Source: Candidatus Poribacteria bacterium
GTDB taxonomy: Bacteria; Poribacteria; WGA-4E; WGA-3G
Assembly (NCBI GenBank): GCA_965214095.1
Contig: OZ243938.1
Span: 192,001 to 256,000 of the forward strand
Length of the DNA: 64,000 nucleotides
Direction: 5' to 3'
The notes below the pieces were generated by a model. That model did no database searches. It was not told the origin of the DNA and was given only the letters and a program-made list of their open reading frames with translations. The stretch's first letter is position 1; every line of letters starts with the position of its first letter. The position numbers and the translations under genes are program-made. Of the stretch, positions 1 through 64,000 are shown piece after piece.

Positions 1-1
1 T

Positions 2-517
2 ACTGTTGATGTAAAAAATACGATAATTACACATGATGCGGGGAGTCCTCGTGATCAACTCTCCCCTTTCTGGCAATGTGAAACACCGTTATCATATATC
101 GGATGGGGTAAAACAACTCAACTTGGATATGGCCTTGGACTGGCAATGGGTGCAAAACTTGCAAAACCGGATGCTCTCTGTGTGAATGTGTGGGGAGATG
201 CAGCAATCGGATTCACAGGAATGGACTTTGAGACTGCAGTGCGGGAAAGAATACCGATACTCTCTGTCCTTTTCAACAATTTTTCAATGGCTATTGAGAT
301 ACCAATTATGCAAGTGTCCACTGAGAAATACCGCAGCACTGATATATCTGGACATTACGCAGATATGGCAAAAGCATTCGGTGGATACGGTGAACGTGTT
401 GAAACACCTGACCAAATTATTCCAGCAATTCAACGTGGAATTCAAAAAACGCAGGAAGGAGTTCCTGCATTGCTTGAGTTTATCACGGCAAAAGAGATTG
501 AGATTTCAAAGTTCTAA
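2..517 (+). CDS. Thiamine-pyrophosphate-binding enzyme (acetolactate synthase-like), 5'-truncated by the window edge
   Basis: Frame open from base 2 (TVDVKNTIITHDAGSPRDQL...LGYGLGLAMGAK); TPP motif GDAA...NN. Confidence 0.85.
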   Translation, partial: TVDVKNTIITHDAGSPRDQLSPFWQCETPLSYIGWGKTTQLGYGLGLAMGAKLAKPDALCVNVWGDAAIGFTGMDFETAVRERIPILSVLFNNFSMAIEIPIMQVSTEKYRSTDISGHYADMAKAFGGYGERVETPDQIIPAIQRGIQKTQEGVPALLEFITAKEIEISKF

Positions 518-539
518 GGCAACTATAAAGGAGTTAGAA

Positions 540-1310
540 ATGAAGAGTTCTATTGTTTTAATACTGATTGTCCTAATCATGAGTCCGTATGTTTGGGCAA
601 TAAAGGATGATAAAGACTTGATGTTGTATCTTCCTTTTGATGAGGGAAATGGTAACACAGCGATGGATGCAAGTGGGAATGACCTTGAAGCAGTGTTACA
701 TGGAGCAACTTGGTCTGAAGATGGAAAGATTGGTGGTTGTGTACATCTCACTGATACTGGGAAGTACGTAGAAATAGAATCCGTTCCTGAACTTGATATC
801 ACAGATGAAATCACGATACAAGCATGGTTTCTCCCTGAACAGGATCAAGCAGATTCTAACCTAATGGGGCGCAGGCTGCCTGGCAATACTGGAGGCTATT
901 GTCTCCAATGGAGTTCTGATCCTACCGGTTCACCGCAAATTGAAACGTGGATGAATGTCGGTGGTGGTTGGCAAGGTTCTCGTAATAAACAGACTATCAA
1001 ACCTGAGCTAATGGAATGGCATCACGTTTCTTCTACCTTTGATGGAGATATGATACGTCAATATATTGATGGTGAGTTAGACACTGAATGGAAACCACCC
1101 GGTAATGAACTTTTCAGTGTTGATATTGTCTTCAGAATAGGTAAATCCCAAACTCCACTCGGTGGTACGGTATGTCTTGTTGATGAGGTAGCGATTTACA
1201 GTCGTGCCCTTACAGAAGATGAAATAAAAAGTGATATGAACAACGGTGTATTCTTTGATGTGTCACCGAGAGAAAAATTGGCAACCACTTGGGCAAATTT
1301 AAAAAGATAA
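540..1310 (+). CDS. Secreted LamG-like jellyroll protein with C-terminal TTW tail
   Basis: SD AAGGAG before ATG at 540; signal peptide; LYLPFDEGxG, WHHV..TFDG, DEVAIYSRAL motifs; ends VSPREKLATTWANLKR. The ORF-track start at 186 is an overlap artefact. Confidence 0.85.
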   Translation: MKSSIVLILIVLIMSPYVWAIKDDKDLMLYLPFDEGNGNTAMDASGNDLEAVLHGATWSEDGKIGGCVHLTDTGKYVEIESVPELDITDEITIQAWFLPEQDQADSNLMGRRLPGNTGGYCLQWSSDPTGSPQIETWMNVGGGWQGSRNKQTIKPELMEWHHVSSTFDGDMIRQYIDGELDTEWKPPGNELFSVDIVFRIGKSQTPLGGTVCLVDEVAIYSRALTEDEIKSDMNNGVFFDVSPREKLATTWANLKR

Positions 1311-1395
1311 TTTAACTTAACGCTAAAACTAATGTGTATACAATCGTCTCTAAATGTCTTCAACGAATCAAGATTTATTTACAGGAGGAATTGTA

Positions 1396-2184
1396 ATGAA
1401 ATCTCAGAGATTTTTAATCCTAAGCACTATTCTCATCCTGTTTTTCTGTCAAGTTGTCTATGCAGCTGGTGGGAAAGGTAACGTTGACCAACTTGGTAAA
1501 AAGATATATGTTTGGCATTTTGACGAAGGTGCTGGAAATCAAACTAAAGATGCAACTGCGGGTTTAGTTGGAGAATTAAATGGTGATATTGAGTGGACTG
1601 ATGGAATCCTCGGTAAAGCTGTACAAATGGATGGCACAGCTGGAGATGCCGAATACATTGAGGTCGAACACTCTAATGAAATAGATATAGACAAGGCGAT
1701 TACAATGATGGCATGGGTTTATATTGATGAATTTCCAGTCGGTCCGCAAGAGAACAAGAATACCATATTTTATAAAAACACATATTATCTACAAATTGAA
1801 CCTGGTGCAGGTCAGCTTGCATATTATTTCTATGATACCGATAATGAAGGTTATCATATTTCTGACGGCAAATTAACGGTAAAAGAGTGGACCCATGTTG
1901 CAATTGCATGGGATGGAAATGAAGCACGATTTTATATAAATGGAGAACACGATGGTAAGGTCATTCCTCAAAAAGGCACTGGTAGAAGTTCACCAGATAA
2001 AGTATTACGGTTTGGTGGAGAAAACAACGCGTGTTGTCCGCGCTTTTTTGTTGGGATAATGGATGAGTTAATGTTAGCAAACTACGCACTTTCTGCTGCT
2101 GAAATCCAGAGAATTGTCAACGATACGCTTGATGTTTCTGCAGAAGGAAAAGTTACAACAACATGGGGAAATTTAAAGAAATAA
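1396..2184 (+). CDS. Secreted LamG-like jellyroll protein with C-terminal TTW tail
   Basis: SD AGGAGG before ATG at 1396; signal peptide; WHFDEG, WTHVAIAWDG, MDEL..NYALS; ends VSAEGKVTTTWGNLKK. Confidence 0.85.
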   Translation: MKSQRFLILSTILILFFCQVVYAAGGKGNVDQLGKKIYVWHFDEGAGNQTKDATAGLVGELNGDIEWTDGILGKAVQMDGTAGDAEYIEVEHSNEIDIDKAITMMAWVYIDEFPVGPQENKNTIFYKNTYYLQIEPGAGQLAYYFYDTDNEGYHISDGKLTVKEWTHVAIAWDGNEARFYINGEHDGKVIPQKGTGRSSPDKVLRFGGENNACCPRFFVGIMDELMLANYALSAAEIQRIVNDTLDVSAEGKVTTTWGNLKK

Positions 2185-2216
2185 CCGAATAATTCATTTA
2201 CCGCATAAACAACCTT

Positions 2217-2248
2217 CTATGCCCGATTTAAACAATGATCGGGCATAG
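2217..2248 (+). terminator. Stem-loop downstream of the LamG pair, probable terminator
   Basis: Perfect 11-bp inverted repeat ctatgcccgat / atcgggcatag; weak U-tract. Confidence 0.55.
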
Positions 2249-2288
2249 TTAAGTCACTGCTATAATACAGAATGTAAGGATACATTTA

Positions 2289-3116
2289 ATGAAGTTCAAA
2301 CGTGAAACTATTTTAAACCAATTACGCACTAACATTGATGCAGGCAAACCAATCATCGGTGCGGGTGCAGGAACAGGTATCTCAGCAAAATGTGAAGAAG
2401 CGGGAGGTATAGACTTAATAATCATCTACAACTCAGGTAGATTTCGTATGGCAGGAAGAGGCTCACTTGCGGGTATGATGCCTTACGGAGATGCGAATCA
2501 GATCGTCGTTGAGATGGCAAGTGAAGTACTCCCTGTAGTCAAAAATACTCCCGTTCTTGCTGGTGTCTGTGGTACTGATCCGTTCCGATTGATGGATATT
2601 TTCTTAACCCAAATTGATGCAGTTGGTTTTAGTGGTGTGCAGAACTTCCCAACGGTAGGATTAATTGATGGGACGTTCCGTCAATTACTTGAGGAAACCG
2701 ATATGGGTTACGGTCCGGAAGTTGAGATGATACGCACTGCACACCAAATGAATCTACTGACTACACCGTATGCATTCAACGAGTCTGAAGCAGAACAGAT
2801 GGCGGATGCGGGTGCAGATATTCTTGTTGCACACATGGGTCTCACGACTAAAGGTTCAATCGGTGCGAAAACCGCATTTACTCTTGAAGATGCAGCAAAA
2901 CGTGTTCAAGCAATTCATGACGCAGCAAAAGGGGTGAATCCCGATATATTGGTGATATGCCATGGAGGTCCAATTGCTGAACCTGAAGACGCTACATACA
3001 TCTTGGAAAACACTAAGGGTGTTGTAGGATTCTATGGTGCGTCAAGTGCTGAACGGCTACCTACTGAGCGAGCAATTACAGCTCAGATTGAAGCATTCAA
3101 AAAAATACGATTATAG
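2289..3116 (+). CDS. Phosphoenolpyruvate hydrolase-like TIM-barrel protein (Tm-1-like C-terminal family)
   Basis: [52 protein letters not shown] and CHGGPI motifs. Confidence 0.85.
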
Positions 3117-3149
3117 ATTATTAACTTTTTTCTGAACTGGAGTTAAACT

Positions 3150-3950
3150 ATGACTGATGAAGAAAAATTTAGGTTTGACCTAACTGGTTTTCTTGTGCGT
3201 CCTGCGATTATAAGCAAGGATGAAGTGAATGACATTGTTGACCAACTTGACAGAATTAGAAATGACAAGGAATCTCTTCCCCCAGAACACCGTGCCATTC
3301 CAGGTGGCCCCTCAAGTGTTCTGATTGATCACCCCAAAGTTATTGATGTACTGCACGAAATCATCGGTCCAGACATCCGTATGGAAAGTACATTTTCTGT
3401 ATGGCGCAAAAAAGGCCAGGAACATGGCGGTCTTCACGGTGGCGGACCACGGCAAGGAGATCCAATTTTTGGCTATCGTGTCAATAATGGTAGGATTCAT
3501 GCAGGTATGGTACGTGTCGTGTTTGAATTGACTGATATATCCAAAAATGATGGAGCGACGCATTTTATTGTCGGCAGTCATAAATCAAACTTCCCAATGC
3601 ACCCAGACCACATGTCATTAGAGCAGGACAAACGTAGTCCATATTTAATGACCTATGAGTGTCCTGCTGGTAGTGCCATATTCTTTACAGAGAACCTTTG
3701 TCATGCAGGACCAGTTTGGCAACGTGAAACCCCTCGTATAGCAATACTTAGTGCTTATGCACATCTTGCTACGCATTGGCATCGTCTACGTATTCCACCT
3801 GTCGTTCTGAATGGACTGCCAAAGGAAAAGCAAGCATATTTCCGTCAACCTTGGATCGCTGATTTTCGCACCAGTCCTGCTACACGTAATACAATTGAGC
3901 GGTATATTGAAAAAGATGAACCACCTATCAACACAGACCATAGTCCATAA
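3150..3950 (+). CDS. Phytanoyl-CoA dioxygenase (PhyH)-family Fe/2OG enzyme with HxG motif
   Basis: F.FDLTGFLV start, GATHFIVGSHK, PAGSAIFFTENLCHAG; first ligand motif is LHGGG. Confidence 0.8.
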   Translation: MTDEEKFRFDLTGFLVRPAIISKDEVNDIVDQLDRIRNDKESLPPEHRAIPGGPSSVLIDHPKVIDVLHEIIGPDIRMESTFSVWRKKGQEHGGLHGGGPRQGDPIFGYRVNNGRIHAGMVRVVFELTDISKNDGATHFIVGSHKSNFPMHPDHMSLEQDKRSPYLMTYECPAGSAIFFTENLCHAGPVWQRETPRIAILSAYAHLATHWHRLRIPPVVLNGLPKEKQAYFRQPWIADFRTSPATRNTIERYIEKDEPPINTDHSP

Positions 3951-3969
3951 ACACATCGGTTTAGAATAA

Positions 3970-5091
3970 ATGGCACAAATCAGATTAGAGAACATTGAAA
4001 AGCGATTCGGGGAAGTTGTCGCAGTTAAAGATTTTAACTTGCAGGTAGAAGACCAAGAGTTTGTCGTATTTTTAGGCCCATCGGGTTGCGGTAAGACGAC
4101 AACACTTAGACTAATTGCGGGTTTAGAGCATCCCAGTCAAGGTGATATTCTTATTGATGGCAATCGCGTTAATGATCTATCACCTTCGGACAGGGATATT
4201 GCTTTTGTTTTTCAGTTCTATGCATTATATCCACATCTGAGTGTATATGATAATATTGCATTTCCGCTAAAAGCAGTGAAGGTTGCAAAATCTGAGATAG
4301 ATACGCAGGTAGAAAAGGTTGCTGGAATTCTTCAGATTACTGACATATTGAATCGTAAACCGAGTGTGTTGAGTGGAGGTGAGATGCAACGGGTTGCCCT
4401 CGGACGGGCAATGGTACGTCAGCCAAAAGTTTATCTGCTTGATGAACCGATGGCGAACTTAGATGCCAAACTCCGTATTGACACACGTGCTGAAATCAAA
4501 CGATTGCAACACGAAATTGGTGCTACCACGATATTTGTCACACATGACCAAGTTGAAGCCATGTCTCTTGCTGACCGAATTGCAGTAATACATCAAGGAG
4601 TTCTCCAACAAATCGGAACACCGCATGAAGTCTACAATGAACCAAAAAGTCTTTTCGTTGCAGGATTCATGGGTATGCCGACTATGAATTTGCTTGATGC
4701 AGAAGTGACTTCTCAGGAGGGGACAACCACACTGCAATTGAGCCATACTGCTATATCTATTGCACTTTCATTAGAAAAACAGTCAATATTGAATGAGTCT
4801 GCAGAGGACAACAAATATGTATTTGGCGTGCGGCCAGAACATATAACTGCAAACAAAGAATCCTCGTCTGATGTTAGTATTTCTGCTGATGTGCATCTGA
4901 TTGAACCGCTGGGATCAGTAAATATCCTTGACATGCTTCTCGGTACAAATCAGGAGACGCAAGAACCTATCCTACTCAGAGTTAGAACACACCCTTCATT
5001 CCAAGTTGCTATCGGTGATACAATCTCGTTAGATTTTGATGATGAACACATCCATTTATTTGACCGGGACACAGAACAAGCAATTTGGTAA
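3970..5091 (+). CDS. Sugar ABC transporter ATP-binding protein (MalK/UgpC type)
   Basis: Walker A GPSGCGKT, LSGGEMQR signature, LLDEP, VTHDQ, C-terminal TOBE-like region. Confidence 0.93.
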   Translation: MAQIRLENIEKRFGEVVAVKDFNLQVEDQEFVVFLGPSGCGKTTTLRLIAGLEHPSQGDILIDGNRVNDLSPSDRDIAFVFQFYALYPHLSVYDNIAFPLKAVKVAKSEIDTQVEKVAGILQITDILNRKPSVLSGGEMQRVALGRAMVRQPKVYLLDEPMANLDAKLRIDTRAEIKRLQHEIGATTIFVTHDQVEAMSLADRIAVIHQGVLQQIGTPHEVYNEPKSLFVAGFMGMPTMNLLDAEVTSQEGTTTLQLSHTAISIALSLEKQSILNESAEDNKYVFGVRPEHITANKESSSDVSISADVHLIEPLGSVNILDMLLGTNQETQEPILLRVRTHPSFQVAIGDTISLDFDDEHIHLFDRDTEQAIW

Positions 5092-5115
5092 AAATACCCT
5101 TGAGAAAGAAAATAT

Positions 5116-5916
5116 ATGAAAATACCATGCCGTATGGCAGCATTTGACTTAGATGGCACTTTGTTAAATAGTCATCACCAACTCTCTGATGAAAATCGTA
5201 AAGCCTTAATAGCACTATCCGAAAATGAAATTCTTGTCGTTTTAGTATCTGGTAGAATGCATAGATCCATTTTGCCGATAAGTGATAAGATTGGGTTAAA
5301 AAATCCTATCATTTCATACAATGGTGGGATGGTGAAACATGCAACTACAAACGAGATATATCATCATACACCTGTATCAGCAACAGATGCAAATCAGATT
5401 GTAAATGACTGTATAGAACAGAATTTACATCTAAATTATTGCTGGAATGATGAACTTTATGTAGCAGAAAAGAATGAATGGAGTGATCTGTATGAATTCC
5501 GGACAGGTGTTCCTGCAACGCCTATAGACGACCTGAATTTGATGTCTGACAAATCTCCAACTAAACTTCTGATTATCCATCCTGCAGAACAACTTTTACC
5601 GCTGCTTGAGAGATTTAAATCTAAATATGGAGAGAAACTCTATGTAACACAAACACAACCAGAATACATAGAATTCATGAATCCAGAAGTGACAAAAGGA
5701 AGAGCACTTACAGCACTGGCAAAACAACACAATATACCGATGGAAACTGTTGTTGCTTTCGGTGATAGTTACAACGACGAGAGTCTGCTTAAGACTGCGG
5801 GATTTGGCATAGCAATGGAGAACGCAGTTGATGCGATTAAAGGCTGTTCAGACTATATGACTACATCAAACGATGAAAACGGAGTAGCTAAGGCTATATG
5901 GGAATTAATACTCTAA
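5116..5916 (+). CDS. Cof-type HAD-IIB family hydrolase
   Basis: DLDGTLL, SGR, KGRAL, FGDSYND motifs. Confidence 0.92.
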   Translation: MKIPCRMAAFDLDGTLLNSHHQLSDENRKALIALSENEILVVLVSGRMHRSILPISDKIGLKNPIISYNGGMVKHATTNEIYHHTPVSATDANQIVNDCIEQNLHLNYCWNDELYVAEKNEWSDLYEFRTGVPATPIDDLNLMSDKSPTKLLIIHPAEQLLPLLERFKSKYGEKLYVTQTQPEYIEFMNPEVTKGRALTALAKQHNIPMETVVAFGDSYNDESLLKTAGFGIAMENAVDAIKGCSDYMTTSNDENGVAKAIWELIL

Positions 5917-5963
5917 ATCTACAAGTACTGAAGATAAGTATTCAAAACGTTTCAACTGAAGAA

Positions 5964-6221
5964 TTATCGACGTTTTGCCGCCTCTTGATATGGAAAATCT
6001 GCCATTAGTATGTAGGAATCCCCTTCTCGTTTTATGGACATACTGACAGAGTTCATAGTAAATTCAAAGTATTTCGCCAACACTTCAGTTAATTCAAACT
6101 GTAATTTTTTCATTGAATCCTCGGTAACATCAAACCTATCTTGTGTGAGAATGAGTTTGAGTCGCTGCGTTGCAATATTGCTTGATTTTGATTTACGAGT
6201 AAATAAACTTTTAAAATCCAT
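5964..6221 (-). CDS. minE: Cell division topological specificity factor MinE
   Basis: SSNIATQRLKLILTQDR motif; directly follows minD. Confidence 0.9.
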   Translation of the reverse strand: MDFKSLFTRKSKSSNIATQRLKLILTQDRFDVTEDSMKKLQFELTEVLAKYFEFTMNSVSMSIKREGDSYILMADFPYQEAAKRR

Positions 6222-6234
6222 GATATCCTCTATT

Positions 6235-7026
6235 TTAATTTCTTGAGAACCAGTTCAATATATTGGAAAAAAAGTTTTCTTCTCTCATATCAGGAATTGG
6301 TATACGTTGACCAATCATGCGTCGGGCGATACGCATGTATGCATCAGCACCGGGAGAACCTTCATTATGAACAAGTGGCACTCCGCGATTTGTAGATGCG
6401 ATAACGCCGGCATCTTCAGGCACAACTCCGAGAAGATCAATGTTCAGAATATCAATAACTTCATTCTTACTAATCATATTACCTTTTTTCACAAGTGTTG
6501 GCGACAACCTATTTAGTATCAGACTAATTGGATCTATGTTTTGATTTTGTAGCAATCCAATTATGCGATCTGCATCACGGATTGCGGATACATCTGGTGT
6601 AGTGATTATGATTGCTTCTTCTGCACCAGCGGCAGCATTGTGAAAACCCTGTTCAATTCCTGCCGGTGAGTCTACAAGAACAAAATCATACTCCTCTTTT
6701 AATCTTTCACAGACGTCCTGCATCTGTTCAGGTTTAATATCATCTTTCCTATTTCGTTGTGACGCTGCGAGCAACATCAAATCATCAACTCTTCTATCTT
6801 TTACAAGGGCTTTTTCAAGATCACATCTCTTTTCTATAACATCCATTGATGTAAAGACAACACGACTTTCTAAACCCATAACAACATCAAGATTCCGTAA
6901 CCCGACATCAGCATCAATAATTACCACCGTTTTGCCGATCATTGCTAAAGCGGTTCCCAAATTTGCTGTTGAGGTAGTCTTACCTACTCCCCCTTTTCCA
7001 GAAGTAATCACGATTACTTTACCCAT
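6235..7026 (-). CDS. minD: Septum site-determining ATPase MinD
   Basis: SGKGGVGKTT, DADVGLRNLD, DSPAGIEQGF; C-terminal amphipathic helix FFSNILNWF. Confidence 0.96.
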   Translation of the reverse strand: MGKVIVITSGKGGVGKTTSTANLGTALAMIGKTVVIIDADVGLRNLDVVMGLESRVVFTSMDVIEKRCDLEKALVKDRRVDDLMLLAASQRNRKDDIKPEQMQDVCERLKEEYDFVLVDSPAGIEQGFHNAAAGAEEAIIITTPDVSAIRDADRIIGLLQNQNIDPISLILNRLSPTLVKKGNMISKNEVIDILNIDLLGVVPEDAGVIASTNRGVPLVHNEGSPGADAYMRIARRMIGQRIPIPDMREENFFSNILNWFSRN

Positions 7027-7043
7027 AATCTACCTTCCTTCAT

Positions 7044-7715
7044 TTAGAATTTAATGAATTCTTCTACAATGATAATATCTTCAGCACCTACACGTGCAAT
7101 TTCTGGATATCCTCTCGGTTTCTGTCCTAATGGTGGACGGTTCACATAAGAACCAATTTGTAGTTGCAAAGGAACTAATTCCATAGCAATAATTACAGAT
7201 GATAACCTCCCGTTTGCCCCAGCATGTGCATTGCCGCGTAACGCTCCAAGAACTACAATATCGCCAGATGCAACTACCTCACCACCAGGATTAACATCAC
7301 CATAAATGATAACACTCCCAGTTAAAGAAGAAGTCGTCTGACCTGAGCGAATCGTTTGCCGGACAATCTCTGCATGTGAAAAATCTTGTTGATTGTCAGC
7401 AGGAAGTCCTTGCGGAATATTATGCACTGCAGGTGCAGCCAGAATCGGAGATTCTTCGGTCTCATCAAGGATGTTAACACCACTAACTACCAGATCGTAG
7501 TGTTCTGTCAAATGTGTTTCTAAATCCTTTAGATCATCAGAGGTTAAGGGTGATGTAGACATGTCAATATGGACAGTTGTACCCGCCAAGGGTTGATTCA
7601 TCCCATTTATTAAGTCATGAATTGCTGTCTCTACATCTTTCAGAGAGACTTTCGGTTTGATAATAAGATGCAAACCATCTTTATAACCTCTGAGTTTAAC
7701 GATTGCATTTTCCAT
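7044..7715 (-). CDS. minC: Septum site-determining protein MinC
   Basis: TIRSGQ, GDVNPGGEVVASGDIVVLGALRGNAHAG, PEIA. Confidence 0.93.
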   Translation of the reverse strand: MENAIVKLRGYKDGLHLIIKPKVSLKDVETAIHDLINGMNQPLAGTTVHIDMSTSPLTSDDLKDLETHLTEHYDLVVSGVNILDETEESPILAAPAVHNIPQGLPADNQQDFSHAEIVRQTIRSGQTTSSLTGSVIIYGDVNPGGEVVASGDIVVLGALRGNAHAGANGRLSSVIIAMELVPLQLQIGSYVNRPPLGQKPRGYPEIARVGAEDIIIVEEFIKF

Positions 7716-7766
7716 TTGTCTCTCTCAAGGAACAATATTGTCTTTTGTCAATAAATTATTATTGAA

Positions 7767-9056
7767 TTACGTTTGATCGCTTTTATCCTCAATCTTAGCT
7801 AATACATAAGGACCTTCAGGTATTGCGGCAATCTGAACATCATTACCATACCGTTCTAATATGTCGTCAATTCCATCTTGTGGATTATCCAAAGGATGAA
7901 CAAATAGTTTTGACCGTTGATGATTCGGAATACCATCTGTATAAAAATAGATGTCAGCTTTGCGCGCTACTTTCGCCAACTCCTCCAATTGCCACTGGTC
8001 AATGACGAAATTAGCTGGATTATACAGACCTTCAACAAATGCTGTCAAATCATCAGTCTTGAAGAGCAAGTCAGTAAACGGTTTGCTACCTATTCCTTCA
8101 CTACATTCAGCCACAAGCAGAATACTTCCTCCTTGTTCAACAATTTCAACAGCAGTTAGTAGACCTTTAATCGCCTGATAGAAGGTAGTATCCAACGGGT
8201 ATCCAGCACTTGAAACAACAACCGCATCAACGGGAGCAGGAAGTGTAACTTTCGCCTGACTTTCAACAAACTGTGCCCCCTTAAGATGGGATTCAACCAA
8301 ATCGCCGGCGAAAACACCTGTTATCTGCCGTTTCTTGTCAATAGCAACATTCAGACAAAAGTCAACACCTGCCATTAAGGCTATTTCAGTCGCTTCCTCG
8401 TGAAAAGGATTTCCATCTAAAATACCTACAGCAGATTTTGGATGTTCCATCAACTCAGGACCATGCATAATCTTCATTGTTTCAACCGATGCAAGTCCAG
8501 GACAGACAGCTTTCCGTCCACCAGAATAACCAGCCATCAAATGCGGTTCAATCAAGCCAGTAACTATTTTCAAATCAGCTGCGAGATAAGTGCTATCAAT
8601 ATAGACTGGAGTATCGTTGTTTGTTTTCCCAAGATATGTATGTGTCTCCGATTCTTGTGAAAAATGGTTGACAATTCGGTAGGAATCCATGATGAAACGT
8701 CCAACCATCTCTTCAAGTTCCTTGCCTTCATTGGGACGATGAATACCAGTCGCGATAAGGATTGTGATTTTATCACGAGAAATACCTGATTCTTCAAGAG
8801 TCTTGAGAATAGGTGGGAGTATAATTTTGTTTGGGACAGGACGTGTGATATCTGAAATTACAATGCATGCAGAGTCGCGTCCTACAGCAAGGTTAGCTAA
8901 AGAAGGTGAGGCAATAGGATGTGAAATTGCATCTCGCACAGCACCATCAGTATCATCTAATGGAACCGAAGGTACAGTTTCCAAAATCCCAGCTAAATTA
9001 TTATCTGGAATCTCCACCGTAACAGTACCATGACCATATCTCATATCTACTTGCAT
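7767..9056 (-). CDS. larA: Nickel-pincer-dependent lactate racemase family protein
   Basis: SDITRP, IATGIHR, EPHLMAGYSGGRKAVCPG, YPLD.TFYQAIKG; substrate not determinable. Confidence 0.88.
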   Translation of the reverse strand: MQVDMRYGHGTVTVEIPDNNLAGILETVPSVPLDDTDGAVRDAISHPIASPSLANLAVGRDSACIVISDITRPVPNKIILPPILKTLEESGISRDKITILIATGIHRPNEGKELEEMVGRFIMDSYRIVNHFSQESETHTYLGKTNNDTPVYIDSTYLAADLKIVTGLIEPHLMAGYSGGRKAVCPGLASVETMKIMHGPELMEHPKSAVGILDGNPFHEEATEIALMAGVDFCLNVAIDKKRQITGVFAGDLVESHLKGAQFVESQAKVTLPAPVDAVVVSSAGYPLDTTFYQAIKGLLTAVEIVEQGGSILLVAECSEGIGSKPFTDLLFKTDDLTAFVEGLYNPANFVIDQWQLEELAKVARKADIYFYTDGIPNHQRSKLFVHPLDNPQDGIDDILERYGNDVQIAAIPEGPYVLAKIEDKSDQT

Positions 9057-9159
9057 TTATTTCAATCCTAAATCAATATAACAATATGTTCAAACAATTA
9101 ATTCACTAATGAATAGAGAAATGAAGGATTTGAAAATGGAATTGTGTGAACTAAAATAG

Positions 9160-9188
9160 AGTGTAACACACAACACAGTTAATGTCAA
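9160..9188 (-). promoter_or_regulatory. Sigma70-type promoter for larA(-minCDE)
   Basis: Minus strand TTGACA-17 nt-TACACT with extended TG. Confidence 0.65.
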
Positions 9189-9329
9189 CTTTTTCCTATA
9201 ACATATCTCTGTATCAAACGAAATTTGACTTGAATTTTAACCCACAAAATGTTAAACTTTACTTGTTATTCAATGAATTCACCAACATTTGAGAATAGAA
9301 TATTTCACTCATATACGGAGAATAGAAAC

Positions 9330-9716
9330 ATGCATCGCATTGAAGTCACAACAAAACCAAATGGAGCAGGTCGCAATTGGTTAGAGGTAGGATCTTTTGA
9401 AATAGACTCACTGGGTCGTAAACAGTGGGTTAAGAATAATGTGCCGTATCAAGACCACAAACTAACCGTTGATCGTCAGTATTCTGAACGTGGTGAAACG
9501 ATTGATTGGATCGTGCTTATACCTGAATCCTATCCAAATACTCTTGTGAAGATCACTTATGATAGATTAAACCCAAAAGATCTTGAAATCCTATGGGAAC
9601 CGGGTAATACATCAGATTCTAACGAAAGCCTTGAAAATAAAAAGAAACGAGTTTATGAACTGGCCGCCGAGAATGAAGAACTCTTATCACTACTTAAAGA
9701 ACTACTGCATGATTAA
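9330..9716 (+). CDS. Hypothetical protein with C-terminal coiled segment
   Basis: GGAG SD before ATG 9330; 128-codon ORF; no family recognised. Confidence 0.6.
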   Translation: MHRIEVTTKPNGAGRNWLEVGSFEIDSLGRKQWVKNNVPYQDHKLTVDRQYSERGETIDWIVLIPESYPNTLVKITYDRLNPKDLEILWEPGNTSDSNESLENKKKRVYELAAENEELLSLLKELLHD

Positions 9717-9746
9717 CAGTCGCTTTGCAGTGTAGTAATCTATTTC

Positions 9747-11117
9747 TCACCATCCATACATGTCTGGTCCCCAAGGTTTTGTAATCAGTTCCTGTTTTGC
9801 TAACACCATAGTTTTACTCGGAACATCATCGTATAGAATTACGCCAGGTCCAACGACACTATAGGAACCAATCCTCCTACCAGGCATTATCATTGCATTT
9901 ACACCTGTTCTGCAGTAATCACCAATGTAAGTAGCATTTGCCCCATAAGATGGAACTTCGTAACGACCTTCAACCTGTATTGCGGTGTCACGGTCATCAA
10001 ATCTTAGCGTTCCACATACAGTCGCAGCTCCTATATCCGTTGCATTTCCAAAAACACCAGACATTTCACAATAGTGATATAGATAGACTTTGTCGAACAT
10101 CACTCCTGACATTTCAGCACCATGTCCAACGATACACCGATTTCCAATAGTGCTGCTACCTATATCACAATAATCACTGATACGACACTGATTGCCTATC
10201 AGTATATTACCGTGTATGATTGCACCATTTGTGATGTTGTTATTTGATCCTGCAATGAGTGTTCCATTGACGACAACCCGCGGACCAATAACTGTGTTTT
10301 TCCCTAAAACAACTTTCCCGTTTATTTCCGCTCCATCAGATATTCTTGCCCCATCTGCAATTTGATCTGTATCAACTTGTTTAGAAAGGTGATCAACTAA
10401 CCTATGATTTGCTTCCAATACATGCCAAGGTTTGTCAACGTCAACAAAAAAGTCAGTTGTTTCCACGGCTAATACTTCTATACCGTCTTCAATCATGAGT
10501 TGTATAGATTGAGCAATTTCGGATTCGGGTGGTGGCATGCCACCGACAGGAACTTGTGTGACGATTCCAGGATTTCTTAACAGATAAGGTTTTGCAGTAG
10601 ATTTAAATGCATAGATTCCGCATAGACGATGTGAACCACCTCGCGGATGTCCTTCAATACCCCTTAGACATCCATCAGAAAACTTAGCGCAAAGCCAATT
10701 GCTTGCGTCCTCATCGTTTAGCGGATGAATTAATGCAGCAACTTCTGCATCCTGACGATAAAAAACCTCTGTAATGTTACGAAAATTATCAGATGTGGTT
10801 ACAATATCTCCATATACTACTAAAAAATTATCTTCATTAAAGTTATTTAGTGCTGTTAAAACAGCATCTGTAGTGCCATTTAGAGGATTTTGAGTGACAA
10901 ATTCAACATTTGAAATGTCCGCAACAGCACCACGAATCTGTTGAGCATAATGTCCAACTACTACGATAATTCTGTTGATACCCACTTCAAGAAGGTTTTC
11001 AACAATCTGTCGTATAATTGGTTTATTTGCAACAGGAATCGTGCATTTCTGCCTGAATTCTCCATAGGGCCAAACTTTTCGACCTAATCCAGCTGCTAAA
11101 ACTATAGCACTCTTCAT
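9747..11117 (-). CDS. Sugar-1-phosphate nucleotidyltransferase with left-handed beta-helix (GlmU-like)
   Basis: LAAGLG..K..IPVANKP, VVYGD, DVDKPW, hexapeptide repeats. Confidence 0.82.
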   Translation of the reverse strand: MKSAIVLAAGLGRKVWPYGEFRQKCTIPVANKPIIRQIVENLLEVGINRIIVVVGHYAQQIRGAVADISNVEFVTQNPLNGTTDAVLTALNNFNEDNFLVVYGDIVTTSDNFRNITEVFYRQDAEVAALIHPLNDEDASNWLCAKFSDGCLRGIEGHPRGGSHRLCGIYAFKSTAKPYLLRNPGIVTQVPVGGMPPPESEIAQSIQLMIEDGIEVLAVETTDFFVDVDKPWHVLEANHRLVDHLSKQVDTDQIADGARISDGAEINGKVVLGKNTVIGPRVVVNGTLIAGSNNNITNGAIIHGNILIGNQCRISDYCDIGSSTIGNRCIVGHGAEMSGVMFDKVYLYHYCEMSGVFGNATDIGAATVCGTLRFDDRDTAIQVEGRYEVPSYGANATYIGDYCRTGVNAMIMPGRRIGSYSVVGPGVILYDDVPSKTMVLAKQELITKPWGPDMYGW

Positions 11118-11143
11118 AATTTATGATATCCCATCCGCTATAT

Positions 11144-11860
<717 letters not shown>

Positions 11861-12063
11861 CTATTTTGCATTATTATTCCAAAGATAGTAATTACATCTC
11901 CTTATTGAATCCATTGTTCTTTCATAATATTGCCTATCTGTTTTTATTTTACTATAAAAGACAAAGATTGGCAAGAATAAGAAATAGTCACATTTCTCAT
12001 TTAATTGTTGCAATTTGGATATAGTCGTGGTAACTTATATCAAAAAGTAAATGAGGAACATAT

Positions 12064-13065
12064 ATGGCAAAACAGAAATTAAGATTTGGTTTTATTGGAT
12101 GTGGTGGTAACTCACGCGGGCACGGACGGAGTGTCTCTGGTGTAGAGGATGTTGAAATTGTCGGTCTTGCAGATCCAAGTGAAAATGCACTTAAAGCGTT
12201 CAAAGAAACCGTCGGTTTAGACGATTCAGTTCCCACATTCTCTGACCATGTTGAAATGTTAACAGACTTAAAACCCGATGCAGTCGTCATTAGTTCACCC
12301 CATGGTCTACATTTTGAGCATATCATGTCTGCGCTTGATGCGGGTTGCCACGTACATACTGAAAAACCAATGGTATGCACCGTTGACCACGCTAAACAGG
12401 TGATGACTAAGGTTGAAGAAACCGGTCTACACCTGATGATCGGCTATCAACGACATTTGAGTCCTACATATCAATACTGTAGACAAGTAGTCCAGAGTGG
12501 TGAACTTGGCAAAGTGAACTTTGTCGCAGCACATCAATCGCAGAATTGGTATCGAAATCAACAGGGAAAATGGCGACAAGATCCATTCCTTGGCGGTGGT
12601 GGCCAACTCAACGATTCTGGAAGTCATCTGATTGATATCCTCCTTTGGGTATTAGAAGCAAGTCCTGAAAACGTCTTTGCTATGATAGACAACATAGACA
12701 TTGAAGTAGATGTACTCACCGCAATGTCCATCAAATTTGATACAGGGGCATTGTGTAATATCAGCATCGTAGGGCATGCACATGGGGGTGTGCAAGAAGA
12801 CTTTTCCATCTGGATGGAAGACGGCGGACTCTTTCTACGCGCAGGTAAGTTATTGCGTCAAGGATCGGGTGGAAAACCTGAACCTGTTGATGAATCTGAT
12901 TTACCAAAAGGTGGAAACAAAGATGTCGCTTTCATTGAACTCATACGTGGTGAACGCACAGAGAATCCAATTGGTGTTGAAAACGGCTTGCGTGTGATAC
13001 AGTTAACAGAGGCTGCATGGCAATCTGCTGAACTTGGTAGACCTGTCCAAGTAGACCTGAGTTAA
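12064..13065 (+). CDS. Gfo/Idh/MocA family oxidoreductase
   Basis: GFIGCGG, EKPM, GGG.L.DSGSH.ID. Confidence 0.9.
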   Translation: MAKQKLRFGFIGCGGNSRGHGRSVSGVEDVEIVGLADPSENALKAFKETVGLDDSVPTFSDHVEMLTDLKPDAVVISSPHGLHFEHIMSALDAGCHVHTEKPMVCTVDHAKQVMTKVEETGLHLMIGYQRHLSPTYQYCRQVVQSGELGKVNFVAAHQSQNWYRNQQGKWRQDPFLGGGGQLNDSGSHLIDILLWVLEASPENVFAMIDNIDIEVDVLTAMSIKFDTGALCNISIVGHAHGGVQEDFSIWMEDGGLFLRAGKLLRQGSGGKPEPVDESDLPKGGNKDVAFIELIRGERTENPIGVENGLRVIQLTEAAWQSAELGRPVQVDLS

Positions 13066-13126
13066 TACTGTCAAAAATACAGGAATATATACTCAGCATG
13101 AAGAGTTACATCATTGGAGGATATAA

Positions 13127-13900
13127 TTGCTTGATGTCCAGGAACTTTGTAAATCCTTTAATAACAAACCGTTTCTCACTGATATTACATTCCAAGTTGC
13201 ATCGGGAGAATCCCTATTCTTACTTGGCAGAAACGGTGCGGGGAAAACGCTGCTACTCAAAATCTTAGCAACGTTAGTAAAACCAACATCAGGCACTGTC
13301 TCAATATCTGACATAGATGCATTTTCAAACCTAAAGCATGTGCGTCCGCGAATCGGTTATATCACAACTACTAATGAAACTTATCCTAAGTTATCTGTTC
13401 GAGACTATCTTAAATTCTTCGCATCAGCATATAAGATTCATAAAATGGAACAGAATGCAGCAATTGATGCAGTTCTTGAATTGATGGACATTCAACATCT
13501 GCTTGATCAGCAAATTGGGGGACTGTCTGCTGGTGAACGCCATCGCCTATTGTATGCTAAAACCTTTCTTCATGAACCACAATTGTGGTTGCTTGATGAA
13601 CCCTTAGCTCAACTTGAACCCCAAGGGCAAATTGAGATGATAGAATTGCTCCGTGAACTACAGACGATGGGAAAAACGCTCGTTATTGCCACCAATCGTT
13701 TGGAAGATGTGATTAGGCTTAGTGATATAAATGCAAGTAATACTTCAAACTCAGATAAACTTGGTATACTTGTAAATGGAAAGTTTGCCGTGTTTAACTC
13801 ACTAAATCTCATACAAAAGGATTTCAAAGATAAGAACAATTCTGAAGAACTGAAGCCGAATTGGCTTGCTGAACTCTATTTGGAGGTTACAAAATCGTAA
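13127..13900 (+). CDS. ABC transporter ATP-binding protein (export type), no adjacent permease
   Basis: GRNGAGKT, LSAGE, LLDEP; TTG start with GGAGG. Confidence 0.82.
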   Translation: MLDVQELCKSFNNKPFLTDITFQVASGESLFLLGRNGAGKTLLLKILATLVKPTSGTVSISDIDAFSNLKHVRPRIGYITTTNETYPKLSVRDYLKFFASAYKIHKMEQNAAIDAVLELMDIQHLLDQQIGGLSAGERHRLLYAKTFLHEPQLWLLDEPLAQLEPQGQIEMIELLRELQTMGKTLVIATNRLEDVIRLSDINASNTSNSDKLGILVNGKFAVFNSLNLIQKDFKDKNNSEELKPNWLAELYLEVTKS

Positions 13901-14673
13901 TGTCAGACATTGGACAATTTTTTCACGAAAATGGTTACTATTTCGCAAAAGGAGTCTATTCACCACAAGAGATAAAGGAGATGGAAAATGACTTCGACCG
14001 CGTAGTAGACCAGTTAGTAAAAAGTGATGAGAATATCAATGCACGCTGGGGTGGTAGATTGATGGATGCACTTGATGGTGGCGAATCTATTATTATCCAC
14101 ACGCATAACATCCAAAGCTTCTCTGGTGTGTGGTTACAAGCATTCATGCATGACAAGTTTCTTGACATAACTGAGGAAATCCTTGGACCTGACATTATGC
14201 TGCATCATTCCAAACTTTTCTGCAAACCACCAGAGAAAGGTTCACCATTTCCGATGCATCAAGATTGGCAGTATTTTCCTTCTGAAAAAGATACGATGAT
14301 TGCTGCGATAGTCTATGTATCCGATGCAACAGATGAGATGGGTTGTGTCCGAGTTTATCCGGGTTCACACAAAGAATTGGGACGCACAGATGGAATGATG
14401 GGTGGCGGACAAAATGAAGAAATCACAGAACGGTACCCAATTGAGAAAGCAACTGTTTTAGAAGCTGAACCGGGGGATGTGCTTTTCTTTAGTTATTTCA
14501 CATTGCACGGTTCAATGCCAAACCGTTCAAATAAGACACGAAAGAGCGTTCTCGTACAGATGCATGCAGGTAACGATCAAATCATACCTGATAATAGGCA
14601 CACAAATGTGAAATTAGTCCTCCGAGGGTTGAATCATTTTGCTACCCGTTCTTCTGTTAGTCGTATAATCTAA
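13900..14673 (+). CDS. PhyH-family Fe/2OG dioxygenase
   Basis: PMHQD, GCVRVYPGSH, LHGS..N.S...R. Confidence 0.9.
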   Translation: MSDIGQFFHENGYYFAKGVYSPQEIKEMENDFDRVVDQLVKSDENINARWGGRLMDALDGGESIIIHTHNIQSFSGVWLQAFMHDKFLDITEEILGPDIMLHHSKLFCKPPEKGSPFPMHQDWQYFPSEKDTMIAAIVYVSDATDEMGCVRVYPGSHKELGRTDGMMGGGQNEEITERYPIEKATVLEAEPGDVLFFSYFTLHGSMPNRSNKTRKSVLVQMHAGNDQIIPDNRHTNVKLVLRGLNHFATRSSVSRII

Positions 14674-14733
14674 CAGCAGAACTTATACATTGCTACTTAC
14701 AGTCCCATTGATAAAAGGATTTAGGGAGTTAAT

Positions 14734-15045
14734 ATGAAAAATCAAACGATTCTCAGCAAGGAATCAATTAAACAGAGTCTTGTTGACAATCGAAAAACCT
14801 TGCAAAAATACGGTGTCAAGCGAATCGGCTTGTTCGGATCTTATGTACGAGGGACAGCATCCACCGAGAGCGACATTGATATCATTGTTGAACTTGAAAG
14901 ACTGACCCTTCGCGACTACATGGGATTGGCTCTTTTTCTTGAAGACCTGTTTAAGAAGGACGTTGATCTAATGACTACTACCTCCATTAAACCGCGTCTA
15001 AAACCTTATATTGAAAAAGAGATAGAGTATGTCACGAATCTATAG
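14734..15045 (+). CDS. Minimal nucleotidyltransferase (MNT/MntA-type antitoxin)
   Basis: FGSYVRG.....SDIDI, VDL; overlaps the HEPN gene. Confidence 0.9.
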   Translation: MKNQTILSKESIKQSLVDNRKTLQKYGVKRIGLFGSYVRGTASTESDIDIIVELERLTLRDYMGLALFLEDLFKKDVDLMTTTSIKPRLKPYIEKEIEYVTNL

Positions 15046-15373
15046 TTTATATCTCGAAGATGTAGTTGAGGATGCTGAACGTATTGCATCGTACGTTGAA
15101 AACGTTTCACAAAGTGAATTTGAAACGGATCAGATGCGGGTTGACGCGGTCATCAGAAACCTCCAAATCATCGGCGAAGCAGTTAAAAAATTCCCAGATT
15201 CGATCCGAAAGGATAATACAGACATAGCCTGGAACGAAATTGCAGGTCTAAGAAACAGAGTAACTCACGTATATTTTAATGTAGATACTAATATAATCTG
15301 GGACGTAGTGCAATTTGAACTTCCGATGTTAAAGACACAAATTCAACATATCCTTAATGAGATAAGTGAATGA
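15029..15373 (+). CDS. DUF86/HepT-like HEPN ribonuclease toxin
   Basis: DAVIRNLQIIGEA, RX4H motif RNRVTH followed by Y. Confidence 0.9.
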   Translation: MSRIYSLYLEDVVEDAERIASYVENVSQSEFETDQMRVDAVIRNLQIIGEAVKKFPDSIRKDNTDIAWNEIAGLRNRVTHVYFNVDTNIIWDVVQFELPMLKTQIQHILNEISE

Positions 15374-15594
15374 GAACATTTCTCTTTGTACTTATGAACA
15401 ATTAAGAAATTTGTGTTCACTTTCCTTATCATTTCTGATATACCATCAGGAGAATTGGAAGAACCATCTGTCAAAAACTCAGAGCCCGGACACTAAGGGG
15501 AATATAGAATACCAGATAATACGTAATCGTCATGAGATCAATCTGAAAACAAAGCATGATGAAGAATAAACTTACTTTAAAATAGGAGTATTAA

Positions 15595-16590
15595 ATGATA
15601 AAAGTTGGAAAAATTAGTATGGCACATGTTCACGCAGGTGGATATGCACGACAAATTCACGAAAACCCTGAAACAGAACTCGTCGCAGTATGGGATGAGG
15701 AAGAATACGGAGGCAAAGATGCAGCAGAACAGTACGAAGTACCGTTCTATACAGACCTTGATGAGATGTTAAGCCGCGACGATATTGATGCCGTTGCTGT
15801 TGATGCTATCACATCAGACCATCCTCGTGTGATGATTGCTGCTGCCGAAGCCGGCAAACATATCTTCACAGAGAAAGCACTTGCAATCACAGTTGAAGAA
15901 TGCGATCCGATTATTGAAGCAGTTGAAAAAGCAGGTATAAAGTTCATGATTTCTCTGCCATCGCGTGCGAATGGCGAGATACTATTCGCAAAAAAAGTAA
16001 TTGATGATGGACTTCTCGGAGAAATTACTTTTGGCAGAGGTCGGATAGCACATTCCGCTGCCCTTGATAAATGGTTCGGTGGATCAAGTGCTTGGTTTGC
16101 AGACCCTGATCGCGCAGGTGGTGGTGCTCTCTTTGATTTAGGATGCCACCGTGTTGATGTCATACGATGGTTAATGGGTGAACCCAAAAGTGCTATTGCT
16201 AAGATAAACAACTTCACTGGTAACTTCCCCATTGATGATAATAGTGTTTCAGTCGTAGAGTTTGCAAACAAGGCACTCGGTGTGATTGATGTTGCATGGA
16301 CACACCGTTCCGGTCCGAATATGCTTGAGATATACGGTACTGAAGGTTCTTTTGCTGCAGGACACGGTGAGATGCATTTTCAGACGCGCAAACTGTCTGA
16401 TGAAGAGAAGGCAAAATACATATCGGATGCTCCTGCAGCACCACCATCTCCATTGCAGCAGTGGATCAATGCAATCCTTCGCGACGAACCGATGACAATC
16501 ACTATACAAGATGGACGAAACCTGACAGAACTGATGCAGGCGTTCTATATGTCCTCTGAACAGGGGAAAGCGATAGAATTTCCGCTTTAA
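15595..16590 (+). CDS. Gfo/Idh/MocA family oxidoreductase
   Basis: HIFTEKA, GGGALFDLGCH..D. Confidence 0.9.
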   Translation: MIKVGKISMAHVHAGGYARQIHENPETELVAVWDEEEYGGKDAAEQYEVPFYTDLDEMLSRDDIDAVAVDAITSDHPRVMIAAAEAGKHIFTEKALAITVEECDPIIEAVEKAGIKFMISLPSRANGEILFAKKVIDDGLLGEITFGRGRIAHSAALDKWFGGSSAWFADPDRAGGGALFDLGCHRVDVIRWLMGEPKSAIAKINNFTGNFPIDDNSVSVVEFANKALGVIDVAWTHRSGPNMLEIYGTEGSFAAGHGEMHFQTRKLSDEEKAKYISDAPAAPPSPLQQWINAILRDEPMTITIQDGRNLTELMQAFYMSSEQGKAIEFPL

Positions 16591-16599
16591 TACCTTCAC

Positions 16600-16622
16600 G
16601 TAGGCGCGCTTTGTAAGCACGC
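16600..16622 (+). repeat. GTAG-type REP-like palindrome
   Basis: GTAG + gcgcgctt-tgt-aagcacgc in an intergenic gap. Confidence 0.5.
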
Positions 16623-16634
16623 TTAAAATTTTCA

Positions 16635-19142
16635 ATGAGATATGCTATGCAAGACTATCAACCAATCTCTCTCACCGATCTGTGTAACGTCAACGGAGAA
16701 ATAATCGGCACAAACGCAAAACCAACATTAGGACTACAAACATTCCATGGACTCCCATTTCACATCTCTGAAGGTGAAAAGAGTTTTTTGGGTTTTGGTG
16801 ATGGTGTCAATGTAGACGCGATAAATATTCCTGTGAATGCAAAACCGAAGCGGATCATCATAGCACACCGGCTGCTTGAATCCCGTATCCATGAAGGCGA
16901 ACCGATTGGAAAATGCATCGCTAACTATGTATTCCATTATGCAAATGGCGAACAGGAAAGTGTGCCAATCCGTGAACGTTTTGAGATCGGCAGCGTACCA
17001 CAAGGATGGGGACAACAGACATTCATTGCTGTCCCTGATACAAAAGAAAGTTTGCATGCACGACATCAAGGACCGTGGGGTTCTGCAGGAAATCGACAAA
17101 CAGAAGCACTGCAATGTGTTCCTCGCAACTACTACCTATGGATTTGGAAAAACCCGCATCCTGATGTTGAGGTGACTTCAATAGAGATTCAACCACAAGA
17201 GCGCAAGTTTATCATTGCAGCAATCACACTTGGACATCTTGATGAAGACCCGATCCCACGTCATCCAAACCGTGAAGTTAAAATCACACTCCCACAACCA
17301 GAGGATGCAGATAAACCTTTTGACATGGAAGTCAATGTTGACCGCGGCACCGCAACCTATCCGTATCCTTTACCAGAGAACCCAGTTGATGCATTTCTCA
17401 ATGACGATTTCAAAGGTTGGGGAGAATACCAAAACAACAAAAGCAGTCCAGTCTACACTGAGATATCCGCCACACCTTCTGCAACCGTTGAAGTAAAGAA
17501 TCAAGGTGAATCCCTCGGTGAAGTCAACTGGGGTGAACTCCAAGATAAAGGTATTGTTCAACCGAATGATCGTGTCAAAGTGGAAGTGATTGATACCGGT
17601 AGAAACTGGGTACATACCACCGTGATTGACGAAGAGACGAACAAACCTGTCCCCTGTCGCGTCCACTTCCGTTCACCGCACGGTGTTCCGTACGCACCAC
17701 ATGGACACCACGCACATGTAAATTCAAACATGGGAACTTGGCACGTAGATATTGGCGGAGATGTGCGTTTAGGACAGATAAGTTATGCCTATATTGATGG
17801 CACTTGTCAGGGATGGTTACCTCGTGGCGATGTTATCGTCGATGTTGCCCGAGGATTTGAATATACGCCAATACGCACTACCATCAGCATCAAACCAGGA
17901 CAACGTGAGTTGACACTGCGAATAAAACGTTGGTGCAATATGAACACCGAACGCTACTTCAGCGGTGATACGCACGTCCACTTCCTATCTACACAAGGTG
18001 CACATACCGAAGCACAAGGTGAAGACCTTGGTGTTGTCAATCTGCTCCTATCTCAATGGGGACATCTCTTTACCAATACTGAGGAATTCATCGGAAGACC
18101 CACAACATCTGCTGATGGTCAAAGCATCGTCTATGCAACGCAGGAGAACAGACAGCATGTTCTTGGACATCTCACACTTCTCGGATTAAAAGAACAGGTT
18201 TCACCGTGGTGCTCAGATGGACCTGGTGAAGCAGAACTCGGTGGAAACTTAGAGGTCACGCTATCTCACTGGGCAGATGCATGTCATGCACAAGGTGGCA
18301 CCGTCGTTTTGCCTCACATTCCAAATCCAAACTGTGAACCTGCAACACTCATTGCAACGGAACGCGTAGACGCTGTTGAATACCTTACCAACGCTATGTA
18401 TGGACATATTGAATACTATCGCTACCTCAATTGTGGATATAAATTACCACTGGTCGGTGGGACAGATAAGATGACTGCTGATGTACCTGTAGGTGTCTAC
18501 AGAACATACACTCACATACCCGATGACGAAGAATTCAACTACGAGAACTGGTGCAAATATATGAGTGCAGGTAACACCTTCCTTAGCGGTGGACCGATAA
18601 TTCGTATGACTGTAAACGGTCAACCCATCGGAAGCACGATCAACCTACCGGGGAATGGTGGCACAGTTGAAGTAGAGGCATCAGCAGATTCTATCTTTCC
18701 TATTCATACCTTGCAAATTGTGCAAGCAGGAGGAGTTGTCGCTTCTACGGAGGAAAGCAACGGTTCTCATAATCTATCTATCAAAGCAAAACTGAAGGTT
18801 GATAAACATTCGTGGATTGCTGCCCGATGCGGTGGACCGAACTATGCACAAGCAATTCCACATCACGATGGATGGAGACGTGGAATCATCGCACATACAT
18901 CTCCAATTTATATCGCTGTCGGAGAGGAATGGTGGATGTTCGATCCAGAAACAGCAAACTATATGCTAACATTGATAGAAGGGGGACTGTCCTACATTCA
19001 ACAATCCGCCAGACATCATGAACCGGGAACAGTAACGCATCATCACGGTGAAGACAATCATTTGGAATATCTCTCACGCCCTTTCCAAGAAGCACGCGAA
19101 GCGATACACAAACGAATGCATCAGTTAGGAATTCCACATTAA
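16635..19142 (+). CDS. CehA/McbA-like metallohydrolase (PHP-type domain with N-terminal beta domains)
   Basis: GDTHVH, QENRQH.LGH, YYRYLNCG..LP..GGTD, AHTSPIY. Confidence 0.72.
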   Translation: MRYAMQDYQPISLTDLCNVNGEIIGTNAKPTLGLQTFHGLPFHISEGEKSFLGFGDGVNVDAINIPVNAKPKRIIIAHRLLESRIHEGEPIGKCIANYVFHYANGEQESVPIRERFEIGSVPQGWGQQTFIAVPDTKESLHARHQGPWGSAGNRQTEALQCVPRNYYLWIWKNPHPDVEVTSIEIQPQERKFIIAAITLGHLDEDPIPRHPNREVKITLPQPEDADKPFDMEVNVDRGTATYPYPLPENPVDAFLNDDFKGWGEYQNNKSSPVYTEISATPSATVEVKNQGESLGEVNWGELQDKGIVQPNDRVKVEVIDTGRNWVHTTVIDEETNKPVPCRVHFRSPHGVPYAPHGHHAHVNSNMGTWHVDIGGDVRLGQISYAYIDGTCQGWLPRGDVIVDVARGFEYTPIRTTISIKPGQRELTLRIKRWCNMNTERYFSGDTHVHFLSTQGAHTEAQGEDLGVVNLLLSQWGHLFTNTEEFIGRPTTSADGQSIVYATQENRQHVLGHLTLLGLKEQVSPWCSDGPGEAELGGNLEVTLSHWADACHAQGGTVVLPHIPNPNCEPATLIATERVDAVEYLTNAMYGHIEYYRYLNCGYKLPLVGGTDKMTADVPVGVYRTYTHIPDDEEFNYENWCKYMSAGNTFLSGGPIIRMTVNGQPIGSTINLPGNGGTVEVEASADSIFPIHTLQIVQAGGVVASTEESNGSHNLSIKAKLKVDKHSWIAARCGGPNYAQAIPHHDGWRRGIIAHTSPIYIAVGEEWWMFDPETANYMLTLIEGGLSYIQQSARHHEPGTVTHHHGEDNHLEYLSRPFQEAREAIHKRMHQLGIPH

Positions 19143-19160
19143 GAGACATAACATTCATTC

Positions 19161-19233
19161 ACGGCACACAGAGTATACTTATTACTTTTCATTCGTTGTA
19201 TTATGTTTACGGCACACGGAGTGTGCCTACTAC
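19161..19233 (-). repeat. Tandem pair of REP-like palindromes (GTAGTAGGCACACTCCGTGTGCCGT family)
   Basis: Copies at 19161-19185 (degenerate) and 19209-19233; a third copy at 34293-34317. Confidence 0.75.
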
Positions 19234-19248
19234 TTTTAAGGAGAAAAT

Positions 19249-20220
19249 ATGCCAAAAGAATTAGTCGCAGTTGCCCCGCGGCAACCTGTGTTAAGAGACT
19301 ATGAAGATGGACCTGTTCCTGATAATAGCGTCCGTGTCCAAATTGAATTCGGGGCACCAAAACGCGGTACCGAGATGACCATGTATTATGGAAATAGAGG
19401 GGCAGGATTCCCTCACGGCCTCGGGAATATGTGTGTTGGAAAGATAATAGAAATCGGTGAAAATGTTGAAAACTGCGAAGTAGGAGAACTTGTTGCAGGA
19501 CACGGACACCTCAAAGAAACACATACATGGAATGCGAACGGTGTGCTAAAGATGACAGACAAGATGACATGGAAAGATGCTGTCTGTTATGACCCCGCAC
19601 ACTTTGCATTATCCGCTATCCGTGATGGACAGGTGCGAGTTGGTGACCGTGTCGCAGTCTTCGGTCTCGGTGCAATCGGATTGGTGACACAACAATATGC
19701 GAAAGAAGCAGGTGCTGATTTTATTGCTTGTGTTGACCCCATTGAGAGACGGCGCGCTGTCGCAGAAAAGACCGGTGCCGATCTCGTCTTAGATCCAACT
19801 GCATGTAATGTCGGTGAAGTACTGAAAGAAGCAACAGGGGGATTAGGTCTTGATGTTGCAATTGAAACAAGTGCGAATTATAATGCTCTTGACGATGCAA
19901 TTCGGAGTGTCGCATTTGAAGGCACAGTCGTCGTGGCAGGTTGGGCAAAAGAGTGCACTGGTGGATTAGACCTCGGTGCTGTTGCACATTTCAACATACC
20001 AAACCTAATCTTTGCACGTGCTAATAGCGATCCAAACCGTGACCATCCACGTTGGAACTTCGGACGTATCAGAGAAACTTGTTGGAAATGGCTCGCTGAA
20101 GGTCGGTTTGACTGTGAAGATATTATTGACCCTGTTGTACCTTTTGAAGACTCCGTTGAGGCATACATTGAAATGGACAATCATCCTGAACGTAGTGTCA
20201 AATTAGGTGTGTCATTCTAA
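19249..20220 (+). CDS. Medium-chain (zinc-type) alcohol dehydrogenase family protein
   Basis: GDRVAVFGLGAIG Rossmann motif, DVAIETS; RGTE replaces the usual Cys ligand motif. Confidence 0.82.
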   Translation: MPKELVAVAPRQPVLRDYEDGPVPDNSVRVQIEFGAPKRGTEMTMYYGNRGAGFPHGLGNMCVGKIIEIGENVENCEVGELVAGHGHLKETHTWNANGVLKMTDKMTWKDAVCYDPAHFALSAIRDGQVRVGDRVAVFGLGAIGLVTQQYAKEAGADFIACVDPIERRRAVAEKTGADLVLDPTACNVGEVLKEATGGLGLDVAIETSANYNALDDAIRSVAFEGTVVVAGWAKECTGGLDLGAVAHFNIPNLIFARANSDPNRDHPRWNFGRIRETCWKWLAEGRFDCEDIIDPVVPFEDSVEAYIEMDNHPERSVKLGVSF

Positions 20221-20273
20221 AAGAGACAAACTAATACCATTTCAAATTGACCATCTAACATTAAGAAGACCTC

Positions 20274-20305
20274 GTTTGTAGTCGCGCAATTCATTGCGCC
20301 TCTTA
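20274..20305 (+). repeat. REP-like palindrome (GTAGTCGCGCAATTCATTGCGC family)
   Basis: Near-identical inverted copy (31/32) at 26635-26666. Confidence 0.8.
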
Positions 20306-20355
20306 TGAGGTCTCTGTGCCTCGCCATTGTATATCATAGATAATACCATGTAAAT

Positions 20356-20907
20356 TTATGCAGCAGTCAGTATTTCAACCGCCTTCTCCAAAGCCTTTTC
20401 CTCAACTTTCAATTTCGCATTTTCAACTTCACGCTTAACATACGTCACAGTATGTTCAAGGTTCATCGGTGTCGCAATATCCTCGATTATTTTATGGAGA
20501 CGTTTAACATCTGTTTTCTTTATTCCTGTCTGTTCTTCTACGCGAGCGTGTAATTCTGCAGGCGTTTCAAGTTCCTCTACTTTCTTATCCGATTTTTTTG
20601 TCGTAGGTTTCGCTGTTTTAGTGGATCTTGTCCGTTTACGCGGCGTAGATTTCTGTATTTTACCAACACCTAACGCTTTAACACCACATTCCTTACATAA
20701 TTTTGCCGTAACGTCCGCCAATGTCATAGTAACAATCACTTCACTAATAGCACCACACAATTCACACTCCGTAAGACCTTCAATTCCTGCAAGGATATCA
20801 GTATGAAGTGCTAACATCTTCTGTTTATCAGTCTTTGTCGGTTTCTCTTTCTGACATAATACAATCAGTTTCTGGGCAGATTTCTCAATATTGTCTAATT
20901 TTCCCAT
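20356..20907 (-). CDS. Hypothetical protein with CxxC...CxxC zinc ribbon and Lys/Arg/Thr-rich linker
   Basis: GGAGGT SD before ATG 20907; CELC and CKEC; KSTPRKRTRSTKTAKPTTKK. Confidence 0.75.
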   Translation of the reverse strand: MGKLDNIEKSAQKLIVLCQKEKPTKTDKQKMLALHTDILAGIEGLTECELCGAISEVIVTMTLADVTAKLCKECGVKALGVGKIQKSTPRKRTRSTKTAKPTTKKSDKKVEELETPAELHARVEEQTGIKKTDVKRLHKIIEDIATPMNLEHTVTYVKREVENAKLKVEEKALEKAVEILTAA

Positions 20908-20920
20908 GTCACACCTCCAA

Positions 20921-20963
20921 TATATGTTATAATTAGTATAACATATATGAAAATATCTGTCAA
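20921..20963 (-). promoter_or_regulatory. Near-consensus sigma70 promoter overlapped by an operator-like dyad
   Basis: Minus strand TTGACA-17-TATACT with TG; perfect 11-bp inverted repeat tatatgttata (20921-20931) / tataacatata (20937-20947). Confidence 0.7.
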
Positions 20964-20989
20964 GGAAGTTTAGAGGAAATCCATCCAAT

Positions 20990-22561
20990 TCAACTGATTG
21001 AATGTTTATCTTTATGCAGCTTATATTCAAAACTATCAATCAGTGCTTCAAAACTTGCCGAGATGATATTCTCTGAAACACCGACCGTCCGCCAACTATT
21101 TTTGCCATCCCCCGCTTCAATCAGGACACGCACTTTTGAACCAGTACCTGCTTTGGTATCCAAAACTCGAACCTTGTAATCTATCAATCGCACTTTCTGC
21201 AATACGGGATAATATTGCTCCAATGCCTTTCTTAACGCAGTATCCAATGCATTGACCGGACCATCACCATCTGCTGCGGTATGCGTTGTGCTATCATCTG
21301 GCGTTGTTATTTTAACTGTAGCTTCTGAACGCATTGTTAGGTCTGAGAACTTTTCAATAATTACACGGAAACCGAGATGCTCAAAAAACGATTCATAATC
21401 ATTAAATACGCTATGCGTTAGTAACTCAAACGATGCTTCCGCGGCTTCATACTGATATCCTTCACTCTCTGCCTCTTTCAACCGATTAAAGAGTTCTAAC
21501 ACCTGTGGAGAGTTCTTATCATAATCGGGATATTCCTTCTCAATCTTCTTCATGATAGTTCCACGACCTGCTTGATCAGAGACGAGAATACGTTGTGTAT
21601 TCCCAACTTTTTCTGGTTCAATATGTTCGTAAGTCAGACGGTTTTTTCGGATTGCATCTGTGTGTAATCCACCTTTGTGCGCAAACGCAGAACGACCAAC
21701 ATACGGCTGTCGTTCATCATGTGGAAGGTTCGCTAACTCACTTACTAATCTGGATACTCTTGTAATTGACTGTAGTTGCGTTTCACTGATACATTCTATA
21801 CCCAGTTTCAATTGGATCGTAGGAATAATTGATGCAAGATTTGCGTTTCCACAACGTTCTCCATATCCGTTGAATGTTCCTTGAACATGATTAGCTCCTG
21901 CTTGAACTGCTAAAACGGAGTTTGCTGCCCCCATACCTGCGTCGTTATGTGCATGAATGCCGATTGGTAAAGAAAAAGAAGACATCGCAGTTTTCACACC
22001 TTCTTGTATTTCTATAGGCAACCTGCCACCATTTGTATCGCATAAAACTAAACATTTTGCCCCGCCAGAAGTAGCAGCCTGAAGTGTTTCAATAGCATAT
22101 TCTGGGTCATCAGCATACCCATCAAAAAAGTGTTCGGCGTCGTATATGACTTCGCGTCCATTCTCCACAAGATACCGAACAGAACTCTCAATTATATTTA
22201 AGTTCTCTTCCGCTGAAACACGTAGGACATCAGTCGCATGCAAACGCCATGTCTTACCAAAAATCGTAACTATTCTGGCACCAGTATCCAACAATGCTAA
22301 TAGATTGGGATCTTCATGAGGTTCAAAGGTGGGATAACGAGTACTACCGAATGGTACAATAGTTGCTGTTTCTAATCTCATACCTTTGGCACGTTTGAAG
22401 AACTCTATATCTTTGGGATTGGAACCGGGATATCCACCCTCAATGTAGCGGATACCTAATTTATCAAGTTTTTCTATTATAATAAGTTTATCTTCTACAG
22501 AAAAGGCAACTCCTTCTGCTTGGCTTCCATCGCGAAGTGTTGTATCGTAAAATTCAACCAT
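20990..22561 (-). CDS. cimA: Citramalate synthase
   Basis: YDTTLRDGSQAEG, FGKTW..H, YDAEHFFDG, LCDTNGG, HAHND, GYGERCGNAN, AFAHKGG.H; LeuA-type regulatory domain. Confidence 0.9.
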   Translation of the reverse strand: MVEFYDTTLRDGSQAEGVAFSVEDKLIIIEKLDKLGIRYIEGGYPGSNPKDIEFFKRAKGMRLETATIVPFGSTRYPTFEPHEDPNLLALLDTGARIVTIFGKTWRLHATDVLRVSAEENLNIIESSVRYLVENGREVIYDAEHFFDGYADDPEYAIETLQAATSGGAKCLVLCDTNGGRLPIEIQEGVKTAMSSFSLPIGIHAHNDAGMGAANSVLAVQAGANHVQGTFNGYGERCGNANLASIIPTIQLKLGIECISETQLQSITRVSRLVSELANLPHDERQPYVGRSAFAHKGGLHTDAIRKNRLTYEHIEPEKVGNTQRILVSDQAGRGTIMKKIEKEYPDYDKNSPQVLELFNRLKEAESEGYQYEAAEASFELLTHSVFNDYESFFEHLGFRVIIEKFSDLTMRSEATVKITTPDDSTTHTAADGDGPVNALDTALRKALEQYYPVLQKVRLIDYKVRVLDTKAGTGSKVRVLIEAGDGKNSWRTVGVSENIISASFEALIDSFEYKLHKDKHSIS

Positions 22562-22640
22562 GTTTTTTTAACAGTATGTTTTGCTTTAAGTTATTTTTGG
22601 ATAGAAAATAACAACTTTGAACGCAAAAATCCGTGTCTCC

Positions 22641-22682
22641 TTAATGTGGTGGTACCCTTTTTTCTAAACAAAATTTTATCAT
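22641..22682 (-). CDS. Putative upstream leader peptide of cimA (MIKFCLEKRVPPH)
   Basis: GAGGAGG SD immediately before ATG; 13 codons; stop about 80 nt upstream of cimA. Confidence 0.4.
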   Translation of the reverse strand: MIKFCLEKRVPPH

Positions 22683-22888
22683 AAACCTCCTCAAAAGTCA
22701 AGAATATTGTGATTTGCAATACGAACCATCAAACGAACTAAGGAGTATTTGTTTGGAGTGATTCCAAGACCGAAAAGCCTGGTTAAGACAAATACCAAAG
22801 ACTTCAACACTACGCACACAATTCTAATTGGACAAACAAACAAATATATGGTAATCTGCATATCAAGATAATTTGGAAAAAGGAAAAT

Positions 22889-24325
22889 ATGATGGACCAT
22901 AAGGAACAACTCATTCAAGAACTTACTGACATACTCGGAAAAAGAAATGTTTTAACAGACCCAACTGCTCTGTCAGTTTATGAATGTGATGCCGCACCTT
23001 CATTCAAGGCACTACCGGATGTAGTCGTTTTTGGTGATACTACGCAACAGGTGTCGGATATAGTAAAAATAGCGAATAAATTCAACACACCCTTCATCGC
23101 ACGAGGCGGAGGAACGGGATTGAGTGGAGGTATGCTTTCTGTTCAAGGTGGTATTATTATTGCTCTCAACCGAATGGATCGCATCTTGGAAATTGATATT
23201 GAAAACGAAAGAGCAGTTGTAGAACCCGGTGTTGTCAATCTTCTCCTGTCTCAAGCTGTACAAAGTCAAGGTTACCATTATGCACCCGACCCGTCAAGCC
23301 AGAAGGCATGCACCATCGGTGGCAACATCGCTGAAAACTCAGGTGGTCCACATACTTTAAAATACGGTGTTACTTCTGACCATATTATCGGGATGGAAGT
23401 GGTGATGCCTGATGGTGAGATAATGGAGTTAGGTGGCGAAGTTGAAGAGGCACTTGGATATGACCTACGCGGCTTGTTCATCGCATCCGAAGGAACTTTT
23501 GGTATCGTGACCAAAGCTACAGTCCGACTTACGCGGAATCCACAAGCATATCAAACTGCACTTGCAGTATTTGACAGAATGGATGATGCATCTAACGCTG
23601 TTTCAACGATAATCGGTGCCGGTATAATTCCAGCAGCCCTTGAAATGATGGATACACTTGTTATCCAAGCATTGGAGGAGGCGTTCCAGTTCGGTTTTCC
23701 ACTTGATGCTGAGGCAATCCTTATCGTGGAACTTGACGGAATAGAAACCGGCATGCAGAATCAGACTGATAGGATTCTGGAAATATTCAATCAACATAAT
23801 GCGCGTGAGGTGAACTATGCTAAAGATGATGCTGAACGTCAAGAACTGTGGAAAGCACGCAAAAGCGCATTCGGTTCATTCGGTAGACTTGCTCCGAACT
23901 ACATTACTCAAGATGGTGTCGTGCCTCGCACAACGTTACCAAAGGTGTTAAGACGAATATCTGAGATCTCAGAGAAATATCAGATTGCAATAGCAAATGT
24001 ATTCCATGCTGGTGATGGTAATATACATCCGATTGTACTGTTTGATGAACGTGATGCCGACCAATGTGAACGTGTGGAACATGTGAACAAAGAAATACTA
24101 ACTGTCTGTGCGGAAGTCGGAGGAACTATCACTGGGGAACACGGAATAGGCGTTGAAAAGCTGGATTATATGCCACTTATCTTCAGTCCTGCAGATTTGC
24201 AGGTGATGTCAAATGTAAAAGACATCTTCAATCCAACAGGACTCTGTAATCCCGGTAAAATCTTTCCAACTCCTGAATCCTATCAAAAACTCGGTCTGTC
24301 AAAAGATAACCTTATTCAAAACTAA
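22889..24325 (+). CDS. glcD: FAD-linked oxidase, glycolate oxidase GlcD-like subunit
   Basis: ARGGGTGLSGG, PDPSSQKACTIGGNIAENSGGPH.LKYG, FHAGDGNIHP, TGEHGIG.EK, NPGK. Confidence 0.82.
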   Translation: MMDHKEQLIQELTDILGKRNVLTDPTALSVYECDAAPSFKALPDVVVFGDTTQQVSDIVKIANKFNTPFIARGGGTGLSGGMLSVQGGIIIALNRMDRILEIDIENERAVVEPGVVNLLLSQAVQSQGYHYAPDPSSQKACTIGGNIAENSGGPHTLKYGVTSDHIIGMEVVMPDGEIMELGGEVEEALGYDLRGLFIASEGTFGIVTKATVRLTRNPQAYQTALAVFDRMDDASNAVSTIIGAGIIPAALEMMDTLVIQALEEAFQFGFPLDAEAILIVELDGIETGMQNQTDRILEIFNQHNAREVNYAKDDAERQELWKARKSAFGSFGRLAPNYITQDGVVPRTTLPKVLRRISEISEKYQIAIANVFHAGDGNIHPIVLFDERDADQCERVEHVNKEILTVCAEVGGTITGEHGIGVEKLDYMPLIFSPADLQVMSNVKDIFNPTGLCNPGKIFPTPESYQKLGLSKDNLIQN

Positions 24326-24351
24326 TTCCGAATTGGATAGGGTATACGATA

Positions 24352-24550
24352 ATGAAATACGACAAAACCAACCGAACTTATGACTGTGAACCGACACTCA
24401 CAGATATACAAGTGCTGCAGTATTACCATGATGGATTCCTATAACTAAGAAGCAGCAGATGAAGCTGCGAAAGCAGGTATGAGTTTATACGCACTTGTCG
24501 CAAAGAAATTGAATACAATAGTTCCAATTGTTAAAGAAGATACAAAATAA
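24352..24550 (+). pseudogene. Chimeric remnant: PhyH-like N-terminus (24352-24444) followed by HicB/RHH-like antitoxin C-terminus (24449-24550)
   Basis: MKYDKTNRTYDCEPTLTDIQVLQYYHDGFL* then, in another frame, EAADEAAKAGMSLYALVAKKL; family calls by pattern recognition. Confidence 0.5.
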
Positions 24551-24594
24551 TGATATGTAATATCTAAACTCATGATTCTATATCGGAGTACAAA

Positions 24595-25611
24595 TTGAAA
24601 ATAGCAGTTCTTTCCTATAGCCACCACGGACGGAGTATGGCACAAACAGCACAATCACTCGGACACGAAATCGTTGGTGTAATGGATGCTGAACATTCAC
24701 CCCGCGAACAGTTAGCACATCACTTTCAATCACCAGCATTTGATACTGCTGACAACTGTCTTGATGCTACTAAACCTGACGCGGCACTTGTCGCAGGGAA
24801 GCATACCGAGATGCCATCTCACGTGCAGGCTTGTGTTGACAGACGTATTCCATATCTGCTTGATAAGCCGTTTGCTGATAGTGCAGAAAGTCTACGTCCT
24901 GTGGCAGAAGCATCCGAAGAGCATGGGGTAATCAGTGCGCTTGTGTTGCCGAATCGAGTTAGCAGAATTGTGAGTGTTGTCAAAGAATTGCTTGAGGATG
25001 GCAGCTTAGGTGAACTTGTACTATACAACAGCAGACTAAACAACGGTCCTCCTACACGTTATGATCCCACACCATCCTATTGGCACAACGATCCGAGCAT
25101 TTCTGGTGGCGGGTGTTGGGCAGTTGAAGCTGCACACGGTATTGATACATTCCTCCAGTTTGTTGGTGATCAGGAAATCACGGTTGTCGGTTCGGTGATG
25201 TCAAACGCAATGTATGGTCGCGTTGTAGAAGATAACGGAATTGGTGTATTAAGAACAGAAAACGGTATCACTGGTATCATAGAATCAGGTTATACATATC
25301 CATCAGGTAAACGTGGTGGTGATCACTTCTTCCGATTTATCGGTACAAAGGCATCAGTATTTGAACAGTATGGCAAAGACGGTGAACCGCTGATTGAAGT
25401 GCATACCACAGAAGGAGTACAGTTCAGCGAGGACATATCACACGGTGCGAGAATAAAAGGGATTATGGCAAATGCATTTGATGCTATTCGTGATGGCAAC
25501 TCCTTTGATCCATCTGTTGTTGATGCTGTGCGAATACTTGAAGTTCAGGATGCTGTTTATACGCATGCCCGACAAAGTGAGGCATCGAACGGTCCCTATC
25601 CTTTGGGATAA
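24595..25611 (+). CDS. Gfo/Idh/MocA family oxidoreductase
   Basis: LLDKPF, SGGG...EAAHGID; TTG start with GGAG. Confidence 0.82.
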   Translation: MKIAVLSYSHHGRSMAQTAQSLGHEIVGVMDAEHSPREQLAHHFQSPAFDTADNCLDATKPDAALVAGKHTEMPSHVQACVDRRIPYLLDKPFADSAESLRPVAEASEEHGVISALVLPNRVSRIVSVVKELLEDGSLGELVLYNSRLNNGPPTRYDPTPSYWHNDPSISGGGCWAVEAAHGIDTFLQFVGDQEITVVGSVMSNAMYGRVVEDNGIGVLRTENGITGIIESGYTYPSGKRGGDHFFRFIGTKASVFEQYGKDGEPLIEVHTTEGVQFSEDISHGARIKGIMANAFDAIRDGNSFDPSVVDAVRILEVQDAVYTHARQSEASNGPYPLG

Positions 25612-25643
25612 TCTAATCCAAAAAAGTTATAAAGGATTCAAAA

Positions 25644-26597
25644 ATGGCAAAATCAAAAAATATAGAAATACTACCTCCAGAATCAGAATTAGAAGAGGTC
25701 TATGGTAATGCACATTTCACTGAAGGACCAACCGTTGCACCAGATGGGTCGGTCTTTTTCAGTGACATCACCTTCACACATCAAGCTGATATGCAAGCCG
25801 GACATATTATGAGATACGATCCTGCGACTAACGAGACAACTGTATTCCGTTCGCCGAGTGGCATGTCAAACGGGATGAAGTTTGATGCGCACGGACGATT
25901 GGTTGTTGCAGAAGGTGCAGATTTCGGTGGCAGACGGATTACCCGAACCGATATGAAAACGGGTAAAAGCGACATCATTGCTGGACTATACGAAGGCAGA
26001 CCATTCAACTCCCCAAATGACCTTACGATAGATGAACAGGGACGAATCTATTTCACTGATCCGCGTTACGTTGGCAATGAACCGGTTGAACAACCTGTTA
26101 TGGGTGTTTATAGAATTGACCTTGATGGTTCTGTGCACCTCCTTATTGCTGATTCTGGGAAACCTAACGGTATTGCGGTATCACCTGACCAGAAAACGCT
26201 TTATGTCGGTAGTAATGACAGCGGTTCGTTTCGTGAGTTGCCAGATGAAATGCCAACCTATACGGGTCGCATGGCTCTCCTTGCTTATGATTTGTCATCT
26301 GATGGTACTGCTACATACCGAGAAACACTCGTTGATTATCATCCAGAACACGGACCTGATGGATTTGAAGTTGATGTTGAAGGCAATCTTTATGTTGCTG
26401 TTCGTGATGCCACTCGGTTTGGTATCTGTGTCTATTCTCCAGACGGAACAGAATTGGCATATATTAAGACACCTGAATTGCCTACCAATGTTGCCTTTGG
26501 TCGTGGTGATGCAAGTAAGATACTTTATATCACCGCGGGTGGTAGCCTCCATAGAATTCGTGTTGCGAAAGATGGGTATCATCTTCCGCAGAAATAA
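25644..26597 (+). CDS. SMP-30/gluconolactonase/LRE family protein
   Basis: FTEGP, SNGM, NSPND, FTDP, PNGI..SPD, PDG..VDVEGNLY, PTN.AFG. Confidence 0.9.
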   Translation: MAKSKNIEILPPESELEEVYGNAHFTEGPTVAPDGSVFFSDITFTHQADMQAGHIMRYDPATNETTVFRSPSGMSNGMKFDAHGRLVVAEGADFGGRRITRTDMKTGKSDIIAGLYEGRPFNSPNDLTIDEQGRIYFTDPRYVGNEPVEQPVMGVYRIDLDGSVHLLIADSGKPNGIAVSPDQKTLYVGSNDSGSFRELPDEMPTYTGRMALLAYDLSSDGTATYRETLVDYHPEHGPDGFEVDVEGNLYVAVRDATRFGICVYSPDGTELAYIKTPELPTNVAFGRGDASKILYITAGGSLHRIRVAKDGYHLPQK

Positions 26598-26634
26598 TAC
26601 CAATTCGATACGGATTCCCTAATGAAATGTAATT

Positions 26635-26666
26635 TAAGAGGCGCAATGAATTGCGCGACTACGAAC
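26635..26666 (-). repeat. REP-like palindrome (GTAGTCGCGCAATTCATTGCGC family)
   Basis: Inverted copy of 20274-20305, between convergent genes. Confidence 0.8.
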
Positions 26667-26676
26667 CAGTTCTTTC

Positions 26677-28077
26677 TTATACATCTGGATGTAGCGTGTG
26701 CCATGTTGTTGCATTTTCATAAGCGTGACCGACTTGTAACAATAACGGTTCACTCAAATCCTTGCCAATAAACTGAATACTCAATGGCAATCCTTCACTG
26801 TTCATGCCACACGGAACAGATAACGTTGGGGTGCCGTTGTAGTTAAACGGGACAGTAAATCTTTGAAACTTTGCTGGTCTTGGTTCCATTGGTCCATACA
26901 ACATCTCCGGTGTAACTGGATGTGGTGGGGCAGACATTGACGGACATACCAACACATCTATATCTTGAAACACACGACTGAAATGTTTAGTGCATTCAGT
27001 TCGTAATTTATGTGCTTTTTCATATTCTGCTGGTGTAACATTTGCTCCCATGTCAAGCCATCCTTGGAACCAAGGACCGTAATGCTCACGATGTGAAGGA
27101 TAACACTTTACATGTGCTTTCACAGCCTCCCAAGAACAGATTGTTGGCCACGCCAAGACATATTCATCTATATCTGGCACTTCAACATCAATTATCTCAG
27201 CGCCCAATTCTTGTAATAGTTTCACACCATCTGATACCGCTAAAGCAAGTTCTGCATCCACATCCTTAGTAGCGTAGTTTTCGTCATAACCGATACGAAC
27301 ACCATTGATTCCCTGATCAATCTTTTCAAGCATATTCGGTACAGAAGCCCTTAGGGCCCACTTATCATTTCTGTCCCTACCAGAGATTGCTTCAAGTATG
27401 ATCCCTGAATCTGCCACACTACGTGTCATCGGACCGACATGATCCATAGATAACGCAAGCTCCAACACACCGTATCTACTCACTCTACCGTAAGTTGGTT
27501 TTAAACCTACGATGCCACAAGCTGCCGATGGAAAACGGATTGAACCACCCGTATCGCTTCCAATTGAACCTGAGCACAATCCCGCTGCGGTTGCTACACC
27601 TGATCCACTTGAAGATGAACCTGTCCATCTATCTGGATTCCAAGGGTTTATGGGAATATCAAATTCTGGATGGTATCCACCCATTGCACCTTCTGTTAGG
27701 TTCAATTTACCGAGTATAACCGCACCAGAATCCTTGAGTTTTTTGACAACTGTGCTGTCGTGTTTAGGGATGTGAGCTGCCATGACATAAGCCCCACCCA
27801 TCGTGCGAATGCCATTTGTAAACAATAGATCCTTTACCCCAATAGGCACACCGTGAAGTGGACCTCGGTAGTTACCGGCAGTAATTTCCTGCTCAGCTTG
27901 TTGAGCTACTGCCATTGCTTGTTCAGCAGTTACAGTAGCATAACTTTTTAGATGACCATCATGGTGTTCAATCCGATCAAGCATTACCTTTGTCAATTCA
28001 ACAGGTGATAACTTTTTGGAAGAGAGTAATTCTGCTATTTGTGATATAGTCTTGTAATAAAGCGGAGTTTCTGACAT
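26677..28077 (-). CDS. Amidase signature family enzyme
   Basis: GPLHGVPIGVKD, GSSSGS, GSDTGGSIRFPS catalytic triad. Confidence 0.92.
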   Translation of the reverse strand: MSETPLYYKTISQIAELLSSKKLSPVELTKVMLDRIEHHDGHLKSYATVTAEQAMAVAQQAEQEITAGNYRGPLHGVPIGVKDLLFTNGIRTMGGAYVMAAHIPKHDSTVVKKLKDSGAVILGKLNLTEGAMGGYHPEFDIPINPWNPDRWTGSSSSGSGVATAAGLCSGSIGSDTGGSIRFPSAACGIVGLKPTYGRVSRYGVLELALSMDHVGPMTRSVADSGIILEAISGRDRNDKWALRASVPNMLEKIDQGINGVRIGYDENYATKDVDAELALAVSDGVKLLQELGAEIIDVEVPDIDEYVLAWPTICSWEAVKAHVKCYPSHREHYGPWFQGWLDMGANVTPAEYEKAHKLRTECTKHFSRVFQDIDVLVCPSMSAPPHPVTPEMLYGPMEPRPAKFQRFTVPFNYNGTPTLSVPCGMNSEGLPLSIQFIGKDLSEPLLLQVGHAYENATTWHTLHPDV

Positions 28078-28099
28078 GACATTTTCCCCTAATTCTCTA

Positions 28100-28957
28100 T
28101 TATTCATTTGGACGGCTGCGACCTAATAGATTTAATAGACGTTTATCTGCAGTTTGGAGAGTATCATCAGGTACGGGGACATCGTTACACAGACTGAACC
28201 GCCAATATGCCCAATATGCAGCATACTGAGATTGAATAATATAACGCGTTTTGTTTGATGTATTAGGTGCACCGCGATGCCAACATTGTGGGTCTTGTAG
28301 ATAGATATCTCCTGCTTTGCAATAGATTGAAACAGGTTTGTTTCCTTCAAATTCGGGATTTTCTTGACTGTTGGGTCCTCTTCCAGAATAATGACTCCCA
28401 CGCACATACTGCGTTGGTCCTTCCTCAAGCGTATTTATGTCATTTAGTGCCATCTGCACTGTGAACCACATCACAGGCATCCTCAGTCGTGGGTCGTGCC
28501 GTGGCATCTCTTCAGTAACGGGGAAGTGCACAGAACCGTCTACATGCCAGCTGCTTATGGAAAGACCGGGTAGATTTCTGAGTACATTCTGTCCACAAAA
28601 TTTGCAGTTTTGTCCAACGATTGCTTCAGCAAGACTTAGGATCGGTTCACGGAGAAGCATATCTCGGAAAATTGGATCAAGTTCAATCGTGTTTCGTAGA
28701 ATGAAGGGTAACTCTTCTCCTGTCTCCGCATGTCTACCCATTTGGATATATCGGACATCTGCAAGGTGTGGATTTGTTCTGTCGGCAAGTTGTGGATCGG
28801 CGAAAAACGAATCTGTTTTGTCTCGTAGTGCGATTACCTCTTCCTCAGTGAGGATTCCTGGAAGATGTACAAAACCATCTTGAAAGAATTGCTCTGCAAT
28901 CTGTTTTGTTTTCTCTTCACTGAAAGGTTCACCTTTTAGGATTGGACTGTTTGACAT
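28100..28957 (-). CDS. PhyH-family Fe/2OG dioxygenase
   Basis: WHVD, GPTQYVRGSH, WHRG.PN.S...R. Confidence 0.88.
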   Translation of the reverse strand: MSNSPILKGEPFSEEKTKQIAEQFFQDGFVHLPGILTEEEVIALRDKTDSFFADPQLADRTNPHLADVRYIQMGRHAETGEELPFILRNTIELDPIFRDMLLREPILSLAEAIVGQNCKFCGQNVLRNLPGLSISSWHVDGSVHFPVTEEMPRHDPRLRMPVMWFTVQMALNDINTLEEGPTQYVRGSHYSGRGPNSQENPEFEGNKPVSIYCKAGDIYLQDPQCWHRGAPNTSNKTRYIIQSQYAAYWAYWRFSLCNDVPVPDDTLQTADKRLLNLLGRSRPNE

Positions 28958-29020
28958 ATCTATCTCCTATTATACCAGTAGTTCTTTAGGTTTTTGAGGT
29001 AAATCGGGCAAGCGAATTCC

Positions 29021-32000
29021 TTATAGATTCCCAAATTTCAAATCAGAAAAGGGTTTGCCATCTGAGTCAGTAATTCGCATAAAAAATGCCCATCCACCTT
29101 CTTCATTACACACCTTCGTGAGGATACTGTTTTTACCTTGTTTGAGTGTCACAGGGATAGTGTATGTATCAACAATTGCCATAAAGGCTTTCGTATGTGA
29201 AAATGCTTCTTTCCCATTTAACCACACTTTTCCTTGGTCGTCACTATCAAATCGGATTTCAACTTTCCTTTCATCAGGAGAATAAACGGTTGTGAATGCA
29301 TAAGAGACATGCCACTCAACATTATCCTCACCGAGATGAATATAACCATCAAATTCTTCATCAATGAACTGTTTCCAACTCACCTTTCCATTTCGTCCAT
29401 CATATTTTGCTGTCAGATCAATCTCCGTGATGTTTTCAGGAATGTATGCTGTATCGTAGCCGATTCCGTCTGTATTATCAAATGGACCGAGAACCTTCCA
29501 TACATCTTCTGTGAGAAGTCCAGTCTTCTGTATATGCTTTTCTGCTTTATCAGACAGACCAAATTGACGATAGTACTCTGCTAAAGCAAAGTTTGCATTT
29601 AATTCGCTTTGCAGACTGTCAGAGTAATTGTTTTCAAGAATGGATTCAAATTTCTGTATATAATTTTCTGCTTTTTCAAGTTGACCATATTCTCGATTGT
29701 ATTCTGCCAATCTAATGTAAATATGTTTAGAGAAATCTGAATTATCTGAGAGACTGTCTTCAATTCTGGATTCAGTCTTCCGAATATGCTCTTTTGCCTT
29801 CTCAAACATACCATTTGCTGCATAGAATTTTGCCAAAATCATGTATGAATTTAACTGGATGTTGATCCTATCAGGTGCTATATCAATCAATTGATTCAAC
29901 ATATTGATGTAACCATCTTTGTCCTTAACGTTTTTGCAAGATCTGGTAATCTGTGCAAACAACTTGCGTACTAAGATTGGTGAAGATATGAGCTTTAAGT
30001 CTCCTTCACGTGATGGAAAAGTTTCTGGTGTTGTAATATATAGGTTTCTGTTGTACCTTTGCAATGCCTCTTCGTACCATTCGTTTGCGAGATATACCTC
30101 TGCTAACGTCAAAGGATGATTAGAACTTTTCGCTATCGGTGATGATTTCTCAACAAATTGCAACACATTTTCTTTGGATTGTTCTTCCGTAGAAAGCTTC
30201 CTCTCAGACTCAGGTTCTTGCTTCTCTTTGCGTGCATTTGCGATAACTTTGTCCCAATTCCAAAATAGAATTGTACCCCCTCCAAAACTAATAAGCGTTT
30301 TGCCATCAGGTGAAAGTGCCAACGTTTCAATCCTGTATGTATGCTTATCAAGTGTTGCGAGTATGTCTCCTGTAGAAATATCCAGTAATTGAATTACACC
30401 ATCAAAATGACCACAAATAAGCACGGAATCATCTGGTGAAAACAATAATCCTTCGTAACTTATATTATCATCGGACACATCCCAATAGTATGTTTCTTTC
30501 GTTATTCCTATTAAACGGATCCGTTTCGTACTTCCCACAGCAAGTAGAGAACCGTCTGCCGAGAAAGCGAAATTTAAAATACGTTCTCGGTAGCTATTAC
30601 CATCCGTATGCTGCACTTCAAAGTAAGAACATAGCTCATCTCCAGTTTCCACATCCCACATCTGAACCTGTCCGCCCTCGTTTCCACTAACAATCTTTTT
30701 GCTATCTGGTGAGAATGCCAGAGTATAAATAAAAGATTTGTCATCATCGGAATCTTCATCATGATCTGAGGTAATTATTTTCTGCTTTTCACCGGTTTCC
30801 ATATTCAATATGTAGATTCTATTTCCTCGACTACCGGCAATAGTTTTCCCATCTGGTGAAAAAACATCTTCATTATCATGTGGAAAAGAATCCAACTCTC
30901 GTCCAGTGTTGACATCAGTGATCCGAAGTACATAATTGTCAGAGTCAGAATTCCTCGAATGTACCTCTAAACCCATAGTCCTGAGTTTTGTTCCATCAGC
31001 TGAAAATACAAGGGTCGCAGCTGTCCCCCAATGTCTTGGCATCTCAACCGTCTTTTTCGTTTTATTAGTAGTTTTTTGAAAAGTTTCCAGATCCCAAACA
31101 GTGACTATTCCATCCGATGAAACACTTGAAAGTTTGGAATTACTTTTCATGAAAGACGCGGATCTTATCCACTCGTGCCCAGTAATTCTGGTTTTTCGAG
31201 GTGCTTTCGTCCTAATATTCCAAAATCGGACAGTACCATCTGTACTTCCACTTGCGAGCGTGTTCCCATCTGGTGAAAAAGCTAATCTGTTTACATTACT
31301 GGTGTGCCCCGTAAAAGTGGCGATAAATTCACTTGTAGCAAGGTTCCACAGTTGAATAGAACTATCAATATTTCCAATAGCAAGAATATTCCCATCTGGT
31401 GAGAATTTTAATGCTGTTGGTCTACTGATATTTTCCTTATACCATGGTTCATGTGTGATTAATTTGTCATCCGGAGTATGAAACAAAATTCTCATTTTGT
31501 CCACTTTCCTATTTAGGATAATGAGTTCTTCCCCACTTGTAGTATCCCACATTTGCACCGTTCCATCCAGATTTCCACTTGCAAGTATTGACCCATCTGG
31601 TGAGAATTCTAACGCAACAGAATGGTTCTTTTCCGACGTCCCCAAACGAAAATTAACTGTCTTCTCTGTTTGTTCTCTGATCGTGATTAATTTCTTACCA
31701 GTTCTTATGTCCAATAACTCAAGCCTGCCATCTCTGCTGCCTATTGCCATTTTATCTTCTGTTAGCGCATAGTGTTCAAGATGAGCATAACCTGGTCTTT
31801 CTCCAATTTCTGTGGTAGTTGTCTGTCTGGTCTCAATATTTAGAATGGTTATTGTGTCTCTGTCTTTTCCCATGCTTACAAACGTATTATGGTCTTTCAA
31901 AAACCATGCTACACCAACATCGGGAAGGGACTCGTGTTGTGAAACTCTACGTCCTGTACCTATTTCCCATACACCTTCATCTTTTATAAGAAAACGACTA

Positions 32001-32338
32001 TCTTTAGAAAAAACAAATGTTCCATGTATTTCTGGGAATAAGGAAATTTCATCGCATGTATCTACATCGTATATCCACACACCGGTTGTACTGCTTACCG
32101 CGAGTTGATTGCCATCAGGAGAGAACTGAATTCCTCTAAGTCCACCTTTTCCCAAGCGCATTTTCGCCTCATTCGGCAGTTCCCATTGTGGGTAATTTTC
32201 AATTGATCCTTCTTCAGGATTTCCTTCAACGGTAGGTGGTGCACAATTGGGTTGTTGTTCAGTCATTGGTTTCTTGTTCCATGTGTTTTCACTTCCAAAT
32301 TCTTTCAGTACATCCGACTTCAACTCAAAAGATGTCAT
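29021..32338 (-). CDS. Multi-WD40 repeat protein with TPR-like helices and C-terminal beta-sandwich domain
   Basis: Many FSPDG...ASG..DG.V..WD repeats; helical LAEYY/KAE.HIQK repeats; W.VLGPF...SDDQ.KVWLNG...L.KV domain; GGAGG before ATG 32338. Confidence 0.82.
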   Translation of the reverse strand: MTSFELKSDVLKEFGSENTWNKKPMTEQQPNCAPPTVEGNPEEGSIENYPQWELPNEAKMRLGKGGLRGIQFSPDGNQLAVSSTTGVWIYDVDTCDEISLFPEIHGTFVFSKDSRFLIKDEGVWEIGTGRRVSQHESLPDVGVAWFLKDHNTFVSMGKDRDTITILNIETRQTTTTEIGERPGYAHLEHYALTEDKMAIGSRDGRLELLDIRTGKKLITIREQTEKTVNFRLGTSEKNHSVALEFSPDGSILASGNLDGTVQMWDTTSGEELIILNRKVDKMRILFHTPDDKLITHEPWYKENISRPTALKFSPDGNILAIGNIDSSIQLWNLATSEFIATFTGHTSNVNRLAFSPDGNTLASGSTDGTVRFWNIRTKAPRKTRITGHEWIRSASFMKSNSKLSSVSSDGIVTVWDLETFQKTTNKTKKTVEMPRHWGTAATLVFSADGTKLRTMGLEVHSRNSDSDNYVLRITDVNTGRELDSFPHDNEDVFSPDGKTIAGSRGNRIYILNMETGEKQKIITSDHDEDSDDDKSFIYTLAFSPDSKKIVSGNEGGQVQMWDVETGDELCSYFEVQHTDGNSYRERILNFAFSADGSLLAVGSTKRIRLIGITKETYYWDVSDDNISYEGLLFSPDDSVLICGHFDGVIQLLDISTGDILATLDKHTYRIETLALSPDGKTLISFGGGTILFWNWDKVIANARKEKQEPESERKLSTEEQSKENVLQFVEKSSPIAKSSNHPLTLAEVYLANEWYEEALQRYNRNLYITTPETFPSREGDLKLISSPILVRKLFAQITRSCKNVKDKDGYINMLNQLIDIAPDRINIQLNSYMILAKFYAANGMFEKAKEHIRKTESRIEDSLSDNSDFSKHIYIRLAEYNREYGQLEKAENYIQKFESILENNYSDSLQSELNANFALAEYYRQFGLSDKAEKHIQKTGLLTEDVWKVLGPFDNTDGIGYDTAYIPENITEIDLTAKYDGRNGKVSWKQFIDEEFDGYIHLGEDNVEWHVSYAFTTVYSPDERKVEIRFDSDDQGKVWLNGKEAFSHTKAFMAIVDTYTIPVTLKQGKNSILTKVCNEEGGWAFFMRITDSDGKPFSDLKFGNL

Positions 32339-32406
32339 GATAGGTCCTCCAAAATATCTATTTGCATCTATCAATCTAAATAACCTAAGTTGCTACATAT
32401 TGAATT

Positions 32407-32546
32407 TTATAGTAAAAACCATAATTATTTACACACTGCGGTAGGTTCGGTTTCCTAACCGAACCGGTGTTTGTTCAGTCTCATAGATGCGGTTAGGAAA
32501 CCGCATCTACCGCGGAGTGTGCACGTGTTTTTACATTTCACTATAA
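32407..32546. mobile_element. MITE/REPIN-like cassette: two inverted REP palindromes inside imperfect TIRs
   Basis: TTATAGT...ACTATAA ends; inner GTAGgttcggtttcctaaccgaacc and inverted GTAGatgcggtttcctaaccgcatct; related copies at ~42527 and ~59420. Confidence 0.65.
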
Positions 32547-32654
32547 TCATCAAATTACTTTATCAAACGAGGAAACAAAGGAATTCTGCATATTTTGGTG
32601 GCACTCCTTATAAATCGGGGTTACAAACCTCTCCAACAAATGATAAGTGGCAAC

Positions 32655-34112
32655 TTAGGTTAAATAATCCATTTCGGGTAACAAATTCCACCTGTATTGG
32701 TCAGGTGGATGCGTGTTGCGTGTCCAATTACCAAGTATTCGTGTATCCTCACGTTTTGCTTGCATCTGTAGGGCAATTTTTTCTGGGTCCCAGCCATCCA
32801 ATACCTTTTCTGTCAATTCTGACAAAATGTCCTGACAATCTGGATCATCTGCTCTATCGTGCAATTCATTCGGGTCATCGTATATATTATAGAGTTGCGA
32901 AGGTTGCAAATGATAGTAATTTAATTTCCAATCTCCGTTGCGAATCATCCTGTGGTAACACCCGTCGTCAGTGCAAAATTCAGAGAATGCGATATCTTCC
33001 CAATGTGTGTCTTTTCCATTGAACAAAGGTAGGACACTTCTGCCGCGAGTATTTGGCAACGGTGGTGCATCAAGTGCATCAAGCATCGTTGCATTTAAAT
33101 CGAGCGCACTTATCACTCTGGCACAACGGACACCTTCTGGTAGGTTTCCACGCCATGATAGAATTGCTGGTACTTTTACTGAATGTTCATAGAAAGTCTG
33201 TTTCCACCAGAGTCCATGTTCTCCTACCTGCTCACCGTGATCTGAAGAATAGAGTATAATTGTGTTTTGATCTAACCCATTTTCTTGAAGTGCGGTTAGG
33301 ATTTGTCCAATCATGATGTCCATACGCGTAACTAATGCCCAATATGCTGTACGTGCCCGTATAATCTCTTCATCTGATACTTCTTTGATTCCACACTTTT
33401 CACGCCACCATTGGAAATATGGATGTAATTTTTCAGAATAAGGTTCAGGATTTGCAGGCATCGTCATTCGTCCATCATATATTTTATAATCTTCCTGCCT
33501 TGCTACAAAGGGTTGATGGGGTAACATAAATCCGACAGAGATTGAGAATGGTTCGTCAAGCAGTCCTGCTCTATTCTGAACTCCAAGTCGATTGAGATAA
33601 TCTACTGTGGCAGCGGTTACATCTTCGTCATGCACCTGATATGCGCTTTGTCCTGCCCCAGATTTCTGTAGACTCACTCGCGCTGGTCCTGCTGTTCCTG
33701 ACAGTTCGCCATGGTCAATACCACGACCTCCTGGATGATTCGGTCCGTGGTCTCCTACAAGTCTGTCTGAATAGCCATGCAGTTGATCAGGTCCCAAAGC
33801 ATGCATTCGTCCGATAAGAACAGGTTTATATCCTGCTGCTCCCATTGCGTGTGCGAAGGTTGGAATCCCAGAGTTTAGTATGTGGCTGTTCGTCCAAACT
33901 TCGTTTTCATAAGGAAACCGTCCGCTCAACATAGACATACGGGATGGCACGCAGATTGGTGACGGACAGTAGACATTTTCAAATGTTATCCCTTCTGATG
34001 CGAGTCTGTCTAAGTTTGGCGTTTGCACCAATTTGTCACCGTAGCATCCTGTGACATAGGGATTGTGTTGGTCTGAATGGATGTAGAGTAAATTTGGTTG
34101 TGGTTTTTGCAT
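32655..34112 (-). CDS. Formylglycine-dependent sulfatase (choline-sulfatase-like)
   Basis: PNLLYIHSDQH, CVPSR (CxPxR), SDHGE..GEHGLWWKQTFYE. Confidence 0.9.
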   Translation of the reverse strand: MQKPQPNLLYIHSDQHNPYVTGCYGDKLVQTPNLDRLASEGITFENVYCPSPICVPSRMSMLSGRFPYENEVWTNSHILNSGIPTFAHAMGAAGYKPVLIGRMHALGPDQLHGYSDRLVGDHGPNHPGGRGIDHGELSGTAGPARVSLQKSGAGQSAYQVHDEDVTAATVDYLNRLGVQNRAGLLDEPFSISVGFMLPHQPFVARQEDYKIYDGRMTMPANPEPYSEKLHPYFQWWREKCGIKEVSDEEIIRARTAYWALVTRMDIMIGQILTALQENGLDQNTIILYSSDHGEQVGEHGLWWKQTFYEHSVKVPAILSWRGNLPEGVRCARVISALDLNATMLDALDAPPLPNTRGRSVLPLFNGKDTHWEDIAFSEFCTDDGCYHRMIRNGDWKLNYYHLQPSQLYNIYDDPNELHDRADDPDCQDILSELTEKVLDGWDPEKIALQMQAKREDTRILGNWTRNTHPPDQYRWNLLPEMDYLT

Positions 34113-34146
34113 TAAATTCTGTTCCTTTATGTTTTTGCTATGTTTC

Positions 34147-34174
34147 ATTATATTTGACAAGTGTTTGGTGTCAA
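34147..34174 (-). promoter_or_regulatory. Putative sigma70 promoter of the sulfatase
   Basis: Minus strand TTGACA-16-TATAAT. Confidence 0.5.
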
Positions 34175-34292
34175 GGAAAATATAATGATTGACTTCTTTC
34201 TGAATCTCGAATTCTTGTCTGAGCCAGGATTTGCAGGATTAGTAGATTTCAGGATAAGAGGTTGATGTTTCAAGGTGGTATTTGAAAGATAG

Positions 34293-34317
34293 ACGGCACG
34301 CGGAGCGTGCCTACTAC
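34293..34317 (-). repeat. REP-like palindrome, same family as 19209-19233
   Basis: acggcacgcggagcgtgcctactac; compensatory stem change versus ggcacacggagtgtgcc. Confidence 0.75.
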
Positions 34318-34502
34318 CATGAATGTAAGAAGTGGAATGAGTTGCACGATTACAAGAGCGTTTTACGTGAATGTAAAGTGTATTGTTAATCTCAAAGTTC
34401 ACTATAGATGTGATATTTTGTGGACATCATAAACTGACTATGATACTATATCTCAACACTAATAGAATTTCAATCTTCATGAGAACATAGGGAGACGAAG
34501 AC

Positions 34503-35318
34503 GTGAATTTTGTTCAGTTGACAGATGCACAACGAAATGAATTTGAAGAAAACGGGTTTTTTATTGTCCGTTCAGTGCTTGACGAAGATATGGTTGCACG
34601 TCTGACTGAAGCGGCTGATCGTATCGTTAAAGAACGAGAGACAGATGCACAATATGTACATATACGTGATGGGTTGGTTCAAGAACCTGCATTCGCAGAA
34701 TTGACATCACAGACTCATGCGATTCCATTAGTCATTCAACTACTGGGTACTAATCTCCACATTACCAATACTGCCCTTCTCTACAAACGTCCGCAGCCAC
34801 GCGAACTACCAGAGAATCGTGGATGGCACCGCGATGTCGGTTTACATTTAGATCTTGGACACAGAGATTGTCCACGGGTTGGTTTGAAAGTGGCATATTG
34901 TCTAACGGATTGTAATGTTCCAAATTCTGGTGCAACATTATTTATACCAAAGAGCCACGTATCTGGTGAACCTTTGGGTATTCCAGAAGGTAAACTTGAC
35001 CCTGTTGAACCTTATGCCGAACCATTACTCCGGGCAGGGGATGCGTATTTTTTTGAAAACCGAATTTACCATACCACTGGACTAAACTTCACGGATCAGA
35101 CAGCGAAAATAGTAATATACGGTTATCATTATTCTTGGATAAAGCCTGAAGGATATTTATTGTATTACAACGACAGACAACAACCAGACGAAGATGTATT
35201 GAATAAGGTTGATGACCTTGGTAAACAGTTTCTCGGTGGAGGTGGCGGGGCAGTTGCACAATGGGCAACGGAACATAATCTCACATTGGAACAAGCACCG
35301 CAGTCTATTACTATATGA
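34503..35318 (+). CDS. PhyH-family Fe/2OG dioxygenase
   Basis: FEENGF, WHRD, GATLFIPKSH, AGDA.FFENRIYH. Confidence 0.86.
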   Translation: MNFVQLTDAQRNEFEENGFFIVRSVLDEDMVARLTEAADRIVKERETDAQYVHIRDGLVQEPAFAELTSQTHAIPLVIQLLGTNLHITNTALLYKRPQPRELPENRGWHRDVGLHLDLGHRDCPRVGLKVAYCLTDCNVPNSGATLFIPKSHVSGEPLGIPEGKLDPVEPYAEPLLRAGDAYFFENRIYHTTGLNFTDQTAKIVIYGYHYSWIKPEGYLLYYNDRQQPDEDVLNKVDDLGKQFLGGGGGAVAQWATEHNLTLEQAPQSITI

Positions 35319-35355
35319 ACTAAGTAGCTACTTACTGAATCTGACATACTCCCTC

Positions 35356-35473
35356 ACCTAATGAAGTTTGACGTTCAGGGTATCCGTAGGGGCGATTTAG
35401 AAAGGTCCAGAGGGTTGAGAAACCCAACCCCTACGTTTACATTACCGAATTTGAATATCAAACTTCATAAGGT
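35356..35473. mobile_element. MITE-like cassette with 22-bp imperfect TIRs enclosing an inverted GTAG REP pair
   Basis: acctaatgaagtttgacgttca versus reverse complement of the right end accttatgaagtttgatattca (19/22); inner cgtagggg...cccctacg. Confidence 0.68.
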
Positions 35474-35486
35474 ACCAACATAGATT

Positions 35487-35882
35487 TTATTCTTTCAGAT
35501 AACTTGTCTGAACAATAGTTTTCATCCCGCCGCGTATGTTAAAATCACCGACTATTTCTGCTGTTCTCGGTTGACATGCAGTCACAAAATCCTCAAGAAC
35601 TTTATTTACTAAATGTTCATGAAAGATACCTATATCTCTGAAGGATACGAAATACTCTTTCAATGATTTTAGTTCAATGCAGTACTTGTCTGGAACATAG
35701 GTAATAGTGATTGTTGCGAAGTCTGGTAATCCTGTTTTTGGACAGACAGTAGTAAATTCTAAATTGGTAATTTCAATGGTGTAATCTCTATCGCTATATT
35801 GGTTTTTCCATGTTTCAATTGTAGGTGTTTTTAGATCGCGTATATGTGATTGTAAATCGTCATAATCTGAATGTATGCTCAT
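35487..35882 (-). CDS. queF: NADPH-dependent preQ0 reductase (preQ1 synthase)
   Basis: EFTTVCPKTGLPDFA, IELKSLK.Y, IFHE, FNIRGG. Confidence 0.95.
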   Translation of the reverse strand: MSIHSDYDDLQSHIRDLKTPTIETWKNQYSDRDYTIEITNLEFTTVCPKTGLPDFATITITYVPDKYCIELKSLKEYFVSFRDIGIFHEHLVNKVLEDFVTACQPRTAEIVGDFNIRGGMKTIVQTSYLKE

Positions 35883-35972
35883 TCGACCATCCTTAAGATG
35901 TTTGTGCTGTTTATATCTTGGCCTTTATAGTATCTCATATATTTAGAAGAATATCTCATTAATGATTGATAC

Positions 35973-36002
35973 ATTATACCGTATATCAGCAATTTGATGC
36001 AA
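35973..36002 (-). promoter_or_regulatory. Putative sigma70 promoter of queF
   Basis: Minus strand TTGCAT-18-TATAAT. Confidence 0.5.
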
Positions 36003-36087
36003 TGATGTTTGAAGATATGAGGTAAAGAACTTCTCACAATCGGGAGCATAAACCCCTTCACTCATGTGTGTATTTATCTGATTAATC

Positions 36088-36116
36088 TTGACAACCGACA
36101 TTCTAATTGCTATTGT
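36088..36116 (+). promoter_or_regulatory. Putative sigma70 promoter of the PhyH gene at 36165
   Basis: TTGACA-17-TATTGT with extended TG. Confidence 0.55.
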
Positions 36117-36164
36117 ATTCACATCTAACAATTATCCTTTTCATACAATTTTGAAGGTGTCTAT

Positions 36165-36983
36165 ATGAAATTAACCGAGAAACAGGTCAATTACTTTAAC
36201 ACATTTGGATTCCTTTTTATTTCAAACATGTTCTCATCAAGTGAAATTGAGTGGATAACAGAAGAGTTTGAAATTACAATCCAAGAATTTGGTGGTGGAA
36301 AGAACCATGATGGTTCACAACGTACGATGTTTGGTGGTCCTATAGAACATCGTCCTCGCCTCTGCACACTGCTTGATGATGAACGTATAAGGGGTTTGAT
36401 AGGCGGTGTCATCGGGGAAGATTTCAACTATGCAGGTGGAGATGGAAACTATTACGCAGGTGATACAGGGTGGCATCCTGATGGAAGTTGGGGCAGACTC
36501 TTCTCCATTAAAGTTGCTTTCTACCTTGATGAATTGACGCGAGATACTGGATGTTTACGCATTTTACCCGGTAGTCAGAATCCAGCACATTTTGTTAGGG
36601 CACAACAGATAGATCCAAATCAATCCGAAACCTTATTTGGAGTTCCACCTGAGGACTTCCCAACCAGTATTGCGTTGGAAAGTTCTCCAGGAGATGTGGT
36701 AATATTCAATCACGATACTTACCATGCATCTTTTGGTGGTGGGACACGACGACGGATGTTTACGATGAACTGTACACAACATTGCACATCGACAGAAGAT
36801 TTGGAAACTTTGAACCAATATTTGAGTGTCCATTCAGCAGGTGGATACAATATTGACACAGGTGCGGGTATGTTCTTTCCGACTATGATTGACACAGCAG
36901 ATGAGACACGTAGGAAACATCTACAACAATGTAGTGATATTCATGATGTGTTATTTCCTCAATATGCGCGTAAATCTAAATGA
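36165..36983 (+). CDS. PhyH-family Fe/2OG dioxygenase
   Basis: FNTFGF, GDTGWHPD, GCLRILPGS, YHASFGG..RRRMF. Confidence 0.86.
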   Translation: MKLTEKQVNYFNTFGFLFISNMFSSSEIEWITEEFEITIQEFGGGKNHDGSQRTMFGGPIEHRPRLCTLLDDERIRGLIGGVIGEDFNYAGGDGNYYAGDTGWHPDGSWGRLFSIKVAFYLDELTRDTGCLRILPGSQNPAHFVRAQQIDPNQSETLFGVPPEDFPTSIALESSPGDVVIFNHDTYHASFGGGTRRRMFTMNCTQHCTSTEDLETLNQYLSVHSAGGYNIDTGAGMFFPTMIDTADETRRKHLQQCSDIHDVLFPQYARKSK

Positions 36984-37059
36984 TACATTTCTCTTGTCAT
37001 TTGATTGGATATATGTTATTTTAACATGTATTCCATCCAACACCAACAAGGACAATTCA

Positions 37060-39435
37060 TTGAAGTTTCGAACTACATTTCTCTGTTTCATTTTATTCTG
37101 TAGCATGATTTCCTTTAAAGCTACAGCGAATCCTCAAAAGGTGCATACCCAACTCCCAACGAACTCAGTAGCAATGAGCGATGATGCACTTTCCACATTT
37201 TTTAATCCCGCCGGCTTAGGAACCAGTCGCGCACTCAACTTATATTATCTAAGAACTTACCATAGTGATTATCCAGGTGATGATGCGTTCTTTGTATCTG
37301 CCCCGGGTGGTGGATTTGGTATGGAATTCGCAAACGCACCAAACGATATAGATTTCACACGTTATAGTCTCTCGGCAGGACGACATTTCGGTAGTTCCTT
37401 GTATTGGGGAACTTCTTATAGTTGGATAAACTCTGATGACACTGAGTATGATAAATTCAAATCGGTGTCTGTCGGTATGATGTATCGCCGCAGGTTTTTC
37501 TCAATCGGTGCGATTGGCAGGGATCTAAATCGTCCCAAAATAGAGAATCAGAAGATAGGCAGAACGTATGATGTAGGAATTGCACTACGGCCGGGAACAT
37601 GGCGAACAACGTTGTCTGTAGATATGCGAAAAGTACAGGATATTCCTGGATTAGACTTTAGCTATGGTGTGGAAATTCGTCCAATTCGGGAATTAATGTT
37701 TCGCGGAACATATAACAGTGATAATAGTTTTGATATTCGATTCGGCATTAATATCGGCAACTATGGTATTGGAAGTGCAAACTACTATGAAGAAAGTAGA
37801 AAATCAAATGCAGGAGTGGGGTACTTCCATTTTTCTACAGCCGCAATTACAAAATCCATAATGCGTAAACGTCATTTTGTCAGAATGAAATTGGCGGAAG
37901 TAGATAGCGTATTACGGATTGCGAAATGGGATAAAGATGTTGCTGGGGCACTCATAGAAATTTCCGGTAGCAACTACGGCATGGGTAGGTATCAGGAATT
38001 CCGTGATGCTATTTTGGATTTCAAGAAATCAGGTAAAGTTGTCATCTCCTATCTCACCGGTTGCACCTCTGGAGAATATATCGTTGCTTCAGCATGTGAT
38101 TCTATTCTCATGCATCCGAGTACTGATTTGCGATTAATTGGAATACGCAGCGAACCCATGTTCTATAAAGGTTTGTTGGATAAGATTGGAATCAGGGCGC
38201 TTCTTGAGAATATTGGTGAGTATAAATCTGCAACAGAAGCATTTACACGAAGTAAAATGTCAGAACCGTATCTCGAAAACATGAATGCTATCCTTGATGA
38301 TCTGTATGATCAATTGACGAATGAAATTGCATCGGCGCGTGGTTGGACACAAGATTTCGTGAAACAGTTGATAGACAATGGTCCATATACTGCGAATGAA
38401 GCCATCAGAAATAACCTTGTTGATGAAATCACATATTCAGACGGTTTGCATCATAGAGCAGAAAAACTATCTGGTACAGATGTTAATTTTGTGGATGTCA
38501 ATGATTATATTAGAAGTGGTTTATTTCCACAGGAATGGTCTGTACCAAAACCCAAAATCGCGGTCATTGAAGCAGAAGGTATGATGATGACAGGAGAAAG
38601 TTTTACAGACCCATTCACAGGTACAAAAGTGATGGGTGCTGATACGATTGTTCGTGCAGTCAACTATACACGTTATGATGATTCAATCAAAGCCGTGGTC
38701 TTAAGGGTTGATACTGGTGGCGGACTGGTCATTGCTGCAGATGTTATTTGGAATGAACTTGTGGAACTCACTGTAAAGAAACCGCTTATCATTTCTATGG
38801 GGGACATTGCTGCATCTGGTGGATATTATATAGCTGCCCCCGCGGATGTAATTGTTGCTGAACCTGGGACAATAACAGGTTCTATAGGCGTTATTGGTGG
38901 GAAGTATAGTTATAAAGGACTATTTGAAAAACTTGGCATACACAGAGAGATATTAAAACGAGGAAAAAATGCAGATTTTTATAGTAATTTTTCAGATTAC
39001 CCACCAGAAGAACAAGCGATCATAAAAAAACAAATTAAAGAGATATACAATGATTTTGTAGCTAAAGTAACTCGCGGTAGAAGACTCTTAAACAGAACTG
39101 AGGTGGAAAAGGTCGCACAAGGACTTATTTGGACTGGAAAGCAAGCGAAAAAGAACGGGTTGGTTGACGAACTGGGTGGACTCAGTAAAGCACTATCTAT
39201 CGCGCAAATAAGAGCAGGACTGGAGAATAGACATGTTGAGATTGTCCGATTACCAAGACCATCAGCATTAATTCAATTATTGGGAAACATCCAGATGATG
39301 TCTACAAATAGAACATCACAAATACATAATATCCTTCAATCCACTGGGCAAAACGATAGTTTAAATCTGATTGATATATTGAGAAAACATCGGATTTTTC
39401 TGTTAGCACCCTTTGATATAAATGTTGGTATGTGA
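37060..39435 (+). CDS. sppA: Signal peptide peptidase SppA (S49) fused to an N-terminal PorV/FadL-like beta-barrel-type domain
   Basis: TTG start after AAGGA; signal peptide; SDDA...FFNPAGL followed by amphipathic strands; GEYKSA (Lys) and AASGGYY (Ser) dyad; TITGSIGV. Confidence 0.82.
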   Translation: MKFRTTFLCFILFCSMISFKATANPQKVHTQLPTNSVAMSDDALSTFFNPAGLGTSRALNLYYLRTYHSDYPGDDAFFVSAPGGGFGMEFANAPNDIDFTRYSLSAGRHFGSSLYWGTSYSWINSDDTEYDKFKSVSVGMMYRRRFFSIGAIGRDLNRPKIENQKIGRTYDVGIALRPGTWRTTLSVDMRKVQDIPGLDFSYGVEIRPIRELMFRGTYNSDNSFDIRFGINIGNYGIGSANYYEESRKSNAGVGYFHFSTAAITKSIMRKRHFVRMKLAEVDSVLRIAKWDKDVAGALIEISGSNYGMGRYQEFRDAILDFKKSGKVVISYLTGCTSGEYIVASACDSILMHPSTDLRLIGIRSEPMFYKGLLDKIGIRALLENIGEYKSATEAFTRSKMSEPYLENMNAILDDLYDQLTNEIASARGWTQDFVKQLIDNGPYTANEAIRNNLVDEITYSDGLHHRAEKLSGTDVNFVDVNDYIRSGLFPQEWSVPKPKIAVIEAEGMMMTGESFTDPFTGTKVMGADTIVRAVNYTRYDDSIKAVVLRVDTGGGLVIAADVIWNELVELTVKKPLIISMGDIAASGGYYIAAPADVIVAEPGTITGSIGVIGGKYSYKGLFEKLGIHREILKRGKNADFYSNFSDYPPEEQAIIKKQIKEIYNDFVAKVTRGRRLLNRTEVEKVAQGLIWTGKQAKKNGLVDELGGLSKALSIAQIRAGLENRHVEIVRLPRPSALIQLLGNIQMMSTNRTSQIHNILQSTGQNDSLNLIDILRKHRIFLLAPFDINVGM

Positions 39436-39458
39436 GCATAATCTTAGGTTTAAAATGA

Positions 39459-40121
39459 ATGTGGAATTCAAGGCAGCTTATGATGTCACCTTCTGATGCA
39501 TTTGTTAGAGCACGTCAGAATATGGTTAGAAGACAGATTAAAGGACGTGGTGTTCGTGATCGGAATATTCTCGCTGCGATGGAAAAAATTGAGAGACATC
39601 GGTTTGTTTCATCAGAATATCATAAATCAGCATATCAAGATAGACCACTTTCAATAGAGTATGGACAAACGATTTCACAACCCTATATTGTGGCATTGAT
39701 GACAGAATTGCTTAAATTGAATAGCGGATCTAAAGTGCTTGAAATTGGAACAGGTTGTGGCTACCAAACCGCTGTTTTAGCAGAAGTTGCCAATGAAGTT
39801 TATTCGGTTGAAATCCTACCTGAACTTGCAAAAATTGCGAAGAAAAGATTAGCTGCACTCAACTATCATAACATAAAACTAAAACAGGGTAACGGTCATT
39901 TTGGATGGATTGAACAGGCACCCTATGATGGCGTGCTGGTGTCTGCAGCACCAGATCGGATACCTTTTCGTCTAACACAGCAGCTTGATGAAGGTGGACG
40001 AATGGTTATTCCAGTTGGTTCCAATATACAAGAACTCTTATTAATCAAGAAGGTTTCTGGTAAAGTAGAAACGACATCTATCACAGGAGTTAGTTTTGTT
40101 CCAATGACTGGTGCCACGTAG
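39459..40121 (+). CDS. pcm: Protein-L-isoaspartate O-methyltransferase
   Basis: GQTISQPY, VLEIGTGCGYQ, APYDG..V.AA, GGRMVIPVG, FVPM. Confidence 0.95.
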   Translation: MWNSRQLMMSPSDAFVRARQNMVRRQIKGRGVRDRNILAAMEKIERHRFVSSEYHKSAYQDRPLSIEYGQTISQPYIVALMTELLKLNSGSKVLEIGTGCGYQTAVLAEVANEVYSVEILPELAKIAKKRLAALNYHNIKLKQGNGHFGWIEQAPYDGVLVSAAPDRIPFRLTQQLDEGGRMVIPVGSNIQELLLIKKVSGKVETTSITGVSFVPMTGAT

Positions 40122-40129
40122 GAGAAATA

Positions 40130-41086
40130 ATGTTAAGTATAAAATTGAAAAGTTGCTTTTTCCTGTTAATAATAGCGATATCCACAACATCTGCCAATGC
40201 AGCATTTAATGACATTGGTGTGGGGGCGCGTCCCCTCGGTCTTGGTGGTGCATTTGTTGCCCTCGCGGATGATAGCAATGCTGCAAACTATAATGCAGCA
40301 GGATTGGCTTATATTGACGAGAGTCAGATTGGGGTAACATACTCTCAGCGATTTAGCGGATTGATTAACTACATTGGGATTAGTGGAATTGTTCCCATCG
40401 GAGCCATCGGTACACTTGGTGCAAATATAGGTATCCTATCTGAAAGCTCAGACATATATAAAGAACAATCCATACGGATAACGTATGCACGCAAACTATT
40501 TCAGCAATTGGGATTGGGGTTAAACATTAAGCACTACAGTACCAATTATGATTCAGAAAACGAGTTCGTTGCTTCAAACCCATATTTCACTGAGACATCA
40601 AGCTCGGCAGTGTCACTCGATGTAGGTCTATTAGCAAAACCGGTGAAGAGCCTAAATCTCGGTTTATCATTAGAGAATTTGGTGCCTGCGGATGTCAGTA
40701 TTTCTGAAGAAGAAACGGATACGGTCCCAATGAGTATCAGAACAGGTATTGCTTACAAACTGGAATCTATCGCTGAGATGAGTGTGCAGGGTGCTGCTAT
40801 TACAAATATATTACGAGAAACCCTAGCAACAGTGGATATACTTTCTCGCAATGGTGAACTCTACACACGAATTGGTGTAGAAATGTGGGTGAATCCATCC
40901 ATTGGTGTGCGAGGTGGGTACAGTATAAAAATTAGTGGGAATTCAGCAAACACACTCAACCTTGGTGGCAGTGCCAAGATACCGATAGGTGGTACAGCAC
41001 TGCAGCTTGATTACGGTTTTCAGCTGCTGACAGGAGACCTACAGGACAACACAACACAACGATTCTCAGTTAATCTTTTGTTCTAA
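40130..41086 (+). CDS. PorV/PorQ- or PorP/SprF-like outer-membrane beta-barrel protein
   Basis: Signal peptide; GVGARPLGLGGAFVALADD..A.YNAAGL; alternating strands; C-terminal Phe (QRFSVNLLF). Confidence 0.75.
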   Translation: MLSIKLKSCFFLLIIAISTTSANAAFNDIGVGARPLGLGGAFVALADDSNAANYNAAGLAYIDESQIGVTYSQRFSGLINYIGISGIVPIGAIGTLGANIGILSESSDIYKEQSIRITYARKLFQQLGLGLNIKHYSTNYDSENEFVASNPYFTETSSSAVSLDVGLLAKPVKSLNLGLSLENLVPADVSISEEETDTVPMSIRTGIAYKLESIAEMSVQGAAITNILRETLATVDILSRNGELYTRIGVEMWVNPSIGVRGGYSIKISGNSANTLNLGGSAKIPIGGTALQLDYGFQLLTGDLQDNTTQRFSVNLLF

Positions 41087-41103
41087 AGAAAGGAATATAT
41101 ACC

Positions 41104-42507
41104 ATGAAAAATACCCTCCTAAATACTCTCTTCATCATCTGGATAATAGTAGTACCACAGAGCTATAGTGCAGTAACTTCTATCGGTGAGATTAACGTCG
41201 TTGGAGAAACCAAAGGAATTGTCCCGGCAAGTTCTACTGTGCCATTGCTTGTTACACTTTCAATTGATAGGTCTTTGGCAGAACCCGGTGAAGAAATCAA
41301 GACTATTGAAATTACGATGCCAAAAGGTTTTCAAACCAGCGTAACAGATTTTAAAGGCATCACGCGCGATGGAGAAAAACTACTGGCTTCTGTCAACATT
41401 TCTGGTGGAAATGTCATACGTGTGGAACTTGCACAGGACATTAGAGATTTCCAAAATTCAATATATGACATTTTATTTGATGCACGTACACCTAACACCA
41501 TTTTTTTAGCAGAATTCAAAGTCATATTACGTAATAATGAAGATACACCAATTGGTGAATTTATACGTGCAGGACAAGCAGATTCAAAACTGAATAATGA
41601 CGATTTTACACTGCAGATCATTCCAAATGTTCCGCCTGCACCTGTTACTTCTTTCACTGCTGCAGCCGATACAACCGGTGAAAATGATGTAACACTCCGT
41701 TGGCAAAAATCAGAAGACCCTGATGTCAATGGATACATTATTTATAGAGACGTTGAAACCGTAATTAATGTAGAGAACCGTGCTGCTACAACATATCGGG
41801 ATGTCAATGTTCCTCCAGGAGAACATACATATCAGATTGCTGCATACAAGTCTATATATTTACAATCTGAGCGTTCTACTGAACAGAAAGTGGTTGTGTC
41901 AGAAGATTCTGCTGCGCCGCTTCCCCCGACCGCAATCAAAATTGAAGCAAAAATGGAAGGTGTAGAATTAACTTGGAATGCTAGTGTCAGTCGTGATGTT
42001 ACTAAGTATAAGATATGGTTCGGTTCGTCTGAAGCAACGACGCTTGAACCGCTTATGGAAGGTGAGATTACTGTTAATGACACCTCAAATGGATCATCGG
42101 AATATATGTACTTTGATCAAAGAACAATACCGAAAGGTAGTTTTACATTTACATATTCAGTGACGGCTATAGATGAGGCAGGAAATGAATCTGCACCTAC
42201 GAAGAAAAGACTTAGAGTATTTGATAGACCATTCCCAAATCCATTTACTCCCCTTTCTGGTGATTCTGACTTTAACACCGTAGTTTTTCCAAAACGGACA
42301 ATTGAAGACAGTGAAGGAGAATTCAATGTACTTCTCTTTAACCTAAATGGTGTTCTTGTAAAATCTCTAACAGCACAACTTGATGAAGACGAACTTCGTT
42401 GGGATGGTAAGAATGAAAGCGGTGAGGTAGTTGAGAGTGGTATTTATATCTATCAATTGCAAGTTGGGGATAGTTTTGCAACAGGGACAATAATTGTAGC
42501 AAAATAA
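41104..42507 (+). CDS. Secreted FN3-repeat protein with FlgD-Ig/T9SS-like C-terminal sorting domain
   Basis: Signal peptide; two FN3-like modules (LRW...DVNGYIIYR; Y.VTAIDEAGNES); PFPNPFTP..GD...WDGKNESG..VESGIYIYQL. Confidence 0.78.
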   Translation: MKNTLLNTLFIIWIIVVPQSYSAVTSIGEINVVGETKGIVPASSTVPLLVTLSIDRSLAEPGEEIKTIEITMPKGFQTSVTDFKGITRDGEKLLASVNISGGNVIRVELAQDIRDFQNSIYDILFDARTPNTIFLAEFKVILRNNEDTPIGEFIRAGQADSKLNNDDFTLQIIPNVPPAPVTSFTAAADTTGENDVTLRWQKSEDPDVNGYIIYRDVETVINVENRAATTYRDVNVPPGEHTYQIAAYKSIYLQSERSTEQKVVVSEDSAAPLPPTAIKIEAKMEGVELTWNASVSRDVTKYKIWFGSSEATTLEPLMEGEITVNDTSNGSSEYMYFDQRTIPKGSFTFTYSVTAIDEAGNESAPTKKRLRVFDRPFPNPFTPLSGDSDFNTVVFPKRTIEDSEGEFNVLLFNLNGVLVKSLTAQLDEDELRWDGKNESGEVVESGIYIYQLQVGDSFATGTIIVAK

Positions 42508-42526
42508 GTCAGCCATTTCAAAGCCT

Positions 42527-42604
42527 CGGTAGATGCGGTTTCCTAACCACATCATAAGTAGCAATTTAGGAATCATGCCAATTGTTGGAGGGTTTAAAAC
42601 TCGT
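42527..42604 (+). repeat. REP-like palindromes downstream of the operon
   Basis: cggtagatgcggtttcctaaccacatc (family of 32486-32511) and ttgttggagggtttaaaactcg (resembles the reverse complement of ~32616-32639). Confidence 0.6.
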
Positions 42605-42712
42605 ATTATACAGGTTAATACTTACAAAACCTATTAACAAGAGACTCCGACACTTATGTTGTTAATACCGATCTCACACAGATAAAATTATAGAGTGTTT
42701 CTTATCAACCTA

Positions 42713-42742
42713 TTGACTTAATTACAATATAACAAGTATACT
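42713..42742 (+). promoter_or_regulatory. Putative sigma70 promoter
   Basis: TTGACT-18-TATACT upstream of the gene at 42789. Confidence 0.5.
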
Positions 42743-42788
42743 ATATTTCATATTCTTATCTAAGAAAACAATTTGTAAAGGAGCAAGC

Positions 42789-43817
42789 ATGAAAAGATTA
42801 AAGACAGTTTTATTTCCATCACACATAATTGCATTAACTATTATTTTTAGTTTATTGATTTCCTTACCAGCTATGGCAGGGTGGCTTGTCTTGCAAGAAA
42901 ATGATCCCGCTATCAGAGATTATATGTCAATCTTTTTTACTGGTGAAAAAACAGGGTGGGTTGTAGGTTCAGCTGCATTTGAAGATTATGAAAATCCAGG
43001 ATTCATTGGATTTACGTTGAATGGCGGAAAAACTTGGAATAGATCCGAACTCAGGCTGGAATCTGATTTAACTGATTTATACTTTTTTGATGAAAAACAC
43101 GGTTGGGCAGTAGGACAAAATGGCTTAATCGCCAATACAACTAACGGCAAAGATTGGGAACTTCAAGTCAGTAAGGTTCCTGGTTTAGCACTTACAAACG
43201 TCAATTTTGTCAATGAAAAAGTTGGATACGCAGTTGGCGAGAACGAAACTATTCTTTCAACGAAGAATGGCGGACGACAATGGAAAATCATAAAAGGTGG
43301 ACAGCTCGGTTCTGGTATTGGTGATGATGAGACAACTATGTTTAACTCAGTTCAGTTTCTTGATGAAAAGACTGGATTTGTTGCTGGCATACGCGTTTTC
43401 CCCAACGAGAAAACACAGAAAAGCGTTATCATGAAAACCGAAGATGGTGCACAAACGTGGATTTCTCAAGAGACTGGTCAAGAAGATATTCTTGAAGACA
43501 TATACATGCTAAATAAGGATACAGGTTGGGCAGTCGGTGAAAACGGTATTATTCTCCATACAAAAGACGGTGGAGCAACGTGGAAGAAACAGGTAAGTGG
43601 AACTGAAGAGACACTCCGTAGTGTCCATTTTGCAAGTGAAAAAGTTGGACTTACCGTTGGCGGCGAACTCGGTGTCGGTGTCTATATCACTACTACCGAC
43701 GGTGGTCAGACATGGACTATTGAAAGTACAAAACAGAAAATGATGAAGGCACATTTTCTTAACATCAATCATGTTTGGTTAGCAGGTTCAACAGGGTTGA
43801 TCATGAAGAAAGAATAA
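42789..43817 (+). CDS. YCF48-related (BNR/Asp-box) beta-propeller secreted protein
   Basis: Repeated GWAVG..G.I..T.DGG.TW motifs; signal peptide. Confidence 0.86.
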   Translation: MKRLKTVLFPSHIIALTIIFSLLISLPAMAGWLVLQENDPAIRDYMSIFFTGEKTGWVVGSAAFEDYENPGFIGFTLNGGKTWNRSELRLESDLTDLYFFDEKHGWAVGQNGLIANTTNGKDWELQVSKVPGLALTNVNFVNEKVGYAVGENETILSTKNGGRQWKIIKGGQLGSGIGDDETTMFNSVQFLDEKTGFVAGIRVFPNEKTQKSVIMKTEDGAQTWISQETGQEDILEDIYMLNKDTGWAVGENGIILHTKDGGATWKKQVSGTEETLRSVHFASEKVGLTVGGELGVGVYITTTDGGQTWTIESTKQKMMKAHFLNINHVWLAGSTGLIMKKE

Positions 43818-44030
43818 ACCGAATCAGATTTTGTTACATTGAAGATGGGTGTTAATCGCATAAACTGAACGAGTCTTGTTTGCGTCTAATACGATTGAGT
43901 AGTGCTATCAGACCAGTTATGCAACACACTTCTCTATTCCCAAAACACAATTACAATCATCATATAAAATTGTAATTTAAGGGCATTCTCACTATATTGA
44001 AACAAATAGTGAGAAGAAAAGGAGGTCATT

Positions 44031-45203
44031 TTGGACAGCCCTATATTCGCCAAGCGTATGAGCCGCTTGGGAACAGAATCGGCATTTGAGGTGTTAGCCA
44101 AAGCCAAGAGTTTAGAAGCACAAGGTAAAGACATTATACATTTAGAAATTGGTCAACCTGACTTTACGACCCCAATGAATGTATGTGAAGCAGCATTCAA
44201 GGCAATGAAAGATGGGCACACAGGTTATTGTCCATCCGCTGGAATACCTGAATTCCGTGAAGTTGTCGCACAACATATCGGTGAAACTCGTAATATTGAT
44301 ATTCACCCAGACGAAGTTACAGTAACACCTGGCGCAAAACCGATCATCTTTTTTACTATCTTAGCATTAGTGGATGATGGTGATGAAGTAATCTATCCGG
44401 AACCAGGTTTTCCTGTTTATGAATCAGTGATTGATTTTATCGGTGGTAAAGCAATTCCTCTTCCACTCCGTGAAGAAGTTGATTTTCGATTCCGAATTGA
44501 AGATCTTATAGACAGAATCACAGACCGAACAAAACTATTGATCCTCAATTCTCCCCAAAATCCTACCGGTGGCATCCTAACAGAATCTGACCTAACTGAT
44601 ATAGCAGAACTTGCACAGAAACATAACTTTTATATTCTTACCGATGAAGTTTACTCGCGTTTACTCTATGAAGGAACGCATCAAAGCATCATAAGCCTAC
44701 CAGGTTTGAAAGAGAAGACAATATTAATTGATGGACATTCAAAGACTTATGCTATGACTGGTTGGCGATTAGGATACGGTGTTGCCCCTCGCGAGATTGC
44801 AGATAAGATAACACGATTGACCATCAACTCAAATTCATGCACAGCCACTTTCACACAATATGCAGGTATAGAAGCATTGGTAGGACCTCAGACGTTCGTA
44901 ACACAGATGGTAGCAGAGTTTAGAAAACGCCGTGATGTCATTGTAGATGGATTAAATGCTATTGACGGTATTTCCTGTGTCAAACCACTCGGTTCATTTT
45001 ATGTTTTTCCGAATGTATCAAAACTACCACTTTCATGTGAAGAACTTGCTGATTATATAATGAATGAGGTAGGCGTTGCGTTATTACCCGGCACAGCATT
45101 TGGGAAGTACGGTGATGGGTATCTTAGACTTTCTTATGCAAATTCTTTAGAAAATATAGAAGATGCCCTCAACAGAATACAAACTGCTGTTTCCAAGTTG
45201 TAG
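44031..45203 (+). CDS. PLP-dependent class I aminotransferase (aspartate aminotransferase-like)
   Basis: GQPDF.TP, NSPQNPTG, TDEVY, SKTYAMTGWRLG, YLRLSYA. Confidence 0.92.
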   Translation: MDSPIFAKRMSRLGTESAFEVLAKAKSLEAQGKDIIHLEIGQPDFTTPMNVCEAAFKAMKDGHTGYCPSAGIPEFREVVAQHIGETRNIDIHPDEVTVTPGAKPIIFFTILALVDDGDEVIYPEPGFPVYESVIDFIGGKAIPLPLREEVDFRFRIEDLIDRITDRTKLLILNSPQNPTGGILTESDLTDIAELAQKHNFYILTDEVYSRLLYEGTHQSIISLPGLKEKTILIDGHSKTYAMTGWRLGYGVAPREIADKITRLTINSNSCTATFTQYAGIEALVGPQTFVTQMVAEFRKRRDVIVDGLNAIDGISCVKPLGSFYVFPNVSKLPLSCEELADYIMNEVGVALLPGTAFGKYGDGYLRLSYANSLENIEDALNRIQTAVSKL

Positions 45204-45223
45204 ACAGATTTAGGATATATAAA

Positions 45224-46132
45224 ATGTCTCAGAAAGCGACAGCGCGAATTCCCGCAAGCACAACAAATCTTGGACCCGGGTTTGATGTACTGGGATTAGC
45301 ACTGCAACTTTATAGCACCGTTTCATTGGAAATCACAAAAAATGAAACAGATGTTATTGTCAGTGGTGTAGATGTTGATAAGATACCAAGCACAACGGAA
45401 CACATTGCTTTTCGTGCGGTAGAATACGTTTTTCAAAGTTGCGGACAACAACTACCTAATGGCTTAATATTGAACATTGCTAACGGTATTCCTGCTATAC
45501 GGGGTTTAGGCGGCAGTGGTACTGCTATCCTTGGCGGGTTGTTAACAGCAAATGTTTTATGTGGTAATCCGTTTTCTCGTTCAGAACTACTCAATTTTGC
45601 CTCAGCAATTGAAGGGCATCCAGACAATGTTGCTGCTTCTTTGCTTGGAGGTCTGGTTATATCGGTACAAGAAAATGACCATATCCATACAATAAAGATA
45701 CCATGCGATCCTACTTTACACATTGTACTCGCTATCCCTGAATTCACATTGTCTACTCAGAAAGCGCGTGACATTTTACCCAAAAAAGTAGAATTTGCAG
45801 ATGCTATATATAACATAAGTCGAAGTTCACTACTTGTGGCAAGTATAGCATCTGGAAAATTAGACATTCTTTCAACTGCGATGTCTGATAAACTTCATCA
45901 ACCATATCGCAGCAGAATTATCCCTGGATTTAATGATGTCGTTGATGCAGCAACTTCTGCAGGAGCTCTGAGCACTGCATTAAGTGGCGCGGGACCAACA
46001 ATTGCGGCCTACTGCATTGATAACATGCAGGAAGTTGGTATTAGCATGCAGGAAGCATTTAGTGATAACGACATCCGTTGTGAAATAAAGATATTGAGTG
46101 CAGATCTGGATGGGGCAAAAGTGTGGACATAA
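45224..46132 (+). CDS. thrB: Homoserine kinase
   Basis: PASTTNLGPGFD, IP..RGLG.S, EGHPDN, D.LHQPYR, LSGAGPT. Confidence 0.94.
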   Translation: MSQKATARIPASTTNLGPGFDVLGLALQLYSTVSLEITKNETDVIVSGVDVDKIPSTTEHIAFRAVEYVFQSCGQQLPNGLILNIANGIPAIRGLGGSGTAILGGLLTANVLCGNPFSRSELLNFASAIEGHPDNVAASLLGGLVISVQENDHIHTIKIPCDPTLHIVLAIPEFTLSTQKARDILPKKVEFADAIYNISRSSLLVASIASGKLDILSTAMSDKLHQPYRSRIIPGFNDVVDAATSAGALSTALSGAGPTIAAYCIDNMQEVGISMQEAFSDNDIRCEIKILSADLDGAKVWT

Positions 46133-46337
46133 TACCAATTCTGAAAGTTAAAGTCGCATTAGGAGTTTATTAGTCGTTGTAAATGTACGAGACGCAATGG
46201 ATTGCGCTTGGTGAATGTGCTTATGACATTACATTGAACCAGTTATTTCTCTAAGGGTATGTTCTCAATTACAAACACTATAAGATGACAGTATCATAAT
46301 TTGAAATCATAAGAAACAAGCATTGTTAGGAAAAAAT

Positions 46338-49064
46338 ATGTCTAATTTCTATGCAGAAACAATTTCTTTTCTGCAGAACCAGTTCAATACAGATTTAGAA
46401 TCTGGCTTGAGTCACGCTGAAGTTGAAAAGTTAAGAGTAGAACACGGTGAAAATGTCTCAATGTCCAAATTCAAATCTTGGAATATGTCATCTTATCTTG
46501 AGCAGGTATTCAACTGGAGATTATTATTACTGGTACTTACCTCAGTACTTTTCGGTATTGCTGGTGACTTATATGGTACAATTCTCATTGGTACAATTGC
46601 AATTATTTCACTATTGTGGGCAACAGTTGTGGCAATTAGTTCTCAGATTAGACAAAAACACCTTCAAAAGCAATTCAACTACAAAGTATCTGTAATCCGG
46701 CAAGGCAAGCAAGAACAGTGTCATCCATCAGACATTGTTCCGGGGGACCTTCTTGTACTTAGGCAGGGGAACTATATTCCCGCTGATGCCCGAATAATAC
46801 AAGCGGATGGACTATTTGTTGATGAGTCAAGTTTGTTTGGAAGTAGTGGTGCTGCGAAAAAAGATGTTAAAGAAATAACTGAAACTGGTATCCCACCTGA
46901 ACAACAGACAAACATGGTTTTTGGTGGTACTTTTGTTGACGCAGGAGTTGGGAATGCAATTGTCGTCAGAACGGCTGATGAGATGGAAATGTATAAGATA
47001 AATACAGAAAACCGTCAGATGCCTAAAGAAATGACTGGTGATGAAAACCAATTAAAGTTTTGTAAAGACATATTGATATTTGCTGGTCTGGTCGTCGGGA
47101 CAATTGCTGTCGCAATCTCATGGTGGCAACAATCCTCGCTAAATCCCACTACCAATTGGATACAATATGTTCAAATCGTGTTGATATTTGCTTTAGCTGC
47201 GACACCCTATAACTTATCTTTACTATTGAATACCATTATAGATCGTAGATCTTTTGGCTTGACCAAAAGAGGATTGGTGTTACGAAATAGCAAAGATTTT
47301 GAGAAGTTAAACCGGCTCACTGCTTTCTGTTCTGATGAACAAGGCATTGTAAGTACACAATCTCTGACAATTTCCAATATCTTTGTGGATGAACAAATTG
47401 TTAATCGGTCAACATGGGAAAAATGGTTGACATCACTTGAATCACATCCATCGGATGAAATAAGTGAACGTGTTAGTAATATATCACCTGGATTTCATAT
47501 TCCGCAAGGTGCCCCAGGTTTGGTATTGACCGCCGGTTTGGGTACATCTGGGGAACGATACTATGATAGGAATAACACAGAACAATCACATCAACAAGTT
47601 ATACATGCTGCTGTGGAAAAACTCGGATACCAATTGAATACTATAAAATCTAATATGCAGCTTGTTACAGAATACCCTTGGACTGCAAACTTTGGATTTG
47701 AACTTCATGTATTTAAATCTGGGGATGATGAGTATTTGAATATTATAGTTGGTGATGCAGGCGATGTCTTGGAAGCAAGTGATTCTATCCTTGTTAATGG
47801 GGAAATAACGGAGTTTTCTTACGAACAATTTGAAAATTGTAATGAAATCCTAAAATACATGAAAAACTCCAGAGAACATGTCTTCGGTATAGCCTCTGTA
47901 CATTCTGAAATGCCATTGTCCCCTCCTGAAGTTCAGGGAGTATCAACTTTTTTAGGGTTCATCAGTTTTTCTGCTACAGATAAGAAAGAGACTATTTCGG
48001 TGATTAAGTCTTTCCTTGACACCGGCATTAAGGTCATTCTGATTAGCGAAGTAGATGAACAGACAACCACAGATTTGGCAAGAGAACTTGGACTTGCACA
48101 CACCCGAAACGCCGTTGCAACAAGAGAAGAACTCATAAATCTTACAACACAAGAGTTTGATCGTGAAGTGCCAAATTTGAGCGCATATTCTCAACCGACG
48201 CAAGAACAGAGACGTAACATTGTTCGCAGTTTGAAGCGGCATGATAATTCGGTAGGATATTTAGGTCAAAGTTCTATTGATCAACGGGCAATGATTGCAG
48301 CGGATATCGCATTTGCTGATACAAGATATGCAACACATTACGCACAAGACCACGCGGATTGTCTGATAATTGACAAAGGTTTTAAGTCAGTAAAAGAATG
48401 TATGATATATGCGCGTGAAGTATATCTAAACCTTTCAGGAACATTGCGGTGGTGTCTTTCTTGCACAATCGCTCAATTCTTAGTAGTGATTTTCGGTTTG
48501 ATCTTACACACTGGGTTTAATTATGAAATGCCACTCTCACTGAAACAGGTCGTTTGGGTGCAATTCTTGACAACACTGCTGCCAGCCATCGGGTTAGGCT
48601 ATGAGAAACTGTTTGTAGATTCTAAACATTACAATACCAGTAGAACGACTTCTTTACTACCGAAGACTGCAGTGTTTGATATTGTGTGCAGAAGTGTTGT
48701 TATCAGTTTGATGACAATTATACATTTCTTAGTAATTACATTTACATCGGAAGAATTTAATCTATTAGAGGCACAATCAGCAACATGCACAACGCTTTTC
48801 TTTACACAAGTGGTTTCCTACTTCCAATGTATGCGCTATCCGTGGGAGTCACTCTTCAAAAGGATGTTTGTCAACATTCGGCTATTATTTGTTTTTATAC
48901 TGGTAATTGGACTTTATATGGCTGGTATGTATATTGAATTCATACATTCTATAATTGGTATCGTTCCACTTCAAAAGGATTGGATAATCACTGGTTTGTG
49001 TAGTATTATTTTGCTGTTATTACCACTAAATTTGGCTATTAATCCTCGTAAAGATATGATTTAA
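46338..49064 (+). CDS. Cation-transporting P-type (P2A-like) ATPase homologue with degenerate catalytic motifs
   Basis: Full architecture (GLS..E...R..HGEN, IVPGD...G..IPADAR, about 10 TM segments) but DKTGT reads DEQGI, TGES reads FGSS, PEGL reads PYNL, GDGxND reads GQSSID. Confidence 0.82.
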   Translation: MSNFYAETISFLQNQFNTDLESGLSHAEVEKLRVEHGENVSMSKFKSWNMSSYLEQVFNWRLLLLVLTSVLFGIAGDLYGTILIGTIAIISLLWATVVAISSQIRQKHLQKQFNYKVSVIRQGKQEQCHPSDIVPGDLLVLRQGNYIPADARIIQADGLFVDESSLFGSSGAAKKDVKEITETGIPPEQQTNMVFGGTFVDAGVGNAIVVRTADEMEMYKINTENRQMPKEMTGDENQLKFCKDILIFAGLVVGTIAVAISWWQQSSLNPTTNWIQYVQIVLIFALAATPYNLSLLLNTIIDRRSFGLTKRGLVLRNSKDFEKLNRLTAFCSDEQGIVSTQSLTISNIFVDEQIVNRSTWEKWLTSLESHPSDEISERVSNISPGFHIPQGAPGLVLTAGLGTSGERYYDRNNTEQSHQQVIHAAVEKLGYQLNTIKSNMQLVTEYPWTANFGFELHVFKSGDDEYLNIIVGDAGDVLEASDSILVNGEITEFSYEQFENCNEILKYMKNSREHVFGIASVHSEMPLSPPEVQGVSTFLGFISFSATDKKETISVIKSFLDTGIKVILISEVDEQTTTDLARELGLAHTRNAVATREELINLTTQEFDREVPNLSAYSQPTQEQRRNIVRSLKRHDNSVGYLGQSSIDQRAMIAADIAFADTRYATHYAQDHADCLIIDKGFKSVKECMIYAREVYLNLSGTLRWCLSCTIAQFLVVIFGLILHTGFNYEMPLSLKQVVWVQFLTTLLPAIGLGYEKLFVDSKHYNTSRTTSLLPKTAVFDIVCRSVVISLMTIIHFLVITFTSEEFNLLEAQSATCTTLFFTQVVSYFQCMRYPWESLFKRMFVNIRLLFVFILVIGLYMAGMYIEFIHSIIGIVPLQKDWIITGLCSIILLLLPLNLAINPRKDMI

Positions 49065-51010
49065 ACCCAGAACCCGTAGGTCGGTATTCCACCGATAATT
49101 CCGATAATTGTCCAGATACTTCCAATTGTGAACTCACCAAGGATTAAACCTAAAAAGAATGGGGCTACCTTCCGATACCTTACGGGTCCACCATATTTTA
49201 GAATGATTAATTTGATAAGCCAACTCATGAATAAACAACCCCAAGTAACGTTCATACCCCAACTTGTTGAAATGGCAAATCCTGCTGGATGAAAGGGCCA
49301 CCAAACAAACCGCATTCTAAATAGCATCAAAAAGGTTGTCATCAAATACCCGAACACTGTAAAAGCAGTTTCAGGAACAAGTGTCCCAGTTGGTGATTGT
49401 AACCAACCTGTGAGTCTTCTGTAAGGTTCAATACCGAAAGCACTCAAGGATGGTGAAGGGGCACGAACTTCCATACCTAACTGATAACCTCGGTCAATTA
49501 ATGCCCAGAATCCTGCTAAAGAACCTAATGCAGCTGCAAACATCAATGCAAAAACAATGCGTCGCATTGACATATTCGTCCGTTCTATTATCTTGAAACC
49601 TTCCAATTGATGGGGCATCGGGTGGCTGCGGTAGGCACGGTTGATAAACCAAAACAGTGAGAACATCACAAGGTTTTCTCTGCCTAACTTACGGGTACCC
49701 ACAACTCTTGTTAGGATCTGATCAGGGCCCGCATAATGAAGATCGTGAACAGGTGTTCCTAACTCAGCACGCATGCGTGTGATAGCAATAGAAATCATAT
49801 AATAAATTACAAAGAAAACAAACATAATACCGATGTTTGCACCACCGTAGTAACAAAATACGACCAAGAATAATATTGCCATGATCAATCCGAATACTGC
49901 ACCTCTATACGAAAGTGGGCCCTCTTTTGCTTGTGAGTTGTCTCTACTAAAAATCATCCGCCCAACCCAAAGCAGATGTCGTCTACTTGCCCAAATAGCA
50001 AGAACGCACAATGCAAGATACCCACCAGACGCTTGCTCGTTAAGATATGGGAATCTTGGTAGACTTCTAAATCCGAACATCGCTCCAACGACACGCAATA
50101 TCCGCCAATACCAGAAGAAAAACCAACAGGAAAATGAAAGGTCAAGAGGAATAAAAAAACCGAGTCCAATTGCAAATGGATATAGTGAAAAAGGGATATT
50201 ACCCATCGCATTCCAAGGACTGTCAGTGAAAATTCGGTAACTCCGATTCCGGGTAGGTAACTCCGGAAAAAAAGGATACAAGAAACTTAACCCATTCCAC
50301 AAGGCTAAACCACCTGCAATACAGAATCCCACCCACATAACCTTATTCTTAAAGAAGTTGTTATGGGCAGCACCAGTCAATTGAAGCGGAAGATGGATTA
50401 TCGGGTAGCTTAGTTTTTCATACTCTATCCACTGTTTTCTAATGATGATGTTGATGCAGAGCATACCAAATACTAATACACCGATGAAGACTGTCCACCA
50501 CAGAACGGGTGTTGCCCAACCGAGTAGCGTTTGATATGTATAGAGCGGTAAGTCACCTTCATAGTAACCCCGTAGTAATTCACTGTTACGGACAGTAAGC
50601 CATTCCGGTAGATAAGGAAGGAACAGCTGCTGCCATTCATTCTCTGGAGTTGCGAAGCGAAACGCATGTCCCAACATCGGCACTAATATCTCAAGCATAT
50701 CGTGACCAGTAATTCCGGATGCAATAGAAAGCATCAAATAGACAACTACCAATTCACTCTGTGCTAATGCTAAAGGAGGGAGGACTCGTTTCAACAGTTG
50801 GTTGAGACCTATTATAACAAACAGAGAAAATATTACATTGAAAAAGAGGGAAATCGTGACAGGATGTCCTGAATAACGGATTACCTCCATCTCAATCACC
50901 CAATAACAGTTGATCGGTATGAGGATGGCAGCGATAAGGATAGATTTGATAGTAACCCCGTGGGGAGGAATCTGTGAAGGATTAAATGCCGGGGTCTGTT
51001 GTATTTCCAT
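49061..51010 (-). CDS. Polytopic membrane protein, DUF6785/DUF6784-like
   Basis: RKQWIEYEKLSYPI, PLDLSFS.WFF, R.RAELG.P, WWPFHPAG, LKYGG...Y....PFFLGLILGE; family recognised from memory. Confidence 0.7.
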   Translation of the reverse strand: MEIQQTPAFNPSQIPPHGVTIKSILIAAILIPINCYWVIEMEVIRYSGHPVTISLFFNVIFSLFVIIGLNQLLKRVLPPLALAQSELVVVYLMLSIASGITGHDMLEILVPMLGHAFRFATPENEWQQLFLPYLPEWLTVRNSELLRGYYEGDLPLYTYQTLLGWATPVLWWTVFIGVLVFGMLCINIIIRKQWIEYEKLSYPIIHLPLQLTGAAHNNFFKNKVMWVGFCIAGGLALWNGLSFLYPFFPELPTRNRSYRIFTDSPWNAMGNIPFSLYPFAIGLGFFIPLDLSFSCWFFFWYWRILRVVGAMFGFRSLPRFPYLNEQASGGYLALCVLAIWASRRHLLWVGRMIFSRDNSQAKEGPLSYRGAVFGLIMAILFLVVFCYYGGANIGIMFVFFVIYYMISIAITRMRAELGTPVHDLHYAGPDQILTRVVGTRKLGRENLVMFSLFWFINRAYRSHPMPHQLEGFKIIERTNMSMRRIVFALMFAAALGSLAGFWALIDRGYQLGMEVRAPSPSLSAFGIEPYRRLTGWLQSPTGTLVPETAFTVFGYLMTTFLMLFRMRFVWWPFHPAGFAISTSWGMNVTWGCLFMSWLIKLIILKYGGPVRYRKVAPFFLGLILGEFTIGSIWTIIGIIGGIPTYGFWV

Positions 51011-51046
51011 GTAGTTTTAGATTCAATAGTTATACAAGTTTTATGT

Positions 51047-51075
51047 AGTCTACAGTATTATGAGTAGCTTGTCAA
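51047..51075 (-). promoter_or_regulatory. Putative sigma70 promoter of the membrane-protein gene
   Basis: Minus strand TTGACA-17-TAGACT. Confidence 0.55.
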
Positions 51076-51300
51076 CACCTTTATGTGTGTAGCCAGAGGC
51101 ATTTAACGTTAGTGAATAATATTAAACAGAAAGCCGAAAACTAAATAATCTTGCTCCTATACTTTATCTTTTTCTTAACAATGTAATTGTGGTATAATTG
51201 AGATATTCACAAATAGTGACAATCTATAACAACAAAAGTCCTAAAACAAACCTATTTGACTATAGGAACAATATAAAGAAACACCATCTCAAGAAAATCA

Positions 51301-52104
51301 ATGAATCCTTTCAAATATCTAAAACATCAAGCGGAAAGACGTTTCTATAGAGCGTATCAAAAACAGCTGGAGGCAGAAGCAGGTACGTGGAATATCCCAC
51401 GTCATATCGGTGTTATTCTCGATGGAAACAGACGGTACGCTAAAGCAACGGGGTTAGATAATGTGATTAAGGGACATTACGAAGGGGCAGATAAACTTGA
51501 GGAAGTACTTAGCTGGTGCGATGAACTTGGTGTAGAAATCTTTTCAATATGGATTTTTTCTCTTGATAACTTCAACCGCGCTGATGATGAGGTAGAAGGA
51601 ATTTTGGGATTAATTGAAAGGAAAATGCGTGAGTTAGTTACAATCAAGGGACTTCACAAAAATAAAATTAAGGTGCGTGCAATGGGACAGATTGAACGTC
51701 TACCGCAAAGTCTTCAAGAAGCAATTCGTCAAGCAGAGGAAGCGACTAAAGATTATGACAAATTTATCCTGAATGTCGCTGTTGCCTACGGAGGACGTGA
51801 GGAGATAATTGATGCAGTCAGAGGACACTTAAAGGCGGAAATACAAAAAGGAAAAGATGCCCTTCAAATTGCTGATGAATTAAGTGTTGATACAATTGCA
51901 CCATATCTATACACCTCAAATCTTCCGGATCCTGAGTTAATCATCCGGACAAGTGGAGAGGTGCGGCTATCTGGATTTTTGTTATGGCAGAGCGTATATT
52001 CCGAATTTTATTTCTGCGATACCTATTGGCCCTCATTTAGGAAGATTGACTTTCTACGTGCAATACGAGACTATAGCCATCGTAAACGACGATTTGGGAA
52101 ATAA
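51301..52104 (+). CDS. uppS: cis-prenyltransferase (UppS family, resembling short-chain Z-isoprenyl diphosphate synthases)
   Basis: PRHIGVILDGNRR, FS.DNF.R, YGGR.EI, IRTSGEVRLSGFLLWQ, RRFGK. Confidence 0.86.
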   Translation: MNPFKYLKHQAERRFYRAYQKQLEAEAGTWNIPRHIGVILDGNRRYAKATGLDNVIKGHYEGADKLEEVLSWCDELGVEIFSIWIFSLDNFNRADDEVEGILGLIERKMRELVTIKGLHKNKIKVRAMGQIERLPQSLQEAIRQAEEATKDYDKFILNVAVAYGGREEIIDAVRGHLKAEIQKGKDALQIADELSVDTIAPYLYTSNLPDPELIIRTSGEVRLSGFLLWQSVYSEFYFCDTYWPSFRKIDFLRAIRDYSHRKRRFGK

Positions 52105-52178
52105 GGAGGAACCAGATTTGGATAGATTATTAATTGTGATTGGCGAATATGCTTTACATCTAATAATATAAGGAGCGT

Positions 52179-52949
52179 TTGATGCGGTTTGGAATATGCA
52201 CAGGTTTAGATAATGTGAATCGTCTTGCTGAAGTCGGATATGATTATATTGAATTGGGTGTGAGAAGTGCGTTGATGCCCGAAGCAGATGAGACAGAATT
52301 TGAAAAAATAAGAGAACGTGTAACTAATGCACCTATAAAACCTGAAGCTTATGCAGGTTTTATTCCCAGAGATATTCGGGTCGTCGGGGACTCCGTGGAT
52401 TTTACAAGACTTTCTCGGTATGTAGAAAATGCATGTCGCAGAGCAAAACAAATTGGTGGTAAAGTTATCGTATACGGTAGCAGTGGTTCTCGGAATGTTG
52501 AAGATGGATATTCTGAAGAACGTGCATTAACACAGATCGCAGAATTCCTTGATATGTCAGCAGATCATGCTGAAGACAACGATATGATAATTGCTATCGA
52601 ACCGATTTGTATGAAAGAGGGGAACATATTACGGACGGTTGCTGACGGTCTTGCAATGGCGAAACGGGTCAATAGGTATGGAATAAAGGTATTGGCAGAT
52701 CTCTATCACGTTTGGCAAGAGGACGAACCTATGCAGAACATCGTTGATGCGGCATCATATTTGGCACATGTCCATATTGCTGAACCCGTCAAAAGATCAT
52801 ATCCCGGTAGCGATGATTTTGATTTTTCAGAGTTCTTTGCCGCATTAAAGAATGCGGGATACAACGGTCGGGTCTCATGTGAATGCAAATTTGACGATTT
52901 TGAGGCTGACATTGAAACTGCTTTGAAAACGATGAAGAGTTATACATGA
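52179..52949 (+). CDS. Sugar phosphate isomerase/epimerase (xylose-isomerase-like TIM barrel)
   Basis: GYDYIE, IAIEP, D.YH, HVHIA, GY.G.VS.E. Confidence 0.86.
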   Translation: MMRFGICTGLDNVNRLAEVGYDYIELGVRSALMPEADETEFEKIRERVTNAPIKPEAYAGFIPRDIRVVGDSVDFTRLSRYVENACRRAKQIGGKVIVYGSSGSRNVEDGYSEERALTQIAEFLDMSADHAEDNDMIIAIEPICMKEGNILRTVADGLAMAKRVNRYGIKVLADLYHVWQEDEPMQNIVDAASYLAHVHIAEPVKRSYPGSDDFDFSEFFAALKNAGYNGRVSCECKFDDFEADIETALKTMKSYT

Positions 52950-52958
52950 GAATCACAT

Positions 52959-53921
52959 TTGGAGGTGGCGTTTATTCTCAGAAGTGAAGAAGGCAGAGTG
53001 ATTCGTGCACGAGCAGGGTTTTATGATGTTCAGCACGGTGAGCTTGTGCTACGATGCACAATGCGAGGCACATTAAAGAAGAGACGACGGTCTGAATCTG
53101 GTCGGAGGCTATATGCGGATCCGGTCGCAGTCGGTGATCGTGTTGTTTTCTCTCAACTTGATCACGAAGAAGGTGTTGTAGAGGAGATCCTTCCCCGACA
53201 GACAAAGTTTTCACGGCGATACGCTGGAAGGCAAGAAGAAATAGAACAACTGATCGTTGCAAATGCAGACCAAGTTGTTGCGGTTGTTTCAGCACGCATG
53301 CCACCGCTCAACTTTCGCACGTTAGATCGATTTCTTATTTTAGCGGAAGCAGGAGAAATGAAAGCCATAATCTGCTTAAATAAAATTGACTTGATGGATT
53401 CAGCACAGCGTGACCATATCACCGCAACTTTTGAAATCTATGAGAAACTCGGATATAAAGTCTTCTATACGAGTATCAAAAAACCTGAAAGTGTTGATTC
53501 CTTACAGAATGTCTTAAAAGATAAATTCAGTGTAATAGTAGGTGCGTCAGGGGTAGGAAAATCAAGTATTCTAAATGCTATTCAACCTGATCTTGAATTA
53601 CGGACAGGTGAGGTCGGTGAAAAAACACGAAAAGGAAGACACACAACGACATTGGTTGAGTTGTTCACACTTGATATTGGAGGGGAAGTTGCAGACACAC
53701 CCGGAATCCGAGAAGTCGGTTTGTGGGGTGTTGATACAGAATATCTTGAATACTATTTCCCAGAGATGGAACCGTTTATTGGGAAATGTAGATACAACGA
53801 CTGTGCCCATGTCAAAGAGTCTGATTGTGCTATTCAGACAGCAGTTGAATCAGGAGATATACATCCTGAACGTTATCGGAGTTACGTCGTCCTAAAAACA
53901 GATGATACTATAACAAATTGA
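52959..53921 (+). CDS. rsgA: Ribosome small subunit-dependent GTPase A
   Basis: VGD.V, NKIDL, GASGVGKSS, GRHTT, DTPG, C.Y.DC.H..E..C; start codon uncertain. Confidence 0.95.
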   Translation: MEVAFILRSEEGRVIRARAGFYDVQHGELVLRCTMRGTLKKRRRSESGRRLYADPVAVGDRVVFSQLDHEEGVVEEILPRQTKFSRRYAGRQEEIEQLIVANADQVVAVVSARMPPLNFRTLDRFLILAEAGEMKAIICLNKIDLMDSAQRDHITATFEIYEKLGYKVFYTSIKKPESVDSLQNVLKDKFSVIVGASGVGKSSILNAIQPDLELRTGEVGEKTRKGRHTTTLVELFTLDIGGEVADTPGIREVGLWGVDTEYLEYYFPEMEPFIGKCRYNDCAHVKESDCAIQTAVESGDIHPERYRSYVVLKTDDTITN

Positions 53922-53930
53922 GGAGAACAA

Positions 53931-54865
53931 ATGAAACATCATATAAGCGTTTTCAGCATAGTAATGCTTTTCATTTTCACATTCTATCTTATCGGTTGTG
54001 GTACTGACGATGAAGATACTGAACCAGCTAATAGTTCACCTATAGTTGACAGTTTTATAGTCCCAGAAGAATTCAATCCAGGGGATGTACTTGAATTTAA
54101 GGTGATTGCTCATGACGAAGATGGAGATACACTTAGTTACACTTGGGAAGTAGATGGTGAAATATTGGAATCTACCGGCACAAGTGCAAAATGGACAGCA
54201 CCTGAAGATGTTGAATCAGTTAAAGTCACAGTGCATATCAGTGATGGAGTAAGTAAAACCGTAAAAAGAGTTAAAACGGTCACAAATAAAGAATTTGTTC
54301 CTCCCGATCCGGTTGATATCCGACTGATGGAGAAATTGATACAGTGCCGGATCCACCCTTAAACCTTATAGTACCAGGTAAGGGTGCATTTGGCGTAAAA
54401 TTAGGGGATCCGTTCAAGAAAGTTGAAGCAATTCATGGAGATGCGGATGGTCCTATTGGAGTAGTTCGGATCTTTACATATTGGGAGGATCCTGACATAG
54501 GTTTTTCAGGTTTTGTTGATGGCATCGGTCTTGTAGACAGTTTATTTTTGGACCGTCCAAATAAAGCCAAGACAACTGGGGGTAATGGAATTGGAAGTGC
54601 ACTTGAAAATGTTGAAAGAGAATTTGCGGATGCACAGGAAATTGACGAAGATGAATTTGGTGGAATTAGACATTGGTACTGGAAAAGAGGAATTGAATTT
54701 ACTGTAGATGAGGATGAGAAAGTAGAAAGTATATATGTCTTTAAACCGATTGCAGGAGCACCAGCAGCTGTTGGAATTCAAGACCAACAGAACCGTGATG
54801 CCGAGAAAAACGATGCAATGGAACTTCAACGTCGCAGAATACAGCAATCATCATCAAAGAATTGA
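53931..54865 (+). pseudogene. Lipoprotein (PKD/Ig-like domain plus C-terminal domain) split by a single frameshift near 54320
   Basis: Lipobox LIGC; adding one C at gatatc|cgactg joins ...PPDPVDI to PTDGEIDTVPDPPLNLIVPG... Confidence 0.7.
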
Positions 54866-54917
54866 TTGAATGTGCTAACACAACTGCAATGAATTTTATT
54901 GATTCCAAACCAATCTA

Positions 54918-55769
54918 TTATATGAATCGATTTTTGTGCGGACTTGTATTCCATTGTCTTTGCCATTCCTTCCATGATGTCGGACATTGTTTATTGTCCT
55001 TTTCTCGGACAGGACAGGCAATCGCCTCATGCCAAAGTCCATCTAACGATGTACCTGTGCGGCTATAGCGAAAGTCAACAGACCAACGTATCGTCCCACT
55101 AATGTTCAGCAAAGAGCGGTGAAACACAAGATTGTTGAAAATCAGGAGATCACCTTTATTCATCTCTAATGTGTCAATGTCAATATTTGATGAAGTGGGA
55201 GAGATAACCGGTACAGCAAATGCCTCACCTTCAACGCGATGGTAGGATTTTAGTCCTTCTTTATGGCTTTTTGGCAAAAATTGCAATGCACCGTTTTCGG
55301 TTTTCACATCGACTAATGGAAGCCATACTGTAAGGTGCATATCGTGTTCAGTGTGTGGCATGTAGGCACTGTCTTGGTGCCACGGGAGGGTCGTAAGTTT
55401 TTCATTGGGTAATTTTGGACGCACCCAAAAATCACCGTTGAATTGAATCTCATTTCCAATCAGTGTTTCAATTATATCCAACACTTTTCGGTTTGTTATC
55501 AGGTTGAAAAGTGCTTCACTATATACAAACGTATGCCACCCGAATACCTCGTTTTCTTTGCCACAATCCTGAAGAACAGCATACCATCGTTTATCAAACG
55601 GCATATCTTCATATACGGTTGTGATGGTTCCAGTACTATACTTTTCACGTGTGCGTTTGTCAACAACTTCATCAATGATATTGACTAATGGATCCAAATC
55701 TTCTGAGTTCAGTGCAGCAGGCACAACAAGATAACCATTCTCGACGAATATGTCTAAATGTGATTTCAT
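54918..55769 (-). CDS. PhyH-family Fe/2OG dioxygenase
   Basis: ENGYL, PWHQD, NGALQFLPKSH, FHRS..N....IRWS.DFRY. Confidence 0.9.
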   Translation of the reverse strand: MKSHLDIFVENGYLVVPAALNSEDLDPLVNIIDEVVDKRTREKYSTGTITTVYEDMPFDKRWYAVLQDCGKENEVFGWHTFVYSEALFNLITNRKVLDIIETLIGNEIQFNGDFWVRPKLPNEKLTTLPWHQDSAYMPHTEHDMHLTVWLPLVDVKTENGALQFLPKSHKEGLKSYHRVEGEAFAVPVISPTSSNIDIDTLEMNKGDLLIFNNLVFHRSLLNISGTIRWSVDFRYSRTGTSLDGLWHEAIACPVREKDNKQCPTSWKEWQRQWNTSPHKNRFI

Positions 55770-55772
55770 ATA

Positions 55773-55952
55773 TTAGTAATGAGTCTTTATGCTGCTCCAA
55801 GTAGTTGTGAGTTTGCCACTCGGCTTGACTGACAATGGATCCATAGAATCTTCAATCGATATCACATCGTTCCAAAGGACAACTACATCAACAACACCGG
55901 CATAGAAGTTCTGACCATTTCTATAAGTATCCATAGCCAAATAAGCAATTGG
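55773..55952 (-). pseudogene. C-terminal remnant of a LamG/TTW-tail protein
   Basis: Frame reads PIAYLAMDTYRNGQNFYAGVVDVVVLWNDVISIEDSMDPLSVKPSGKLTTTWSSIKTHY*; upstream in-frame TAG; absent from the ORF track. Confidence 0.72.
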
Positions 55953-55969
55953 CTATGGACTCATACTTG

Positions 55970-57007
55970 TTATAGACGTTCCCTCAACATATCCATGAGA
56001 CCGTCAGGTGGATCAAATGGTAGTTCTACTACTTCGTTTGTAATTCCACTATAATATATGCCGAGTAGTAGATTGAATTCAGCCAACGATTGTTTTAGGT
56101 GTGTTGGATGTTCATTCTTTTCATCGTCTAGCCAATCAAAGACTGCATTCGTGAGATTACCTTGTGCCATAACATCTTGCTCTCCATAGCTGAGTGGTCC
56201 ACCTTCATAACCTCCATCTCTTGTGGATCGTTCCCAACTACTAAATCGCCAATGAACATAGCCATCTTCACCGATTACAAAGACTCGTTTGTGGAAGAAA
56301 ACCGTCTGATCATCGGATGCAGAAGGTGCGATTGCTGTGCCAAACGCAACTGAGACATGTATTCCGTTTTCATATTGAACACGAGCGGCAGCGAATTGCG
56401 GTGATGGTTGCGCAGAATCTAAATGTGCTCCACCTGATATTTGTCCCAATACGCGTACCGGACGAGAGTTATCAATGTAAGATGACACTAACTGAAGGAC
56501 ATGTGGACCTTGATCAACAGGTGTGCTCCGTGCACTTGCATCTATAAACTTGATTTCACCGATTTTTCCATCTGCGACATCTTTCTTTAGTTCCAAGTTT
56601 TGTGGGTGAAAGTTCAATTGGGTATTCACAACAAATTTGGTTGTTGTCTCTTCTGCCAAACCGGCGATCTGTTTCCAGTCTTCACTTTCAACAGCAATAG
56701 GTTTCTCAACGATTGCAGCTGGAACGCCATGGTCGGATGCTTGTTTCATGAGCGGATAACGGATACGTTCATTAGATCCGCGAAGAACTGGCGCGGTGAC
56801 AATGTGGAGAACATCAGGTTTTTCTTTTTCAAGCATCTCATCTAAATCCGTGTAGCGAGATGAGATATTGAAATCGTCTCCAAATCGGTTGAGTAGTTCT
56901 TTGTTCATATCACAGACGGCAGCAAGTTTGCCACCTTTTACAAAACGGTATGCATCTGCATGTGCACGTGCACGACCTCCACAACCTAATATCGCTGTCT
57001 TATACAT
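55970..57007 (-). CDS. Gfo/Idh/MocA oxidoreductase, tandem paralogue 1
   Basis: LGCGGRA, VEKPIA; 345 aa; highly similar to four neighbours. Confidence 0.9.
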   Translation of the reverse strand: MYKTAILGCGGRARAHADAYRFVKGGKLAAVCDMNKELLNRFGDDFNISSRYTDLDEMLEKEKPDVLHIVTAPVLRGSNERIRYPLMKQASDHGVPAAIVEKPIAVESEDWKQIAGLAEETTTKFVVNTQLNFHPQNLELKKDVADGKIGEIKFIDASARSTPVDQGPHVLQLVSSYIDNSRPVRVLGQISGGAHLDSAQPSPQFAAARVQYENGIHVSVAFGTAIAPSASDDQTVFFHKRVFVIGEDGYVHWRFSSWERSTRDGGYEGGPLSYGEQDVMAQGNLTNAVFDWLDDEKNEHPTHLKQSLAEFNLLLGIYYSGITNEVVELPFDPPDGLMDMLRERL

Positions 57008-57065
57008 TGATTATCTCCTTAAACTATTTATAAAGGGTTATGTGTTGTTTGAACTATAATAATTA

Positions 57066-57097
57066 ACGGCAGTTGTGTATATATACTCAACTGCCGT
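57066..57097. terminator. Intergenic hairpin between paralogues 2 and 1
   Basis: acggcagttg / caactgccgt perfect 10-bp stem. Confidence 0.55.
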
Positions 57098-57129
57098 ATA
57101 AACTATCAATTGCGTAGCAACAAGAGATA

Positions 57130-58167
57130 TTATAGATGTTCCTTCAGTGAAGCCATTAATCCATCCGGCGGATCAAATGGTAGGTCAATTATCTCATTGG
57201 TTATTCCACTGTAGTAAATGCCTAATAGCAAATTGAATTCTGCCAGTGATTGTTTGAGATGTGTTGGATGCTCTTTCTTCTCATCATCAAGCCAGTCAAA
57301 TGCAGCCTCAGTGAGATTCCCTTGTGCTTGAATGTCCTGCTCACCGTAGTTGAGGGGTCCGCCTTCGTAGCCGCCATCATGAGTTGAACGTTCCCAACTG
57401 CTGAACCGCCAATGCACAAAACCTTTTGTACCAACAACGAAAACGCGTTTGTGAGCAACAGTACTACCACTGTCGGATGCCAACGTCCCCATACCCGTGC
57501 CAAACGCAAGAGAGACATGTAGACCATTGTCATAAATTGCCTGTCCTGCAGCATGCATCGGAGAGGGTTGTGCGGAATCTAACTGCTCTCTCCCCGCAAT
57601 TTGTCCTAACACTCTTGTCGGACGTGAGTTGTCAATATATGATGATACCAACTGCAATACATGCGGTGCTTGATCAACAGGGGTGCTGCGTGCACTTGCA
57701 TCAATAAACTTGATCTCACCGATTTTCCCATCTGCAACATCTCGTTTCAGTTCAAGGTTTCTGGGGTGAAAGTTAAGCTGTGTGTTGACAATAAACTTCG
57801 TATTCGTTTCATCTGCCAATCCCGCAATCTGTTTCCAGTCTTCACTTTCAACGGCAATCGGTTTTTCAACGATTGCAGCAGGAACATTATGATCTGATGC
57901 TTGCTTCATCAATGGATAACGAATTCGTTGATTGGTTCCACGTAAAACTGGTGCGGTGACAATGTGAAGCAGGTCTGGTTTCTCTTTCTCAAGCATTTCA
58001 TCAAAATCTGTGTAGCGAGAAGAGACATCAAAATCATCTCCGAACTTATTGAGTAACTCTTCGTTCATATCGCATATAGCACCGATTTTACCGCCTTTTA
58101 CAAAACGGTATGCACTTGCATGTGCACGTGCCCGACCACCACAACCTAAAAATGCACTTTTATACAT
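57130..58167 (-). CDS. Gfo/Idh/MocA oxidoreductase, tandem paralogue 2
   Basis: AGGAG before ATG 58167; 345 aa. Confidence 0.9.
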   Translation of the reverse strand: MYKSAFLGCGGRARAHASAYRFVKGGKIGAICDMNEELLNKFGDDFDVSSRYTDFDEMLEKEKPDLLHIVTAPVLRGTNQRIRYPLMKQASDHNVPAAIVEKPIAVESEDWKQIAGLADETNTKFIVNTQLNFHPRNLELKRDVADGKIGEIKFIDASARSTPVDQAPHVLQLVSSYIDNSRPTRVLGQIAGREQLDSAQPSPMHAAGQAIYDNGLHVSLAFGTGMGTLASDSGSTVAHKRVFVVGTKGFVHWRFSSWERSTHDGGYEGGPLNYGEQDIQAQGNLTEAAFDWLDDEKKEHPTHLKQSLAEFNLLLGIYYSGITNEIIDLPFDPPDGLMASLKEHL

Positions 58168-58293
58168 AGAATTTCTCCTTCTATAGTTTAATACCATGTG
58201 TAGTGAAATGTGTCTACACATATATGTGATAGATAGCGGTAGCGCGAGTATCTCTACTACTACCACTAAACCAATATGTTTGGTTTATTCATT

Positions 58294-59337
58294 CTACAAC
58301 TTTTCTCTAAGTAAATCAATTAATCCATCAGGAGGTTCAAATGGGAGATCAACAACTTCATTCGTAACGCCGCTATAATAGATCCCTAAGAGCAGATTGA
58401 ATTCAGCGAGGGATTGCTTGAGATGTGTGGGATGCTGGTTCTTTTCATCATCTAACCAATCAAAAACAGCTTCTGTTAAGTTTCCTTGTGCTTGCACATC
58501 TTGTTCCCCATAATCAAGCGGACCATTCTCGTAACCACCATCATGCGTTGACCGTTCCCAACTACTAAATCGCCAATGCACAAAACCTTTCGTCCCAACA
58601 ACAAAAACGCGTTTGTGCGTATGATTACCCCCATCAGGTTCTCTCGGAACTTTCTGACCAACACTTGCACCAAATGCAAGTGAAACATGTAATCCGTTCT
58701 CGTATATAACTTGTGCAGCAGCGTGCATTGGAGAGGGTTGGGTGGAGTCCAAATCCTGAGCACCAGAAACCTGTCCGAGTACTCTTACAGGACGAGAGTT
58801 GTCAATATACGATGACACGAGTTGTAGGACATGCGGTGCTTGGTCTACGGGTGTGCTTCTGGCACTTGCATCAATAAACTTGATATCTCCGATTTTACCT
58901 TCCGACACATCTCTCTTTAATTCTAAGTTCTTTGGATGAAAATTGAGTTGTGTATTGACAACAAACTTCGTTTGAGTTTCTTCTGCTAAACCTGCAAGCT
59001 GCTTCCAGTCTTCGCTTTCTACAGCAATCGGTTTCTCAACGATTGCAGCAGGTACACCGTGGTCAGATGCTTGTTTCATCAGAGGATAACGGATACGTTG
59101 ATTTGTACCACGCAATACTGGTGCGGTGACAATATGGAGCAGATCAGGTTTCTCCTTATCCATCATTTCGTCTAAATCTGTATAGCGCGAAGAAATATCA
59201 AGATCATCACCGAATCGATTTAGCAGTTCTTCATTCATGTCGCAGATGGCAGCTATCCTACCACCTTTAACGAAACGGTATGCATCTGCATGAGCACGTG
59301 CACGACCACCACACCCTAAAAACGCACTTTTATACAT
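58294..59337 (-). CDS. Gfo/Idh/MocA oxidoreductase, tandem paralogue 3
   Basis: GGAG before ATG 59337; 347 aa (2-aa insertion in the variable loop). Confidence 0.9.
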   Translation of the reverse strand: MYKSAFLGCGGRARAHADAYRFVKGGRIAAICDMNEELLNRFGDDLDISSRYTDLDEMMDKEKPDLLHIVTAPVLRGTNQRIRYPLMKQASDHGVPAAIVEKPIAVESEDWKQLAGLAEETQTKFVVNTQLNFHPKNLELKRDVSEGKIGDIKFIDASARSTPVDQAPHVLQLVSSYIDNSRPVRVLGQVSGAQDLDSTQPSPMHAAAQVIYENGLHVSLAFGASVGQKVPREPDGGNHTHKRVFVVGTKGFVHWRFSSWERSTHDGGYENGPLDYGEQDVQAQGNLTEAVFDWLDDEKNQHPTHLKQSLAEFNLLLGIYYSGVTNEVVDLPFEPPDGLIDLLREKL

Positions 59338-59444
59338 AGAAAAGACTCCCATCATGTTTTGTGATTTTTAAATTCAATGATGATGTTACGGTATGTTCTG
59401 AATTTCATACACCTTATTTCGGTGAGGTTAGGAATCCTAACCGA

Positions 59445-59714
59445 TTATTCTGAGTATTCATCCAATATTTTTCTGAAGTCGTCAAGATTTTCAACAACAA
59501 TTGCAGCACGATGCAAATTCTCAAGGATTTCCAGGTCCTCAATCTTTTCCAGTACAGACTTGAATGAATGTTCAGTATCGATTTCTAATCGTAGTGAAAG
59601 TATTTCAAGAATGAGTTTTCGCGTTGTTTCCTGAGCACCTTGCTGTAAACCTTGCTGTTTTCCCTGTTCACGTGCTTGAGGTGCTACGTATTCTACAATT
59701 GGAGGCTGTTGCAT
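59445..59714 (-). CDS. Internal in-frame small ORF (RpnS-like C-terminal domain, 89 aa)
   Basis: Strong internal SD AGGAGAGGAG directly before ATG (MQQPPIVEY...), downstream of the nonsense codon. Confidence 0.55.
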   Translation of the reverse strand: MQQPPIVEYVAPQAREQGKQQGLQQGAQETTRKLILEILSLRLEIDTEHSFKSVLEKIEDLEILENLHRAAIVVENLDDFRKILDEYSE

Positions 59715-60350
59715 GGTCTCCTCTCCTATGATATTGATAATAGTTTGTGAGTCGTGAACTAAATTCCCCAAAATTACAAGACTTCCAAGATATTCCGTTT
59801 TGTTCCGAACATCCAAACTGTCTGCTGTCTGAATACACTTCCTAAGCCATTCCTCATCATTAATCTCTGGATCGTGTTTCATGAGCGGTGTGAATGGTAT
59901 TAAACCTACATTTTTCTGATCTAGTATCTGTTGTCCATCAACTTCACTTAAACGGAAGACTTGATATTCAATGAATATGTTGTGATTTTCCAGATTTTAT
60001 TCAAATATTCCAGGATCGTTTCTCCCTGCATTAGGACCTAAGTAAATGACATTGGAATATACTGGAAGACGATGGATTTCTATTGATCTGATAATATAGC
60101 CTGCCATCCTTAGTGGCATCTCTGGATCATAACTATCAGTAGTTTGAAACTCAAAATGAATCAGAATTTCTCTACCGTCATGTAGTGCCTTAATAAGAGT
60201 ATCTGCTTGATGCATTTCCACTTTAGGTTGTTCAGGTATAATTACCTCCAGAACATTGATGTCTGTTGTATCAAATTTAAAGCATAAGTCTACGAAATCT
60301 TGAGGATTTGTTTCAACCTGTTTTTTAGATGCAGTGTCAAAACTCGCCAT
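59445..60350 (-). pseudogene. Rpn-family (PD-(D/E)XK, putative transposase) gene broken by one in-frame TAA at 59997-59999
   Basis: QADTL...IHFEFQT....MPLRM..Y; frame continues after the stop (NLENHNIFIEYQVFRL...GLIPFTPLM) into an EQG.QQG repeat C-terminus. Confidence 0.8.
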
Positions 60351-60434
60351 CTTTCTCCTATCTCTATGATGTATATTATTTGAAATTATATCATGTGTAT
60401 GTTTTATTTTCCAATTTTGGATATATTTGTCAGT

Positions 60435-61472
60435 TTACAATTTTTCTCTAAGTAAATCAATCAGTCCATCTGGTGGATTGAAAGGTAAATCTATAATCTG
60501 ATTGGTGATGCCGCTATAGTACATTCCCAATAATAAATTAAACTCAGCAAGTGATTGTTTTAGGTGTGTTGGATGAACTTTGTTTTCATCGTCCAACCAA
60601 TCAAATACTGCATCCGTAAGATTTCCTTGTGCCTGGACATCCTGCTCGGGGTAACTAAGATGACCTGATTCATAACCAGTGATTTGTGTTGAGCGTTCCC
60701 AACTGCTGAACCGCCAATGCACAAAACCTTTTGTACCTACAACAAACACACGTTTATGTCTGAAATTCGCAGGTCTATCGGAAACTTTTGCACCCATTTC
60801 TGTGCCAAAAGCAACGGAGACGTGAAGACCATTTTCATACAGAACATGTGCTGCTGCGTGCAAAGGTGATGGTTCATCTGAATCTAAACGATCTCCTCCT
60901 GAGATCTGTCCAAGTACACTCACAGGTCGAGCGTTATCAATATATGATGATACCAATTGAATTACATGAGGTCCTTGGTTTACAGCGGTATTGCGAGCAC
61001 TTGCATCAATGAATCTAATCTCACCAATTTTGCCATCTGCAACATCTTGCTTTAGTTCAATGTTTTTCGGATGGAAGTTCAGTTGTGTGTTGACAACAAA
61101 TTTTGTATGAGTGACTTCTGCTAATCCGGCAATCTGATTCCAGTCACCGCTATCAACAGCAATCGGTTTTTCAACAATTGCAGCAGGGACTCCGTGGTCA
61201 GATACCTGTTTCATCAGAGGATAACGGATATATTGATTAGTGCCGCGTAATAGTGGAGCAGTGACAATATGAAGAAGATCAGGTTTTTCTCTTTCAAGCA
61301 TCTCATCTAAATCGGTATAGCGTGCAGAGATATCAAAGCGATCACCAAAATCGTTCAGACGTTCTTCGTTCATATCGCAGATGGCTGCGAGTTTACCATG
61401 TTTAACAAAACGATAAGCACCAGCATGTCCACGTGCCCGACCACCACACCCCAATATGGCACTCTTATACAT
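60435..61472 (-). CDS. Gfo/Idh/MocA oxidoreductase, tandem paralogue 4
   Basis: 345 aa; most divergent copy (RNTAVNQGPH). Confidence 0.9.
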   Translation of the reverse strand: MYKSAILGCGGRARGHAGAYRFVKHGKLAAICDMNEERLNDFGDRFDISARYTDLDEMLEREKPDLLHIVTAPLLRGTNQYIRYPLMKQVSDHGVPAAIVEKPIAVDSGDWNQIAGLAEVTHTKFVVNTQLNFHPKNIELKQDVADGKIGEIRFIDASARNTAVNQGPHVIQLVSSYIDNARPVSVLGQISGGDRLDSDEPSPLHAAAHVLYENGLHVSVAFGTEMGAKVSDRPANFRHKRVFVVGTKGFVHWRFSSWERSTQITGYESGHLSYPEQDVQAQGNLTDAVFDWLDDENKVHPTHLKQSLAEFNLLLGMYYSGITNQIIDLPFNPPDGLIDLLREKL

Positions 61473-61518
61473 AGATGTGTCTCCTAATCATTCTATTCTG
61501 GACGTACATATAAATAAT

Positions 61519-61560
61519 AATTAGCGGTAGGTGTAAACAAACTCACTGCTACCGCTAATT
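61519..61560. terminator. Intergenic hairpin between paralogues 5 and 4
   Basis: aattagcggtag / ctaccgctaatt perfect 12-bp stem; degenerate homologue at ~58234-58268. Confidence 0.6.
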
Positions 61561-61587
61561 CTTTTTTATTAGAAATCAAAAATCGTT

Positions 61588-62625
61588 CTACAATTGCTCC
61601 CTGAGAGAATCAAATATATTATCAGGCGGATCAAAAGGTAAATCTATCATATTCTTCGTAATACCACTTTGATAAATACCTAAGAGTAGATTGAATTCTG
61701 CAAGTGATTGTTTGAGATGTGTTGGATGTACATTCTTCTCATCATCAAGCCAATCAAAGACGGCTTCAGTAAGGTTGCCTTGTGCCTCAACATCTTGTTC
61801 ACCATAGTTGAGAGGACCACCCTCATATCCACCATCGTGTGTTGAACGTTCCCAACTACTAAAACGCCAATGCACAAACCCTTCTGTGCCGACTACAAAA
61901 ACACGTTTATGACAATAAATTCCCTGATTATCAGATGCCATAGTACCCATTCCTTGTCCAAATGCGACAGAAACGTGTAATCCATTTTCATATAAAACCT
62001 GTGCGGCAGCGTGCATTGGAGAAGGTTGAGCAGAATCTAAATGATCTCTCCCTGCGATTTGACCTAAGACACGCGTCGGACGAGAATTATCAATATATGA
62101 TGATACTAACTGTAACACATGTGGACCTTGATCTACAGGAGTGCTTCGTGCACTTGCATCTATAAACTTAATGTCTCCAATCTTACCATCTGCAACATCG
62201 CGTTTTAGTTCAAGGTTCTTGGGATGAAAGTTGAGTTGTGTGTTGACGACAAACTTTGTATTCGTTTCTTCTGCCAATCCAGCGATCTGCTTCCAATCAT
62301 CGCTTTCAACAGCAATCGGTTTCTCTACAATTGCTGCCGGCACTCCGTGGTCAGAAGCTTGCTTCATCAGAGAGTATCGTATTCTTTCATTTGAACCGCG
62401 TAAAACGGGTGCGGTGACAATGTGTAGTAGATCCGGTTTCTCTTTATTGAGCATTTCATCCAAATCCGTGTATCTTGAAGAGATTTCAAATCTATCACCG
62501 TAGGCATTGAGTCGTTCCTCGTTCATATCACAGACGGCTGCAAGTTTTCCATTCTTAACAAAGCGATAGGCACTTGCGTGACCACCTGCACGTCCGCCGC
62601 ACCCTAACATCGCACTTTTATACAT
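61588..62625 (-). CDS. Gfo/Idh/MocA oxidoreductase, tandem paralogue 5
   Basis: AAGGAG SD; 345 aa. Confidence 0.9.
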   Translation of the reverse strand: MYKSAMLGCGGRAGGHASAYRFVKNGKLAAVCDMNEERLNAYGDRFEISSRYTDLDEMLNKEKPDLLHIVTAPVLRGSNERIRYSLMKQASDHGVPAAIVEKPIAVESDDWKQIAGLAEETNTKFVVNTQLNFHPKNLELKRDVADGKIGDIKFIDASARSTPVDQGPHVLQLVSSYIDNSRPTRVLGQIAGRDHLDSAQPSPMHAAAQVLYENGLHVSVAFGQGMGTMASDNQGIYCHKRVFVVGTEGFVHWRFSSWERSTHDGGYEGGPLNYGEQDVEAQGNLTEAVFDWLDDEKNVHPTHLKQSLAEFNLLLGIYQSGITKNMIDLPFDPPDNIFDSLREQL

Positions 62626-62688
62626 ATAATGTCTCCTTAGTTAGTCTATGTGAATATTGGAATAGATTATCAGATAGAGGTGATTTTG

Positions 62689-63723
62689 TCAAATGTAAAC
62701 TTTCTCGCCACTCTTGGCACTATCGTAAAGAGCATCCAGTATCTGCATAAAAGTAAATGCATTAGAAGCGTTCACATCAGGAGCGACTTCACCCGCTATT
62801 GCCATAGCAAAATGATTGAGTTCATAGAAGAAAACAGGAACATTTTCGGGAAGTTCACCGTGGTCAATTTCTATATGTTCTTCAATCGACTCTCGGCTAA
62901 ATTCTCCATCTTTAAAACGCGAGATACCGCCGCTTGTAATTGCCCCTGTTGTACCGTAGAGTTCCACAACACTCCCAGAATCAGAATGGCTCATGCGGGA
63001 ACAGTCTATCTGAATTGTTTTGCCATCTTCACATCCGAGAATACCTGTGAAATAGTCTTCAGATGCACCTTCTGGACCTTCATATTGTGGGTACAACACA
63101 TGCTTTGAAGCGAATGCCCACATCGGTTTTGGACATCCCATCCACCACCACGTCAGATTAAGTTCGTGTGAATAGTGCTGACCTAATGAACCGCCCTTTT
63201 GACCGTAAACATGTAGCCATCTATTGTTCTCGTCAAGAGGAGGAATAAAGTTGAATTTTCCAAACACACGTGCATGGTATGGCGTTCCAATGGCACCGTT
63301 TTGAATTGCAGTACGAATCTGGCGATTATGTGGAAAGTGCCGCATAAAGTAACAGAATTGGAGTGTCATACCAGACTTCTCTGCTGCTGATTCCATTTCT
63401 AATATTTCTTGCGCACGGATAGCATGTGGTTTTTGGACTAAGACATGTTTACCTGAGTCTAAAGTATCCAAGACTTGTTGAAGTCTGACATCTGGAGATG
63501 TAGCAAGATAAACTGCATCAATAACTGGATTGTCAAGAAGTTCACGATAGTCATTGTAACGGTGTGGAACTGCATTGTCATCACCTGCTTGTTTTAGTCT
63601 ATTTGGATCGCGATCTGCGATTGCACTGACGTTGAGTCGTGATGTTGCATTTGCAGATTCTATCGCTCTACAACCTGCCCATCCACATCCTACAACTCCA
63701 AGCTGGATTGTATCATTGTTCAT
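62689..63723 (-). CDS. Gfo/Idh/MocA oxidoreductase (different subfamily)
   Basis: GVVGCGWAG, HVLVQKP; GGAG before ATG 63723; the ORF-track upstream extension overlaps the next gene. Confidence 0.86.
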   Translation of the reverse strand: MNNDTIQLGVVGCGWAGCRAIESANATSRLNVSAIADRDPNRLKQAGDDNAVPHRYNDYRELLDNPVIDAVYLATSPDVRLQQVLDTLDSGKHVLVQKPHAIRAQEILEMESAAEKSGMTLQFCYFMRHFPHNRQIRTAIQNGAIGTPYHARVFGKFNFIPPLDENNRWLHVYGQKGGSLGQHYSHELNLTWWWMGCPKPMWAFASKHVLYPQYEGPEGASEDYFTGILGCEDGKTIQIDCSRMSHSDSGSVVELYGTTGAITSGGISRFKDGEFSRESIEEHIEIDHGELPENVPVFFYELNHFAMAIAGEVAPDVNASNAFTFMQILDALYDSAKSGEKVYI

Positions 63724-63751
63724 AAACATATCTCCACATTCACCCATGATA

Positions 63752-64000
63752 TTACGGTTCAACAACCTTGTAATGTTCAACTTCCCCATTTTGGATTGTC
63801 TGAATTGCAAGACTTTTTACCGGATGTCGATTTTCATCATAATGGGATATAGATGTCGCACCTTTGTAATTTTGGACTGCTGCATAAGCATCACGAACAG
63901 TAACCGGATCAAGTGAACCTGCAGTCTCAATCGCACGGGCTAAGAGACGCATAGCATCATAACCGGAGGCTGCAATGCCATCAGGTGGACTTTCATACAA
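63752..64000 (-). CDS. ABC substrate-binding protein (LivJ/branched-chain type), C-terminal part
   Basis: A.GYDA..LL..AI..AGS.DP..VRDA.....YKGAT..S.YDENR.P.K; truncated by the window edge. Confidence 0.78.
   Translation of the reverse strand: MYESPPDGIAASGYDAMRLLARAIETAGSLDPVTVRDAYAAVQNYKGATSISHYDENRHPVKSLAIQTIQNGEVEHYKVVEP

Follow-up and report, generated by a model that had tools for sequence, protein, structure and literature searches.

Few membrane enzymes are understood as well as the P-type ATPases, whose signature motifs are regarded as near invariant. Human TMEM94 (ERMA) has a P-type-like architecture of ten transmembrane (TM) segments and three cytoplasmic domains resembling the A, P and N domains, and is devoid of the TGES motif (PMC12134183). 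Its activity is disputed: in one study, neither ATPase activity nor Mg2+ binding could be detected, and the proposed phosphorylation site held no nucleotide (PMC12134183), whereas another group claims that it is an active Mg2+ ATPase of the ER (PMC13322241). In the flippase module of the alveolate guanylate cyclases (P4GC), the aspartate of DKTGT and the A-domain glutamate are altered in Cryptosporidium, P4GC-beta, gregarines, and Tetrahymena. The module is nevertheless retained, and the authors of that work raise a possible modification or loss of ATPase activity (PMC13466520). In the full-text literature that we searched, no description of a bacterial P-type ATPase family lacking these motifs was found, in agreement with the initial annotation of the locus, which likewise knew of none.

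The gene described here lies in a window of 64,000 nucleotides, by which we mean the whole stretch of Candidatus Poribacteria DNA that was analysed. Its product, hereafter called the pseudo-pump, is nearest in sequence to the P2A Ca2+/Mn2+ pumps SPCA1/PMR1, LMCA1, and SERCA (E 1e-48 to 1e-44), and has the same fold. The structural core is shared, consisting of PGD, PAD.R, the prolines of M4 and M6, and the final aspartate of the hinge. In contrast to these pumps, the pseudo-pump lacks all catalytic, nucleotide, and ion signatures, and is placed in a separate, long-branched clade. TMEM94 is the nearest conceptual precedent for a possibly non-pumping, pump-shaped protein, but the likeness is conceptual only. 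TMEM94 is eukaryotic and much larger, whereas descent from P2A pumps is clear for the Poribacteria protein, which standard Pfam models find. The P4GC module is fused to a cyclase, of the P4 type, eukaryotic, and degenerate in some lineages only. In contrast, the pseudo-pump is free-standing, bacterial, of the P2 type, and degenerate in every member found.

The pseudo-pump gene (46338..49064, + strand) consists of 908 codons and a stop codon, and its translation yields 908 residues with no internal stop. The product is homologous to P2-type ATPases but has none of their catalytic or ion-binding motifs. An alternative, longer frame of 913 amino acids opens with a TTG (46323-49064); the ATG at 46338 is favoured as the start because orthologues share the conserved N-terminus MSNFY. 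Pfam matches above cut-off comprise Cation_ATPase_N (PF00690), E1-E2_ATPase (PF00122), and Cation_ATPase_C (PF00689), while neither the hydrolase (PF00702) nor the Cation_ATPase N-domain (PF13246) is matched. A weak DUF7747 match (21.3 bits, cut-off 25) was disregarded. Among proteins of solved structure, SPCA1 and Listeria LMCA1 are closest (E about 1e-48 to 1e-46). The best NCBIfam model, TIGR01522, scores 216.3 bits and does not reach its equivalog cut-off of 798.3, nor does TIGR01116 (145.1 bits, cut-off 703.4).

The AF2 model (pLDDT 83.8, pTM 0.75) shows ten TM helices together with A, P, and N domains in the layout of a P-type pump, the A domain lying between M2 and M3 and the P and N domains between M4 and M5. 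Its top Foldseek matches are Na,K-ATPase, SPCA1, and SERCA, with TM values of 0.59-0.75 among the first 50, and the highest values fall on E1 states. The pseudo-pump belongs to the P-type ATPase superfamily by homology and by fold, the latter as predicted by the model. The initial annotation had read the gene as about 908 codons with no stop or frameshift and a complete P2A-type layout, and this held in translation, Pfam, the AF2 model, and Foldseek. The nearest ESM Atlas clusters are ordinary bacterial Ca2+-ATPases and offer no functional lead. In the public databases consulted, family members are named 'Ca2+-transporting ATPase' or 'cation-transporting P-type ATPase', and among the cluster names of ten remote members, Candidatus Poribacteria is the one organism named and two labels refer to function.

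Substitutions were read from a HMMER alignment and from a comparison of 57 family sequences with 70 canonical P2 sequences; all coordinates below refer to the + strand. In the A domain, TGES is replaced by FGSS (residues 167-170, 46836..46847). Phe167 is conserved in 88% of the family, at a position that is Thr in 100% of canonical pumps, the position of the TGES glutamate is not conserved across the family, and FGSS is kept in 48/48 sequences of the closer pseudo-pump group. In M4, PYNL stands for PEGL (residues 290-293, 47205..47216), where Pro290 is retained and the ion-ligand glutamate is gone (Y291). The AF2 model keeps the M4 break at Pro290, with helices at 274-288 and 293-310. The former phosphorylation loop reads CSDEQGIVS instead of CSDKTGTLT (residues 331-339, 47328..47354). 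Asp333 is retained in the window protein, with Asp at the nucleophile position in only 42% of the family, and Glu334 replaces the DKTGT lysine, with Glu at this position in 82% of the family. In the closer group, the loop follows the pattern C[SA][DN]E.G[IL].

In the N domain, VGDAGD replaces KGAPE (residues 471-476, 47748..47765), removing the ATP-binding lysine (V471), for which the family consensus is Phe (74%). The P-domain TGD is changed to SEV (residues 570-572, 48045..48053), with Ser570 at the Thr position, and the hinge GDGxND to GQSSID (residues 643-648, 48264..48281), where only Gly643 and the final Asp648 are retained, each in at least 90% of the family. The Asn..Glu ion ligands of M5 are replaced by T710..Q713 (48465..48476), and the Asn..Thr-Asp ligands of M6 by Q742..T745 T746 (48561..48575); the M6 aspartate is absent in 39/39 degenerate sequences examined. 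Every one of these substitutions had been listed in the initial annotation and all held in the alignment, as did its statement that the phosphorylation aspartate is kept in the window protein. Additional losses comprise the DPPR motif (ATDK at residues 546-549), the N-domain Phe (W448), the N-domain Arg (H514), and the P-domain Lys (R625). Overall, the pseudo-pump family has lost about 110 of the positions whose conservation reaches at least 85% in the 70 canonical P2 pumps, and 49 positions are conserved in both.

DKTG is found in 0/120 listed homologues, and as the pattern is common to all 120, the loss of motifs lies far beyond chance. TGES, TGD, and GDGxND are missing in 39/39 sequences of the phylum's families f1-f10, the f11 sequence alone being canonical. 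Among 40 phylum-wide sequences, the residue at the nucleophile position varies by lineage between D, N, S, Q, and E; therefore, selection does not preserve aspartyl-phosphate chemistry. The former ion-site residues likewise vary among families, with T..Q in M5 of f1-f4, H..L or H..M in f8, and S..T in f10, and with T, N, G, F, V, and others at the M6 Asp position. The pseudo-pump is incapable of the Post-Albers cycle, a statement made from sequence without activity data: the nucleophile is unconserved, the residues that hold phosphate and Mg2+ have been lost, and uncharged residues have taken the place of the transmembrane carboxylates. The nucleophile Asp is retained by the window protein and many relatives, as are the Pro of M4 and the last Asp of the hinge, and PEGI, PEGL, or PEGV persists in some lineages (f2, f3, and genus g18 of f4). 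Given these residues, residual binding of a ligand or ion remains possible in some lineages.

A referee may ask whether the protein is still an ATP-driven pump that works by unorthodox chemistry, using another nucleophile or nucleotide site. In favour of this explanation, the window protein keeps Asp333, a Ser at the Thr of TGD, an Arg at the P-domain Lys, and Asp648, its P domain is the most constrained region, and databases label members as Ca2+ or cation ATPases. Against it, many lineages under equal constraint carry N, S, Q, or E as the nucleophile, and the family as a whole has lost TGES, DPPR, TGD, the first Asp and the Asn of the hinge, and, in the N domain, Phe, Lys, and Arg. Furthermore, the Pfam hydrolase and N-domain models are not matched and TIGR01522 is missed by a wide margin (216 vs 798 bits). 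We consider this explanation very unlikely.

The substituted motifs are conserved within the pseudo-pump family in their own new forms, and are accompanied by newly conserved, family-specific residues. Across the phylum these comprise F167, E334, F349-V-D351, Q353, D781, R785, Q830, R833, E837, R842, and LPLNL. Asp781 and Arg785 (48678..48692, + strand; 93% and 98% conserved) lie at the start of the helix following M6, on the cytoplasmic side by homology. Q830, R833, E837, S838, L839, and R842 (48825..48863, + strand) are located at the end of M8 and in the following loop. The C-terminal LPLNL motif (residues 895-899, 49020..49034, + strand) is conserved in 84-98% of the family.

Selection on the gene is strong. 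Among the 25 closest pairs, dN/dS ranges from 0.076 to 0.19, the pooled value for 8 independent pairs is 0.123, and the window's own branch has a value of 0.114. In the same pairs, the pseudo-pump (0.076-0.169) and the neighbouring homoserine kinase gene thrB (0.088-0.156) are under equal constraint. A genus carrying Asn at the nucleophile position shows values of 0.106-0.14. Constraint is tightest in the P domain, with segments at omega 0.023 (residues 311-350, including the phosphorylation loop) and 0.058. M5-M10 stands at 0.118, and M3-M4 (0.16) and M1-M2 (0.29) are the least constrained. Conservation of M5-M10 is higher in the pseudo-pump family than in canonical pumps (0.57 vs 0.51). At depth, the gene diverges much faster than its neighbours, with 33% identity to f2 compared to 63-78% for thrB and the aminotransferase. 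Purifying selection, rather than decay, is very strongly indicated.

Homologues of the pseudo-pump are present in 174/176 genomes of the phylum, and in all 133 of the 133 high-quality genomes; named matches are Candidatus Poribacteria. No broken match was found in the 174 genomes with a match. A seemingly conserved in-frame TAG in genus g15 was rejected, as the match had run through the terminal stop and the 918-aa frame spans query residues 1-904. In f5, where '1 TGA' flags occur, the open frames are 910-915 aa long. In the tree, 25 degenerate sequences form one clade (SH-aLRT 100) whose branching order follows taxonomy, and the stem branch leading to f1 has a length of 0.83. A single origin, with the loss of motifs older than the split of families f1-f10, is very likely. 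For f5 and f10, which lack synteny, deep orthology rests on the tree alone. The search beyond the phylum returned 97,521 hits at E <= 0.001, from which the 150 best representatives were inspected; at the level of loci, the 80 best were inspected. Within these cut-offs, the family has so far been found only in Poribacteria, where it is present in nearly all genomes; as only the best representatives and loci were inspected, members outside the phylum could exist below the cut-offs.

These observations bear on the possibility that a recently inactivated gene is becoming a pseudogene. Two points speak for it: root-to-tip distances in the family are about three times those of canonical pumps (3.8 vs 0.9-1.4 substitutions per site, with an arbitrary tree root), and at depth the gene outpaces its neighbours (33% vs 63-78% identity in f2). 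They are countered by the absence of broken matches (0 in 174 genomes), a dN/dS of 0.12 that equals that of thrB, and a loss that predates the f1-f10 split, so that this explanation is virtually ruled out. The initial annotation had proposed that the protein is kept for a non-pumping role and is not subject to neutral decay, which is supported by the low dN/dS, the presence in 174/176 genomes, and the lack of broken matches. Of the observations it had named as refuting, those that can be read from sequence were not made: relatives at this locus carry no canonical DKTGT or TGES, no truncated orthologues were found, and dN/dS on the window's own branch (0.114) is not near 1, while the substituted motifs are indeed conserved in relatives, in their new forms.

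The own genome (94.5% complete) contains two E1-E2 ATPase matches, the pseudo-pump and CopA, about 1.4 Mb apart. CopA (L001), the only other P-type ATPase of this genome, is an unlinked copper pump of a different subfamily (P1B) and is fully canonical, with HMA domain, CPC, DKTGT, TGES, and GDGIND. A canonical P2 query finds strong matches (E <= 1e-100) in 3/176 genomes, belonging to the two most distantly related families, and none at this threshold in the remaining 173/176. In f10, fragments of a canonical P2 pump coexist with a degenerate copy. Across the loci compared, no P-type gene is a conserved neighbour of the pseudo-pump.

In principle, the pseudo-pump could regulate an active P-type pump or support it structurally. 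The coexistence in f10 makes an early pairing conceivable, and the own genome does hold one active-looking P-type ATPase, CopA. However, a strong canonical P2 match is absent from 173/176 genomes while the pseudo-pump homologue occurs in 174/176, CopA is distant (~1.4 Mb), and no P-type gene is a conserved neighbour. We regard a partner role as very unlikely, and the corresponding proposal of the initial annotation, a regulatory partner of an active pump, did not hold.

Upstream, on the same strand as the pseudo-pump, lie the homoserine kinase gene thrB (45224..46132, +) and, as conserved second neighbour, an aspartate-aminotransferase-like class I/II aminotransferase gene (aspC-like, 44031..45203, +). 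The order aspC-like, thrB, pump on one strand recurs in eight families (f1, f2, f3, f4, f6, f7, f8, and f9), which answers the question of shared neighbourhoods. Downstream, a convergent gene for a DUF6785/DUF6784 protein (49061..51010, -) overlaps the stop codon of the pseudo-pump. It adjoins the pseudo-pump in family f1 only and is given as context, a partnership being undemonstrated; downstream genes differ between families, and no conserved downstream partner was found. No riboswitch or leader RNA was found by Rfam (43500-51500) in the 205-nt spacer between thrB and the pump, the sole match in this range being a sub-threshold snoRNA inside the pseudo-pump gene on the opposite strand. No terminator-like sites were found in 45900-49400, and promoter-like hexamers (18 observed vs 11.1 expected) are uninformative.

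As a whole, we interpret the pseudo-pump as a full-length P2-type (PMR1/SERCA-like) homologue that belongs to an ancient, vertically inherited, and catalytically dead family. We consider this reading likely (probability of roughly 0.78), the lack of activity being inferred from sequence alone. On that inference, the criteria for a pseudoenzyme are met, as the catalytic residues are absent while fold, length, and purifying selection are kept. Retention for a different, non-pumping role is very likely, in the absence of any experiment or expression data, with even transcription unshown, as no RNA run was found to contain the locus. We postulate that duplication of a canonical P2 pump took place close to the root of the phylum, and that one duplicate would have lost the residues for phosphorylation, dephosphorylation, ATP binding, and ion binding. 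The canonical duplicate may later have been lost in families f1-f9, while purifying selection would have continued to act on the dead duplicate as strongly as on thrB. The canonical fragments found beside a degenerate copy in f10 count for a duplication.

How the protein acts is far less certain. One hypothesis is that it is a non-enzymatic membrane protein acting via its cytoplasmic headpiece and membrane-proximal loops; this rests only on which residues are conserved, and we hold it tentatively, with the doubts slightly outweighing the support. Here, the remodelled P domain, the P-N hinge, the loops following M6 and M8, and the LPLNL tail would form a fixed interaction or regulatory surface. 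Alternatively, the same elements of P domain, hinge, loops, and tail may serve as a latch that fixes the fold in one conformation. The constraint on M5-M10 (omega 0.118) would suit a membrane function too and counts against a mode confined to the headpiece.

Transport via the old ion site appears a less likely mode than headpiece action. It is embodied in the proposal of an ATP-independent conduit, in which the fold would serve as a passive channel, uniporter, or facilitator with a polar pathway lined by the neutralised ion site. This proposal is compatible with a pseudo-enzyme and differs only in the activity of the protein. It is favoured by the neutralised site itself, which in f1 reads Y/H/Q, T, Q, Q, T, T with the replaced residues conserved within f1, by the retained helix-unwinding prolines of M4 (Pro290) and M6 (Pro732) with the M4 break kept in the AF2 model, and by the constraint on M5-M10 (omega 0.118), which is better conserved than in canonical pumps (0.57 vs 0.51). 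Palytoxin is known to convert Na,K-ATPase into a channel, and a palytoxin-type Na,K-ATPase structure (9vj0) is among the Foldseek fold matches. In contrast, the former site residues vary phylum-wide (M5 and the M6 Asp position), M1-M2 and M3-M4, the expected lining of a pathway, are the least constrained (0.29 and 0.16) and the P domain the most, and three intact cytoplasmic domains are not needed for a simple conduit. The passive channel suggested by the initial annotation thus remains standing, but is unlikely.

Returning to the reading of a dead pump family, a bolder version is that a Ca2+-pump paralogue was turned, more than a phylum-depth ago, into a new non-enzymatic membrane machine, a core gene with one locus per genome that is constrained to the same degree as thrB and outlasted the canonical pump. 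In our judgement, this version could as readily prove wrong as right. If true, no bacterial pseudo-P-type ATPase family would precede this one, and the remodelled P-domain pocket (the Asp/Asn-Glu loop and the hinge Asp) and the new loop motifs would carry a function unmatched among known pumps. The protein would, for example, be a gate that senses a ligand or metal, or a scaffold that organises the membrane and is tied to the unusual cell biology of these sponge symbionts.

The pseudo-pump clade indicates that the pump fold can be reused beyond ATP-driven transport. It provides a natural, evolutionarily validated counterpart to the disputed TMEM94 and the degenerate P4GC flippase modules. As a tractable soluble-plus-membrane system, it also allows one to ask what a pump scaffold can do once its chemistry is gone. 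Because databases give Ca2+-ATPase names to pseudo-pumps, these prominent sponge symbionts may be credited in metabolic reconstructions with a calcium pump that 173/176 genomes appear to lack. This apparent absence of a P2 pump raises the question of the route by which Poribacteria export Ca2+.

The pseudo-pump gene (window 46338-49064, forward strand) consists of an open reading frame of 908 codons and a stop codon. A slightly longer frame with a TTG start begins at 46323, and the ATG at 46338 is supported as the start because the orthologues have the common N-terminus MSNFY. The encoded protein matches the Pfam models Cation_ATPase_N, E1-E2_ATPase and Cation_ATPase_C above cut-off; no Pfam match was obtained with the hydrolase model or the N-domain model. 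Its top NCBIfam model, the PMR1-type Ca2+-ATPase, scores 216 bits against a cut-off of 798. Among solved structures, HMMER gives human SPCA1 and Listeria LMCA1 as the nearest relatives (E 1e-48 to 1e-44). An AlphaFold2 model built on A1, a 57-sequence phylum-wide family alignment, reached a mean pLDDT of 83.8 and a pTM of 0.75. In the model, ten helices span the membrane, M2 and M3 are separated by a beta-rich A domain, and M4 and M5 by P and N domains with a Rossmann-like fold; the M4 break at Pro290 is retained (helices 274-288 and 293-310). The top Foldseek matches in the PDB are all P2-type pumps, namely Na,K-ATPase, SPCA1, SERCA and H,K-ATPase, with E-values from 5e-47 down, sequence identities of 16-19% and TM-scores up to 0.75. 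E1 states give the highest TM-scores; we do not take the modelled conformation as evidence for the state of the protein in the cell.

Within this layout, the functional motifs are replaced. We compared 57 family members column by column with 70 canonical P2 pumps. Of 137 representatives (P0132-P0268), 114 met a filter on motifs and length, and the 70 are the first of these. In the window's protein, TGES is replaced by FGSS (residues 167-170), PEGL by PYNL (290-293), CSDKTGTLT by CSDEQGIVS (331-339, nt 47328-47354), KGAPE by VGDAGD (471-476), TGD by SEV (570-572) and GDGxND by GQSSID (643-648). The M5 Asn..Glu pair has become T710..Q713, and the M6 Asn..Thr-Asp group Q742..T745 T746. Every motif substitution named in the initial annotation was confirmed by the HMMER alignments and by this comparison. 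The comparison revealed further changes missing from that list: DPPR to ATDK at residues 546-549, the N-domain Phe to W448 and Arg to H514, and the P-domain Lys to R625. In total, the family has lost approximately 110 positions whose conservation in canonical pumps reaches 85% or more. We consider a residual ATPase activity of an unorthodox kind very unlikely. Family members carry the public names 'Ca2+-transporting ATPase', 'cation-transporting P-type ATPase' and 'cation transporting ATPase C-terminal domain-containing protein'. These are homology-transfer names to which the motif analysis lends no support.

Searching 5.8 billion proteins yielded 240 matches to the pseudo-pump. The 120 homologues examined all span about 905-980 amino acids, except three fragments, and DKTG is present in none of them. 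Wherever the source states an organism, it is Candidatus Poribacteria. In a motif alignment of the 117 sequences longer than 850 amino acids, the TGES site reads FGSS in 48/48 of a closer group and FGTE in 60 of the 69 members of a more distant group. In the phosphorylation loop, the closer group has C[ST]DE[KNQ]GI and the distant group CANENGL, the latter therefore carrying Asn at the position of the phosphorylatable Asp. The hinge motif reads LGQ[NS]..DQR and LGQN..D.R, respectively. The replaced motifs are themselves conserved in their new forms.

Matches to the pseudo-pump (E <= 1e-20) were found in 174 of the 176 genomes of the phylum and in all 31 genera. All 133 genomes with a completeness of 90% or more and a contamination of 5% or less have one; the two genomes without a match are incomplete (81% and 79%). 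Most genomes give a single match. Genus g6 frequently gives two, one covering query residues 1-804, and the other is likely the C-terminal part of the same gene, as inferred from the extracted g6 frames, which are single and full length (954-980 amino acids). No interrupted match was seen among those examined in the genomes of the phylum. Flags of '1 TAG' in genus g15 were considered as in-frame stops and rejected, since they represent the terminal stop codon.

Selection was quantified by the Nei-Gojobori method on 30 orthologues from the window's own genus, with dS finite for 380 of 435 pairs. In the 25 pairs of lowest dS, the dN/dS of the pump is 0.076-0.19; the window's gene and its nearest relative give 0.114 (dN 0.065, dS 0.57). 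Over eight phylogenetically separate pairs, the pooled omega is 0.123, and in the same genome pairs the homoserine kinase gene thrB ranges from 0.088 to 0.156, versus 0.076-0.169 for the pump. Four sequences of genus g6, in which the nucleophile is Asn, give 0.106-0.14 at a partly saturated dS of 0.73-1.5. The pump is therefore kept as strictly as a housekeeping enzyme, also where the nucleophile is gone. With region boundaries set approximately from the alignment and the model, omega is 0.18 for the N-terminus, 0.29 for M1-M2, 0.13 for the A domain, 0.16 for M3-M4, 0.023 for the P-domain segment 311-350, 0.13 for the N domain, 0.058 for the P-domain segment 546-695 and 0.118 for M5-M10. The most constrained part of the protein is the former catalytic domain. 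A pseudogene is all but excluded. The main inference of the initial annotation, retention for a non-pumping role and no neutral decay, held and is considerably strengthened. We very likely observe a selectively maintained, non-catalytic pump homologue (probability roughly 0.8-0.9).

Outside the phylum, the A1 profile recovered 97,521 P-type homologues (E <= 0.001) from 1.84 billion representatives, and the best 150 were inspected. By the motif test 125 are canonical; nine others have DKTG and failed one of the regular expressions of that test. The remaining 16, at ranks 1-13, 15, 18 and 62, have no DKTG, and each matches some Poribacteria lineage at 65-100% (n=11), 44-50% (n=4) or 29% (n=1) identity. 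In the tree, the last of these (P0128) is nested among family members. A pattern scan covering one genome for each GTDB species confirmed at least 582 loci, of which the best 80 were kept. All nine loci titled Candidatus Poribacteria are degenerate. DKTG and GDGxND are both present in 70 of the 71 loci from other phyla, and the remaining one (L131) has DKTG and is truncated by a contig end. Within these 150 representatives and 80 loci, the family is restricted to Poribacteria.

The depth of the loss was followed in 40 full-length homologues covering the family-level lineages f1-f11, the window genome belonging to f1. All 39 sequences of f1-f10 are degenerate; the only fully canonical one is the single f11 sequence (L055, truncated by a contig end). 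In f1-f10, the TGES site reads FGSS, FGT[EKD], FGT[TS], FDGA, FRRS, TGIS, WPDN and others, and the nucleophile position is occupied by D, N, S, Q or E according to lineage. The Lys that follows it is gone throughout, except in f10, where the Asp itself is Asn. The M6 Asp is gone in 39/39, and PEG[ILV] persists in f2 genus g7, most of f3 and f4 genus g18. IQ-TREE (LG+C20+F+G4 PMSF, quick search) was used to compute a tree of 25 degenerate sequences and 23 canonical ones, the latter sampled by taking every fifth of the 114 canonical representatives and adding L055. A branch with an SH-aLRT of 100 separates all 25 degenerate sequences from the canonical ones. Within this clade the order is f10, then (f5, f8), f9 with (f6, f7), the single metagenomic lineage P0128, f4, f3, f2 and f1, and vertical descent is favoured because this order follows the taxonomic kinship ranks of the families. 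Root-to-tip distances are about 3.8 substitutions per site for the window's protein versus about 0.9-1.4 for canonical pumps, with an arbitrary root position on the connecting branch, so the family has evolved several times faster overall.

The pump lies downstream of a class I/II aminotransferase gene, closest to aspartate aminotransferases, and thrB (TIGR00191, 296 bits against a cut-off of 168), both on the forward strand. This order occurs in 30/30 own-genus loci, the aminotransferase lying beyond the flank in one, as well as in other f1 genera and in f2, f3, f4, f6, f7, f8 and f9. It is absent from loci of f5, f10, f3 genus g15 and some f2 and f8 loci. A co-directional cluster was confirmed in 9 of the 13 loci with 4-kb flanks. 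The neighbours are much better conserved than the pump; in f2, for instance, the aminotransferase is 76-78% identical, thrB 58-63% and the pump 32-33%. The 205-nt spacer between thrB and the pump contains no Rfam family and no terminator-like hairpin; co-transcription of the two is plausible, in the absence of transcription data. Further upstream, a Ycf48-like BNR/Asp-box beta-propeller protein is encoded at 42789-43817 on the forward strand (PSII_BNR E 4e-24, below the NCBIfam cut-off). Its gene is conserved upstream of the aminotransferase-thrB-pump array in f1-f3 and lies immediately upstream of the pump in f5; the phylum is non-photosynthetic. A 318-amino-acid frame at 40130-41086 (forward strand) has no Pfam family at E <= 0.001. 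No conserved downstream gene was found across the family loci compared. In the window, a convergent gene for a 649-amino-acid DUF6785 and DUF6784 protein (49061-51010, reverse strand; E 1e-166 and 3e-33, no NCBIfam match) overlaps the pump's stop codon by 4 nt. This protein is 74-93% identical across f1 and adjoins the pump only there.

What is conserved instead points away from the old transport site. Family and canonical pumps share 49 positions with an identical residue at least 85% conserved in both. Most of these are structural: PGD, PAD.R, the Lys that follows the TGES loop, the prolines of M4 and M6, and the Gly and last Asp of the hinge. At another 58 positions, conservation reaches 80% or more in the family, yet canonical pumps have a different residue or vary. 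Among these are F167, in place of the Thr of TGES; E334, which reverses the charge of the DKTGT Lys; F349-V350-D351 with Q353, where the P and N domains join; W360, K565, Q624 and W705; D781 and R785 after M6; Q830, R833, E837 and R842 after M8; and a C-terminal LPLNL. Residues at the old ion-site positions vary between families. Because conservation lies in the headpiece and the membrane-proximal loops and the ion site varies, we place the function in the former. An ATP-independent conduit is unlikely. We postulate that the pseudo-pump may have a structural or regulatory role in the membrane, exerted through its cytoplasmic headpiece and loops. This proposal is tentative and more readily doubted than accepted, being inferred from conservation, with spatial clustering of the residues not shown.

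Two eukaryotic precedents exist. Human TMEM94 has a P-type-like fold without TGES, and nucleotide at the proposed phosphorylation site, Mg2+ binding and ATPase activity were all undetected, with autoinhibition in detergent allowed as a possibility (PMC12134183). A later study claims the opposite, describing TMEM94 as an active Mg2+ ATPase of the ER (PMC13322241). In the flippase module of alveolate guanylate cyclases, the DKTGT Asp and the A-domain Glu are altered in some lineages, and its authors consider activity perhaps modified or lost (PMC13466520). In contrast to both, the Poribacteria family comprises free-standing bacterial proteins of P2 type, every one of them degenerate, and its strong purifying selection is shown quantitatively. 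Saier and colleagues reportedly catalogued functionally uncharacterised P-type families. The full-text literature searched, which leaves out most subscription journals, gives no account of a bacterial family of P-type ATPases that lacks the catalytic motifs. The family very likely represents a pseudoenzyme branch of the P-type ATPase superfamily, its inactivity being inferred.

The window's genome (5.25 Mb in 4 contigs, 94.5% complete) has only two E1-E2 ATPase matches, the pseudo-pump and, about 1.4 Mb from it, a canonical copper pump of CopA type. Across the phylum, a canonical P2 query (P0132) matches at E <= 1e-100 in only 3/176 genomes, namely both f10 genomes and the f11 genome. The f10 genomes (G001, G002) carry canonical P2 fragments at contig ends (L059, L060), one with DKTG, TGES and PEGL and another with TGD and GDGxND, alongside the degenerate paralogue (L046, L047). 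In the simplest history, whose order of events is inferred, a canonical P2 pump would have duplicated near the base of the phylum, one copy would then have lost its chemistry, and the canonical copy would then have been lost on the lineage to f1-f9. The f10 coexistence is possibly a snapshot after duplication and before that loss. The initial annotation had also suggested a regulatory partner of an active pump, a role unsupported given only three genomes with a canonical P2 match. Partnership with an active paralogue is further disfavoured by the inferred history and is very unlikely. No match of this strength was found in the other 173 genomes, a result bound to the query and threshold that leaves absence unproven. 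If the absence is true, these 173 of 176 genomes would be without a P-type Ca2+/Mg2+ pump altogether, and their Ca2+ efflux would have to go by other means.
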